Notes under the pieces: generated by a model | What the model saw: the letters and a program-made list of their open reading frames with translations, nothing else | What the model was told of the DNA's origin: nothing | Databases searched by the model: none | Shown: positions 1-64,000 of the stretch, piece by piece | Layout of the letters: each line of letters opens with the position of its first letter | Numbering within the stretch: the first letter of the stretch is position 1 | Source of the DNA: Guillardia theta CCMP2712 | Lineage: Eukaryota; Protista; Cryptophyta | Assembly (NCBI RefSeq): GCF_000315625.1 | Contig: NW_005434584.1 | Coordinates: 196,851-260,850 of the forward strand | Direction: 5' to 3' | DNA: 64,000 nt | Made by a program: the position numbers and the translations under genes

Positions 1-66
1 GGTACGCCTCCGTAATTCGTAGGATTATCACAGCAATCTGAAATTCAATTATTGCCCCTTCGCCTC

Positions 67-330
67 TTTTGTTACTTATATAACCCTTGAAGGATTCATA
101 ATTTTCATAGATATTATGTTTGCTCTGGCCCACTCCGTGGGTACGCTCGTTTATATTTGGTTATATTGTGTAATAATGCGCAGCAATGTGCAGCCACGAT
201 TTACATTAGGCATTTTTGTTACTTATATAATATCATAATTTGCATTGATATTATGTTTGCTCTGGCCCACTCCGTGGGTACGCTCGTTTGTTTTTTGTTA
301 TTTTGTGTAATAATTGGCACGAATGCGCAG
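67..330. repeat. Two diverged copies of a ~140-bp AT-rich unit
   Basis: TTTTGTTACTTATATAA occurs at ~67 and ~214. The 43-bp GATATTATGTTTGCTCTGGCCCACTCCGTGGGTACGCTCGTTT is identical at ~110-152 and ~247-289. Confidence 0.85.
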
Positions 331-2970
331 CTATTATTTCAATTGATAAAATATGATAGGGATTTGGTAAGGAAAAAAAAGAGCAATGAACAGATTTTTT
401 GATTGAATATAAAAATCATTGAAATTATAAATCGAATTATAAAACAGATAAAAATTATGGGTAGGAGGTTTCTTCCGGATCATATTATTATGTATCCGAT
501 TTTCGGGTTGTACCAGCATGCCGTTCACAAGGCCATATGCAGACTCTAGCAAAATTGGTCTTTTTTTTTCTCCTTGGGAAGGGGTTCATATATACACTTC
601 CATTCAGCTACCCCGGTTTTTGCTCTATTACTGGGGGGTAGTGAGGCAGGGATAAAGTAGGGTGGGGTGATTTGAATTATACTGGCGTGGTACCCTGTCC
701 CCCGCCTTACTTTTTTGAAGCACTTCATTTTAATTGTTTAGTCAGCGCTTCAATCGTACACATCTATGTACGGATGAAGTGCCTCTGGTACAGTCTGTAC
801 TATTCTTTTAAAGTGGTTTCGACAGGCGTCTCGAATAAGCCTCCACCCTAGTGACTTCCTTTGTCTGGAGGGGTAGAGGACCGAAAGATTCTCTCATACC
901 CGTGCATTTCACTGTATCACGGTACGTGGGGGTGCTAATGGAAAAGAAGGCATTTCGATTGCCGTTTGAGCTCACCACGCCAATACCCCCGGTTCCCCTT
1001 CATCACCTTTACGAAAGGCGGGGTGGGTAGCTAGCAAAGAATACAAAACTACCCTTTGATTCAAGAGTTTGAAATTGGGAAATAGGGGGTAGGGTGCTAT
1101 CTCCACTCTCCTCTCCCCAAATCCCCCCTCCCTGGGCAAGCAAGAGATGGCTGCTTGATCCTTCACCCGCATGCAACGACAAGTCATCATGGTGAGAGGC
1201 TTCGAATCTATTGCTGCTTGAATGTGGATGAGAATTTAATCGTCTAATGTATCCATGTAGATAGACTAAGACCTTTTCTTAGTCTCTGACTTTGAAAGAA
1301 AGTTTTGAATTCCGCTTCTCTTACATGACTGCATGACAGAGAAAGCTGTCTAGGAATGAAGATGTCTTTAGAATACATTGAAAAAGATGAATACACCTTT
1401 TCTGCTCTCTTATTCGTTGTTTCAAGCATGAGAGCCGTATGTATGAGGATTCAGAGAGGAAGTATGGTTTACAATGCTGCACCATCAGTTTGCAAATGAG
1501 GTGCTTTCATGCACTCCAATCTTGCAAATATGCTAGAAAAATTCAAGTAATTGCAGTTCAGATCCTCAAAAGCAACATCTTCACATTATTTCTGCTTGAG
1601 CATGCATTCAAGATGCTCAAGGATCAACATGCTCCACGTAGCTGTGGCGACATGGAAAGTCTGTTTCAACCACAGGATGAGAATCCTACAGCAATCAATG
1701 TGGCTTACTAGAGCTACAAGCATACATTGTGCATAATTAGGTTTATTTGCAACTTTTTGATGTATCTCTGCTATGCAGGCACAACGAAGAAACCAATGTG
1801 AGGCTTATTGTGCTGACCATTGAACATGTATTTGATGCTACTTGCGGTTGTCATTGTAATGAGATTATTGCAAAGAATGATACCTCATGAATGTATAAAG
1901 ATTTCTGCAATCAGATCACTACCACTTTTGATGTCGATCCCAAGCTTACAGTGAGTCGGAATGGTCTACAGGGGAAGCGATGTTTTCATCATCATTCAAC
2001 CCCTGCATGCATTCTGCATTTATGTGAAATGAAAGAAGATACAGAAATGCTCTTTAGCATGGCCTCGAATGCAAGACTGAGATCACTTTATTTCACAATA
2101 GAACAAATAATACATGTGTGCATACTGTGTTGACGGTTCAAATGTCCGACATCACAGCTAGATGAACGCTCAAAACTAATCCCACGCATCAAGAAATCAA
2201 CACACTCTGCAAATCTGAGAAGTGGAGACTCTCGACGGTGTTCAAGGCTTAAGACGTCTTGATTGCCTCTGGCGGCATCAGTGTTTACATGCAATCAAAC
2301 ATCCTAACTGCAGTAGGCGAAATGCATGCAGAAATCTTGTGAAACAATCTATGCAATGCTTGATGTCTAATATAACAAGTGAGCTTGACTAATTACGTGG
2401 ATCTGCAAAATGATGCAATCTCCATCAAACAAATCTTCAAGGCATCGCATGTGGAAAATATGCAATTCAAAAATCATTCATCACAGGGAAGTATCTTATG
2501 ATTATTCTGCCATAAGGTTGGTGTCAAGTCAAAATGACAAGCGATCTCCTACACTGGATTCAAACCTCATGTTTTCATCATCTTGTTCTTCATAATAACC
2601 TTTTGAACCATGGATCTCACAACGCCATTGCTGCACACTGTGTTGTCACCGAACGCATCACCACGAACCTAGCGGTCTCAGGTCTCAAACTGTGCTGACT
2701 AGAGAGCTTCAAACCTAACAAAGCCTTGCATGCTGAGATCTGATGCTGGCTACAGCAGCGGATGGTCTTACAGCGGCATCGTTGGAGGAGCAGCTTTGGT
2801 GCTACGTGCCGGCGTGTAGGGGAGACATGAGTCGGGCGTGTACGATGTTGAAAACATTTCAACCCTCTGAAATGAAAGTTAAAATACATGTAAACAACCT
2901 CCACCTCACTGGCCAGAATCTATTTAACCCAAGATCCACCAAAGACTAACTCTCAGTACACCTGAGATCC

Positions 2971-3345
2971 TTACACCAACCCAAAAAAAACTTTCTCGAA
3001 AAGAAGAGTGGAAATTAACGAAAGGGCTAAAAGTGAACGGCATGCATCAGGCGAAGCATTCCAGGCAACGATAAACTCCACCATTGAGTTTGATGTCAGA
3101 TTCAAAGCTCGCGAAAGATCTTCAATCAATTCTTCACAGAAATGATCTTGATTCATGTCCTCGAATCGCAAGTCGAACTTGAGGGCAAAAACTTCGGACT
3201 GAGGAACATAAGGCTTCATCCGCTTGATATCCAACTGTTGATCATTCACAATTTCAGACAACCTTGAATATTTATCTCTTTCCTCCTGTAGCTCCTGCAA
3301 ATTTTGTCGCCGATGTTGATCCAGTTGCTGATTCAACATGCTATT
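2971..3345 (-). pseudogene. Fragment of a host-type coiled-coil protein abutting the truncated RT
   Basis: The ORF reads as Q/E/L-rich coiled coil (NQQLDQHRRQNLQELQEERDKY) followed by FALKFDLRFEDMNQDHFCEELIEDLSRAL. It is unrelated to Gypsy pol and has no clear start of its own. Confidence 0.4.
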
Positions 3346-4667
3346 TTCTTCAAGCTCAGGCAATTCTCGAGACCTTGAAGAACACTCTCGAGGAATTTCT
3401 GAAATTGATTTGCCGAATCTACCAAGCCGAAAGGAATCCTCCGATACTGATATTTCCCAAACTTCGTGATGAAACAGGTGTACTTCCTCGACGCGGCGTC
3501 CAACTCAAGTTGCCAAAAACTTTTCGCCAGGTCGAGTGAGCTGATCCACAACCGTGCCCCAGGTTCTGAAGCATAACGCGCCCTCTCTTCCATGATCTTT
3601 CGACCCACTCGTTCTATCAGCTCCATCACCAACGGCAATGGAAAGTTATCATTCCGGATCAAGCTGTTAACGAACCTCATATCAGTGCAAAAACGCAATG
3701 TACCATCAGACTTTTTTGTGAAGATTACGGGAGACGTAAACTCAGACGTCGAAGGTTCAATGATCCCACGCTCCAACAAGAAGGCAAGATTCGCTTTCAA
3801 CTCCTCCTCCAACGCGAGTGGCACAGGGTAAGGTTTCTTTTGCACCGCCTCAACGTTATCCTTGAGTCGAATCGTCGCCTTGAAGGACCGGTCAAGAACA
3901 ACGTCGCTGGGAATGTCATCACGAATGACATCCGAATAATCTTCCATGATCGTCTCGGCCGCCTTCTGCTCGAGACTCGTGGCACCATCTGTCGGCTGAG
4001 CCATCTCCAACAGGTTGCACAAATGTACCACGTACCATTCCGAATCGTTCTGCTTGAGGTCTCTCACTGCCTCAGTGTAAGAAAGTACCTGACACAGCGA
4101 GGCGTCCGCAGCCCCGAATTGCTTGTTTGTCGGGCAAACAAGTAACGGAAGCTCGACCATCTTCTTGCGCCACTTGGCAAAGACTCTGGGGTGACCCGCA
4201 TCAATCACGATCTTGTTCGCACGCATCCATTCCCATGAGAGGATCATGTCCGCATGCGGCAAGTCAAGCATGTAGAACGACCCACTACTCTTGAAACTGG
4301 AGCCTACGCCCAATTTTGTCTGGAAAACCATATCAGACAACCTACTAGTCCCATCGGCCATGATAACTCGTTTGCGAACTTCTGCATCCGTGACCAACAG
4401 ACCAAATTTGCGCACTGCCTTCGTGCTGATAAACGACTCTTCAGCAGCGGTATCGAGCAATGCATTAAGAACTATGGATTGATTCCCGAACCGAAAGGTC
4501 ACAGGTACCATAGGTAGAGCTTTGATCCTGTGAGAGTCAACGGTGATACGACATTGACGAACATCCCTAGGATCTTCTGGCGGAGGTGTGCCCGGGTCGA
4601 AGACAACATTCGAAGTCTGCAAACCCGTGCCCCCGTCGATTGCGCCCTCCGCGGCAACCGACGTCAC
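3333..4667 (-). CDS. pol: Gypsy pol (protease + truncated reverse transcriptase)
   Basis: Protease ALLDTAAEESFIS. RT motifs KPYPVP, GIIEPSTSEFTSPVIFTKKSDGTLRFCTDMR, SLDLAKSFWQ and FITKFGKYQYRRIPFGL..NQFQ. Homology stops before the YxDD motif. Confidence 0.93.
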   Translation of the reverse strand: MTSVAAEGAIDGGTGLQTSNVVFDPGTPPPEDPRDVRQCRITVDSHRIKALPMVPVTFRFGNQSIVLNALLDTAAEESFISTKAVRKFGLLVTDAEVRKRVIMADGTSRLSDMVFQTKLGVGSSFKSSGSFYMLDLPHADMILSWEWMRANKIVIDAGHPRVFAKWRKKMVELPLLVCPTNKQFGAADASLCQVLSYTEAVRDLKQNDSEWYVVHLCNLLEMAQPTDGATSLEQKAAETIMEDYSDVIRDDIPSDVVLDRSFKATIRLKDNVEAVQKKPYPVPLALEEELKANLAFLLERGIIEPSTSEFTSPVIFTKKSDGTLRFCTDMRFVNSLIRNDNFPLPLVMELIERVGRKIMEERARYASEPGARLWISSLDLAKSFWQLELDAASRKYTCFITKFGKYQYRRIPFGLVDSANQFQKFLESVLQGLENCLSLKKIAC

Positions 4668-4676
4668 TGGTTTAAA
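4634..4676 (-). promoter_or_regulatory. -1 programmed ribosomal frameshift signal (gag to pol)
   Basis: The minus strand reads T TTA AAC in the gag frame (4676-4670), then a 6-nt spacer, then a stem CGTCGGTTGC/GCAATCGACG (4663-4634). pol is in the -1 frame. Confidence 0.88.
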
Positions 4677-5098
4677 GCTGACGGTTGTTCAGACCTCGAC
4701 AAGAGAGGGCACTTGTCTCTGAAGTGACCGAACTTCTGACAGTTGTAGCACTTCACCTTCTTCTTGTCGAACTTCTTCTCCTTGCCCTGCATGTCCTCGC
4801 TCTGAGTGGGAGCCGACCGCTTGCCCTCATGACGAGGTTGTGCTTGGGTGAAATGAAGACTCGTATGACCGTCTNNNNNNNNNNNNNNNNNNNNNNNNNN
4901 NNNNNNNNNNNNNNNNNNNNNNNNNNNNNNNNNNNNNNNNNNNNNNNNNNNNNNNNNNNNNNNNNNNNNNNNNNNNNNNNNNNNNNNCATCAGCATGCTC
5001 AATTCCTTCCGTAGCATGGCACGCGCATAGTCCATTTGAATCCCATCGACAAAGACGCGTTCCCAGCTACCTAGCGCAACACTAGGTCTCTTGGACAC
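4664..5098 (-). CDS. gag: Gypsy gag C-terminal part (interrupted by N gap)
   Basis: CCHC knuckle CYNCQKFGHFRDKC. The ORF ends SALNQ* overlapping the pol frame. Confidence 0.88.
   Translation of the reverse strand: MSKRPSVALGSWERVFVDGIQMDYARAMLRKELSMLMXXXXXXXXXXXXXXXXXXXXXXXXXXXXXXXXXXXXXXDGHTSLHFTQAQPRHEGKRSAPTQSEDMQGKEKKFDKKKVKCYNCQKFGHFRDKCPLLSRSEQPSALNQ
4875..4987. other. Assembly gap (N)
   Basis: Run of N. Confidence 1.
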
Positions 5099-5127
5099 AA
5101 GGTAGCACGCCTGCAGGTGTGTGACCA

Positions 5128-5488
5128 NNNNNNNNNNNNNNNNNNNNNNNNNNNNNNNNNNNNNNNNNNNNNNNNNNNNNNNNNNNNNNNNNNNNNNNNN
5201 NNNNNNNNNNNNNNNNNNNNNNNNNNNNNNNNNNNNNNNNNNNNNNNNNNNNNNNNNNNNNNNNNNNNNNNNNNNNNNNNNNNNNNNNNNNNNNNNNNNN
5301 NNNNNNNNNNNNNNNNNNNNNNNNNNNNNNNNNNNNNNNNNNNNNNNNNNNNNNNNNNNNNNNNNNNNNNNNNNNNNNNNNNNNNNNNNNNNNNNNNNNN
5401 NNNNNNNNNNNNNNNNNNNNNNNNNNNNNNNNNNNNNNNNNNNNNNNNNNNNNNNNNNNNNNNNNNNNNNNNNNNNNNNNNNNNNNNN
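5128..5488. other. Assembly gap (N)
   Basis: Run of N. Confidence 1.
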
Positions 5489-6990
5489 NCCGACTGACCA
5501 CTGTCAGTCGAGACGTCCGCTGCCGCCACAAAAGCGGGCGGCCGCGGACGGAGAAAGGGCAGCCGCCGACAAGGAGCCGGCGTTGCCCGGGGGTCCGCCT
5601 GGGGCAGCGGACGGAGGGAGGCTGGACACAGGAACACGGTACCGCTCGAGGTAGTCCTCCTCGCTAGCCTCCGAGTCAGCGGTAGCCGAGTCAGCGGTAG
5701 CCGCCCGTGACGGCGGCGACGCCGCGGCAATGCCCAAGGACCGGCGTGACCCGACCGATGCCGGGGAGGAAGCAGGCGAGCTCGGACCAGCAGCAAGCAC
5801 CCCAGTGGTGTCGAGCTCTCCGGAGGCACCCGACGTCACAGTGAGGGACGGAGACGCCTCGCCAGCTCCGCGCCGATCGTCGGGGCCACTCGAAGGGTGT
5901 CCCCCATCGGAGTCGGAGACCTCCGGCGAAGACTCCTCGGGCGACTCGACAAAGTCCGAGCAGGAGCTGTCCTCTGGCTCGAGAAGTGCTTGCGCCCGCA
6001 AGGGCGTCATGCGCCTCGCACCAGACAAGAGCGCTTCCAGCGTCAGCTGCATGGTGAGGCGCTGATAGGTGGCGGCGCGTTTGCGAGCCAAGACCTCAGC
6101 AGCAGGTCCGTCATCAGGCACGAAGTGCCGACCAAACGCCGCATCCTCAAGAGGCATTGAGCGCTGAGCAATGATGTCCGCGAGATACCAAATGAAGCGG
6201 AGGGTGTCAGGATGCAGGGTACCGTCCGTCGACATGGCAAGAGGGATGAACGCTCGAGGAGGAGTAGTCATGGCATATGCAGCGCGATGTTTGCGAATCT
6301 TCTNNNNNNNNNNNNNNNNNNNNNNNNNNNNNNNNNNNNNNNNNNNNNNNNNNNNNNNNNNNNNNNNNNNNNNNNNNNNNNNNNNNNNNNNNNNNNNNNN
6401 NNNNNNNNNNNNNNNNNNNNNNNNNNNNNNNNNNNNNNNNNNNNNNNNNNNNNNNNNNNNNNNNNNNNNNNNNNNNNNNNNNNNNNNNNNNNNNNNNNNN
6501 NNNNNNNNNNNNNNNNNNNNNNNNNNNNNNNNNNNNNNNNNNNNNNNNNNNNNNNNNNNNNNNNNNNNNNNNNNNNNNNNNNNNNNNNNNNNNNNNNNNN
6601 NNNNNNNNNNNNNNNNNNNNNNNNNNNNNNNNNNNNNNNNNNNNNNNNNNNNNGGATCGAGCTCGCGCTGACATCCATCACATTTCGTCGGACACTGGCA
6701 GATCGGCATGCCATGGAGATAGCAGTCGAGCATCTGAGCATAGCGGTGCGGGAAGGCCTTGAGGGGGTAGTAGCTCGAGACTCGCATCGGAGAGTGGCTC
6801 AGGTCACGCTCAGGAAAATGAGCGAAGATGGTAGACTGCAAGACCCTATCCTGCGACTTGAGCGAGTGTGTCCTGCGGCTGTGCAAGGTGAGGATATCAC
6901 GCTGCTGATCGGTCAGCGCAGCGCGAGCATGCACATGGCGAGGGAAGACGCGCATGACAAGAGGGGTCACATTTCGCTGCGCAGGGGGAG
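5489..6990 (-). mobile_element. 3' part of a non-LTR retrotransposon with restriction-like endonuclease (CRE/R2-type)
   Basis: ORF 5504-6970 contains a Cys cluster CQCPTKCDGCQRELD (start of the RLE zinc knuckle, cut by the gap). It continues with KIRKH..AFIPLAMSTDGTLHPDTLRFIWYLA, matching the K..K(Y/H)...F.P....T.G C-terminal RLE pattern. Confidence 0.75.
6304..6653. other. Assembly gap (N)
   Basis: Run of N. Confidence 1.
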
Positions 6991-8441
6991 GTAATGGATT
7001 TACTGGCAGAAGGTAAAAAGTGCCTCAAGCAAAACAAAGCAGGAACAAGCTGAACCGGCAGGCACACAGTCCACAGGAGGAATGAAGTGCTCATGAGACG
7101 AGTCGACGAGAGCGCGCAAACCAGGGATGTGTACCACAGATGCCGGGGGGCGTCCTGCGTCATCAGGCACAGCAGCCGGGGCAGGTGGGATCGCCGCTGG
7201 GGAGCTTGCTGCTGGTTGCAAGGTGAGGATATCACGCTGCTGATCGGTCAGCGCAGCGCGAGCATGCACATGGCGAGGGAAGACGCGCATGACAAGAGGG
7301 GTCACATTTCGCTGCGCAGGCGGCGGAATGAAGTGCTCATGAGACGAGTCGACGAGAGCGCGCAAACCAGGGATGTGTACAGATGCCGGGGGGCGGCCTG
7401 CGTCATCTGGTATCTCGCGGACATCATTGGTTCAGCTTGTTCCTGCTTTGGTTTGCTTGAGGCACAGCGGACGTCTCGACTGACAGTGGTCAGTCGGCTG
7501 CCTCCGGGTATCGCGTCTAAGGGATTTTCTTCCTCCTGCTTGCTCCTGCTGCTTGTTGCTTGATTGCTTGACCCTTAGGCTGCTTGTCGGTACGGTCTGC
7601 GCGGCTTCGCGCTTGGGCTGGCGGTGCCGCGTCTGGGTGCCAGCAGTGCTGGTTCTTTTCGGGCTTGTGTTTTGTGTGTGATTGTGCAGCTTCTCGCTGT
7701 GCGCTGTGTGCCAGGAGGTTTAGCTTGTTCCTGCTTTGTTTTGCTTGAGGCACTTTTTACCTTCTGCCAGTAAATCCATTGCTGACCCTCCCATCCTCAT
7801 GGCCGCAAGATGAAGGGCGATATCCACATCCCTGGAATCCGCGATCGAGGGTCCGAGCAGTACGAGGGCTTGATGGCGGACGTGACGTTGGTCCACCCTT
7901 ACATTCAAGCACATAGGATTTACTGGCAGAAGGTGAAAAGTGCCTCAAGCAAACCAAAGCAGGAACAAGCTAAACCGGCTTGCACACAGCTCACAGCGAG
8001 AAGCTGCACAAACACACACAAAACACAAGCCCGAAAAGAACCAGCACTGCTGGCAACCCGGTCAGCAGACCCGGCATCGCCAGCCCACTGCTGAGCCTCG
8101 GAGCGCGAAGCCGCGCAGACAAGCAGCCGAAAGGTCAAGCAATCAAGCAACAAGCAGCAGGAGCATGCAGGAGGAATAAAATCCCTTAGACGCGATACCC
8201 GGAGGCCGCAGCCGATTTTTACCTTCTGCCAGTAAATCCACTACTACTGACCACTGTCAGTCGAGACGTCCGCTGCCGCCACAAAGCTGGCGGTCGCGGA
8301 CGGAGAAAGGGCAGCCGCCTCGGACAAGGAGCCGGCGTTGCCCGGGGGTCCGCCGGGGTTAGCGGACCGGAGGGAGGCTGGACACAGGAGCACGGTACCG
8401 CTCGAGGTAGTCCTCCTCGCTAGCCTCCGAGTCAGCGGTAG
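6884..8441. mobile_element. Patchwork of direct and inverted fragments of the same RLE non-LTR family
   Basis: ~6884-6985 is duplicated at ~7217-7320, and ~7079-7165 at ~7326-7406. The 3'-terminal segment occurs at 6995-7056(-), 7465-7779(+), 7916-8215(-) and 8216-8240(+). The RLE core KGDIHIP..MADVTLVHP is at ~7810-7905(+). 8244-8441 copies ~5493-5694. Confidence 0.8.
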
Positions 8442-8624
8442 TGTTAGGATATGCTCCTAAACTGTGATTCAAATAACAGTGCGAGTGATGCGCAGCAGTT
8501 CCTTCAAGAAACAAACAGTATCTACGATCCGTAAACCATGCACGTGAAGTTTATTCTTTCTCAATTTTCCTGCCTCAGATACCTCAAAATAAAGTAAGTA
8601 AAGTTAGCACAATAAATCCTATCA
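8442..8624 (-). repeat. 3' LTR (183 bp)
   Basis: Matches 11097-11312 except for a 33-bp deletion. On the minus strand it is preceded by purine-rich GTGGGAGCGAA (8635-8625, PPT-like). Confidence 0.95.
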
Positions 8625-8700
8625 TTCGCTCCCACTAGCACAACAATTGAGAATCTTCTTCACATTGTCTTCGCTGCAAATATCAACGAATCAACAAATG

Positions 8701-9855
8701 TTAATCCCGAATCATCTTCTTCAATGCATCCGTGGTAAATTCACGAGAATGCAACCAAGAATTGTCTGAAGATTGATCGTACCCTTTCCATTTGACCAAA
8801 TATTGCACTCGATTACCTTTTCCACGACGTGCTAAAATTCGTTCAACTTCGTAAAAATCTCCGTTTTGTTGAATCAATGGCAATGGAGGTGCCACCGAAT
8901 TTTCCAAATCAACGTCACGAACGTAATATGGTCTGAGCTTCGACACATTGAAAACAGTTTTGTTCAAATGCTGAAACCTTGCTGTGAATTCCAATCGAAC
9001 TGAACTATCCGAAACTTTCTCATGTATCTTGAAAGGTCCAACGAAACGCAACTTCATCTTTGCCACTGTTTCTGGTAACTTCAGATCCCGAGTTGATAGC
9101 ATCACCATCTTACCAATCTTGTAATCTCGCTGCTTGCGATGTTGCTTCAGAAATTTCTCGGTTTGAATCGCAGACAACGTCAGTGCGTCTCTTGCGATGT
9201 CGATTGCAGCCAAAATTTCATCTCTTACCTCGTCGACATCCTCTTCTTGATCGTCCGGTGATAAATCGACCACAGTCCGAACATCACGACCATAAATAAT
9301 CTGAAATGGAGTGAGATTTGTAGAATTTCTGACTGTCGAGTTCCAAATTGTTTCCAAATGAATCAAATAATTGTCCCATAATTTTGCATCGTTCTTCAAA
9401 CAGAAAATACGCAATGCCTCGACGATCACACTGTTGAACTTCTCCACTCTGCCTTGTGCCTGTGGGTAATAGACACTACTGTGTTTCACATCGACCGCCA
9501 TCAATCGAAACAATTCTTCCCAAAACTGAGATGAAAACAAAGAGCCATTGTCTGAGACAATCGTCTTACAAATACCTTGAGCTCTGTAAACAGTTTCAAA
9601 ATAAGCCTTGGCAGCTCCCTTGGAATTGATCGACTTCTTACAAGGATACAGAAATACTCTGTTCGAAAATTGATCAAGAAATACAAGCACACTATCATTT
9701 CCTCTCTTCGACACAGGTAACGCTGAAAGCAAATCCACAGTGATCTTTTCAAACCTTTCCCGAGGAACCAAATGACTATGCGGAACTCCTGCTGACCTTT
9801 GCTTGTAAGACTGTGCCTGTGAACACTCGGAACATGAGTTGACGTAGTTTGTCAC
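8701..9855 (-). CDS. Integrase with C-terminal chromodomain (N-terminally truncated)
   Basis: YVNSCSEC (second half of HHCC), DDE triad (ITVD, VSDNG, GRVE), GPF motif RFVGPFKI, and chromodomain YEVERILARR..QYLVKWKGY..NSW. Confidence 0.96.
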   Translation of the reverse strand: MTNYVNSCSECSQAQSYKQRSAGVPHSHLVPRERFEKITVDLLSALPVSKRGNDSVLVFLDQFSNRVFLYPCKKSINSKGAAKAYFETVYRAQGICKTIVSDNGSLFSSQFWEELFRLMAVDVKHSSVYYPQAQGRVEKFNSVIVEALRIFCLKNDAKLWDNYLIHLETIWNSTVRNSTNLTPFQIIYGRDVRTVVDLSPDDQEEDVDEVRDEILAAIDIARDALTLSAIQTEKFLKQHRKQRDYKIGKMVMLSTRDLKLPETVAKMKLRFVGPFKIHEKVSDSSVRLEFTARFQHLNKTVFNVSKLRPYYVRDVDLENSVAPPLPLIQQNGDFYEVERILARRGKGNRVQYLVKWKGYDQSSDNSWLHSREFTTDALKKMIRD

Positions 9856-9878
9856 ATCTCTTGCCGGATCAACACCCT

Positions 9879-11029
9879 CTACAACTGTTGAAGATCGGAT
9901 GTCACCTTAATCGGTGCCCACTGCGATGCCTGGATCACCTTCAATCTGGCTCGATCCATACCACAATCGCCCTTCTCCAAAACTACAGTCCCGGCATACA
10001 TGTACGATGGATACTTTCCTATGTGATCCATCGAACAGTAGTCCTCTTCTGCCATACCATCAGCTTCCACAGCCGCCTTCACTTTACCCATCAAATGCAT
10101 CTTAATAAATTGACTGTAAAGTCCAGAAACGAAATTTCTTTCCAAATATGCTGTTGCCATCAAATATTTTCGTCGAAACTTGTAACATGCAATGATGTGA
10201 TTGGCACCCTTTCCAATCTGTCGAACATTTTTCTTTTGATGCTCAACCAGTTTTGCAACATCCAAATCCCCCTGATTACCATTACCCGGTAAGGACATGG
10301 CCTGCTCCTCGTCAGTCCGTGTAACCATCCAACTGATCCTCTTGTCCTCAAAAAGCGACGCTGCCATTGCATTCCGATTTTTCTGATGCTTGCATTGCAC
10401 CTCTACATCTCGCAACCAAGTCACAAGTGACTTATCAACATCGACAATCCCATCGAATAGCGACACATACTTCATACCAATATTGCAGGTACAACCCAAT
10501 GCATCCTGTTCATATGTGGACCCGTTATCCAGAGCACTCTTTTCCTCAAAATGCTCCATACTTTTGACTGAATGTGCTAAACAAGCTTGAGTCCCCGACG
10601 GCATTTGCTCTGGAAGTACTTCATGGGTTCGCTTAACTTGCTCCATTTCCATACGCATAGCATCTACTAGTCGACTCAATGTGCACGCAATTCATCGTTC
10701 TCCTCTTGGAGATCCCGATAAGTTGCCCTTCCTAAGAACGGTTTTTGTTGTACATCATCCATTCCCAATGTTTTCGGCGCAATGTCCACGCCACGTCCAT
10801 CCATGGACTCTGGCACAAGAGAACCTGTCTGCCCCGATCCTGGCACACAAGATTGTACCTCACAGATCTCAGACTTCTCCCGTTCACAAGTATTGATTCT
10901 TTCTGGAGAACCCCTCATGGTATCTCTCATGAAAGTACCAAACTTTGACATTCCAGATTTCACCATACCAGAAATCCCAGAATTGCCAGGACGAACATTG
11001 TTCGCAGACATAGATCCACTGTTAACCAT
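9879..11029 (-). pseudogene. gag: gag-like region, split into two frames (10676-11029 and 9879-10679)
   Basis: Lies directly after the 5' LTR/PBS. LFDG..LVTWLRDVE..MAASLF..ISW resembles the retrotransposon capsid pattern. Confidence 0.65.
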
Positions 11030-11080
11030 GTTTTCTTGATTACTTCGCTACAAGCCGCTGAAATTTGAAGTGAAAACCAA

Positions 11081-11093
11081 GCTTCGCCTACCA
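11081..11093 (-). promoter_or_regulatory. Putative tRNA primer-binding site
   Basis: TGGTAGGCGAAGC begins 3 nt inside the 5' LTR end on the minus strand (TGG complements tRNA CCA). The tRNA is not identified. Confidence 0.7.
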
Positions 11094-11096
11094 AAA

Positions 11097-11312
11097 TGTT
11101 AGGATATGCTCCTAAACTGTGATTCAAATAACAGTGCGAGTGATGCGCAGCAGTTCCTTCAAGAAACAAACAGTATCTACGATCCGTAAACCATGCACGT
11201 GAAGTTTATTCTTTCTCAATTTTCCTTAAATATAGAGGATTAGCTAAAACCAGGAATCTGCCTCAGATACCTCAAAATAAAGTAAGTAAAGTTAGCACAA
11301 TAAATCCTATCA
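11097..11312 (-). repeat. 5' LTR (216 bp)
   Basis: TG...CA ends with imperfect 8-bp inverted termini, followed by the TSD. Confidence 0.95.
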
Positions 11313-11722
11313 GGTAGCCGAGACCAACACCGCCCGTGACGGCGGCGACGCCGCAGCAATCATTCTCGCAGAAGGTGAAAAGTGCCTCAAGCAGAACAAA
11401 GCAGGAACAAGCTAAACCTGCATGCACAGCGAGAAGCTGCACAAACACACATAAAAAAGTAATACGGTGTTGCAAGATTGCCTGGAATTCTTGGATGTAT
11501 CTCCTGCTCTTTGCTCCAATCTCCCGGAGTCCTCCTTTTGGCAATGCCGAGCGATGAGGCAGCCCTTGACGACGGTGGCCGCCCTGATTGCGCCACCCTG
11601 ATTGCGCCGCCATTGCCCCGGAAGGGCCTGAAAGTGAACGGCATGCTCCGACGCATCGTATCTTGACTAAGTTGGAACTCGCCGACCAAACGCTGCATCC
11701 TCAAGAGGCATCGAGCGCTGAG
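11313..11722. mobile_element. Continuation of scrambled RLE non-LTR fragments
   Basis: GGTAGCCGAG..CCGCCCGTGACGGCGGCGACGCCGC resumes the sequence interrupted at 8441. Another 3'-terminal segment lies at ~11368-11450, and ~11690-11722 matches ~6136-6167. Confidence 0.8.
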
Positions 11723-11789
11723 TCAGGATGCTTCTCTTCCACATGCATCTTGCCTTTTCTCATCAGGAAAAAAGTACAGCAAATATTCG

Positions 11790-12010
11790 AATTTCACGGC
11801 ACGGCATTGTCTTACTATTCCGAAGCATCGGCCAATGCCAGCGAGCCTGAATCCTATCCAACACCTTCTTCTGAATGTCCGCATGTTTGATCCCACGGAA
11901 AGTGGATGGATTATTTGGTAATGCTTGTGGATTGTAGTTTTCCCTGTCGCTTGCACAAAAATTCATTCCATGATCACGACCAGGTTTCTTCTTGAACTTA
12001 TGTCCAAACT
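11790..12010 (-). pseudogene. Possible degenerate Gypsy RNaseH-end/integrase zinc-binding fragment
   Basis: HADIQKKVLDRIQARWHWPMLRN resembles the H.G..K....I..R..WP.M integrase H2C2 pattern. Confidence 0.45.
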
Positions 12011-12096
12011 CAAAGCAATCGACTCAAGATGCGAATGCGAGAGAAAGTCCTCTCCGAGCCACCTTAAACTTAAACCGTTCAAATTTTGCCTGCAAA

Positions 12097-12201
12097 AGTA
12101 TTCATTACAGTGAGTATTCATTACCGTACAGTGAATATTCATAACAGTGAATACCCTGATAACAGTGAGTATTCATAACAGTGAGTATTCATATCAGTGA
12201 G
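12097..12201. repeat. ~16-bp degenerate minisatellite (CAGTGAGTATTCATAA), ~6 copies
   Basis: Read directly from the sequence. Confidence 0.85.
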
Positions 12202-13178
12202 CTTTGAGGGGGATTCAAATATCCTCTGTGAGGAGATAAGAAGGGGGCATGCGATTGTTTTACGGTTGCAGACTTGTACTGCGGCCAAAGTCACCGTCGG
12301 CAGATATCACATCGGACCTTAGTTGCCAGTAACTTACAAGGACAGTTTTTGCTCAAGACCGTCGGACCGAGTTTAATGTGACACCAAACTTGCCCAGAAT
12401 TGAGGAGCACATGAGAGATAGACTGTATGCTAGGATGGGAAATCTGGCAAGCATCCAGACATGTCGGAGAGGCCGCCTTGAAACACGGTACTACTACTAA
12501 AGCCGGGCTCGTCCAGTGGTTTACAGAAGAGTTGTTGTTCATCCCACTCGGCATACGATCCATCACACTGGCTTTGATGCTGTACGCTAACCGTACGCTC
12601 GTCCCCTGCCAGGCTGCCCGGCGCCGCGGCAGTGACTGAGTGCCGCTGCCGCACCCGGTGACCGTCACCGTGCCGCAGTGCCAGTGCCTGTGACGGTGAG
12701 AGTCCGAGCGGCAACTTGGCTTGAAGCAACAAGGACCCGGGCGTGACGGCCCGGTGATTAATACGGCACACGTGACAGCAGGCTCGGGACGTTAACGGGC
12801 CGGCGCCCTGACCGGGCGGGGCGAATAAACGGGCCGGCCGGATCGGATGCCGCATCATGGCAGACTCGGGTACCCGGCCCGGCTTCAACCGTTCCGCCGG
12901 CCCGGCCGCCCTGGCAACTTGGCAAGCCTGAGGTTTTCTGACTACCATGTTCCGAGTCAGAGTCAAAGGTTGACTTGAAGAAGAAGTGGAAATTTCATAT
13001 TATGCATCTGAAGTTTAAATTTCCTGAAGGTTTTCTGAAAGCCCAATGGAATCTTGAAATTTCAAATCGGCCGTTACAGGATTTGAAAATTCAAATCGAC
13101 GGACCCGCTGGGACTCGCTGCATGCAGGTACGAGCGACGGGCATGGCGAGGATGAACCACAAAGCGCTCGCCATCATA

Positions 13179-13179
<1 letters not shown>

Positions 13180-13227
<48 letters not shown>

Positions 13228-13460
13228 GATCATACTAGCTCCTCCTACATCGTTCCCAACTTCTCCTGATCAGCGAAGTTCAAGATTGTCTCCCTGCCAG
13301 CACGTGAATCAACTGACTGAATTTATGCTGCTGCTGCTGGTGGTGGTGGTGGTGATGCTGCTGCTGCTGCTGCTCTTGGCTCCTGCTCCTGCTCCTACTC
13401 CTGCTCCTGCTCCTACTCCTGCTCTTGCTCCTCCTCCTCCTCTTGCTCTTGGCTCCTGCT
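13180..13460. repeat. (GCT)n, (GGT)n and (CTCCTG)n microsatellite cluster upstream of the FHA gene
   Basis: Read directly from the sequence. Confidence 0.85.
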
Positions 13461-13908
13461 CCTTGTTTTCATTCTTCCTGATCCTCTTCTTCGTGCTCAT
13501 GCTCTTGCTCTGGCACCTCCTCTAGTCGTGATGTCTCCTCCTCCTGATTCTGCTCCTTGTTATCAAAACTCCTTCTTGCTTTGCTTGTTCTCCTCCTCCT
13601 TCTACATGTGACTTGATCCTGGGTCTCCATATTCTACTGCCCTTGTACCCCTACCTATTTCTGTTGCCTTCTGTCCATACCTCCTTATTCACCTTGACCT
13701 CTTTATTAACCTTGTCAGTTTCATCTTCGTTCCTGTCCTCTTTTATTGTTCTTGTTTCCTTCCAGTTTAGACTTGTCTCCTGTCTCTCTGCGGCTTCTTG
13801 GAGAATCTGTTGTCGCATATCTACGAAAAGAACTGCAGGATTGTTTTTAGAACTAAAGTCAAATACCAGGTTTAGAGTTTTAGATATCCGTCCCAGATCC
13901 GAGCTACC

Positions 13909-16900
13909 ATGGCCTTGAACTCGAATCAGACGTTTGGTGGGCTTTCGTTGGTAAAGAAGGACGGGTCAAAGTCACAAGTCTTTCCTCTTGTAGAACAAAG
14001 ATACATTTTTGGAAGGTAACGAGAAACACAACTGACTGCCTTTTGTGTGAGTTTCGACTGATTGTGATCAGGGCCGACCATTGTGATATTCGCATCAATC
14101 TTCTTACCGTATCAAGGGAGCATGCCGAAATATCTGTCGACAGTGATTTGCAGGTTGAAATAAACTTTTGATATCACAAATGTCTTACAAGACTTCTGTG
14201 ATATTCTCTCCACTGACGCATCTCCTGACGACGAACAGGTATGGCTCAAGGCCATGAGCACGACTTCAGAGACTGTTGTCTCCGGAAAGACCATCAAATC
14301 CAAGGTCATGTTGAAGGACAAGGACGTGATTCTGATCGGAGAACGAAAGTTTATCTTCCATTCTCGGGACTCGTCAGACAAAGTAGTTAAAGAATCGATC
14401 ATGTGTGCTTCCATATGATTCACGTGCGCAGGAGCAAGTTTCAGAGGTTGAAATCAAGCCCAAGAGAGATAAAACTCCACTGAAGGAGTGCAACCTTGTG
14501 AAGGTTCTCATAATTTTTTCATCCTTTCTTCTTGACACTGAAATTCATCGCAGCCTCGGCCTCAGCGATTCTATGCGACGCCTACCAAGGATTTCTCTAA
14601 GATGTCAGACTCCTCTCAGGACAACAGAGTGCACTGTGCTAGAGGAGAAAATTCAGCCAAGGTAAAATCTTAGGATACTTCCAGAAAGGCCTTGTTGAAT
14701 TTCTGCCACTAGGTCAACCTTCCAGCTGAATTCGTCGAAGACAAGGAAAATACCGATTCTATTCAACAGTCGTTTAGCGATGACAATGTGTCGCTGAATA
14801 CTTCGGCATCCAAATCACCTCTAGCCATTGTGAGCTCCGTATATCTAGTTTCTCAGGCTTGACCCTGGCACAGGACGCTGTAAGCTTCGAGGCGGATCAA
14901 CAGAGTATGGCCTCACCGCTCGAAGTCACGTCGAGCCAGCATTCCTTTCCTGTGCCGCAGGTTCTTGTATTTGGAAACACACAGAAGTTGGATACAGGGC
15001 TTCTACTAAACGCAAAGGACAATGGAAAAACAATTTCAGCCCCAATCATGACCCCAAAGAAGGGAGTCCTGAAAACTCCGGGGTCTGTTAGCAAACGAAG
15101 AAGTGTCTGTTTTATAGACGGAAGAAACGAGACAGCCTACCTTGCGTCAGCTTCAGATGACCTGGACTTTGTTCCTGGAATCATAAGAGTGTCATCGAAG
15201 GTCCGGCCGGAAGAGGTTGCTAATCGGAAACCTGCAACTATGATGGGAGAGGTGAACCGTAAGCGATCAGCTGTTTCAACTGAGACCTCTCCAAATCCAA
15301 GAGTGACGAAGAAAAGGAAGGTCGAGTCGACTGACCATGATCGAATCAAGTTGATCTCGAGCCCCAATCGCGGAGTACATTACATCCAGATGTGCAATGA
15401 TGGCCCGGCAATGCTCGAGATCAAAGATTTCTTTGAAACAGCGTCTGGAAAGATGTATTCTGATCTGATTGGCGTTGCGATTCAGGGATCAAAGGAAAAC
15501 AGTGAAATACAATCCAGCAAGGAAAATCTGCCTTCAGAACAAAGCAGATGGATGATTGACTTTGCAAAAACCTTCATTGGCAAACAAGCTCTGAATGACG
15601 AACAGCGTGATAGCATTTGCGATCACTTTGATGAGGCGTCTAAATTCCTTTTCAAGAAGAACATCCATCAGACCGATGCCAAAGAAAAAGATATCCTTAA
15701 AATTTGCTTCGAGAATGCAAAGCCATCAATCCCTGCCAAAACAGCAAAAAACAAAAGGAATCGTTCGACAACATTGAAAAAATGTATTACAAAAAAAAGG
15801 AAACCCATCCCTGCTGGGCCATCCCAGCCAAACAAGGAAGAAAACTCGGAAGGCCAACGAAACTCCAACAATACTCTCCGTACTAACACGACCTTTTCCG
15901 CAAACAAGCATGTCAAAGAACAAGAGGACAAACCAAACTCAAACAAAACTTTCTTTGACAACAATCAGCATAGAAAAAACAAGGAGGACGAGGCGAGCTG
16001 GGCAGAGGAGCAGTACCGGTCCATCGCGCCCCAGACGGCAGAGAAGGCCAGGAGGAGCCGCCGGTCGTCGGCGGGGGCGGGCGAGCAGGAGGCGTCCAAG
16101 GAGGAGGAGGCGAGCTGGGCAGAGGAGCAGAGCCAGTCCATCGCGCCCCAGACGGCAGAGAAGGCCAGGAGGAGCCGCCGGTCGTCGGCGGGGGCGGGCG
16201 AGCAGGAGGCGTCCAAGGAGGAGGAGGCGAGCTGGGCAGAGGAGCAGTACCGGTCCATCGCGCCCCAGACGGCAGAGAAGGCCAGGAGGAGCCGCCGGTC
16301 GTCGGCGGGGGCGGGCGAGCAGGAGGCGTCCAAGGAGGAGGAGGCGAGCTGGGCAGAGGAGCAGTACCGGTCCATCGCGCCCCAGACGGCAGAGAAGGCC
16401 AGGAGGAGCCGCCGGTCGTCGGCGGGGGCGGGCGAGCAGGAGGCGTCCAAGGAGGAGGAGGCGAGCTGGGCAGAGGAGCCGTACCGGTCCATCGCGCCCC
16501 AGACGGCAGAGAAGGCCAGGAGGAGCCGCCGGTCGTCGGCGGGGGCGGGCGAGCAGGAGGCGTCCAAGGAGGAGGAGGCGAGCTGGGCAGAGGAGCAGTA
16601 CCGGTCCATCGCGCCCCAGACGGCAGAGAAGGCCAGGAGGAGCCGCCGGTCGTCGGCGGGGGCGGGCGAGCAGGAGGCGTCCAAGGAGGAGGAGGCGAGC
16701 TGGGCAGAGGAGCAGAACCGGTCCATCGCGCCCCAGACGGCAGAGAAGGCCAGGAGGAGCCGCCGGTCGTCGGCGGGGGCGGGCGAGCAGGAGGCGTCCA
16801 AGGAGGAGGAGGCGAGCTGGGCAGAGGAGCCGAACCGGTCCATCGCGCCCCAGACGGCAGAGAAGGCCAGGAGGAGCCGCCGGTCGTCGGCGGGGGCGGG

Positions 16901-18356
16901 CGAGCAGGAGGCGTCCAAGGAGGAGGAGGCGAGCTGGGCAGAGGAGCAGTACCGGTCCATCGCGCCCCAGACGGCAGAGAAGGCCAGGAGGAGCCGCCGG
17001 TCGTCGGCGGGGGCGGGCGAGCAGGAGGCGTCCAAGGAGGAGGAGGCGAGCTGGGCAGAGGAGCCGAACCAGTCCATCGCGCCCCAGACGGCAGAGAAGG
17101 CCAGGAGGAGCCGCCGGTCTTCTGTCAAATGTCCTGTGGTCGTTGAAGTCTCTTCATCAAGCTCATGTGAAGATCAAGCTTTTGTTTGTGCATCGAAGGG
17201 CACGAAGCGTGGTGCTCGCTTGTTAGTTCTTGAGTCTCAATCTTCGGTTATGAGCTCTCGGCATCGTCGATCAACTCGGCAATCAGTTCTGCTTTCCTGC
17301 TCCTCTCCTCATGTTTCTATTGGACCTGCCTCAGAGTTTCTCATCACACCTCGCAAGGAGTTTGACTGGAGATCGGTGGGTCTTGCTTCTGTTGTTCCTC
17401 CTTACCTGGTTTTCCTCTTTTCCTGGGATCAGGCAATCCTCTTGTCCTCTGCTGTTTCACTCATTCCTTCACTCCTTCCTTCGCTTGCTTCTTCCTACAC
17501 ACAAGACTGCCATCCCTTATGCGACATAATCTTCATCTACCTCCCTACATATTTTCATTCTGTTTCTTATCTTTTTCACTAGGGCTTAGAAGACAAGCCG
17601 GCTGAAGCGAAGCGTGGAACCAGATCAAAACGCAAATTGAGTGCTGTTGAAGATGCTCCTGTCGAAGAAGAGGTGAAGGAGGTGTCTGCCAAACCCAAGA
17701 CAGGCGGGAGAAAGAAAATGGCAACGGTTGAAACCCAAGATATCCAGGAGAACCCCAGCAAGAAGACCAAGAGAACCTCTGCTGTTGTCCCTCAAGGCGT
17801 GGAGGCAGTTCCCAGCTCAACGAAAGCCAGTCGGTCAAAGAAGGCCAAGGACGTGCCCTCGGAGGACAAGGAGCAAGCAGCTCAGCCAAAGGCATCGAGG
17901 GCATCCAGGGAGCCCCGTCAGAGCAAACGGGTCAAGGAGGAATGTGCTGAGCCTATCGAGGACAAGAAGGAACAGCCTCGTGAGGTGAGAAGCAAGAAGG
18001 CAGGGAGGGAAGCCAGCGACAAGGACAAGGTTGAGGCTCCTGCTGCCCGAGTTGGTCGTCGCAAGAAGGATGTGGAAGCGAAGGAAGAGGAGGTTGCGGA
18101 GGAGAAGGAGGAGCCAAAGCGAACGTCCTCCCGCAGAACATCCGCTAAGCAGAAAAAGAATGACCAGAGCAGCTCGTCTGCCAGGGCCCAGGACGCTCCC
18201 AGCTCTGAGCCTCCTGCGACGAAGTCCAGACGGAAGACGGCTGCTGGGTCAGGAGGAGAACCTGAGGCGCCGGTCAGCAGGAGGACGAGGTGAGAAAAGA
18301 GGAAGGAGCAAACGAGAGGGACTGACTGATTGACTGACAGGTCGCGGGCCATCTAA
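13909..18356 (+). CDS. Multi-exon FHA-domain protein with Ki-67-like architecture
   Basis: Exons 13909-14015, 14072-14153 and 14239-~14382 splice (GT-AG) to MALNSNQTFGGLSLVKKDGSKSQVFPLVEQRYIFGRADHCDIRINLLTVSREHAEISVDSDLQVWLKAMSTTSETVVSGKTIKSKVMLKDKDVILIGERKFIF (FHA GR..SxxH). A large exon runs ~14873-17376, a K/R/E-rich exon 17583-~18289, and the last exon ends TAA at 18356. The small exons in 14430-14870 are only approximately resolved. Confidence 0.85.
15981..17119 (+). repeat. Coding tandem repeat, 117 bp / 39 aa, ~9.7 copies
   Basis: Unit EASWAEE(Q/P)(Y/N/S)(R/Q)SIAPQTAEKARRSRRSSAGAGEQEASKEE, in frame within ORF 14859-17582. Confidence 0.98.
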
Positions 18357-18632
18357 TGAATTTCACTCACTTTCACTAACTGAACTAACTTAGTCACCCT
18401 GATTGACATCAACTAATACATCACTACAAGATTAAGCTCTGACTTCCCAACCCCCTTCCCTCAGTATTGCCTGATTCAAGGCTAACGCGACTGAACGGCA
18501 TGGCATCGACTCTGTCTGAAGGCCTCCCGTCAGCTCCTTCCATCCTCTCGTTGACCAGCACAAGATCAAAACAGATCAGTGGTGTCAGACAAGGTTGCGA
18601 GCCGTCTTGAAGTTCGATGTCACTTCCTTACC

Positions 18633-19410
18633 ATGTGAGAGAGAGAGGAATGCGATACTACATGTGTGAGAGGAATGCGATACTACATGTGTGAGAGAGA
18701 GGAATGCGATACTACATGTGTGAGAGAGAGGAATGCGATACTACATGTGTGTGAGAGAGAGGAATGCGATACTACATGTGTGTGAGAGAGAGGAATGCGA
18801 TACTACATGTGTGTGAGAGAGGAATGCGATACTACATGTGTGTGAGAGAGAGGAATGCGATACTACATGTGTGTGAGAGAGGAATGCGATACTACATGTG
18901 TGAGAGAGAGGAATGCGATACTACATGTGTGAGAGAGAGGAATGCGATACTACATGTGAGAGAGAGAGGAATGCGATACTACATGTGTGAGAGAGAGGAA
19001 TGCGATACTACATGTGAGAGAGAGAGGAATGCGATACTACATGTGTGAGAGAGAGGAATGCGATACTACATGTGTGTGAGAGAGAGGAATGCGATACTAC
19101 ATGTGTGTGAGAGAGAGGAATGCGATACTACATGTGTGAGAGAGAGGAATGCGATACTACATGTGTGAGAGAGAGGAATGCGATACTACATGTGAGAGAG
19201 AGAGGAATGCGATACTACATGTGTGAGAGAGAGGAATGCGATACTACATGTGTGAGAGAGGAATGCGATACTACATGTGAGAGAGAGAGGAATGCGATAC
19301 TACATGTGTGAGAGAGAGGAATGCGATACTACATGTGTGTGAGAGAGGAATGCGATACTACATGTGAGAGAGAGAGGAATGCGATACTACATGTGTGAGA
19401 GAGAGGAATG
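18633..19410. repeat. Minisatellite, ~26 copies of GGAATGCGATACTACATGTG core plus variable (TG)n(AG)n linker (unit ~25-31 bp)
   Basis: Read directly from the sequence. Confidence 0.97.
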
Positions 19411-19499
19411 GGCTTTCTAGTACCATGGTGACTGAGAGAGGTTTTCTAGTAGCTGTGGAACACAGCTATATACTTTCAAATAGATGTTATGCTCGTTCA

Positions 19500-20930
19500 C
19501 GAGTTGAACGAATTCTTGAAAGATGTTCGACGCACGCTTGTATCCAAATGGCAGATTGCAATTTTGAAACTTTTGACCGAAAGGGGTCACAATTGTAAGA
19601 TATTCACAATTGCAAGATATTCACGATTGTAAGATATTCACAATTGCAAGATATTCACAATTGCAAAATATTCACAATTGCAAGATATTCACAATTGCAA
19701 GATATTCACAATTGTAAGATATTCACAATTGTAAGATATTCACGATTGCAAGATATTCACGATTGCAAGATATTCACAATTGCAAAATATTCACAGTTGC
19801 AAAATATTCACAGTTGCAAGATATTCACAATTGCAAAATATTCACGATTGCAAGATATTCACAATTGCAAGATATTCACAATTGCAAGATATTCACAATT
19901 GCAAGATATTCACGATTGCAAGATATTCACAGTTGCAAGATATTCACAATTGCAAGATATTCACAATTGTAAGATATTCACAATTGCAAGATATTCACAA
20001 TTGCAAAATATTCACAATTGCAAGATATTCACAATTGTAAGATATTCACAATTGCAAGATATTCACAATTGCAAGATATTCACGATTGCAAGATATTCAC
20101 GATTGCAAGATATTCACAGTTGTAAGATATTCACAATTGTAAGATATTCACGATTGTAAGATATTCACGATTGTAAGATATTCACAGTTGTAAGATATTC
20201 ACAATTGTAAGATATTCGCGATGCTCAGCTTTCACGGGAATCTGCAAGAAACCTTTGAGGAAATCAAATGCAGACAGCAAAAGGTGTTTGCCAGACTTGC
20301 GACTCAATTTCGCTTGCCGAATGATGTCAGTGACATGTTCCAACATCTCGTCCGTGGTCGGCAGTGCATAGTCGATAAATGGTACGGTCTGCGACTGGAC
20401 GAGGGTCATTCTTGCGACGAGAGGAAAGATTTGGAAATTCAAAGGGACTTGTACAAGGCTCGATGATGTTGCGAGACAAGAGGAACTCGAGCTTGTCGCG
20501 AAGCTCCTGCTCAAGGAATCTGAAGATGGCACGCGGTAGGGACGAAGGCAAACCGGAGTTGTACCTTGAGGGATGGGAATTTCTGCTTCAAATTCACGAT
20601 GAATGCTGTAATCCTCGGGGAGGTCATCGACGAGAACATCTGCGAACTCAGGTTTAAGCTGCTGGATTACACTGTCGAGCTGACTGAGCTGGCGTGCCCG
20701 GAGGCATCAGAATGAGCTTCGAGTGCACTGGAAATGACGTTGACAAGATGACGTTGGCTGGATCCAACAAAGATTCCATTCATCTTCAGGATTGCTTGCC
20801 TGATCTGCATATACGTCTGTTAAAGACATGATATGAACGATGCGAACTTCAGCCGCTTGCGCTGCATTGGGGAGCTGATAAGACTTGGGCAAACAAATAA
20901 GTTGCGAGTATCGAACATACAGATGCATCT
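19500..20930 (-). mobile_element. Second, degenerate Gypsy pol (pre-RT + RT) remnant interrupted by a 17-bp array
   Basis: Across frameshifts it reads EFADVLVDDLP, LEQELRDKLEFLLSRNIIEPCTSPF and LSAFDFLKGFLQIPVKAEHREYLTIV, then beyond the array TPFGQKFQNCNLPFGYKRASNIFQEFV. It is colinear with pol at 3333-4667. Confidence 0.88.
19587..20217. repeat. 17-bp tandem array (TCACAATTG(T/C)AAGATAT), ~37 copies
   Basis: Read directly from the sequence; 631 bp. Confidence 0.98.
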
Positions 20931-21013
20931 CGAATTGAATCAAATCAAATCAGTAATGAGATCCTGCAGGCAACGTAGAGATGGTCGAACATACCAAAGA
21001 AAGAAAGAAAGAA

Positions 21014-21297
<284 letters not shown>

Positions 21298-21619
21298 CTC
21301 AACGGAAAAGGGGGGCCTCCAGACGACTACTTCGCCCGCGTCGTCGACTCTGCTCGAGCCCTATTCCTGATTGGCGGTAGTGCCTGACGCACCTGGCGTC
21401 AGAGCAGCTGCAACAAGCTCTGCTGTGCGAGTAGCTTGTGTTTCCATGGAGGTACGGAGTTCATCGAGGACATTTTGTCCTTCCCCTGCTTCCTCCGCTA
21501 TGTCCAATTGCTGTCTGGTTGAGTTCATCTTGATGAATCAATGTCTCCTCGGCATTCATACGTTCTTTGCCGACTTTGAGTGCGACCGCCACGATTCCCT
21601 GCAGGCGGAAATCTTTGCT

Positions 21620-21865
21620 ATTGAAACTGAACCTTTGAGGATTGAAACTGAACCTTTGAGGATTGAAACTGAACCTTTGAGGATTGAAACTGAACCTTTG
21701 AGGATTGAAACTGAACCTTTGAGGATTGAAACTGAACCTTTGAGGATTGAAACTGAACCTTTGAGGATTGAAACTGAACCTTTGAGGATTGAAACTGAAC
21801 CTTTGAGGATTGAAACTGAACCTTTGAGGATTGAAACTGAACCTTTGAGGATTGAAACTGAACCT
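21620..21865. repeat. Perfect 21-bp tandem array (ATTGAAACTGAACCTTTGAGG), 11.7 copies
   Basis: Read directly from the sequence; translates as IETEPLR repeats. Confidence 0.98.
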
Positions 21866-21982
21866 GAAGCTTGCTACCAGATGTTGTACACAACCTTCGA
21901 GAATGAGATCACTGCTGCATTCACTACAACACAACGAGCACGACAGACTACTAGCACAGAGCCGACAGCTGTCGGCTAGGAC

Positions 21983-23590
21983 ATGAAACCATCACAAATC
22001 TGTTTGACAAGTACGAGATCGGCAAGCTGTATCCAGCGCCAGGTGCTGTCAATCCTGTATGTGTCACCCTCAGACCTCACCTTGACTGGACTACCGATGC
22101 TTACCTCCGCGTCCACAGTTGACTTCTACGATGAATATGGAATCAGTCCTCTATCGACCACGTCACTACATGGTTACTTCACCACAATCTCTGGTAACAA
22201 CATCCTGAACTCTGCCTACAACAAGGGGAGCTGTTAGCTCCAGTGACGCCCCCAGGGGTACAGATCTACACCAAGCAAGATACGGAAAAGCGAATCTATG
22301 GGTACAAGTTAATGCTATCAAGCTGTGCTGGCTACATCGTTGATCCTTGGTTCCCACTTGCCACGATAAGATCTAGCTCCAACCTCACTCCAAACACCGT
22401 GAGGATGACTGTGGAACTGCAACCAAACTATGCTCTGACATCGAGCCAGGCGGTGACAGTCTCGTGGCTCATTGGGTTCTTCGCCTCTCTTGATACATGT
22501 ACCTGCAGGATCAGCAGAAATGGAGAGTATGTGATTGTTGTTTCAAACACAATCAGGGGAAACATCCATGGAAGCGACTTTTTTGCTTCAACATAAACCT
22601 TCAAGAAGAATGAGTTCAAGATGACCTATCTGCAGTATGGAGTTGGTCAGGGCGCTTCTGCAACAGCGACAATCTCGAGCAGAGTGGTTACTGCCATCAC
22701 CATAACCGATCCTGGACATGCATAGTATATCACTCCTGGGGATCGTCACCCCTGCAGCAGCCGAGACTGGAACCGTGACTACATCTGAGGCTCAGGCTTA
22801 TCTCTATGACAGGAGCATCTACACTGTTCAATTTCAGATTCAGAATCCAAGCGCAGAGCAGTCCGCACTCGAGTTACAGCATCTACATCTGCACCAGCCT
22901 ACAGGATTGAGATCACATGTCGAGTGTAATCAACCAGGGAAGTGGACGCATGGAGCTGTAGCTGTTCCTATCCCATCAGTGTTCTTGTCCTCCACCCCTC
23001 TCGGTGTCGTCATCACACAAACCTTGAACGATCATTGATTACAACCCGTGATTGTTGCCAAGAGCGCGAGGGTGGAGCCGGGTCAGTCATTGACTATCAC
23101 CATTCCTGGATACGATACAGGTTCAAGTCTTGCCCCAAGGATGTGAACGCATACATCACTCCATCTACCGAGGACGTGGCCAAGACTATTGCGAAGAGAA
23201 CGAGGTACTACTACGCTACCTCGCTGCCAGTGAAGAGCTCGTATGTGAAGGGAGACGGAGTGAGGGGAATGGTGATCACTGGCAGCACATTGACTGGTGA
23301 CTGCAGCATCAAGTACGTGGAGGCTCCCCAGAGCATGGGAGGAAACAAGCCGGAGGTTCGATTTATCTCCGATACGATACACAGCTCTACCGCAGTTCAT
23401 CGGTCAGTGTGTGACGAGCGCAGGGTCGAGGAGCTACTTCAACGGAGTTTCTATTGTCGAGAAGCACAGGATTCTGGGAAGGAATGATAAAGAGAGAAAG
23501 ATTCTGACTCGAACATTTGCAATCACATATTTTCTGAGGGATAGACTCTGGGCCATTCAGAATTCTGATAGGGTCATACAAGTCGGCTGA
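21983..23590 (+). pseudogene. Disrupted fragments of large S/T-rich extracellular-type proteins
   Basis: Short broken ORFs with beta-rich S/T segments (ATIRSSSNLTPNTVRMTVELQPNYALTSSQAVTVS; YTVQFQIQNPSAEQS) and no continuous frame. Confidence 0.4.
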
Positions 23591-24371
23591 CATCCTTCTT
23601 GTCGATACTCTCAGTGTAAGTCTACGACAACGCCAACCTTGACTTGGGGCTCGATCGCCGTCAAGATCTTCACACCGTTTGAGAAATTGTTGACAAAGTG
23701 CGCCAATGTCAAAGAATGAAACTTGGTTTTCGGAGCCAACTTCAGGGAATCAGAAACCTCTGTCTCGTCCAGCTGCAGTCACTCAAATTTCTTCCTGTAG
23801 ATCGTTGAATGGCCAACCTCATTCGACAGCATTAAAAGTAAATTGTTTCGAGCTCTTGCAGGAATACATCAGATAAGGCCAGAAAACTGAACAGCAAACA
23901 ATGTCATCGTTGTTAATCAAGATTCCGTTCAGTCCGTGGAAAATTTGGATTTCCTTCCACTATCACACTGGTAGAAGGATATTTTGATCTCATCGCATTG
24001 ATCCTTGAGGAGATGGAGCGATTTTTGTCATCATTGTTCGCAACAATGATAGTGAGGCTCTGACAGCAGCATGCAGGGGATATGGCCTCCCTGACAAGTT
24101 CATGCTGGGTCCCTCGAAGGCCAGGGGTGAAGATCTTGAATCGCTCAGTCGTATTTAGATGCTAATTGGTAATTTGCAGTCTCCTTTCAAAACGTTTTGT
24201 GGCTTTTGATTATCTGGGCGGTAACTGCTGTTTTTGTGAAAATGCAGTACTTGATTATAGGTACAATTCTTAATACGGAACCAATGCAGCAGATCATTGT
24301 AATTTTGAGCAGAAAAGCTTTCCAAGGGCAAGAGAAAAGTTTCTGTCCCTCCTGCACTCGAGTGCCAGCGA

Positions 24372-25005
24372 TCAATTTCCATACAAGTTTCTTGCATCTA
24401 AGGACTTCGGCGTCGAATTTTTATGAAACAAAGATTGTATTTGAAGAGATGTGTTTTGCCTGTAGTTCAGAATAATCCTGTAGCATGGAAACAACTTCTT
24501 AACGAACTGGAATTCATCGGCTGTTCTTGTTCGAATTTCTTTGAAGCCACGGATATAAGTTTTTGACCTCTCAAGCTTCTTGAAAGGACGTATGCCTGAA
24601 AACCACTTTTGCATGTGACAAATTCCTTCATCTTCCTGTATGACTCCATGACCCCCTGCACCCTTCCTGGGCCTCCCTTTGCTCAATCGTTTTTTGTTGC
24701 TGGTACAACTGCAAGGCCGAGGACAACATCCCACCAAAGTCAGGAAGCAAATTGATCATCTCCAATAGTGTAGTAGACCCACTGCGGCCAGTTCCAAAAA
24801 TGAAAAGCCACTTTCGCTTGCATGGATCACAAGATAATGCTGAATACGTCGATGAGGTTGTGTTAGCGCAATAAGAATGTGGGCACCACATCCTCTCTAG
24901 TATTTGTCTGCCGGTGCTCTCGCAGGGAGACTTATCCTTCCCGTAATGACAAGAACTGAAGCCATCGCAACAAAAACCAGGCAAGCGGAAGCATTCCATG
25001 AGCAC
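24372..25005 (-). pseudogene. Sulfotransferase-fold fragment (frameshifted)
   Basis: WLFIFGTGRSGSTTLLEMINLLP matches the 5'-PSB PAPS-binding loop. GFKEIR..KLFPCYRIILNYRQN continues in another frame. Confidence 0.6.
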
Positions 25006-25648
25006 GCCATTCCCACCTGTGAGCGATTTGAAGGGTCACCAACCCCACCATTATCCATGAAGTCGGTGTATGAATGACCCCTTCTTTTGGAATATCTCCG
25101 GTATTACATCTCAGAGGAGCTTTCGACCAGATAAAGCTTTACGACCAGACCTAGTTCCTGACATCTCTTATTTCAACATCTCTTATTTGTTTCTTATTTT
25201 TATTTCAACCAGTTTCGAATCATGATTTGACTACGATCGAGCATTCAAGTTTACTCTGCACTTTCACACGATCAAGATCATCCAGATCAAGATCATGAAT
25301 ACATTTTGCTCTGGAAAGGCGATGTGCATTTTCATTTTCAAATCTTTAGTCATCATCAAGAAAGCTAATCACAACTTTGCTTAACGCATCACTGGAATGG
25401 TTTGCAAGGCACATCGATCTGGGTCCTCTGCGACTCTCGAGTCAATCTGAACCTGTATGTTCGCCACAGTCAACTTCCATCAACTAGGGTGCTGAGATCC
25501 GTGGCTGCACTGACAAGCTGCAGATAATCTGTTACCCCTCGCAGAGCTCTGATAATCTCTTACATACCAGGTCAGATTCAACGCCCACGTGTATTTACCG
25601 TCTCGTCCCGAGTCCTCCTCCAGCATCTAGTCCCGAGTCCTCCCAACG

Positions 25649-26205
25649 GATAATCCATATGATGATAATCCATATGATGATAATCCATATGATGATAATC
25701 CACATGATGATAATCCATATGATGATAATCCACATGATGATAATCCATATGATGATAATCCATATGATGATAATCCACATGATGATAATCCATATGATGA
25801 TAATCCATATGATGATAATCCACATGATGATAATCCATATGATGATAATCCATATGATGATAATCCATATGATGATAATCCATATGATGATAATCCATAT
25901 GATGATAATCCACATGATGATAATCCATATGATGATAATCCATATGATGATAATCCACATGATGATAATCCACATGATGATAATCCATATGATGATAATC
26001 CATATGATGATAATCCATATGATGATAATCCATATGATGATAATCCATATGATGATAATCCATATGATGATAATCCACATGATGATAATCCATATGATGA
26101 TAATCCATATGATGATAATCCATATGATGATAATCCATATGATGATAATCCACATGATGATAATCCATATGATGATAATCCATATGATGATAATCCATAT
26201 GATGA
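25649..26205. repeat. 15-bp tandem array (GATAATCCA(T/C)ATGAT), ~37 copies
   Basis: Read directly from the sequence; one variable position. Confidence 0.98.
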
Positions 26206-27142
26206 TTCTTCCTCTGCCGTAGCGTTCACTGAGGGAGCAAGGTTATCACGATATGAGGACATCAGTGTAGGTGCACTGGTTCATAATGCTACTACTGACA
26301 ATCGTACAAGACGTCTTTGACAGCAGGGGGCGAACTTAAATCTACCATACGTAACTGGGTTACATAGGCTCCTTTCCTTCACTCCCATGCCTTTCCTCGC
26401 CGCTGTACCTGCAGCCATACCCTCCTGCTGGTCTATCGGGAGGGTGTCAATGAAGGCGGATGCTCTGCGAGGTACGAGGGGATGTCAACAGCAGCGGAGG
26501 AGCGCGACGGAGCTGACGATGTCAAAGTTGAGCATCAACGATAGGGATGGACTTGAGAGTTTTGAGACCCGAAGGTTAGACTCTCGATATCTCAAGAACA
26601 GTTTGAAGCTTGAAGGCATGATTACAACTCTGAAGGCTCTGACCGCTGCTTGCAACTTACTGCACGCTCACTGCCACAACTCATGCCTTGTCAGCCGCCC
26701 CAGTCATGTAGTCTAACATTTCCAGTTGGAGTGTATCTTGTGAACATATACACCAACTGCACCAACAAGTGAGTTGGGAGTATGTCTATCTTGTTAATCA
26801 TACATCAATCTCACGCATGTTGTCAATGAATGCTCACAGGATAAGATGTGTTGATGTCCCGGAAACCTTGTCCAGAACAGCCGGTGCCAGTCAGCATCAT
26901 TGATATTATCTTTGTCGTCACAAGGTTTCATCTCAGCTCTTTCTCATACTTCTTTCTGTTGTTCAATCCTATTCATCTCCTTTACTGCTTCCAGCCACTA
27001 GTGGTCGCGATAACTACCGGACAGAGCTGCTTGTCATGCTCTACTCGTCGTAGCTCGTCATTGTCATTGTGCATGATAGCATTCGGGTCAAAACCTTCAC
27101 AGAATTCTCTTCATTCTCACAGCAACGTCGCGCACTCCCACG

Positions 27143-30100
27143 TCAACTCGAGCTCAACTTTTCCAGAGTCAAGAACATCTCATCCATACTCAGCCGCTGC
27201 TCTGCCTCCTGCTTCCAACCTAGCACAGCATCAGTTGTCCTCCCCACCTCCAGCAGCAGCAGCAGCAGTAGAACCTGCGGCAATCAGCTTCTCGAGCTCC
27301 TGCCCCAGCTGCTCTCCTGTCCCTTCACCTTCAGTCCCTCGTCTACTTCGCGGTCTTCAGACCTTCACCGGCAGCCATCGCCTCCTCCTCGACCGCCCTT
27401 CGTACAGCCTCGAGGCTCGGCCTCTCACCAGCCCAGCCCACCATGCCCGGGATCGCCTGCTCTGGTCTGCCACCTGCTCAGCCGCTGCAAGGGCGCGGCA
27501 GTCTGACTAACCTGCCATGGAAGGGGCTCTCGAGCAAGACCATCTCCCACGTCTGTCCCAGCAGCAGCAGCAGCGCGTCAGTGGAGGAGCACCTAACAGC
27601 ACCCGCTTCCCTACCGTCATCGCCATGGCGTACACGTCGCACTTCTCGTCAAAGTCCTTCGACTCAGTCAGCAGCTCGTCAACCCTCCGCTGCCCGGCGT
27701 GCCCACCTGACCCCGGTGAACCTCCGGCGCCACGTAGTGAAGAGTCCCAGCCTGAAGGAGAGAGTGGGGAGGAGAAGAGAGGCGGAGTGGAGGAGGTAGA
27801 GGAGAAAAGTCAGCGGACGCAGTCGCGCTGGGAAAGGAGAAGAGGGAAAGGACAAAGGAAGAGTGTTAGGAGGCTGCTGGAAGAGGCAGCAGAAGGAGTG
27901 TGGGAACGGGGGGACGGGGAGGAGAGAGGATTGAGGGGGGGGGAGGACAGTGGAAGAGGCAGGAGAGAGGGAGGGGCAGGAGGGCTTTGAGGGCGCTTGA
28001 CCGTGTGCGTTGTGTTCATACGGGTCCTCCACTTGTCTCGTGCTAGACCGAAGTCACAAACCTTGACCGACCAGCCGTCAGCATGTCGGGCGAGCGACGG
28101 AGAGGAAGAGAGCACAGCTGGGAACCCTCAACGTCCCTCCTCTCCCAGCTCACCTTGACTCTCTTCCTGTCTCTAGAGAGAAGGAAGTTTTCCGGCTTGA
28201 CGTCTCGGTGGACTATAGCTGGGCTCTGAGGACCAATGAGGTGGGTGGAGGAAAGGGGGACAGACCTGGTGGTGGAGGAAGAGTAGCCCACAGGCTGCCT
28301 GCGCGCAGATCGCCAGCCGTTCCTTGAGCGGGCTGAGCACACAGTGACGATGAGAGCAGCGACATTGCAGAGGGCAGGTGAAAGAACGAGCAGAAACGCT
28401 AGAATGAGACAGGAGGAGGCGGGAGAGAGCAGCCAGTCAGGAGAGGAGAAGAGGAGGGGAGAGACGGGAAACGGAGGGAGGGGGGGGGAGAGAGGGGAGG
28501 GGAAAATCTTTGACCTCTCTGCGCCAACTTGCCGCATGAAAGTTCTGTCACGTGTTACTTCCGAGGGACAGGTAAAGGTCAAAGTTGACCTGAGGTCCCA
28601 GTGGAGCAGCTCGGTAACAACTGACATGCTGCTGTCCTGCTGGAAAGACCCGAAGAACTCTGACACCGGAGTCATCCTCCCCCTCCTCCTCCTCCTCCCC
28701 ACATTCCCCATTCACCACAACCACCTCCTCCTACCAATCCCCCGTCCTCTCCTCCTCATCCCCTGGTCCTCCTCCTCCTCCCGTCCTCCTCGTTGTTCAA
28801 CAGACTTACGGACTACGTTGGGATGCCTCAGCTTGCACAACTTCTCGACCTCCAGGACCGTCATGCTCTTCCCCTCACTCACTCCCTCTTCTCACCTCTC
28901 GCATGAAAGAGCCAAGAAACTCCTCTCGGGCATCTCCAGGTGCACTCCATTCAGCTGGGAGAGGAACGCGGCAGCAAGACCTGAAGAAGACGCAGACTTG
29001 TCGATCTCCTTGACTGCCACTGGCGAGCCAAACCACGTCGCCTGTACGGGCTGAGCAGGTGGTCCAGCAGAACCTCTGAGCTCCATTTTCTCACCTCCCA
29101 GACGGTTCCCATCGACCCCCTCGCTATGCACTGCTCGATCACTTCAGCCACGAGACAGTTCACAGAAAGTCGTTCCTCCTCCTCCTCTCCCCTTTCCCTC
29201 TTCCATCCTCCACTCACTTTCTACTCATGCTCCCTCTTGCTTTTCCTGCTCCTCTGCCTCCTTCACTCAATCTCGCTCCCTCTCAGCCCATAGCCATTCA
29301 TGGCTGCCTCAACCGCCACCCCCTCCTCCTCCCTCTCACCTCCCCTTTCCACCTCTACTCACCCGCTGCTTCTTGATACTCTTTATGTCTACCTCCCACA
29401 GCGAGAGGAGATCTAGCTTGGCTGACTTCCCCTCGTACTGCCCTTCCATCAGCCCAGCGCCGCCATCCGTCGAAGGATCAGGAGTGCTTGAACCCACAGC
29501 AGGCTCTTGTTGCTCCTGCTCCTGCTCCTGCACCCCCCTGTCCTTCTTCGCATCTCCCAGTGAATCTTCCCCCATGTCTGCTCCTCTTGCCCTCGCGTTC
29601 CCAGTCTGTGTAGCGAGAGCAGTGAAAAGCATGGGGAGAACATACATGAGAAGGAAGAGGAGGAGATGGATGAGGGGAGGAGTGGCCCCCCAGGGGGAGC
29701 TGGGGGAAGGAAGGGGGAGGAGCGTGAGGGAGGAGGAGGAGGAGGAGGAGGAGGAGGAGGAGGAGGAGGAGAAGGAGAAGGATGGGGATGAAACCTGCTG
29801 CAGCTCGTTCTTTAGCCTTGCGTTCTCGTGCTAGGACCAATCTTCACAGGCAGGAGGAGCGAACGAGAACGTCACCTGCGCCTTGGACAGCAGCTCCTCC
29901 ATCCTCTCTATCCTCTTCGATAGCACGTCAAGATCCTGTCATCCCCTCACCTTCATGCCCTGCTCGCCCCCACAACCACTCACTCGGTGTTGGTTGCTTC
30001 CTACCCCCTGGGAGATCTCGGCTCGATGCGACATGCGCGGGGAGGAGCGGGAGAAGGAAGGATTGGCAGCGAGCGACGCGATCGACGCGACCCCGTTGCT

Positions 30101-31309
30101 CCCTCGAGCGTTCGAAGACTGCGCATCCTCTTGTAAGCCCTCACTGCTCTTGCCCCTGCTCCATCGCCACACGTCAAGTCTGGCAGGCTGCTTGCTAGAA
30201 GATTGTACCTCGCGCTCAGTGCCTGGCCCTCGGAGCCGCTCCTCGACCTACCCGAACCTCGACGGTCAAGCGAGCAGACAGATCTCCCTCCCTCTCCCCT
30301 CCCCTCCGAAGTCCCATGCTCTTCTCTGCTTCATCTCCTTCCTCCCTCTCCTCGTCTCCTTCTTGTCCTACTCGTCAGCTCTCTCCTTTCCGTCTCATCA
30401 TAATTCCTTTCCCCCTCCTTCTAAGTTCCCTTCCTCCCTTTTCTCCCCCTCCCCTCCTCTTCTTTCCCTCATTCCCTTCCTCCGTCTCCTCCTTCCTCCC
30501 CCTCTTGCCAAGCCCTTTCCCTCCTCCACCTGGTACTCAGTGCTCCATCGGTCGATGCCCGGGGCGAGGCCCCGTCCACAGACGCGTTCCTGCTCTCTCC
30601 GCTGCATTCGCGGGAGGGACAGGACGAGTTTCTCTCCCTGCTCCGAGCCGTCTGACGCACGTGGCTCCCCGCGCTTGCCTCCACATTCTCCTCGCTCGCA
30701 GCACTGGTTCGACCCTCCTGCTGCTTCCCCTTGTTCTCCTCCGTCGTCCTCCCCAGCAGGTTGCTCAGGAAGTGGTTCAGTGACAGGCGGGGAACGCTAG
30801 CAGCAGCTGAGCTCCTCTTCTCAGCTCGCAGGGGCTCGTCCGCCTCGTCCTGTAGGGCCTCGTTCTTCCCCTTGGTCGAAGTTTCCTCCGTGACGCTGTC
30901 AAGCACGAACTGCATCGCTGGGGGTCAGCTGGGGGTGAGCAGAGGAGGAGGATGGTCGAGATCATGAGGAGTGGGCTCGGTGATGAGAAGGGGAGCAGGT
31001 GAAGACCGGAGGGCGAGGCGGATGGGATGGTTGGAGAAGTATGAAGGCGTTTTGAGCTGAAGGTGGCAGAAGAAGTGGAAGTGGAAGTGGATGTAGATGT
31101 AGATGTAGATGTGGACACTATTGATAGATGAGGTTACAGAGGAGGAGTTGTGTAAGAAAGATAGAAATCACGCATGAAGGATGAGAAAGAGAACGAGAGA
31201 GACAGGGAGGAGAGTACGAATGAGAGGACGATGGCGATGACGATGGCGAAGGAGTGCTAGCCAGCAGGAGGAAGCGGAGCAAGGAGAGCATGTTCAACAA
31301 GGAGTGCAT
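27143..31309 (-). CDS. Multi-exon tyrosine-kinase-like (TKL) protein kinase with an upstream transmembrane segment
   Basis: Motifs WEVDIKSI, IARGSMGTVWE, PVAVKEI, LRHPNVV, VVTELL, IVHRDVKPENFLL, KVCDFGLAR, GTLHYVAPE, KCDVYA and WEMVLLESPFHG; ends ...LEKLSSS*. TM-like LIHLLLFLLMYVLPMLFTALA at ~29610-29675. The 5' end is uncertain. Confidence 0.88.
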
Positions 31310-31531
31310 GACGACGAGCTTCTCTTCCTCTCACGGCACCATCGCCTCCCTCCCCGCCTCCCTCTCCTCCTCACCCCATCCATGTTGCGCAACCTCCGAA
31401 TATCACCCTGGGACTACCCCACCCCTTCATTCGTATTAAATATGACCCCTCCTTGCCGACTTCCGTCCAAAATATGCAGGAGGAGGAGGAGGAGGAGGAT
31501 CAGCAGCAGGATCAGGAGCAGCTGTAGGAGG

Positions 31532-31747
31532 ATGATGGAGAGGGTTCGACGAGGGTTGGGATGTCATTCCTTCTGGTCCAGGCGCTTGTACAAGAAGTTG
31601 GTCAAATCAGCCTTCCCAAGGTGACTTCCTGCTTCTCGTTGCTCGTTGCTCGTTGCTCCTGCTCCTGCCCCTTACCCTGCTGCTCCTGATCCTGCTCCTG
31701 CTCCTGCTCTCGCTCCTGCTCTCGCTCCTGCTCCTGCTCCTGCTCTC

Positions 31748-31794
<47 letters not shown>

Positions 31795-34700
31795 CTGGTC
31801 TCTGCACTCGCTCTTGCTCCTGCTCCTGCACCCTGGTCTCTGCACTCGCTCCTGCTCCTGCTCCTATTTGATTCCATGCCCAGGTCGCTGCAAGCGAGCG
31901 AACCCGATGGCAGCGCGTTGGAGGCGCTGACTGTGCATGCTCTGACGAACCCCAAGATGCTGCCCAAGATCGTGCTCTACCTGGAGAAGATCGTGAGCAA
32001 GAAGTTTGCGCGGAGGGAGCAGCAGCAGCTGCAGTGCGCCGTGAAGATCCTCCTCACCCTCATCCAGACTTGCCACCTCGAGCTCCGACGCTTCTCGGAG
32101 AACGTGGTGAGGGTGACCAAGTTCCTCCTGCGGCAGGTGGAGCTGCCAGAGCTCTATCCCCTCGGCTGCGAGGTCTTCATCAAGTTCGCGAGCTACCAGG
32201 ACGGGGCCAACCTCAGCCTCGTCCTCTCCCCCTTCATCGACGACATCGTCCGCCTCAGCCATGACTCCCAGACCCGTCCTGACCTCAGGCTCAGCATCAG
32301 GGAGGCCGGGCTCAAGGCAATGGCCGTGGTAGTCCGCCTCCTCGACCTGTCGCTGGCCGAGCACTTTGCCAAGCTCATGCCGGCGATCCTGGTGAACATG
32401 AACGTGCCTTCCTCGCTCGATGGCGAGGGGATCGATAGGCGTGTGAAGGAGGCGGCGTCGCGGCTGTTCCGGCAGGTGTGTCAGTGTCTGCGGCCTGCGC
32501 TCTCTCAGTTCATCCTGAAGCCCTTCTTCTCCTACCTGGACGGCACCAACGCCTGGAGCCAGGGCAACGACGTGAACTGCTTCGCGGTCGAGAGCCTGAA
32601 GCTGCTCATGGCGAGCATGGAGCCTCAGCACAACTACCTCCTCTTCCTTGAGATGAGCCGACGGGTCGAGGGCTGCAACCGAGCCCGCGCCGACCTTGTC
32701 GTGACTCTCTGCATAGTTCGCGCCATCGCCGCCATGGCGGGGCTGGTGCAGGGAACACCCGGGCCCTCGTTCTACAAGATCTTCACGAGCATTCTGTCGC
32801 TGTTCAGCTACCAGCTGGAGATGGCCAAGAAGAACAGGGAGCTGACTGGAAACTCGAGGCCCAAGACGAGCCTGAGCCCGGTGGACAAGATGAAGCTACT
32901 GGAACAGGCGTTCAGACAGGCCGCGGAGGCAAACGCGAGCAGCGTGCGGGATGCTGGGGGTGTGCTGAGGATCCTGGATGAGTGTCAGACGTGCTTCGAG
33001 AGGATGGGAGGAGCTTTCAGCGGGTCCCCCCAGCACCTCGATGCCATGCAGCAGCTGATAGAACGTGCGGCTGCCGTGACGAGGAGAGGGGAGGAGAAGT
33101 CAGGAGAGGGGGGCGAGGAGGGGGAGGGAGCGAGGGAGGAGGAAGAGGATAGTCGAAACTTCCTGCTGGGCTACTACGTGCGGGCGTTGAAGGCTCTCGT
33201 CAACGAGGGGATCCTCCTCCCCCCTGGCAAGAACACTCCCTCCTATCTCATCGACTTTATCATCAACCTCCTGTCTGCGTCCTCCCCGTCCCTGCGCGAC
33301 CTCGCGGTCGGTTGTCTCCGATTGACGGTCTGCTGTGTGCGAGAGAAGAGCTCGGGCAGCTGCAGAGACGCGGCATGGCACGAGCATCTCTCCCCCTCCG
33401 ACCAGCTGAACATCGTCAAGACCTTCATGCTCGGCATGACTTCCTCCCGAGCCACCCCCCAGGACCTGGTCCGCTCCTCCTCCTTCCTGTCCTCCCTGGC
33501 GCGCAGCGGGCCGGAGCGATGGGTGGAGCTGGTCCTGCCATGGCTCATGGAGATGCAGAGGAGCATTTCGACCTCCAAGCAGCTCGAGGACGCTCAGGAG
33601 GAAGCTGAGAACTCGATGCTGCACGTGAAGCCCCTGCAGGCCATGTGGCTCCACTCAGTGATCGCGTCTTGCATCCTGTCCCTTGCCCACGCGTCCAAGA
33701 ACGAGGCTCTCGCCTCCTACGTCCACCAGGTCAACCAGTGACGTGGAGGCGTCAGCCTTGACCGCTGCTCCAGGTGCTCGCCGAGAGAAGACAACCCGGG
33801 ATGACCTGCAGGTGTGCCTTGCGCCTCTCTGACGTGTCGGTGCTGACGAGAGCCAAGGGAGCTGAGAATGAACGACGAGGGTGAGCTGGAGTTGGTCTCC
33901 GAGCCATCCAGCCAGCCAGAGGTCGCTTCGGAAGCCAAGGCCGAGCTCACCTTCGAGCAGCTCGAGGGGCTCGCGAGCGAGGACGCGGGCGGATCGACGA
34001 GCATGGCGCTGCTGGATGTCAACGAAGTTTGCAGTGCTCTCGGCACTGGACCACTCCTGCTCGCCAAGGACCCGAGCTCCTACCCCGCCCTGCGCCGGTC
34101 GATCCTCCTCCTCCTCGACCCCAGCTGCTGGGCCCGTTGACTCCTCGCAGACTGTCCTCGAACCCTCAGGATGTCAAACTGGTCTCGCCCAGCAGGCATG
34201 AGGTCGACTCCAGCACCATCACCTCCGACTGCAGCTATTCAGCCTCGGCCGGGCTGATGCCGCCGGTGCTGCCCCATGCTCAGGGCCTTGCTGTACTTTT
34301 GACTTGCCACAGGAGCTCGCGGCGCATCCGATCTTAGAGGAGGGGAGCGTCGAGAGCAGCCGTCTCAGGTTCCAGCTGGGAGGTTGATGCAGCTGGTGAC
34401 GCGAAGCAGGAAGGAGTCCTTGCATCCCGCCAAGCTCTTGCGAGCTGCGATCCAGGAGGGGGCTGAGCTGAACTCCAGCACGGTGAGCTCAATGCTGTTG
34501 GTTCAGAGACTGAGTCAAGTCAGGACGTCCCGCATGGCTTCGAGGGGCTGCGGCGGCTGATTGAGGAGGAGCACAAGCGATCCCGAGGGTTCAAGACCAG
34601 GTTGCCCCCAGCTCACTTCCGGCAGGTTCAGCGTTGTGATCTGCTGCTTGCAGGCTGTTGCGCGGGGAGCTGAGAAAGGAGACGGGAGGGAGGGTAGGAG

Positions 34701-34827
34701 GAGAGGAGAGTTAACTGCACCGCTCACCCTCGTGGCAGCAGCGGCTTCACCTGCTCCTGCAGGACTCGGCGAATGATCGGAGGACGACGACGATTCTGTC
34801 GTCAAGGCGACAGCGAGGGGAGCATGA
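31532..34827 (+). CDS. EFR3: EFR3 homolog (PI4K-IIIalpha plasma-membrane anchor, ARM-like)
   Basis: Exon 1 (31532-31620) RRLYKKLVKSAFP, spliced to exon 2 (from 31884) LEALTVHALTNPKMLPKIVLYLEK...ILLTLIQTCH, matches the EFR3 N-terminal pattern RYKxLVxxxFP...KLxxYAxxxPxKLxxIxxYL. The 3' exons are approximate. Confidence 0.85.
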
Positions 34828-35008
34828 GGTGGATTGGATGAGGGACTGAGCCAAAGGGGAACGAGCGTGCGAGGGTCAGGGAAGAGCGTCAGGCTGCGTT
34901 TGAGATGCTAGGCAGGACAGCAGTGTATTTTGTTGTACATAGAATCTCGTATTAAGCAAGTCCCCTTCCACTTGGTGGAGGGTCATCGTACCAGAGTAGT
35001 GGTGTGAG

Positions 35009-35097
35009 AGGAGGAGGAGGGGGGAGGAGGAGGAGGAGGAAGGAGGAGGAGGAGGAGGAGGAGGAGGAGGAGGAGGAGGAAGGAGGAGGAGGAGGAA
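35009..35097. repeat. (GGA)n microsatellite
   Basis: Read directly from the sequence. Confidence 0.95.
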
Positions 35098-35972
35098 GAT
35101 AGAACCGATCAAACAAGGCACAACAGCAAAGTTTTACTTTAAAACATTTACCAGACTCAAAGAACTTTTCTTGTAGAATGTGATAAGGTTGACTAGAATC
35201 ATCAAAATCTCAGCAATGAAAATATCAACACTCCTTCTCTCTTCCATCTCTTGTGATTTTCAGCCACCCAAAAGCAACTTCATGACCATCTTTCATGAAT
35301 ATCTTTGCTTTTCTTTTCAAGGAGAGTATGAGCAAACAAATTCATCAACTACAGGAAACACAACAGAGTCTCTAATCTGCTGTTAGGTCACAACTTGTGA
35401 CTCCTTTGACAAACATTCTTTCACCGATACTGATCCTTACTGCATCATACATGTAAGATACAAGCAAAGGAACTCGAAAAGATATTACAAGTCACTTGCA
35501 TCAAGATGTGCTACATCATAAGTATGACCCACACCAATGATCTTTTCAATCAGCTTCCGCCGCACCTTTCAACACTCAACACATTGGCCTGTATTACGTT
35601 TGCATCGTGATCGTGATAGGGAGAATGCGATATACCTTGGAGGAATTACTAGGCAGAGATGGAATTCATTGTGATAGACAGAAAGTAAGAAGTGGGTATG
35701 TCGATGGCGATAGTGTTGTATGGAGGTCCTGAGCCGACAGCATGGAGTGTGTAGGGTGAGGGGTGGGATGATGCTAGTCACGGAACACGGTAGATGTCCC
35801 ATGGGATCCACTTGTTTCCTCGAATAAAGAGAACACTGCACCAAGATCGTGAGCATTCAGAGGTAGGAGCTGCATGAATGTGATTTGATTCTAGAGGGAA
35901 GAATCAGGAGCTCTTGGTTGAAGCAGATTCCCATCATGCCATCTCTATCATAATCTCCATCAACTCACCCAA

Positions 35973-36160
35973 CCCCTCCCTCTTCCTCTTCCTCTTCCTC
36001 TTCCTCTCCTTCCCTCTCCCTCTCCCTCTCCCTCTTCCTCTTCCTCTCCTTCCCTCTCCCTCTCCCTCTCCCTCTTCCTCTTCCTCTCCTTCCCTCTCCC
36101 TCTCCCTCTCCCTCTTCCTCTTCCTCTCCTTCCCTCTCCCTCTCCCTCTCCCTCTCCTTC
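35973..36160. repeat. Pure polypyrimidine tract containing ~4 perfect 40-bp units
   Basis: TTCCTCTCCTTCCCTCTCCCTCTCCCTCTCCCTCTTCCTC repeated from 36001. Confidence 0.92.
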
Positions 36161-37618
36161 ACCCACTCTCGCTGTCGCTCTCCCTCCCGGAAGTCTCCCA
36201 TGGTGCGACCGGTGGGTGACCCCCAAAACACTACTGGAATAGTTTAGTCAAGTACTCCAAACCGATTGGATCCTATTGAAAAGGTAACTAAAACTTTACT
36301 CATCCTATTGGTTCGTTTAGGAATCCTGGCACGTGTCCCAGCGACGCAAAAATTTCAACTTTGACTGAGAGTAATTTCAAAGTTAGATGAAAAACTTGAA
36401 AAGGTTGTCGAAAACCTTCTTTGGTTTTTTTTATTTCGGCCGCTGGGTCCCCAAGGGCAGAAAATTTCAATCAAGTTTCGACGATTTGAAATTTCACAGA
36501 TCTGCTAAAAAGTTTTTAAATAATGAGGCATCAAATTGACTCTATAGAATAATTTGCTGCCATTCCGCAATTTCAAGGAATTATTCTTGAGGCAGGCTTG
36601 ATTATTGAAAACAATGTTTTACTCAAATATCAGTTTCCGGTTTATAAGCTCCAAACTGAAAATTCCCAATTGTTCAAGATCATTTTCAAAAAGTTCACAT
36701 TTTTTCGTCATGGTCTCAAAACATTTTCAGCATTTCGTTCATATACTTGGGAGTAGCCAATGAAAATTCACGACAAAAACGCCCCCTTGTGGAAATCCTC
36801 TGTGGGGTTGCGCTTATCATCCCTGCAGCTGCTATGGCTGCGCAGTAGCGGCAGTTCGCGCCCTGCTACTCTTCGTCATGCTCCTCCTCCTCCTCTCCTC
36901 CACAGATTTCAAGCACAATTATCCTTCTTCCCCCAGATGGATTCTTGATCGGATCTTCCCGGCATGCTTCTGCCTTCCTCCTCCTGCGTCATCCCTTCCA
37001 CCTACCACGTAGACACGTGGAGTGATAAGCCTCTATCCTTGTCCGTGAAGTCTCCTTCTTAGTTTCTCCTCATTCTTCGCTTCACCATCCATGTGCTTGT
37101 CCCTCGATCAATGTTGCTATCGGGTTCTCTCGCTGCTGCCTGCGTTGGCCTTCATTGCAACCCTTACCACTTCGTGAACCCTTTCTGGCGATCCGCTGGG
37201 TTCCCGAGATCTTTTAACAACAGACTCTTTCCTCGACACTTGCCCCGTTTGTGTTTGTTGACAATGATCTATCTCGTTGCCTCCATGTTTTTTTCCTTCC
37301 TGGTCTTGTTTGCGCATGCTGTGTTTTCCATTTGTACACGTGGCCAATTCTGGTAAAATTCCCTAATCAGCACTAGGCGTGATGATCGAGTAAGATTCAT
37401 TCAGGACTCTGGATTAGATCGTAGATCGTTGTTTCTCCTTTCCTTGCTCAGTGTATCGTTGTTACTTTCCCGTTCAACACACAATCGAGGCGTTGCATGC
37501 AACATCTGGTGACTCTGAACCCTTGTGCTAGGTCCAGCAGGGCGTGGATTTGGGGAGGGGTCCTCGAATCGCTCCTTCCGTGGATCAACCGTTGTCTTAG
37601 ATCTAGGACGTTTCAGCC

Positions 37619-39111
37619 ATGGGAGTCCTTCTTTCCAAACCCAACACAGACAAAGTTTTTGACGATGGTGAAAGCGAGAAGATCGCCTATGCAGCTTGTT
37701 CCATGCAGGTGGGTTCTTTTGCTTCAGTCTGCAGCCTTTGAGTCACAGCAACAATTTTTGGATGTTTCATTGCCAATTCTTGAAATTGCAGCCTAGAAGT
37801 TTCGTCTTTGTCATTGCCCATTCCCTGAAATTCAAACTCAACAGGGATGGCGCACTACCATGGAAGACGCGCATGCTGCCGAGCTTGACATTGATGGCAA
37901 GAAGTCAGCATTTTTTGGTGTCTATGATGGTATTTGATACTCGCGTGCACTGCATGAGTTTCTCACGCTTCTTTCAGGCCATGCTGGCACAGATGTGGCA
38001 ATCTACAGCAGTAGATTTCTCCACAAGAATTTGTTGAAGAGCCCTCTGCTTAAGGTTGGTTTGATTGGACAGTTCCGTGTGTTTGGTCTCTGATAATCTT
38101 TCGTGTGATCAGCAAGGACAAATAGAAGCTGCTTTGAAGGAGGCCTTTCTCAAGACTGACAGTGATTTGCTCACGAGTGAGGGAATGAGCGAATGTGAAG
38201 CAATAAGGAGAGAGATAGCAAGAAGGTTCGATCTGCTCTGCTTGTCTGTCGCATGTGTGACGACCATGGCTGACTTTGAAAGCAGAGACGAAGACGAAGA
38301 CGAGGAGGATGAAGATGGCAGCATTCATGTTACTGACAGTGGCTCTACGGCCGTCACCTGCCTGGTACTGATTTATGTTTGAATGTTTGCGGGCAAACAT
38401 TGAATTCTGCTCGCAGATTTTAGATCGTGTCATTTATTGTGCCAATGCTGGAGATTCACGAGCGGTTCTTTGTCGTAATGGAACAGCGGTCGATCTGTCT
38501 GAAGACCACAAGCCCACCAACGCTGTGGAGAGGACGAGGATTGAGAATGCAAACGGATTTGTTGAGGACAAAAGGTGTGTGTCCGAGATGCAGAATTCTT
38601 TGTTTGGTTCACCTTGCTCCCAGGGTCAACGGCACCTTGGCTGTAGCAAGAGCTATGGGAGACTTTTCCTTCAAAGCAGACAAACAGCTGCCTCCCGAGG
38701 AGCAGCAAGTCACTTGCAATCCTGAAATTAAGAAGTTTCCAATGCAGGTCTGCCGCCCGATGGCGCTTGCAACCCAGAGATATCTGACATCTTGACTTTC
38801 AGGAAGGTGATGAGTTTATCATTATGGCTTGTGATGGTATTTGGGATGTCGTTTCAAGCCAGCAGTGCGTAGATCTGGTAGATCTGGTTTTGTTGTTGAT
38901 CGTGTTTTTCTGATCACCTTGGTGTAGATTCGGGAAAAGCTGAATGGTGGTAAGAGCCTTCGTGAAACGCTCTCCGATCTTTTTGATCATTGTCTCTCAC
39001 CCCATCCGTCTGCCAATGAGGTCTGACTGCTGCTTGCGATTTTTCGATTGACATGGTCGAAAGGGTCTCGGATGCGACAACATGACAGCAATCATTGTCA
39101 AATTCAAATGA
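37619..39111 (+). CDS. Protein phosphatase 2C (PPM1G/Ptc2-like), multi-exon
   Basis: [11 protein letters not shown]|[17 protein letters not shown]|HAG, acidic insert, [43 protein letters not shown] and [13 protein letters not shown]. Introns are short GT-AG. Confidence 0.96.
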
Positions 39112-39407
39112 GCAAGCTGCAAATGGAATCGATGTCTCGCCCGTTTGCCATCACGAACGTCAAACAGTCACTGTGCTGTGAAGGACCTTCATAACCCTTG
39201 TGTTTTTTTGGGACATGTTTTCAATGCATTATTTGAATACTGATTTCTCGCGTCACGGATCGTGTCTAGCCTCCCCTGCAACTTACGGGGAGACAGACTC
39301 TGGTACCGTCAATTGATAGGATGGAGGGATCGGATAGCAGGATGCTGGTTGGGGGAGGGCGAAGGGCAAGGTCGAGGCTGAGGGAAGAAAAGCGGGCGAG
39401 TGGGACG

Positions 39408-42400
39408 TTAACTGTGACTTCCACGTCGTTGTGAAGGAGGAGGAGGAAAATCTTGATTTGTATGAGGATTGTAGCGGTAACGAAGAGACAATGGAAGGAG
39501 GAGGAGGGAAGGAGAGAGAGTTTGACCAGGAGCTGTTGACGGATCTGAACATGATCGATCATCAGCTGGTACTAGCATCGCTCTCCTCTCCTGACTGAAC
39601 GTTCCGCTGCTGGGAGAAAATCTCCTTGACCTGCACTTGTACATCAGGACACAAGCTCCTCCTCCTCCTCCTCCTCCTTCTCCTCCTCCTCTAGCTTCTG
39701 CTCTCCCTCTCTTTCTCCTCCCCCTACATCCCCCCCACCATCAGCTACTAACTCCTCCTCCTTCCCCTTCCCCCTCCCCCTCCTCCTCCTCCCTCTCACC
39801 TGCTGGGAGGTGGTCGCCTGGCTCGCCCCCTTCTCCTCTCGCTCTCGCACGAAGCGAGGGAAACGGAGAGCGATGCCGCGGGAAGCATGGACAACCCCGT
39901 AGCAGGCCGTGTGCTGGGACAGCATGAGTCATGAGTGCCTGAGGGGAGAGACAGAGCTCTGGAGAAGGAGGAGGGGTTGGGGGGAGAAAGAGCAAGACTG
40001 TGAGGAGGAGGAGGAGGAGGAGGAGGAGGAGGAGGAGGAGGAGGAGGAGGAGGAGGGGGGGTGGTGATGGTATTAGGTTAGTAGTAGTAGCAGTATTAGG
40101 AGGAGGCGGCGGCAAGGGTGGGACCTGCGGTGAAAGGGAGAGATCCGCAGCTGATATCTCCCAGACCGTCGAAGGGTCAAACCAGACGTCAGGCTGGTTG
40201 GGACCTTCCGGGACTTTTGCGTTGCCTGCGAAGAAGGGTGAGAGGAGGAGGAGGAGGAGGAAGAGGAAGAGAAGGAGGAGAAGGAGGAAGAGGTCTTCAC
40301 TCACGAGGAGGGGTCTGTACAGCCTTGGGGGAAAGGTTCTTCATGAACTGCTGTAGATTCTCGTCGCTGAATCCGGATCCTGTTGCTTCCCCTCAGCCTA
40401 CCCGTCCTGCTCCTGCTGCTCCTGCTGCTGCTCCTGCTCCTGCTGCTGCTCCTGCCCCTGCCCCTGCCCCTGCCCCTGCCCCTGCCCCTGCCCCTGCCCC
40501 TGCTCCTGCTCCTGCTCCCCTCGCGATTCTGAGTACCCTCCAATCCTCCCTGTCCCCCACATTTCTCTCAACCATTCTTCCACCACCTTCGAAACACCCT
40601 GACTCTCATCTATCCTACTCTTTCCCTTCTCTCCTCCTCCCTCTCTCCTCCCTCCCGCTCTCACTCTCCCCTTCCCGACACCCTCCCCCTCCTCCTCCTC
40701 TCACCCAACTTGCAGACTGTCTCGAACTCGTCAGTCTCCGAGTTGTAGCAGGCGAGCAGGAAGGCTCCGTAAACCCCCGTGCGCTTCCCTCGGCCCTGCG
40801 AGACGGTGAGGACTTTGAGGAGGAGGCGAGAGGAGGAGGAGGAACAGGAGACAGGAGACAGAAGGCAGGAAGAGGAGGAGAATGAGGAGAAGAAGGACGA
40901 GGGAGGAGCTCAAGAGGGAGGAGCACAAGGAGCAGGAGGACAGAGGGGGGAAGGTGGTGGAGAGCATGAGGATCAGTAGCTGCGAGGAAGAAAGGGCTGC
41001 GGTGGTTGTGCACGCAGGAAGTTGAAACTTTGAAATTGCCTGCCATGCCCCGACGACGACGAGGTCGAAGGTATCGACCATCCCCTCTATGTAGTCCTTC
41101 TTGAGCTGTGAACCCACCAGTCAGCCCACCTCCCTCCCTCTCATCTCTCCTACTTCTCCTTCATCCGTCCTCATCTATTCGCTCCCTCTCACTCCTACTT
41201 CTCACTCCTCACTCCCTTCTCCTCCTCTTCCCCCCCTCCCTCCCTCCCTCCCTCCTCCCCCAGCACCTCTCCTCTCCACCTAACTTCCATGTTCTTCTCT
41301 TCGCTCCACCTCCCTCTTTCTTCCTCTCTCCCTCTCCCTCTCTCCCTCTCTCCCTCTCTCCCTACCTTGAGCCATTCCCTCGACCGCTTGTCCGGCGCAT
41401 ATTGCGACGGTTCGCCCTCGAGGCTCTTGATCATGAGCCCCTCGCAGCTGTCCTGAAGGGCCACCTACAAGTTTGCGGGGGGAGCTGAGAAACCACGGGA
41501 GATGCGCAGCTGGGAGGAGAGACCTGAAAGAACTCCTCCATGTCCTCCGGCGAGGTTGGGTCGATGGAAGAGACGAATTTGAACCTTCCCTCCACTTCCC
41601 TCAAGTTTTGTCTGTACAAGAGTGAGGAGGAGGGGACGAAAGTGGAGGGAGGGAGAAGGAGGAGGAGGGAGGGGACACGATGGAGAGGGGGGGAGATGAG
41701 TTCATGGGATAGAGAGGAAGATTTGAAAGAGGGAAAGCGGCGTGGGTGTCGGTAAGAAGAGTGAGAGGGAGGAGGAAAAACAGGAGCAGAAAGGGGCAGG
41801 TGGCAGAGCAGGAGGGGAGGAGCGAAAGGAGGAGGAGGGGCAGGAAAAGGAAGGAGGAGGAGGAAGAAGGAGTAGAAGGGGAGCAGGAGACCGCAGGATC
41901 TGCCTCCTCTCAATGAGGGGGCGGCGCATGAGACTTTCTCCGTTAAGGAGGAGGATGTCAAACGCAAAGACGCAGACGTCAACTTTCAAGGAGCTGAGCT
42001 GAACATTCTTGCGAGCTCGGGTCGACAGAATCTGCGATTGGAATGAGGGGGTCAAAGAACGGAAGAGGCTAGGAGGACGGAGGAAGGGGGATAGAAGGAA
42101 CCAAGAAGAGGGAGCAGGAGCGAGGAGAGTACAGGGTAGGAGGAGGAAACGAGGACTTGCCTGGAATGGGAGGATACGATTCGTTGCCCTCTCCACCGCC
42201 ACGACCTCACAGTCCAGGATGGCTGACTTGACGCCTAACGCCTCTTGTCATCGTCTCGGCTCCTCCCTCGGTTCCCACCTCCTCCCTCGACGATCTTCGG
42301 CAGCAGCTCGACGATGTCTGGGAATTTGCCAGTAGTGTCCTCTGAGTTCCTGCGACAGGAGCTGAGAAGGTGGCAGGAAGCAGAGAGCTAGGAAGATTGC

Positions 42401-44901
42401 AGAGAAGGAGTGGAGGAGGAGGAGGAGGAGGAGGAGGAAGAGGGCAGATGTGGCGGGAGGAGCTGGGAAACAAGCAGGAGGCAGCAGGTGAGCTGGGGAC
42501 CTGCTGAACACCTTGACCTTCTGATCCTCCAGCCAGTGGATTTGACTCCTCTCGCCGTCGTACTTGTACTCGCACGTGACAGTCTGTGCCCAGCAGGGTG
42601 TCAAGCTGCCTTGTCAAGCCGCTCCAGCTCACCTTGTTGCCGAACCTCTTGGTCACTTCGGACACTCCCCGAGACGGATGGGCGAGCATCGGCTTGACGG
42701 GAACCCCAGGGGTGAGAGGGCAGAGAACAGGGAGCTGCTGGTAGGAGTGCTCGAGCAGGATGGGGACGACAGTCTCGTAGCAGGGCTGCTGGGCCAGCGC
42801 CTCCTTCAGCGCCTCGGTCGCTATGCTGCTCTCCTTCTTGAACTCTTCGGGGGAAAGGGAAGGAGGAGGAAGAGGAGAGGGGAAAGAGGAGGAAGAGGAT
42901 GCTGGAGGATGGAGGACGAAGGTGGCGGCTAGAGCGCTGATGACTGACGGCTCTGCCAGCCCCACCCGCAACTTGCCTTGGAGGATGCGGGTGATCCAGA
43001 GCGACTCGTTGCCCCTGGCAGCGACGAGGAGGCAGAGGATAATATCGCGCCGTTGCTTGACTGACTCGCTCCCCTCTATGGCAGCCGCAGACTTCATGGC
43101 CTCGAAGACGCTCCGGACGGTGAGGGCCCGAACGGGAGAGAGGGAGAGCTGGTTCCTTCTAGGGGCAAGGATGAGAGGGAGAGAGAGACAGAGGGAGGGA
43201 GGAGAGGGAGGAAGGGAGGAGGAGGGAGGAGGAGGGAGGAGGAGGAAGGGATGAAAAGGACCAGAGAGGGAGGGGGGAAGGGAGGAAGAGAAGGAGGGGA
43301 AGAGAAGGTAAGGAAGAAGGCAGGAAGACAAGGAGGGAGGAAGGGGAAGGAGGGGCGGGAAGGATAACGAGAGGAGGAGAGGAGAAGCGAGACAAACCTT
43401 GTTGCCACTGCCACCTGTCCCAGATCTCCAACTTTCTTGTACTCCTCCTTGATCTTGGACGTCTCATGCCCTGATGCCGCAGCGATCGCCTGCACCAGCA
43501 CGCTGTCGCCGACGCCGAGCTCGAGGCCCTTGAAGGGAGGAGCGACGCGACCCAGCATGATGTAGACGAAGGGAACAAGGTCATCAGGTGTAAGTCGGCG
43601 GACGGTACTCAACGCAGCAGTCACGATGGAGATGATCTCAAGTCTCTTGGAGGTGCCCTGTACCCTGTCCAGGGTGCTGCTGAGGTGGCTGAAAGGGACC
43701 GGTTCTCCCTCCTTCCACTCCACGTGCACGTCTTCATCCCCCCTCCCTCCTTCAGCTGCTCCTGCTGATGCTCTTCCCTCCTCCTCACTCACTCTCTGCT
43801 CCTTCCCTCCTTCGGGCTGTTCCTGATCCTCCTCCTCCTCCTCCTTCTCTTCCTTCGGCTCCCGAGGGGGAGCAGGTTGCTTCGCCCTCCTCGTTCTCGC
43901 CCTGGGAGCAGGAGTTTCGTCCTCCTCCTTCGCATCAACCTTGATCTTCGGCGGCCTTCCTCTCCTCTTCTTCGTCTCCGGCTGTCCCGGCTGCCCCGTC
44001 GCTTCTTCACTCTCAGCCTTCTTGTTCGTCCTCCTCCTTGTTCCACCTCTCGCTCCCGCCGCTGCCTCCTCCGCGCCCTCCGTCGCGTTTCGAATCATGG
44101 AGGACATCGCCAGCACACCTGGCCGAGATGAAAGGCAAGCAGCAGCACCCGTCAGTCAACATACACTTGTCAAACTGAGCTACCTGTTATCAAGGACGAG
44201 GCTGCCGCCCCAGTATCGTCCGACAGTCCCCTGCTCCCCTGCATGGACAAATCTTGCTCCGAGGATGCGAGCGAGTTCAGCTGCACCCCTCCTCTCTTCA
44301 CGCGCATGTTCAAGGGAGCACCGGCGCCTTGTGCCTTCACCTGCTGCTCCTCGTCCCTGCTTTCCGGTTTTCCTCCCTTGAGCATGAGGAGCTTGAGGAA
44401 GCGGAAAGTTGTGACCATCGACAGGTATCTAGAGAGGATCGGACTTGTAAGTGTGCTCGGGTGGAGCGAGATGGACAAGCAGGACAGGAGCGAGGAGCCT
44501 GCAGAGCGCCCGCCATGCGCTGGATCCGAGCTAGACATCGCCATGCACGCAAGCCTCTTCGACTTCCTCCTCAGCGGAAGCAGAGGGTTGCTCTCTATGA
44601 AGGCAGCCCCGAGGGAGGACGGCATCATGCGCTGAGATCTGGAGCTGAGCAGTTCCATCCAACTCCTGGCTCCGGGAGAGGCTGCCTTGCAGTAGAACTC
44701 TCCTCCTGAGGGAGGGGTAGGAAGGTGAGACGGGTTGGGGAGGGAGATCGAGGGGAAAGACGAGGAGGAGGAGGAGGAGGAGGGAGCAAGGAAAGAGGCT
44801 GGCTGTAGGCGAGGACTGATGAGACTCGATGCTCCTGCATGGATGGCGGCAGGGTAGCAGGCAGCGGCCATGGCCATCAACATCGGTCGCACCGGCGCCA
44901 T
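39408..44901 (-). CDS. LIG1: DNA ligase I (ATP-dependent), multi-exon, with long N-terminal extension
   Basis: [37 protein letters not shown] (KxDG), [52 protein letters not shown] and GIALRFPRF. The 3' end is approximate. Confidence 0.95.
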
Positions 44902-45921
44902 CGCTGGGCCACTAGGAGTACTTCACTCAATTATCACACAAACAAGTCTGCCTCAGGAATTAGATATATGATCCAACAAAGGCAGAAATGAGAATGAGAT
45001 TATTCAAATTGGCGTGTAGGGCAGGAGGTGGGATGGGAGGAAGGGCGAAGCAGGAGAGGAGAGGAGCAGAGGAGCAGAGGAGCAGAGGAGGAAGAGAAAA
45101 GGAGAAAAGAAGCAAAGAAGAGAGCAGGAGGCAAAGAAAACAAGGTAAAATGCAGAATGCAGGAGGAAAAAGGCAAAGAGGCAGAGAAGAGAGAAAGGAG
45201 GGAGGTGGCGAGTTGGGCGGGCAAGCAAAAATGGGTAGGTAAGGGAGAGGGAGGGCAGGTGAAAGAGACAGGGTCCTGTTTCCTCCTCCCTCCCTCTTCG
45301 CTCCTCTCTTCATTCGTATTTCCCCTTTAGCCGTTCAAGGCCTTCAAGAGCCACGGGCATGGTGGAAGATAACGAAGTGGCTCGACGAAGTTGATGATGG
45401 CGACATAGACGATGAGAGGAGTTCCTTAGGCAAAGAAGGGGAATGGAAGTGTGGGAAGGTGGACATGGGAGGGGAGAGGAAGGAGGAGGAAGAGGGCAAG
45501 GAAGGGGAAAGGAATTGTGGGGAGGAGGAACCTTATGCTGACATTTCAATCATGAAATGTAAAACAACAGATGCAAAGACAGAGTGACAATGGAGATGAC
45601 TGAGAAGTTAATGATGATTGCAGTCGTGATCAGGAGTTTGCGAGAACGAAAACCAAAACGTACACATCGATTAGTGAAATGAGAATGAAATGATCTTGGG
45701 TTCTCCAGGCAGAAAACAACGTGACTGTCAAGCGCATGTAACATGCATTATTCAAAAGAAACATGTTGAGACATAATCGGCATCTTTGGTAACACCGCAA
45801 ACTGATAATCAGACAACTCTCCTCTAACATCAAAGAGCCAAAGGATTGTAGTGCAGAAAGAAAGCTTCACGTTTCAAAGTTTGTTTTGTTTGTACATGTT
45901 GTTTTCAGAACTTAAAACAGT

Positions 45922-47346
45922 CTAGTATCCCTCATCTCCGGAAGCAGTGGAGACCTTGCCATACACGATGCCCTTAATCAAGACCTTCTTGGGAGCCTTG
46001 GATCCCATATCAGTGTCAGACAGCTGCTCAGAGACGAACACGCCAGAGAACTCTCCCGTCTGCCCATCAACCTTGTTGACCGCGAACTCCATGCTTCCGT
46101 CAGTGACCTGGAAGACCTTGTTGTTCTCCTTGAAGAGCTCAGCCTGTCCCTCGTTGCCATCAGCCTCAAAGGCAGGAAGAGCCTGGGCCATGTCGTATCC
46201 AGTGGTGGCACCACGTCCCTTGGGGTCAAGGAAGAGACCGGAGCGGTAGGAAGGGACGGTGAAGGTTCCGCCGAACTCGGTTCCGGGGGAGATACCCTTG
46301 GGGGCGGTGGCCTTGGCGACGAGCTCCTTGATGGTGAAGAAGAAGGGAACACGCTCGCCTCCAGGAAGCTGGACGGTGGTGGCGGCGTAGTCGAGACCCT
46401 CCTTCTCCTGGAAGGTGAGGGAGCCGTCCTTGTCGTAGAAGAGGGGCCCCTCGACACCGGCAAGGGAGTAGGTGGCACGGGTCACGAGCTTGGTGTCAAC
46501 AAACTCTGTAGACGACAGTCAGATTGAGAGAGTCAAAAGGAAGAGTATCATCGCACCTCTGCGGCTCTCGCCACGCTTCTTCTGCACCTCGGTCTCGATC
46601 TGGAAGGACTTGGGCTCAATGCAGAGGTCAGTGATCTTGTACTTGGTGTTCTGTTGGAGCACGATATCCTCTCCGTTGGACTCGACCTCAGGGCAGCGGT
46701 TGGCGATACCAGTTCCCTTGACCTCCTCGTAGGTGAGGTTGTTGATGTCCTTGCTGGTCAAGGCGTTGGCAGCGTCGGCTCCTCCAATGATCAAGGGGAG
46801 GGCAGCCAATCCAGCCGCGGCCACCTTGACGTTGCTCTGCGCAGACATGGAGACCGCGCATGTGGCACGCTGGTTCACCTGTGGGCAGCATGGTCATGCG
46901 CCCGCAGCTCATATAGCACATCTAGTTTGTTGCTCGTGACAAACATCCATGATTCCTCCCCTCTTCTCCTTCCCTCACTTCTCATGATTTCTGACACGTG
47001 TCATTTTAAGATGTCACAGATCTGAACAAGCAGTCTCCCCTCATCCCGTCTGTTTCTCCTACAGCCCCGCCCCTGTCTTTCTTGCACACATGGAAGATAA
47101 AGAAAATCTCAAAAGCCAACAGACAGGCAGAGAAGCTGTAGGGAGCAAGGGTTGCGGAGGAAGGAACAATCGACCATGGCAGACACAAAACTGACGATTC
47201 AACACAACCACAGAGCGTTCTCCCCGCAGCAACCATCAGCAACAGAGCACGATGTGTACCTTAGCAGGAGCTCCAGAACGGAGGGTGGGCTGGAAGGCGG
47301 CGGCAGAGGCGGCAACGGCGGCCAAGCACGCTGATCGGGTGAACAT
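45922..47346 (-). CDS. psbO: Photosystem II oxygen-evolving enhancer protein 1 precursor
   Basis: Exons 47346-47260, 46878-46557 and 46505-45922. Motifs LTYEEVKGTGIANRCP, GLDYAATTVQLPGGERVPF, FLDPKGRG and SDTDMGSK. The leader MFTRSACLAAVAASAAA-FQP is followed by a transit peptide and a lumen signal ending ANA. Confidence 0.99.
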
Positions 47347-47409
47347 GGCGGGGGGGCTGTTCGGCGGGAGGAGCAGGAGAAACTCCTTAAGCCCTCAGAA
47401 AGGCGTCAG

Positions 47410-48140
47410 GTCCTCCACCCCCACCCCCTAAATCTCACAGATGAATATTCCCACCCCTTCAAAATCCTATACCCCACCCACTCAATCAGACTCATAGAGC
47501 ATGCATTGATTGCCCACCCTACCCCTTAGAAGGACCCGGGTCCAACTCCACCCTCGAATCACATTTGATCCTCCACCCTACCTCCAGTCATTAACTATAC
47601 CAGGACCCACCTGTATATCGACCGCTACCCAAGGTCCTGATCATTAGAGGTCGGATGGACCCTACCCCCCATCTGGACCAGCTTCCCATCATTCATACCC
47701 CTACCCTTCAGTTTGTTGCACCACCCCTTACGACCCAATCATTACAACTACCCCCACCATACAGTTAAACTACCCATGTCTCAGACCGGCACTGAACTAC
47801 CCTCTGATCATCATGTCCTACCCCCACCCACCGGCAAATTCATTCCGGTCCGCCTCAGGTTATTTACCACCCCCTAGGCTCGTACAACCATACACCCCTA
47901 CGTGCCGACTACCCTACCCCCTCTGACACCCATTCTAAAAACGATGACCATATTTTTGATTACCCACCCTTCAATTGAGTTGACCCCACCCATAATATTC
48001 AAGCATTTTTGTTTTCAAAAGAACCCGTATTCCCGTTCTTGTCACCCCTGCTGTTTACCACCCACCCTCTGTGAATCGCCCCATCATTCACCCCCCAGGT
48101 TGGTGGGTGCTGACCCACCCCATAGCTGACGACCCCTTCG
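47410..48140 (+). other. Strand-biased tract of dispersed (T/C)ACCC motifs upstream of psbO
   Basis: Dozens of CTACCC/CCACCC/GACCC motifs on the + strand, not in a regular tandem register. Confidence 0.7.
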
Positions 48141-49031
48141 CCCCTGAGATCAAAAGTCTGACGAGAATGATCGTAGACCACATCCCTGCACTGACCCAGC
48201 CTGCCGGCGGACTCATGAGGTGACCGCCGGGCCGCAGCATACCGGGGCCCGGCCGGGCCCGGCCCGCACGGACGCCCCCGGTCACCGGGCACCCGCTGCT
48301 ACGGGCCTGGCAATCCAAGGCTAAGTTCAGACGGTCACGCAATCAAGTTAGTACAGCGCCAACCGTGGCCTGATGCGAGTCTCAGCATCGCCGGATCGGA
48401 CTCGCGGCGAGACACGGGGGGGGCCTCCGATGCTCAGTGTCCTGAGTCCTCCGGGCCGAGGCTCGCCGGAGTCTCCGAAGTCAGAAGTCAGCCTGGCAGG
48501 CTGCCGCAGCACACGGTGCCGCGGAAAACATGAGGTTGTAGGCTAAAAGACTGTCACGTGAGTAAAAGAAGTCACATCATTTGGCGTGACCGTACGCCGG
48601 CGGGCCCGCCACGGTCCGTCTGTGAGTACCGGCGAGTCTATCACTCAGTGACTGGTCCGGCCGACTTGACCCTCACACAGCACGCACATGTTCCGTTGAG
48701 TAGTCTCATGGCGGGAGAGAACGGAGAAGGGCGGATCGAGCAAGAGGAGGAGAAGGAGGAGAGGGATGAGGAGGGAGGGAGGAAGGTAGAGAGCTAGAGG
48801 GAGAGAGGGGGGGAGGGGGGGAGAGCGAGAGAGAGAGAGAGAGGGAAGAAGAGAAGGAGAGAGGGCAAAGGGGAGCACGGGAGGGCGAGGGGGAGTGGGG
48901 GAGAGGTAGCGGTGAGATAGCTGATAGTTGGCAGCAGAAGCCGAGACGAGACAAGATACGAGGGAGCAGGAGGGTGATGAAGTTCTGTTGAGTCTCATGC
49001 AGGTTGAGGGTGGTGGTGGGAGGTCGCAGGA

Positions 49032-51537
49032 ATGCGCTCCTACGTAGAGCCGATGCGGACGCCGACTGCTTCCATTCACTCGGGCATGCGCTACCATCCT
49101 CGCCTCTTCGACAGACAGAGGGAGGGGAAAGAGATGCTCAAGGAGAGGGGGGAAGCCGTGCCGAGCTACGTCAAGCATGCGGCGAACATGCCGCTTGGGG
49201 GAGGGGCGGCGGTCTTGACACCAACGATCGCGAGGCATATGTCCTCTGCTGCCAAGTCCCTGGTGACCCCAGGTAGGAAGACTCGATGACATGCTGCAGC
49301 TGAGCTCTGTTCGCAGCATGGCGCAACTCCACGGGCCTGACGTCGAAGGACCTGATGAGCCCCGCATACTTGATGGCCCTGGCTAGCCCCCTCTTCCTCG
49401 GCAGGGAGGAGGAGGAGGAGGAGGAGGAGGAGGAGGAGGAGGAGGAGGAGGAGAGCGTGAGGGCGCGTCGGCCCAGCCTTCTCTTGACGAGGCTCCAAGG
49501 GGTCTGGTCCTCCTTGGGGGTTGGGCTGAGTGTTTACAGCAGGCTCGCTTGCTCCTTCCTCTACAGCCAGGCGCAGCCCCTGAGCGTGCGGGCTGGGGCC
49601 TTTGTTAGGGAGCAGGCGACGTCAGCGATCGTGTCGATCCAGGCTCTCAACTTCCTCAGCATCCTCATGTTCATCGTCAAGTTTGTCCTGCGCACCTGCG
49701 CCTACCTCGTCAGAAACGTCCTGCTCATCGGCTTCGAAGTCCTGAGCACGTTCCTGGTACTCAGCAACTCGTCCTGGCTACGGAACCTCCTTCTTCCCCT
49801 TCTCCTTTCCTTTCTCCTCCTCTCCACCGCTACTACCACCTCCTGGCCGCCGCCGTCGACCTCCTCCTCTTCCTCCTTCTCCTCCTCCTCCTCCTTCCTC
49901 CTCCTCTTCTTCTTCCTCCTCCTCCTCCCGATCTTCCCACTCCTCCTCCTGATTTATCTCCTTTCCCTCTACCTTTCACTCATCCACGTTCTCGCGACGA
50001 ATTCTTATCCCTTGGCAGGTCGTCGTCAACGACAGCCTGCAGAGCTCAATGGCCCGTGCAGAAGCGAGCAAAGAGAGGGAGGGAGAATGGTTCTCCCCTC
50101 CTCTCCGCAGCTCCTTCCGGCGCAGTGCTGTAGCCCCGCAGTCGTCGCATGCTGGTGAAGTCGAACACGGCTGTCGTACCCCTTGCTGATGATGATGTGG
50201 CAGTCTTGACACGGCCAGTCTCCGATCGCCCAGGGAACGCTCCTCCTCCTCAGCTCCACCAGCCGGTCTCGCAGACCTGGTCGGCAAGGAGGAGCAGTAG
50301 ACCTCCGATGGTGTCGCGTGAGGAGCTTCTGCAGGAGCAGCAGGCGAGAAAAGACGCGGAAAGCAAGATCCTGGAGCTAGAGGTGCGTTGCTTCGAGGAG
50401 GAGGAGGAGATGAGGAGGACAAGAAGAAAAGGAGTTGAGGAGGAGGAAGGGGGGGGGGAGAGGAGATAAGGCAGAAGAGGAGGAGCTGAATGTCTGTACA
50501 GAGGGAGATCTGGCACGCTCGACAGCAAAATAAGCAGCTGGAGAAGCGGATCCAGGCCGTAGAGGCCATTCAGCCTGCAGGCAGGAGGGCGGAGGAGGAG
50601 ACAGGGCAGCAGGGGAACAAGTCAGACCGATTCTCTCCCCACACGCTGAGCATGCCGGAGGGCTCGACAGGATTGGCAGGGGTGAAGTTGGAGCTGCGGG
50701 AGGAGCCGGTAGAGGCTCCTGTGATGCTGCAGAAGCGCTCCGATGACGGCGATCTTCATGCTCCATGGTGGAATGGCGGCACCCCGACGTACCGGAGGGG
50801 AGGGAGGGAGAGCGAGAGAGGCAGGAGGCAGGAGGAGATCGTCAGCCAGATGCGAGAGAATCTCAAGAGGAACCACCTGACTCTCAGGTCGACCAAGGAG
50901 GAGGAGGAGGAGAGTCAGGCAGCAGGGGAGCAGAAGTCGACCGGGACAGGAGCGGGTCCGATGAGAATGTTCAGCTGAGCTCTCGGCCGATGCACATCGG
51001 CCGTGCTCAGGGCCAGCAGCCACTCTCCTTCAAGTCCCTCCTCTCCAACGATCGCTCCTCTTCTCCTGCTCCTTCTCACGCTCCAGCTGCTCCTCCGGCC
51101 CCGCCGTCTCCTCCCTCCCCTCCTACACATCAGGCTGCTGCAGTCTCTCCCCCTTCCTTCGATCCTCCTCTTCTTCATGCTGGAAGGACTCCCGCTTCTG
51201 AGCATGCAAGGACCCTGCCGATGGCAGGTCCAGCGGTAAGGAGGACAATACACAACGAAGAGGCTCCTGTTGCTTCTGGTAAGGAGCTCCCAGCACAGGC
51301 AGACATGCTGAAATACTCTCCTCTCCTTCCTCGATCTCGACTCACCAGCAGGCTGGCTGGAGTTCTGAGCAGAGAGAGGGAGAGGGAGAGGGAGAGGGAG
51401 AGGGAGAGGGAGAGGGAGAGGGAGAGGGAGAGGGAGAGGGAGAGGGAGAGGGAGAGGGAGAGGGAGAGGGAGAGGGAGAGGGAGAGGGAGCAGCAACAGC
51501 AGCAGCAACAACAACAGCGACAACAAGAGCGGCGGCG

Positions 51538-51570
<33 letters not shown>

Positions 51571-52694
51571 GGAGCAACAGCAACAGCGGGAGCATCGACA
51601 GCCGCTGGAGCAGCAGCGGCGGCAGCAAGGGAAGGAAGGAGACGAGAAAGAGAAAGGGGGCAGACCGACTTGGGCCGTGAAGCTAAAAATCGACACCTTG
51701 CCCAACGTTCCTCTAGCAAAAGTCCAGCAGCCTAGCGAGGAGACGTCGAAGATTGGCTCGTGGAGGCAGCGATGGCAGGAGGAGGAGGAGGAGGCGGAGG
51801 CGTACAACGGAGTGATGACAGATGAGCCGGTTCAAAGAGCTTTCAACAAGCAAGAGGCGGCGGTGGCGCCTCGAGGAGCAAACGGGAGCAAGCGAGTGCT
51901 GGAGGGAGGAGGAGCGAAGGAGGAGGCAACGGGGCCCGGGAGGAGGCTGGGTCCTTCCCAGAAGGAGGAAGCCAGTAAGCTGCTCAGCTCCCTTGCCCAG
52001 CAGGTGTCGTCCACCAGCGCCATTCGGCTCGATCGCATGCTGAAGCATTTCGTCGGTCAGAGGTCTGGGCGGCTGCTGCCTTGTGGTGCTTCTGTGCCTG
52101 AAGTCCTTGCAGCTCGTCCATGGCTGAGAAAGTTCGATCGCTGTGCCTGCACCTCGGGCTGAGGGTGGAAGAGGAAGAGGCGAAGCGGCTGATTCTGCTG
52201 ACTGGAGGTCAGTTGAGACTTCAGTCCTTGTGACGTTTTCGATCTCAATGCCTTTCCTCGTGCTTGTCACAGTTGAGCTTTCAGTCTGTCTCCTTGTCTC
52301 TCTTGTTTCTCGTTTCCCAATCTCCCTGCCCTCCATCCCTTTCCCTTTGCTCTCCTCTCTCTCCTTCTCCCTCTGCCTCTCCCTCCCCCACCATCTTCAC
52401 TCCCAGCCCCCTGCCCTTCTCGCTCCTCTCCCTTCCTCTATTCCTCCTTCTCCCCCTCGCTGATTTCATCCGCAATCTCGATGTCTCGGTGCAACCTGCG
52501 TCCCCGCGCTAGCATCTCTCATTTCCTCCCTCTCGTTGCTCCTCCTCCGGACCACCTCTCGTCTCTCCTCTTGCTTCTTCTCAACCGTCTCTCACCTGAT
52601 CTCTCTGCTTGCTTCTCCTAAATCCTTCACCTCTGCAGTCGGCGACAACGGTAACCTCGTCGACTTTGTATCCAAGTTGAAGGAAGGGAGGTGA
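49032..52694 (+). CDS. Hypothetical multi-exon protein (hydrophobic segment, coiled coil, RE/polyQ low-complexity)
   Basis: ORF segments joinable by GT-AG introns; TM-like ALNFLSILMFIVKFVL; coiled coil REELLQEQQARKDAESKILELE. No family recognised. Confidence 0.6.
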
Positions 52695-53186
52695 AGGGTC
52701 TGGTCTGTGCCTGCTGCAGGTATCCCATGCTTCCTACCAGCAGCTCAAGGGAGAGGAGAGAAACTGGCGGTTCTCTTTTCAACATGACACCATTGCAAAC
52801 TGAATTGAACGATGAAAGTAAACCATGTTAATTCGTATCCCAGCAGAATTATGCGATGGGGAGCACAGCACAAATGTGCGCCGTCCCATTGCGAGCCACG
52901 GCATAAGCCTTCGTATTCACCGCAGGAGATTCTTGTCTAGAGCACCTCAGGCATGCAATACAGCCAACGCTTCCCGAAGCATCCTCTCATTTATTCATAT
53001 TCGACCCAGTCATCCAGAGACGATCGAATGCAGAGCACAGCACAACTTTTGAAAAGGCCGAACATCGAGAGATCGCGAGTGAAACAAGTCGGATCCTTTC
53101 AGTGTTCACCCTGTGGATATTCCATCTTATTTCAAAGAAATGTTTCTCCCTTAGGAGTGGCCATAAGACCCTTGATGGCTGCTTAC

Positions 53187-55670
53187 TCAAAGTGCGTTCT
53201 TTTTGACCCTTCTTGACTTTATTCTGTTCTGAATCTTGGCGATTCGCTGATCAGCCTTGTGTTTCGCCCTCTCTTCAAAGGGATCCGAAAAGATGTCCTG
53301 CCAAAGTATCAAAACAGAGCGATTCAAGAATTTTTCACAACAAAATCGTTGGCTGAGTCGTTTTCTTCGACAGGTTTGGTTTGCTTGCACTCCTGTACTT
53401 GCATGCTAATGGAGGTGAATCGCTTTGTGATTGAATCCACAGCCTCTTTCATTTCGGATCTTGCAAGAACTGCTTAATTTCATGCTTCCATTCATTTTGC
53501 TGATTCCTTACCGCAAGTTCTCTAAGTGCTGGTGAGAACTTTTCTCCAGCTTGTCCAACTTCATCAGCATTTCTTCATTTTGATTTTGAATCTCCTCCGA
53601 ACGTCGCTTGACAAAATCGAAGACCTCAAGATAACGGTCTTAGAAATTCTTACGCAGACCATCACATCATTCAAAAACTTCAGCACAACAATTCAAGATC
53701 TGCTTATTTCTGTTGCACCTGTGCCAATTCTTGTTCGATTGAACTCAGTTTCTTGAATGCGTCATCCTTTTCAGATGTTGACCTGTCGTCTTTCAACTGA
53801 AAACAGCTCTTAATCCTTATCAGAGCTTCGAGAGTTTCCTTGAATAAGTCGTCATAGATATGAATTGTCTGCTCTCTAAAGGAGTTCGTGATGGTATCGA
53901 TGGTGCCTTCACTCCTTTTCACTTCTGTGCGATCTAACTCATCGTTCATGGCTAGCAGGCGAGTGTACACCTACCACGACATCAGCATCGGTTCTGTACA
54001 GTCAGATGATCATTCTACTGTCCTACCGGAGAAGGCATTCGTTTGCTTACAGTTTGAATGTATGAGTTCAGTGAGGTCATCCCAGGATGTACTAGAAGAC
54101 TATTGGCTGTTGCAGAATTTGGAATTCGCGAATGGCTGTAATGGGATGCTCTGCTTTGCGAAACTTGAGAGAAATTTGTTTCGGATTCCACCTGCAGATT
54201 TACTCATAAGATCAGGGAGAGAATCTGCATCAATGCGCCATACCCAATGAGGCTGGTCTCTCGAAGCGCATGTTTGACTCTCTGGGCCTGCTGTGCTTGC
54301 CTGGCTCAACGAAGACTCGATGCTGTCTGTGGTGGACTGGCTGTCGAAGAGGAAGCTTCTTGGACCAGCCACACCTTCATGAGACGCTGCTTGCTGGGCA
54401 TACCTGCCGCTGAAGTCGCCATACCTGCGCATGGGGTCCTCCCGTCTCCCAGAGTGCATGGGCAAAGTTTGTGGCACCCCAAAGCGCGGGAGACAATGAT
54501 GTTTTACTCAACTTGGTCAATACTAAGGTGGAAACCGCAGTAGCCGGAGGACCGAAACAGAAGGTTCTGGGGCAGGCTCTCCTGCAGGCTCTCGGGCAGG
54601 TTCTGGGGAGCCAGCTGGCTCGGGAGCTGTCTGGGGAGGCTGCGAGGAGGGCAGCAGGGAGGGCAGCTCGGATGCTGTGGGCCAAGTTGGGGGAGAAGTG
54701 GGTGCCGAAATGTTGGGTACGCACTTCTGAAAAGCATTTTAGCCTGATAGTTCACGCCTGCGAACCTTGCAAAGTCTCCTCCTCCACTCCTTCTCGTCCT
54801 CCTCTCCCTGCTCGTCCTGCTCGTCCTCGTCCTCCTCGTACTCCTCCTTAGCTTCTTCTCAGCTACTCCCTGTTGTTGCTTCCTTGAAGGCTCTTGTTCT
54901 TCGTCTTCCTCCCTTCCTCTATCATCTTCCAATTCTTCTGCCTTCTCTTCTTCTGTTAGTCTCAAGATCAACGCGTCATGCAGCTTGCGAATGCGCTCCA
55001 AAGACCATCCGCATCCTTGATTTCTGTATAGAACCTCCCACGTCAGATCCTTCACGCCCGATCCTCGAGCCGGGAGGAGGTAGTCTTCATTCGCAGGCCA
55101 ACACGCGGCTACATGGCAGTGAACCACCATAATGAACGCCATGAAGAAAAGAGACGAAGTCTTGCAACGAAGATGATCCTGAGTGCTGAGTCGTTGACAG
55201 AGGGATTGTTGACGACGAGAGGCCTTTCAGTTTGGACCCTGCAGGATACTCTGAGCTGATATGATAGAATGAAGCAACCTGGTAATGAAGGGTATACTTC
55301 CGTCCTTGTCAATCTGAACGATCCCTATATGTGAAATTGTGCGAGAAAGGATGACAAATTTTGTTGATTACTTTGCTATGTATTGTTGATATCCATTGCT
55401 GCTGGATGGTTTGTCTGGATGTCCAGTGAACCGACATGCAGGGTCATGTTGAATGATGTACTGCATCTGCAACGTCCCCTACAACTCATCAAACCATTGC
55501 TCTGACATGGCAGGCATCAATAATCATCGATAGTACGAATTCACTTAGAGTTTCACAATGCTCACTGCAAAACATCATGAAATTTACATCACCCCTTCCC
55601 GTCCTTCTCTTCACGTCAGGCTCACAGCATCATTACCATCGTTGTTCCTCCCACTCCCATCCTCCTCCAT
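53187..55670 (-). CDS. Hypothetical multi-exon protein with C-terminal coiled coil
   Basis: Chain of same-strand ORFs (54504-55142, 54100-54477, 53704-53970, 53187-53390) separated by intron-sized gaps. The start is uncertain. Confidence 0.55.
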
Positions 55671-55967
55671 GTCAGCTCCTTGATGGAACTTCGAACGATT
55701 GTCTTCAGTTCTTCTGCTTGTTGTAGTAGCCCAGCCAGCCATGAGGCAAATCCTCTTCATTCAAGATGTCAATCTCATTCTAGACATGGGTCTTTGTTTA
55801 ATGAGACTATAACCACCGACATTCTCTCCTCTGCTCCTGTTAGCAAACTTGTCCTTCGCAAATCTCACCTAGATACATTCTTGGGATTGATCTACGAGAA
55901 AACTTGCCAGGAAACCTTTGACGATAAACAGTCAGATGTAATTTATTGTCACAGGAAGCACAATAAT

Positions 55968-57755
55968 CTATCGGCTCTCAGCTCGAGCGTTACACAGCAT
56001 GTTGTAGAAGATCATCGCAACCATGTTCATAGTCGGAGCCATCGCAAAGTGAAACCCGTCTGCTCCTCCCTCCCCTGTCGTGTCCACTCCAACGCTTTGA
56101 GTCGGCTCCCATGCGTCTATCACCTGCCAACCAGCCTGCTGGAACAGCCTCCTGTACTCTCCGTCCTTCTCCCTGAAAGCCCCCACGTCCCATCCTTGGT
56201 TCCTCTGACCTTGCAGCGCTACTGATGACAGGTAGTACTTTGCGGGCTCTTTGCAGCTGCGACCTGCGAATCTCTTCTCCCACCAGGCAAGGAAGTCTTT
56301 CACCCGGCCAGACTTGTGAGCAAACCCTGCATTGTAGATCATCACAGACACGTTGCAAGTCGACAGCCCCGCCTTCTCCGCTACCCCGTCCCACCACTGG
56401 CTGCCTGCTTCAGTCCATTCCTGGATGTACCTGAACGTGTACTGCCGCGTCCCCCCTGCCTTGCCCGAGCCTTCAACTACCCGAGTGATCATGCCGTTGG
56501 TTCTCTTCTCCTTGAAGTACTCTTTGACACTCTTCAGGTATGAAGGCGTCACGTCCCCCAGCCCCGCCAGGTAGGACAGCGAACCCCACACGACCCTTGC
56601 TTGTGAATCCCCGAGCACGAAGACGCTCTTGGAGCCCTCCGCCCCGATCTTGGAGAGGCATTCTTGTATCTCCTGCGAGTCATACATGTGATGTCGTGAC
56701 GACGATGGCTGAAAGAACCATCGGCTGGTTTGATTGGCAGCCGGCAAGATCTGCTCCATCTTCGTGTCCTCTCTGCTCAGCGCGAGAGGGTTGCCCGTGA
56801 AGAGCTCCGGGTCGTGGCATCTGGTGGGCGAGCAGGCATGGCGGAAGTTGATCCATCGCCCTGGCTCGCCCTCTGAGCTCTCAGCAGAGGGGCTGCTGGG
56901 CGAGAAGGAGAGAGGCAGGGACGTCAACCTGAGTCGCTCGGTAGAAAACTCAAACGGCTGCGGTGACGCAAACACGTTAGACGTGTTCTCGCAGTGTGGG
57001 AGGAGCCTGGGGATCTCGCAGTAGTCGCAAGTCCTCCGCTCGGTTCCTCCCAGGTACACAGACCCTCTCGGCTTCAGGATCCAACGCGCCTTCACCTCTA
57101 CCATGTACTTCCCACTCTCTCGCACTTGAAAATCGAGCTTCCAGAACTTTTCTCCGTTTCGCTCAATGGCGTGTGAGCGAGGAAAGACGATTGCTGGCCC
57201 AACGGCTCGCGCAAACACGGAGATATCATGAACTCCCACATCTCCGACCGCTGATGCGTTGCTGGTTTTCAAGCAATCAAACACGTACGCAGACAACGAG
57301 TTGTGCTTCTTCATAAACAGAACTCCAAGGAAAAGCTTCGCCTCGGAATACAGGAGCGCCTTGCCGCGACATAGATTATGGCGATGCTGATTCGGGGTAG
57401 CATGATTCAAATGCTCGCCACGTCTCTTCCATCTCTCGAACTCGTTGGCGCATTCCTGTCTCGATTCCGACAGCATCTGCATAAACTTCGGTAGACTCTC
57501 CTCAACAGAAGCTTCTTCGTGCTGTTCATACCCCGCTGTTCGCCTCGTGCTCCGTGAATAGTCTAGTCGAGTAAGCCGCGTGCTCCTGCTCACTCGCGGG
57601 ACGAGAAGCCGGGAACGAGCCAAGGTGAAGCCTCGGAGTACGAGCAAGCAGAGGTACATCGTTGCAGCCGCCAGGCAGACTCTCCTGCTGCAACCCTTGC
57701 GGAAGCCCTGCTCCCCCGCACAGCCCCATCCTCCTCCTGTTGCCGCTCTATGCAT
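55968..57755 (-). CDS. Intronless type II membrane protein, NXPE / PC-esterase (SGNH-like) family
   Basis: N-terminal anchor VCLAAATMYLCLLVL; Ig/filamin-like strand FQVRESGKYMVEVK; catalytic-type motifs VFVLGDSQAR and DGFH near the C-terminus. The first ATG is at 57755. Confidence 0.78.
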   Translation of the reverse strand: MHRAATGGGWGCAGEQGFRKGCSRRVCLAAATMYLCLLVLRGFTLARSRLLVPRVSRSTRLTRLDYSRSTRRTAGYEQHEEASVEESLPKFMQMLSESRQECANEFERWKRRGEHLNHATPNQHRHNLCRGKALLYSEAKLFLGVLFMKKHNSLSAYVFDCLKTSNASAVGDVGVHDISVFARAVGPAIVFPRSHAIERNGEKFWKLDFQVRESGKYMVEVKARWILKPRGSVYLGGTERRTCDYCEIPRLLPHCENTSNVFASPQPFEFSTERLRLTSLPLSFSPSSPSAESSEGEPGRWINFRHACSPTRCHDPELFTGNPLALSREDTKMEQILPAANQTSRWFFQPSSSRHHMYDSQEIQECLSKIGAEGSKSVFVLGDSQARVVWGSLSYLAGLGDVTPSYLKSVKEYFKEKRTNGMITRVVEGSGKAGGTRQYTFRYIQEWTEAGSQWWDGVAEKAGLSTCNVSVMIYNAGFAHKSGRVKDFLAWWEKRFAGRSCKEPAKYYLSSVALQGQRNQGWDVGAFREKDGEYRRLFQQAGWQVIDAWEPTQSVGVDTTGEGGADGFHFAMAPTMNMVAMIFYNMLCNARAESR

Positions 57756-58250
57756 GCCACGACACAAGGAAGGGTCGTGCGTTTTCTTTCTTGCAGTAGG
57801 GCCAAGAAGAAATAAAGTAGTTTCGCAGGACAAGTGTGAAATACTTCATGTCTGTAACGGATACATAACCGGCATGTCCGGGATGAAGGGATCAAGAGTC
57901 GTCAAGTTGCATTCGGGCTCGACATCTGATCGGTATGGAGTATGACGACAATGATTTCTACTGTCCAGAAACATCACTACGAAGATGTTCGAATCCAACT
58001 TGACAGACGCGCTGAGTTGATAGAGGAAGCTTTACCACTTGCCTGATACAGGACTGGCTAAGATCAAGGAAAGAGGAGGAGGAGGAGGCGGCGGCGAAGG
58101 AAGAGGAGGAGGGGGGTAGAAATTTGTAGGCAACAGTCAAGTAGTGGGAACAACAAAAGGGCTCAAACAAACAACATCGCGAATCGACAACACACATCAT
58201 GAGCGGGGACTAGAAACGTCAGGAGACACAGGTTCCCCTTGCTGTCCCCA

Positions 58251-60910
58251 CTAGGCCTCCTCCTGCTCCTGCGTCGAGTCCACATCAGCTGCTACCTCCT
58301 CCAGAGCCTGCTCCTCCTGCTCCACTTCCTTCCCGTCCCCCTCCCCCTCCTTCAGGCTCCCCTTCCACTGAGCTCGCTCCTGCGTCAGGGTCCTGCACAA
58401 GGCCTCCAGCCTCTCTTTCTGCTTCCGCATGCTCGCGAGCTCCTTCTTCGTCTGCTCGTTCTCCTTGCTGAGCTCCGAGGCGCTGCCGGTCTTGTCCATC
58501 AGGTCCTTCTTCTCCTTCTCCAGCACCTGCACGACCGATCGCCGTCAGGCAAGGCGAAGTGGGAGGCACGACTGAAAAAGCAGGGGAGGAGAGGAAGAGA
58601 GGAGGAGCAGGGCAGGAGGAAGAGGGGGGCGGGGGTTGGGAGGGGGGGGGAGAAGGAGGAGAATGAAGTGAGGAGGGGAAGAGCAAGAGGAGGAGCGAAG
58701 AGGTGAGGGGAGCAGGGAGGAGGAGGAGGAGAATAAGGATTAGGTGGATAGGGATGAAGAGGAGGACGACGATGAGTAAAACAATGAGGATGCGGCGGGG
58801 GAGGAAGGAGGAGCACGGTGACCGATTGGACTTCCCACCTTGATTCTCTTCCTCAGCTTCTCCGTGTCCTTCTTGAAGGTGCTGAAAACCTCGTTGCTCT
58901 TAGCGAGTGCCTCCTGCATCACTTGCACCTTGGAGCCTGAAAAACAACAACAACAACATGTCACACTCTCCTCCTCCTTCCCCCTCCTCCTTCCCCCTCC
59001 TCCTCCCCCTCCCTGCCGCCCTCCTCCACTCCCTCCTCCTCCTCTTGCCTCACAATCCTTCCCTCGCTCGCCCCCTTCCTTCCTACTTTCCTTATCCCGT
59101 CCCTCGTTTCTTGTTCGTTGCTACTGCTCTTCTTCTCCCACAGCTCTCCTTCTCCTGCCTCCGTTGTCCTCCCCCTCCCTACCCCTATCTCTCTTCTCTA
59201 TATCTCTCTTCCTCTCTCTCTCTCCCTCCTCCTCTTCCTCCATCCCTCCCCGCTAACTCTCTCTCTCCTCCTCCTCCCGTACCGTACTGCTGGAACGTCT
59301 CCATGTGGGAAATCTGCTGCTTCTCCATCTCCTTCTTGTACGTCTCCGCCTGCTGGATAGCATCCTTGCAAATCTCCTGCGTCCTCTGCGACTTCGCCTC
59401 TGCGAGCTGAGAAAGAGCTTCAGGGCGCAAGGCCAAGGCAGCATGAGGAGGGGAGTCACTTGGCATTCGAGGTCCTTGGCGCGAAGTTGGTTCTCGTAGT
59501 ACTGCTCCTTGACCTGAGGAAAAGGGTCAGGAGAGGAGGGGAAGAGCGAGGAGGAGAGGGGGAGGACGGACGAGGAGAGGGGAGAAGGGGTGAGCTGTAG
59601 AGGGATGGTATGATGGCTGGTTGCCTGTAGCGAGCGTTTGGAGGATGGGATGATTTAGGAGAGTTTTGGGGGAGGGGTGGGGGAAGTGATGACAGGATTG
59701 GGAGGAGGAAGAGGAGGAGGAGGGGTGGGAGCGAGTAGGAGGATTAGAGGAGGAGGAGGAGATTGAGATGGAGGTACAGGAGGAGGAGGAGGAAAAGGAG
59801 AAGGGGGAGGAGGACGAGGCGATCGAGAACGGGTAGGAATGAGGGAGATTGGGAAGAAGACAGGAGGAAGGACATGGGAAGATAGAGGATGGGTGGACAG
59901 GGGAGGGAGATGAACCTCGTATTTGCTGATGAACTCTCGGAGCTTCTCGCGAAGTTTGTCTGACTCCTCAGCCTCTGCCAGCCGATTCTGCTCGCCAGTC
60001 AGCTGGGGACCTGTCGGGCAACGTCGAGCTCGACCTTCTCCTGCTGCTCCATCTTCTCCTGGACGTCCTTGATGGTCACGTGAAACTTCTCGCTCAGCTC
60101 GTTCCTCCTCTTCTGTGGGACGGTCATCATCCTTCACCCTGTGCCGGCAGGGGAGGGGGAAAGGGGAAGGAGGAGGGGCGAAGGATGGGAGAGAGAGAAA
60201 GGGAGGACAACTCGCCTGCTCCTCCTCCGAGATCAACTTTGACCGTTCAAGGATGTCTTTGTTCTGCTTCTGGAGCTCCTTGCAGAGGACTTCCAGCTTC
60301 TGCTTCACCTGTTCCAACCATCTCAACGGGTGAACCCAAGTGCCGATCAAGGGTTCACTCACGCTGTTGACCTTGGACAGCTCCGCCTTCGCTGCGTCCC
60401 TCTCACTCTGCGCTTTCTCCAGCGATCTCTGCATCGTCCACATGCCCCGAAGCGCATGACGTCAGCAGACTGCAGCGGTAGGGGCAGCCATGCCCATATC
60501 CTCAACGCTCCTCTCCTCACCTGCAGGTTCCCGTTGGTTCGCTCCATCCGATTGCACTCTTGCAGCTTGTCAAGGTACTTCTGCTGCAGCAGCTTCACTT
60601 TCTCATTCCCATCCGACATCCCCTCCAGCTGATCCTTCAAGTCCTTGGATGCCTTCTTGTACAACTTCGCTGCTCACCATCGCATCATCGGAGCTTCTTA
60701 CCAACAGCTCACATCATTCTTACCCAGAGCTTTCTCCTCGTCCTTGTCCTCCGACTGCTTCTTGTCCATCTGCGCTATCTTGGCCGCAAGCGCAGCCTTG
60801 AGGGTGTCGTCATAACTCACCACATCTAGTTGATCTCTGCAGTGGTCCCCGTTCCCCTCGTTGAGCTTCGCATCAGGAGGCGCGTGCATGGCAGCTTGTT
60901 CGTTTTCCAT
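58251..60910 (-). CDS. Taxilin family coiled-coil protein, multi-exon
   Basis: KQKLEVLCKELQKQNK, ALAKSNEVFSTFKKDTEK..IKVLEKE and KERLEALCRTLTQER match taxilin signatures. Confidence 0.92.
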
Positions 60911-61283
60911 CCTGCAAAGATGAAGTTCAATCGTGGGCAAGGACAGCTCACCATTCGTACACTTTACCAACTGTAGCCGTTCACTCTCTCCCTCCCTCCC
61001 TCTCTGTCCCTGTCTCTGTCTCTCCCTCTCCCTCTCCCTCTCTGTCTGTCTGTTTTTTTGTCTCTCTGTCTCTGTGTCTGTGTCTGTGTCTGTGTCTCCC
61101 TCCCTCCCTCCCTCCCTCCCTCTGTCTCTCCCTCCCTCCTCTCTCTCTCCCTCCCTCCCTCCCTCCCTCCTGGATATTTGTTTGGAGGAATCTCGAGCGG
61201 TATGGGGTTAAAGTAAGAAAGTAATACTGATATTCTTAAAAGAGATAAGACGATTGAATACAACCAACTACAAAAGGATTTAC

Positions 61284-61383
61284 NNNNNNNNNNNNNNNNN
61301 NNNNNNNNNNNNNNNNNNNNNNNNNNNNNNNNNNNNNNNNNNNNNNNNNNNNNNNNNNNNNNNNNNNNNNNNNNNNNNNNNNN
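61284..61383. other. Assembly gap (100 N) inside (CCCT)n microsatellite
   Basis: Run of N flanked by CCCT repeats. Confidence 1.
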
Positions 61384-61889
61384 TTCCCCTCCCTCCCTCC
61401 CTCCCTCCCTCCCTCCCTCCCTCCCTCCCTCCTCCTCCTCCTCCCTCCCTCCCTCCCTCCCTCCCCTCCCTCCCTCCCTCCCTCCCTCCCTCCCTCCCTC
61501 CTCCTCCCTCCTCTCCTCCCTCTCCCTCTCTCTTCCTCCCTCCCTCCCTCTCCCTGCCAGTCTCCCTGCTGTGCCCCTCAGCTTTCTTCCCTCCAAATTT
61601 ATTTTGAAAGTGGACTCGCTAACTTGAAAGTTCATGTTAAAATTTCATATTTCCAATTATTAGTGAAAAAATTGAAAAGCACATGAGAGAATTTCAGCAT
61701 ACCGCATTCGGAGACTTCAATTTGCCAATTCAGTAGTGACCGTAGCCTACTCTTTACTCAAAGTTAAGTTAAAATCAGTACGAGGACAATCAGGAGAGTC
61801 GAGGAGGCTTGACCCTGACACTGTCGCACAGGCCAAACGGCGAGAAGAGAAAAGACAGCGAGAACCAAACCTAAACCTGCCGACTAATG

Positions 61890-62300
61890 GCACGCGGCGG
61901 CGCGGCCGGGGCCCGGGGCCCGGGCCGCCGCGGCCCGGCCGTTCCGACACCGTGGCACGGTAGTACACTGATCCGATGGAGTCCGGGTCCGACCGTCCCG
62001 GCTCAGCCCGGCGTGCCGCGATGATGCCACGGTGCCCCCGGGGCCCGAGTCCCGGCCGCCCCGGCCCCTCCCCGGCGGCGGAGTCCGCCCGGCGCAGTAC
62101 GGTACACGGCGGCGTATAGACGGTAGGCCGCCGTATACTGAGTACCCGGGCCGGCGGCGGCGCCGCCGGGGCGGCAGTAGTCCGTAGCTGGGCCAGCCTC
62201 AGGGCCGGGCCACCGTGTGCGCGGCCGCGTGACGCCCCGGCCGGGCGGCCCGGGCGCGCCCGGCGGCGCCCGGCCGCCTTAATTAGTACTGCGGCGGTAG
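61890..62300. other. Very GC/CpG-rich non-coding patch
   Basis: Dense CCGG/GGCC/GCGC/GTAC motifs. Similar patches occur at ~12610-12930 and ~48220-48520. Confidence 0.7.
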
Positions 62301-63276
62301 TCTGTCATAGCCAAGGGAGGCGGAATGAGAAGCGACCAACAGTAACATGATTCCCGGTTTGAATCTCATCTCATCTCCTTGCCGCGGCGCTTCCTTTATG
62401 TATCCGATCCCTTCACTGTCCCCTAAGGGATCCAAATCTGATAAATTTCATTCAATTTGTTCGAGTAAAATTGAAATTTGCAGCCAAACAAATTGATTTC
62501 GGTGTTGGGACCTCGAAACGCTGCAGGGTGCGGTTTCAATTTATCATTTTTCAAGTTGAAATATTTCGTCATTTTTCTAAATTTGATATGCAATTTTTCG
62601 TGCACCTGGTGATTGTTTGGGTTGAAGACAGTATTTTCGATGGGAATCTCTTGCTTTTAAATTACTTGGGAGCATTTCAAAGATAAAAGTCTATTCTAAG
62701 GTCCCTTTATACGCCCCCAGGCCTGAGAGCGGAGATGAAGATGAGATTTTCCATCCCCCGAGGACCCCCCACCCTCAAACGACACTACCCTTGCACACCG
62801 TACTTTTTTATCACAAAGAAGGGGTCCGTGAACCGGGGTCAAATATCTCATTGGAGGTAGGGGTACTTGGGGCGCTCTGGGTTTTAAATCTTCATTTTAT
62901 TCTAAGATTATATCAGAAAGCCCGAGATTTACCACACTTAAAGGTAATTAAAACTCAGTTTCATGTTTAAAACTCTTCTTGGGAGTTTAAAAACTATTTT
63001 ACAGTACTTTCATAATAGTAATATAGTCTTCAAGTCATTAAATTGTTGATATGTTTGTTTTTCGAGTTATGAATAATATTTGTTAACATAAAACATTATA
63101 ATACTTGTTTCTAAAAGTCAGTCGCTTTTGTGATGCGGACCGTTGCGTTGTTGAAATGGAATGGCATGAGACCTAGCAGGTGGGGGTAGTGACCCGACCT
63201 CAAAGTACCCCCCATTTTCCACATTTTCTTCTATATGTTCAGGTCAAATGTAAGGTAGGGGTACAGTACCCTACCA

Positions 63277-64000
63277 TCAAGACCAAGTCTCCTCATCGCG
63301 TTGGGGAGGAAGGAATGGCAGGGTGAACATGGAGGACGGGGGGAAGGGGAGTGAGGTCAGGGAGAGAGGAGAGGATGATTCACTCTCGTAGATGTTCTGT
63401 GAAGGAGATACGAAGTTGACTGTCGAGTTTGATGGCGAAATGAGCGCAGGACAAGGAGTTTGTAGGTAGATAATGGGCAAATGGAAGCAAAAGCATAGGA
63501 CGAGGCCTGTACTGCCCTCCAATGTGAAGCACTGAAAGGGTTTGGAGAAGAAAAGAGGAGATGATTTCATTCTGTTTGTTCCCTTAGCATGAGAGTAGCA
63601 GATTCGCTCGGTGGTTGGGAACGATTTCGAAGACGTCATGTAGTCAGCAAGACAGCGGCTAAAGGGTAGGGATGGAAGAGCTGGGGTTGGTCTTGGGAAC
63701 GGCTGCATATGTTCACAGTGAAGGAAACATGTTGATACGTTCCTGCATCTCTCATGCTTGTTTTGTTCCAGGGTATGAGACGGAAATGCACATTTCCAAG
63801 AGCATATAGCGCATCCGTACGCAAGAAAGCGAGTATAACAAGTACAAGTCTGAGGAGCATATAAGGCGGGAGAAGCAGCATCATGGCTCCGAAGAGAGCT
63901 GCCTCGAGAAGTGAGGAAGGAGGAGTGAGCTTGAAGCGAGTGAAGGACGAGGAGAAGAATGGCAGGGCTGAGGTCGCTGGTACAATCAACGAGCGGGACC
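63277..64000 (-). CDS. Possible partial gene or fragment with hydrophobic leader
   Basis: ORFs 63636-63989 and 63277-63708; signal-like MLLRLVLVILAFL. No family recognised. Confidence 0.25.
   Translation of the reverse strand, partial: VPLVDCTSDLSPAILLLVLHSLQAHSSFLTSRGSSLRSHDAASPALYAPQTCTCYTRFLAYGCAICSWKCAFPSHTLEQNKHERCRNVSTCFLHCEHMQPFPRPTPALPSLPFSRCLADYMTSSKSFPTTERICYSHAKGTNRMKSSPLFFSKPFQCFTLEGSTGLVLCFCFHLPIIYLQTPCPALISPSNSTVNFVSPSQNIYESESSSPLSLTSLPFPPSSMFTLPFLPPQRDEETWS

Follow-up and report, generated by a model that had tools for sequence, protein, structure and literature searches.

A candidate member of the Ki-67-like family in the cryptophyte Guillardia theta, with a conserved putative PP1 docking motif

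Introduction

Ki-67 was long regarded as specific to vertebrates. The human protein is 3256 aa long, and the C-terminus of vertebrate Ki-67 is an LR domain that binds chromatin. Proteins of this type, whose FHA subtype is listed in InterPro/CDD as FHA_Ki67, are large, mostly disordered and basic overall, carry many CDK (S/T-P) sites, localise to the periphery of mitotic chromosomes and are expressed in proliferating cells only. RepoMan (CDCA2) is a chromatin-associated PP1 scaffold whose RVxF binding is switched by mitotic phosphorylation, and Ki-67 shares with it the Pfam region PP1_bind (PF15276), which comprises the RVxF motif and the KiR-SLiM. A June 2026 preprint widened the Ki-67 family to take in invertebrates, fungi and a small number of protists, with Ki-67-like proteins reported from non-vertebrates such as Dictyostelium, Thecamonas and a thraustochytrid, and concluded that plants are without them (10.64898/2026.06.18.733134). 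Cryptophytes are not among the protists in that set, and the non-vertebrate homologues accepted there, two of which were tested in cells, are without homology to Ki-67 outside the FHA domain (10.64898/2026.06.18.733134).

In this study, we analysed a gene in a 64,000-nt window of the Guillardia theta genome. An initial annotation of the window had described it as a homolog or convergent analog of Ki-67 in a lineage where none was described, which stands for cryptophytes but not for non-vertebrates at large, as protists had already been reported (10.64898/2026.06.18.733134).

Results

Gene structure and transcripts

The gene comprised nine exons on the forward strand (Table 1), with a coding region that started with ATG at 13909 and ended with TAA at 18354–18356. 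Its eight introns, of 44–207 nt, were all bounded by GT..AG, and spliced transcript contigs from two separate studies (runs X1 and X2) had joints at all eight, confirming the proposal of an FHA domain encoded in three short exons. Contigs from X11 were colinear with the genome, and the raw-read RNA run X16 contributed two reads only, giving no basis for the 5' and 3' ends or for an expression level. The locus is a real, expressed nuclear gene, and its structure and expression are established. Compared with the transcript contigs, the public model GUITHDRAFT_144688 (P0001) wrongly omits 26 residues that form the last FHA strands, as it closes exon 3 78 nt too soon; the contigs ran unbroken over 14236–14382 and were joined to 14432. 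The Gly-Arg pair of the FHA domain straddles the junction of exons 1 and 2, and in the ortholog L001 (P0002) these two exons had the same lengths, 107 and 82 nt.

A single 1818-nt spliced contig began in the 5' UTR, covered every FHA exon and reached the first repeat, placing the FHA exons on one transcript with the repeat exon as had been supposed; a second contig extended from the last repeat as far as the stop. No transcript contig bridged the array interior (16020–17089), and repeat contigs had 15–17 times the depth of the flanks, which suggests some 15–17 copies instead of the 9.7 assembled. Continuity across the array is deduced from the open frame, from depths that are equal on its two sides and from the ortholog L001, in which the RVxF block, the repeats and the tail all lie in one 1443-aa ORF.

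Table 1. Coordinates in the window of the Guillardia theta gene and of the features of its product
Feature	Position	Strand	Residues	Remarks
Whole coding region	13909..18356	+		Nine exons, 1284 aa; public model GUITHDRAFT_144688 (P0001), 1258 aa
Exon 1	13909..14015	+		N-terminus and first FHA strands, to FGR; joint 14015/14072 in X1 and X2
Exon 2	14072..14153	+		FHA core CDIRINLLTVSREH with conserved Ser and His; Pfam FHA E 4e-4 on exon alone
Exon 3	14239..14382	+		Last FHA strands; Pfam FHA E 6e-3 on exon alone; residues absent from P0001
Exons 4–6	14432..14829	+		14432–14503, 14554–14661 and 14713–14829; linker with conserved patches KTPLKE and SFxDxNVSLN (transcript joints; L001 alignment)
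Exon 7	14874..17375	+		834 codons: PP1 block, KKRKV, folded middle domain, repeats, SPHV..TPRKE.DWR motif
SILK-like motif GVLK	15063..15074	+	274–277	
RVxF-type motif KRRSVCF	15093..15113	+	284–290	Anchors Val288 and Phe290
Conserved extension IDGRNETAYLASASDDLDFVPGIIRV	15114..15191	+		Directly 3' of the RVxF-type motif
Basic cluster KKRKV	15309..15323	+		Like a classical nuclear localisation signal; K.R invariant across relatives
Folded middle domain	15339..15731	+	~366–496	Conserved; beta-hairpin and four helices
Tandem repeats	15980..17119	+		9.7 copies of a 117-nt (39-aa) unit, 98% identity; each with SIAPQTAEKARRSRRSS
Motif SPHVSIGPASEFLITPRKEFDWR	17304..17372	+		Conserved; full CDK-consensus TPRK (L001 alignment)
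Exons 8 and 9	17583..18289, 18341..18356	+		K/R-rich tail; joints 17375/17583 and 18289/18341

The FHA domain and its subtype

Profile searches favoured the Ki-67 subfamily for the FHA domain spread across exons 1–3, in line with the initial annotation. Against solved structures, a profile from the cryptophyte clade only scored the human Ki-67 FHA at 57.7 bits and the next chain at 33.2, a broader FHA profile scored Ki-67 at 92.8 bits versus 53 for the next, and the truncated public FHA alone gave 34.5 bits versus 19.2. The Ki-67 FHA was the best PDB match by 15 (truncated public FHA), 24 (cryptophyte profile) and 40 (broader profile) bits. The NIPP1 FHA (2jpe) reached 13.3 and 19.2 bits and, in the search with the cryptophyte profile, was not listed at E ≤ 0.01. 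When 1.84 billion proteins were searched, the best 150 included true animal Ki-67 proteins, among them a platypus Ki-67-like protein (14 KI67R stretches, PP1_bind and FHA) and coelacanth and salmon-louse proteins with FHA and PP1_bind. The FHA domain was 34–37% identical to those of platypus, coelacanth and salmon louse over about 105 nearly gapless columns from the N-terminus.

Animal Ki-67 FHA domains scored 47–59 bits on the spliced model, whereas none of the five further FHA loci that the genome search returned for G. theta exceeded 26 bits. The locus ranked only sixth in a six-frame genome search with the platypus FHA because the domain is divided among three exons, and scoring the spliced model corrected that rank. 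In the FHA tree, the cryptophyte clade was supported at 100/98, and it fell together with the animal Ki-67 clade within a 48-row group (87/94), apart from most multi-FHA proteins. With few columns and deep forks that were not resolved, the tree was compatible with a sister relation of the cryptophyte clade and animal Ki-67 rather than decisive for it, and a long-branch G. theta paralog (L003) landed in the same unresolved group. Judged by sequence comparison, this is a Ki-67-type FHA domain. The conserved Asn of the S-x-N-x-T loop was replaced by Ser or Ala in the cryptophyte clade, which may alter peptide binding.

When the FHA portion of P0001 was used in a word-index search, no protein besides P0001 itself was returned, and an ESM Atlas feature search returned generic FHA clusters only. 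A short exon-like match to the N-terminus of the platypus FHA (L005) was rejected as a paralog, as tblastn of the first 400 residues was negative there.

The putative PP1 docking site

About 160 residues downstream of the FHA domain, the protein carried a SILK-like and an RVxF-type motif, both at the positions that the initial annotation had given. RSVCF, within KRRSVCF, matched the pattern [RK]-x(0,1)-[VI]-{P}-[FW] downstream of the FHA domain and was the sole match in P0001 to the stricter [RK][RK].?[VI][^P][FW]. The block [GS][LV]LKTPxSxxKR[RK]SV[CI]F was conserved in eleven relatives, the PP1 motif being kept in Hanusia phi, the ortholog L001 and eight further representatives. GVLK, GLLK or SLLK was found in 10 of the 11 relatives carrying the block, and the K, R, S, V and F of KRRSVCF were invariant in eight aligned relatives. 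In the extension that follows, the residues D, R, N, E, A, S, D, P, G and R were invariant among relatives. The question of whether the RVxF is conserved in relatives was answered by strict conservation of the pair.

Co-folding with G. theta PP1 (P0173) gave a score of 0.86 versus 0.65 for the best control, a margin of only +0.21. Of 78 solved complexes, 51 attained this mark, as did 2 of 108 mismatched pairs. At least 76% of contacts were common to the runs, with partner pLDDT of at least 66. In the model, Val and Phe lay in the RVxF groove, contacting PP1 residues 169, 242–243, 261 and 289–292 (PP1-alpha numbering there), and the lowest-error contacts of KRRSVCF were with PP1 168, 169, 242, 243, 261 and 289–292. 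The first half of the IDGRNETAYLASASDDLDFVPGIIRV extension ran along PP1 292–300. P0001 residues 245–251, which span GVLK, contacted the equivalents of PP1-alpha 53–59, 114–119 and 166–169, which would correspond to the SILK groove of the Inhibitor-2 complex. The co-fold score may reflect memorisation of solved RVxF complexes by the model. On this model, GVLK and KRRSVCF appear compatible with canonical PP1 docking, and the protein would bind PP1 in the cell.

Middle domain, repeats and basic tail

The linker of exons 4–6 is likely disordered, and the KKRKV cluster, judged by its motif, may act as a nuclear localisation signal. Residues 262–526, the sole stretch folded, had pLDDT below 50 in 132 of 265 residues and included one folded domain, some 130 aa long, with AlphaFold2 block-mean pLDDT of 67–92 save one low-confidence loop. 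Neither Foldseek (E 0.5 or worse) nor VIA-align (Z at most 4.2) produced a meaningful structural match for this middle domain.

The ten 39-aa repeats of the initial annotation were recovered as 9.7 copies. The array was net acidic (−8, pI 5.4) and contained no S/T-P sites; its units carry RRSRRSS, a cluster of basophilic-kinase sites. Orthologs had diverged repeats of a like type, [FY]A.[VI]AP[KQ]T.EK..RRSS. The whole protein was basic (net +32, pI 9.3), and the K/R-rich C-terminus was borne out by 25.8% K+R over the last 240 aa (net +19, pI 9.95). Several S/T-P-x-K/R sites had also been proposed; only five full-consensus sites were present, against 2.1 expected from shuffles (P 0.06), and minimal S/T-P sites were not enriched over the whole protein (10 versus 11.5 expected from shuffles). 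The ortholog L001 had 46 S/T-P sites, 19 of them full-consensus, and a SAP motif below threshold (17.4 bits, cut-off 23.9).

Three further matches were discarded. A Pfam Enterotoxin_a match of the repeat array (21.5 bits, cut-off 21, five stretches) and a weak ParE-like match in the tail were artefacts of composition, arising from the RRSRRSS repeats and the basic tail, respectively, and a T2SSI match in P0020 was under the cut-off.

Discussion

The order of FHA domain, PP1 site, repeats and basic tail is real in the G. theta protein and common to its orthologs, and the likeness to Ki-67 and Ki-67-like proteins comprises an N-terminal FHA of the same subtype, tandem repeats within the protein, and a charge that is basic both overall and at the C-terminus. 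The proposal of a Ki-67 homolog held for the FHA subtype and the order of parts, but PP1_bind, KI67R and everything else outside the FHA domain went unmatched. No homology to Ki-67 outside this domain was detectable by Pfam, hhalign or BLASTP (E > 0.2). Pfam PP1_bind was unmatched at E ≤ 10 or E ≤ 0.1, whereas the positive controls P0140, P0122 and P0131 did match it, and hhalign against animal PP1_bind regions gave a probability of 3%. The PP1_bind pattern RVSFG..L.PELFD..LPP went unmatched in the G. theta protein, in which docking would instead use a SILK-like motif and an RVxF with another extension. KI67R (PF08065) gave no match, compared with 14 stretches in the platypus control; the 39-aa repeats are unrelated, acidic, and carry RRSRRSS in place of CDK sites. 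The basic tail showed no sequence similarity to the platypus C-terminus. Further differences are the folded helical middle domain, which has no described counterpart in Ki-67, the replaced FHA Asn and the much shorter length.

Other PP1 scaffolds resemble the protein in part. RepoMan offers a functional analogy as a PP1 scaffold with an RVxF, but it has no FHA, and the PP1_bind/KiR-SLiM region that it has in common with Ki-67 is absent here. Inhibitor-2 and KNL1 also have [GS]-[ILV]-L-[KR] N-terminal to an RVxF, and a Ser after basic residues in or next to the motif, phosphorylation of which could block docking; in G. theta and its relatives, however, position 2 of the SILK-like motif is V or L rather than I, just nine residues separate the motifs, and the proteins are otherwise unrelated. 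NIPP1 (PPP1R8) shares an FHA followed by an RVxF and a basic C-terminus, but its FHA belongs by score to another subfamily, and it is much smaller and without repeats.

Our findings suggest, with a probability of roughly 0.6, that the G. theta protein is a cryptophyte member of the Ki-67-like family as now drawn for non-vertebrates. Our data show how the gene is built, that it is expressed, to which subfamily its FHA belongs, that the motif is conserved and that a co-fold is compatible with PP1 docking; a nuclear or chromosomal location, phosphoregulation and a role at the mitotic chromosome surface would follow from this reading. The main competitor, which we consider rather unlikely, accepts the Ki-67-type FHA as homologous and sees a functionally different cryptophyte PP1-targeting scaffold, e.g., a nucleolar, transcription or DNA-damage adaptor, in which the Ki-67-like order is a usual trait of long disordered nuclear proteins. 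The confinement of homology to the FHA domain, the acidic repeats without S/T-P enrichment, the family-specific folded domain and the lost FHA Asn all fit such a scaffold. However, the non-vertebrate Ki-67 homologues accepted in the preprint are likewise without homology beyond the FHA, and the G. theta protein mostly has the general Ki-67-like features listed there (10.64898/2026.06.18.733134).

Chance resemblance of the FHA within a large superfamily, with an RVxF arisen independently, would make the protein a convergent analog; the small number of columns and the deep forks of the tree leave room for it, and RVxF-type motifs are short and easily arisen, but the gap of 24–40 bits between Ki-67 and every other solved FHA, a best-match relation that is reciprocal for the loci compared and an alignment nearly gapless from the very N-terminus make it improbable. 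It is highly improbable that the protein is NIPP1-like, as the shared order of FHA and RVxF is set against 19.2 bits or a sub-listing score for the NIPP1 FHA versus 57.7–92.8 bits for Ki-67, and size and repeats are unlike. Equally hard to credit is an artefact of gene prediction, in which a neighbouring FHA gene was joined in silico to a repeat gene or to a repeat collapsed in assembly; the unbridged array interior and the excess depth of repeat contigs would fit this, whereas the two contigs that flank the array, the equal depth on its two sides, the open frame and the single ORF of the ortholog from RVxF through tail speak against it.

As a member of the Ki-67-like family, the protein would probably work as follows. 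The basic tail and other basic patches would anchor it on chromatin or nucleic acid, a phosphothreonine-binding FHA domain would recruit a phosphorylated partner, and PP1 would be brought there by the docking site. Binding would be switched in the cell cycle, in the manner of Ki-67, RepoMan and KNL1, when Ser287 inside the RVxF and the serines of the repeats are phosphorylated.

The recently widened Ki-67-like family is extended to cryptophytes, and the novelty lies in the added member only, as the preprint already describes non-vertebrate proteins of this kind (10.64898/2026.06.18.733134). A well-supported member in Cryptista with a strictly conserved putative PP1 docking site brings in a distant supergroup of eukaryotes, which favours an ancient origin of the FHA-plus-PP1 scaffold. 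More tentative, and on balance doubtful, is the view that the protein is a true Ki-67 ortholog inherited from the last eukaryotic common ancestor, with SILK plus RVxF as the older mode, replaced later by the animal PP1_bind; if so, an FHA-plus-PP1 organiser of the mitotic chromosome surface would be ancestral to eukaryotes and not an invention of animals or vertebrates. A homolog this short and simple in its repeats could also help to distinguish what FHA binding, PP1 recruitment and charge each contribute. Since GUITHDRAFT_144688 cuts the FHA domain short, the public model needs correction.

Gene Structure and Transcript Support

The gene under study was read from the window DNA of Guillardia theta CCMP2712 as nine exons separated by eight introns of 44–207 nt, all GT..AG, and the FHA string and the two docking motifs of the initial annotation all matched the DNA. 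The translation of exon 7 was 100% identical to the public model GUITHDRAFT_144688 (P0001, 1258 aa, labeled "hypothetical protein / FHA domain-containing"). When public transcript runs were aligned over window 13700-18600, all eight exon joints were present in spliced contigs of X1 and X2, two runs from two studies, and contigs of a third run (X11) were colinear with the genome. A spliced contig 1818 nt long passed through all FHA exons into exon 7 and ended 40 nt into the repeat array, so that the repeat exon shares a transcript with the FHA exons rather than belonging to a separate one. Short-read contigs of the runs examined gave no bridge across the array interior, and continuity there was supported by the open frame, the equal depth on both flanks (12.9 and 14.5; 15.1 and 15.7) and the ortholog locus L001.

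The exon 3 donor of the public model lies 78 nt upstream of the donor used in the transcript contigs, so that P0001 loses 26 residues forming the last FHA strands. Exon 3 is misannotated in the public model; once corrected, the protein has 1284 residues. The initial observation was confirmed, and the spliced model is better than the public one.

Features of the gene and its surroundings (window positions, forward strand)
Feature	Position	Detail
Coding region	13909-18356	ATG 13909, TAA 18354-18356
First spliced contig	13867-16019	1818 nt
Second contig	from 17090	last repeat to exons 8 and 9
Residues dropped from P0001	14305-14382	exon 3
GVLK	15063-15074	SILK-like element
KRRSVCF	15093-15113	RVxF motif
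Middle domain	15339-15731	residues ~366-496
Repeat array	15980-17119	9.7 copies of 117 nt, 98% identity
Tandem array directly 3' of gene end	18633-19320	unit ~30 nt (gaggaatgcgatactacatgtgtgagaga)

The FHA Domain

By its sequence, the FHA domain is of the Ki-67 type. Pfam FHA was matched separately in exons 2 and 3, and also in P0001. Among solved structures, even the truncated public FHA alone scored 34.5 bits on the FHA domain of human Ki-67, against 19.2 bits for the next best. A profile of six FHA domains from the cryptophyte clade only raised these scores to 57.7 (E 9e-15) and 33.2 bits, and a broader profile of the eight nearest domains to 92.8 and 53 bits, with CHFR, Dun1, Rad53, KIF13B, CEP170, MDC1 and NIPP1 each at 35 bits or less. 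An exhaustive search of P0001 residues 1-330 against 1.84 billion representatives yielded 277 matches at E ≤ 1e-3, the best 150 of which included a platypus "proliferation marker protein Ki-67-like" (14 KI67R stretches, PP1_bind and FHA) and FHA+PP1_bind proteins of coelacanth and salmon louse. The FHA domains of these three animals matched the spliced G. theta model at 47–59 bits, compared with at most 26 bits for the five further FHA loci returned by a six-frame whole-genome search of G. theta. The alignment to these animal FHA domains was nearly gapless from the extreme N-terminus, with 34–37% identity over ~105 columns.

When 68 FHA domains were placed in a maximum-likelihood tree, the cryptophyte clade (100/98) fell with the animal Ki-67 clade in a 48-row group (87/94), away from most multi-FHA proteins. 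This grouping is compatible with a Ki-67 affinity; however, the tree has few columns, its deep forks are beyond its resolution, and L003, a long-branch G. theta FHA paralog, fell into the same group. Throughout the cryptophyte clade, the Asn of the conserved S-x-N-x-T loop is replaced by Ser or Ala, while Gly-Arg, Ser and His are retained.

The PP1 Docking Site and Its Conservation

The PP1 docking site is real in the sense of a conserved motif that is predicted to fit PP1. Ten representatives from the exhaustive search carried the docking block, including P0021 (which stands for the L001 protein's 50%-identity cluster) and P0003 from the cryptophyte Hanusia phi, with the consensus K[GS][LV]LKTPxSxxKR[RK]SV[CI]F[VI]DxRNE. 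The RVxF motif was therefore conserved in relatives, and so was the SILK-like element.

In the metagenomic ortholog P0002 (L001), exons 1 and 2 are also 107 and 82 nt long, and its FHA domain is 63% identical to that of G. theta. After one further intron, a single 1443-aa ORF extends from the docking block to the basic tail: GVLKTPNSVNKRRSVCF, the conserved extension shared with G. theta, a KRRRVE basic cluster, a middle region matching that of G. theta, diverged [FY]A.[VI]AP[KQ]T.EK..RRSS-type repeats, many with TPxK sites, and SPHVTIG....FITPRKENDWR before the tail. A SAP-like DNA-binding motif in this tail (L001 13610-13720, P0002 residues 1205-1239) scored 17.4 bits, below the cut-off of 23.9, and was absent in the G. 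theta protein.

Co-folding of annotated G. theta PP1 (P0173, GUITHDRAFT_67966) with P0001 residues 235-300 scored 0.86 in all three runs, a margin of only 0.21 over the best control (0.65, PP1 replaced), with contact agreement of at least 76% and partner pLDDT of at least 66. Among solved complexes 51 of 78 reached this mark, versus 2 of 108 mismatched pairs, and a pass in a family with many solved complexes indicates likeness, not binding. The lowest-error contacts placed the Val and Phe of KRRSVCF on PP1 168-169, 242-243, 261 and 289-292, which form the RVxF groove, and the GVLK-spanning stretch contacted PP1-alpha-equivalent residues 53-59, 114-119 and 166-169, presumably the SILK groove region. 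When aligned, P0173 and PP1-alpha share their numbering past residue 140, whereas earlier P0173 positions are numbered three lower. P0173 carries three extra residues (CKR, ~137-139) relative to the aligned solved PP1-beta chain; because they directly precede the exon starting RYNVKIW, GUITHDRAFT_67966 may contain a wrongly called splice site.

Repeats, Charge and Phosphosites

The ten tandem repeats initially claimed were seen in the array, and the units are identical save at three neighboring codons (Q/P, Y/S/N, R/Q). Transcript contigs of 100 nt derived from the repeats had 15–17 times the depth of flanking single-copy contigs (221 against 12.9–14.5; 236 against 15.1–15.7), versus 9.7 assembled copies; either the assembly may have collapsed the array, or its high G+C may have skewed coverage. 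The K/R-rich C-terminus was borne out, with 25.8% K+R, net charge +19 and pI 9.95 over the last 240 residues (whole protein, +32 and pI 9.3). The "several" S/T-P-x-K/R sites number five, against a shuffled expectation of 2.1 (P 0.06). Minimal S/T-P sites were not enriched, as 10 were observed versus 11.5 expected. The repeats hold no S/T-P sites; their candidate phosphosites are RRSRRSS.

Comparison With Ki-67

The proposal of a Ki-67 homolog or analog held for the FHA subtype and the conserved PP1 motif and not for the rest of the protein. Pfam PP1_bind and KI67R had no match in the G. theta protein or its relatives, comparing profiles of the cryptophyte block and the animal PP1_bind regions gave 3% probability, and BLASTP of all parts outside the FHA found no match in platypus Ki-67. 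A further difference from Ki-67 is that the repeat array is net acidic. The middle domain, conserved in all cryptophyte-type relatives, is confidently predicted to form a beta-hairpin and four helices (block-mean pLDDT 67–92, save one low-confidence loop); it matched no solved structure and no Pfam family, and no counterpart is described in Ki-67. Outside the FHA and PP1 site, the likeness to Ki-67 is one of layout only.

Ki-67-like proteins have already been reported in tunicates, sponges, molluscs, insects, fungi, Dictyostelium, Thecamonas and a thraustochytrid, with plants probably lacking a homologue (bioRxiv preprint, June 2026, 10.64898/2026.06.18.733134). Their general features are an N-terminal FHA, a PP1 motif, repeats, basic charge, disorder and CDK sites, with no conservation beyond the FHA domain (10.64898/2026.06.18.733134). 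The main text of that preprint mentions neither cryptophytes nor Guillardia, and a literature search on Ki-67 and Guillardia yielded nothing but a kinetochore review unrelated to the topic. Such proteins outside vertebrates are thus known, and G. theta adds a supergroup not yet covered. From sequence and modeling, its protein has its own PP1 docking variant (SILK-like plus RVxF) and a family-specific, predicted folded domain.

Three long metagenomic proteins (P0023, P0026 and P0095; 1061–1451 aa) have an FHA at the N-terminus, 46% (P0023) and 42% (P0026) identical to that of G. theta, and none of the three has the cryptophyte PP1 block, although an RRKSVQW motif occurs at residue 466 of P0026. 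They may point to additional protist lineages that carry Ki-67-like proteins.
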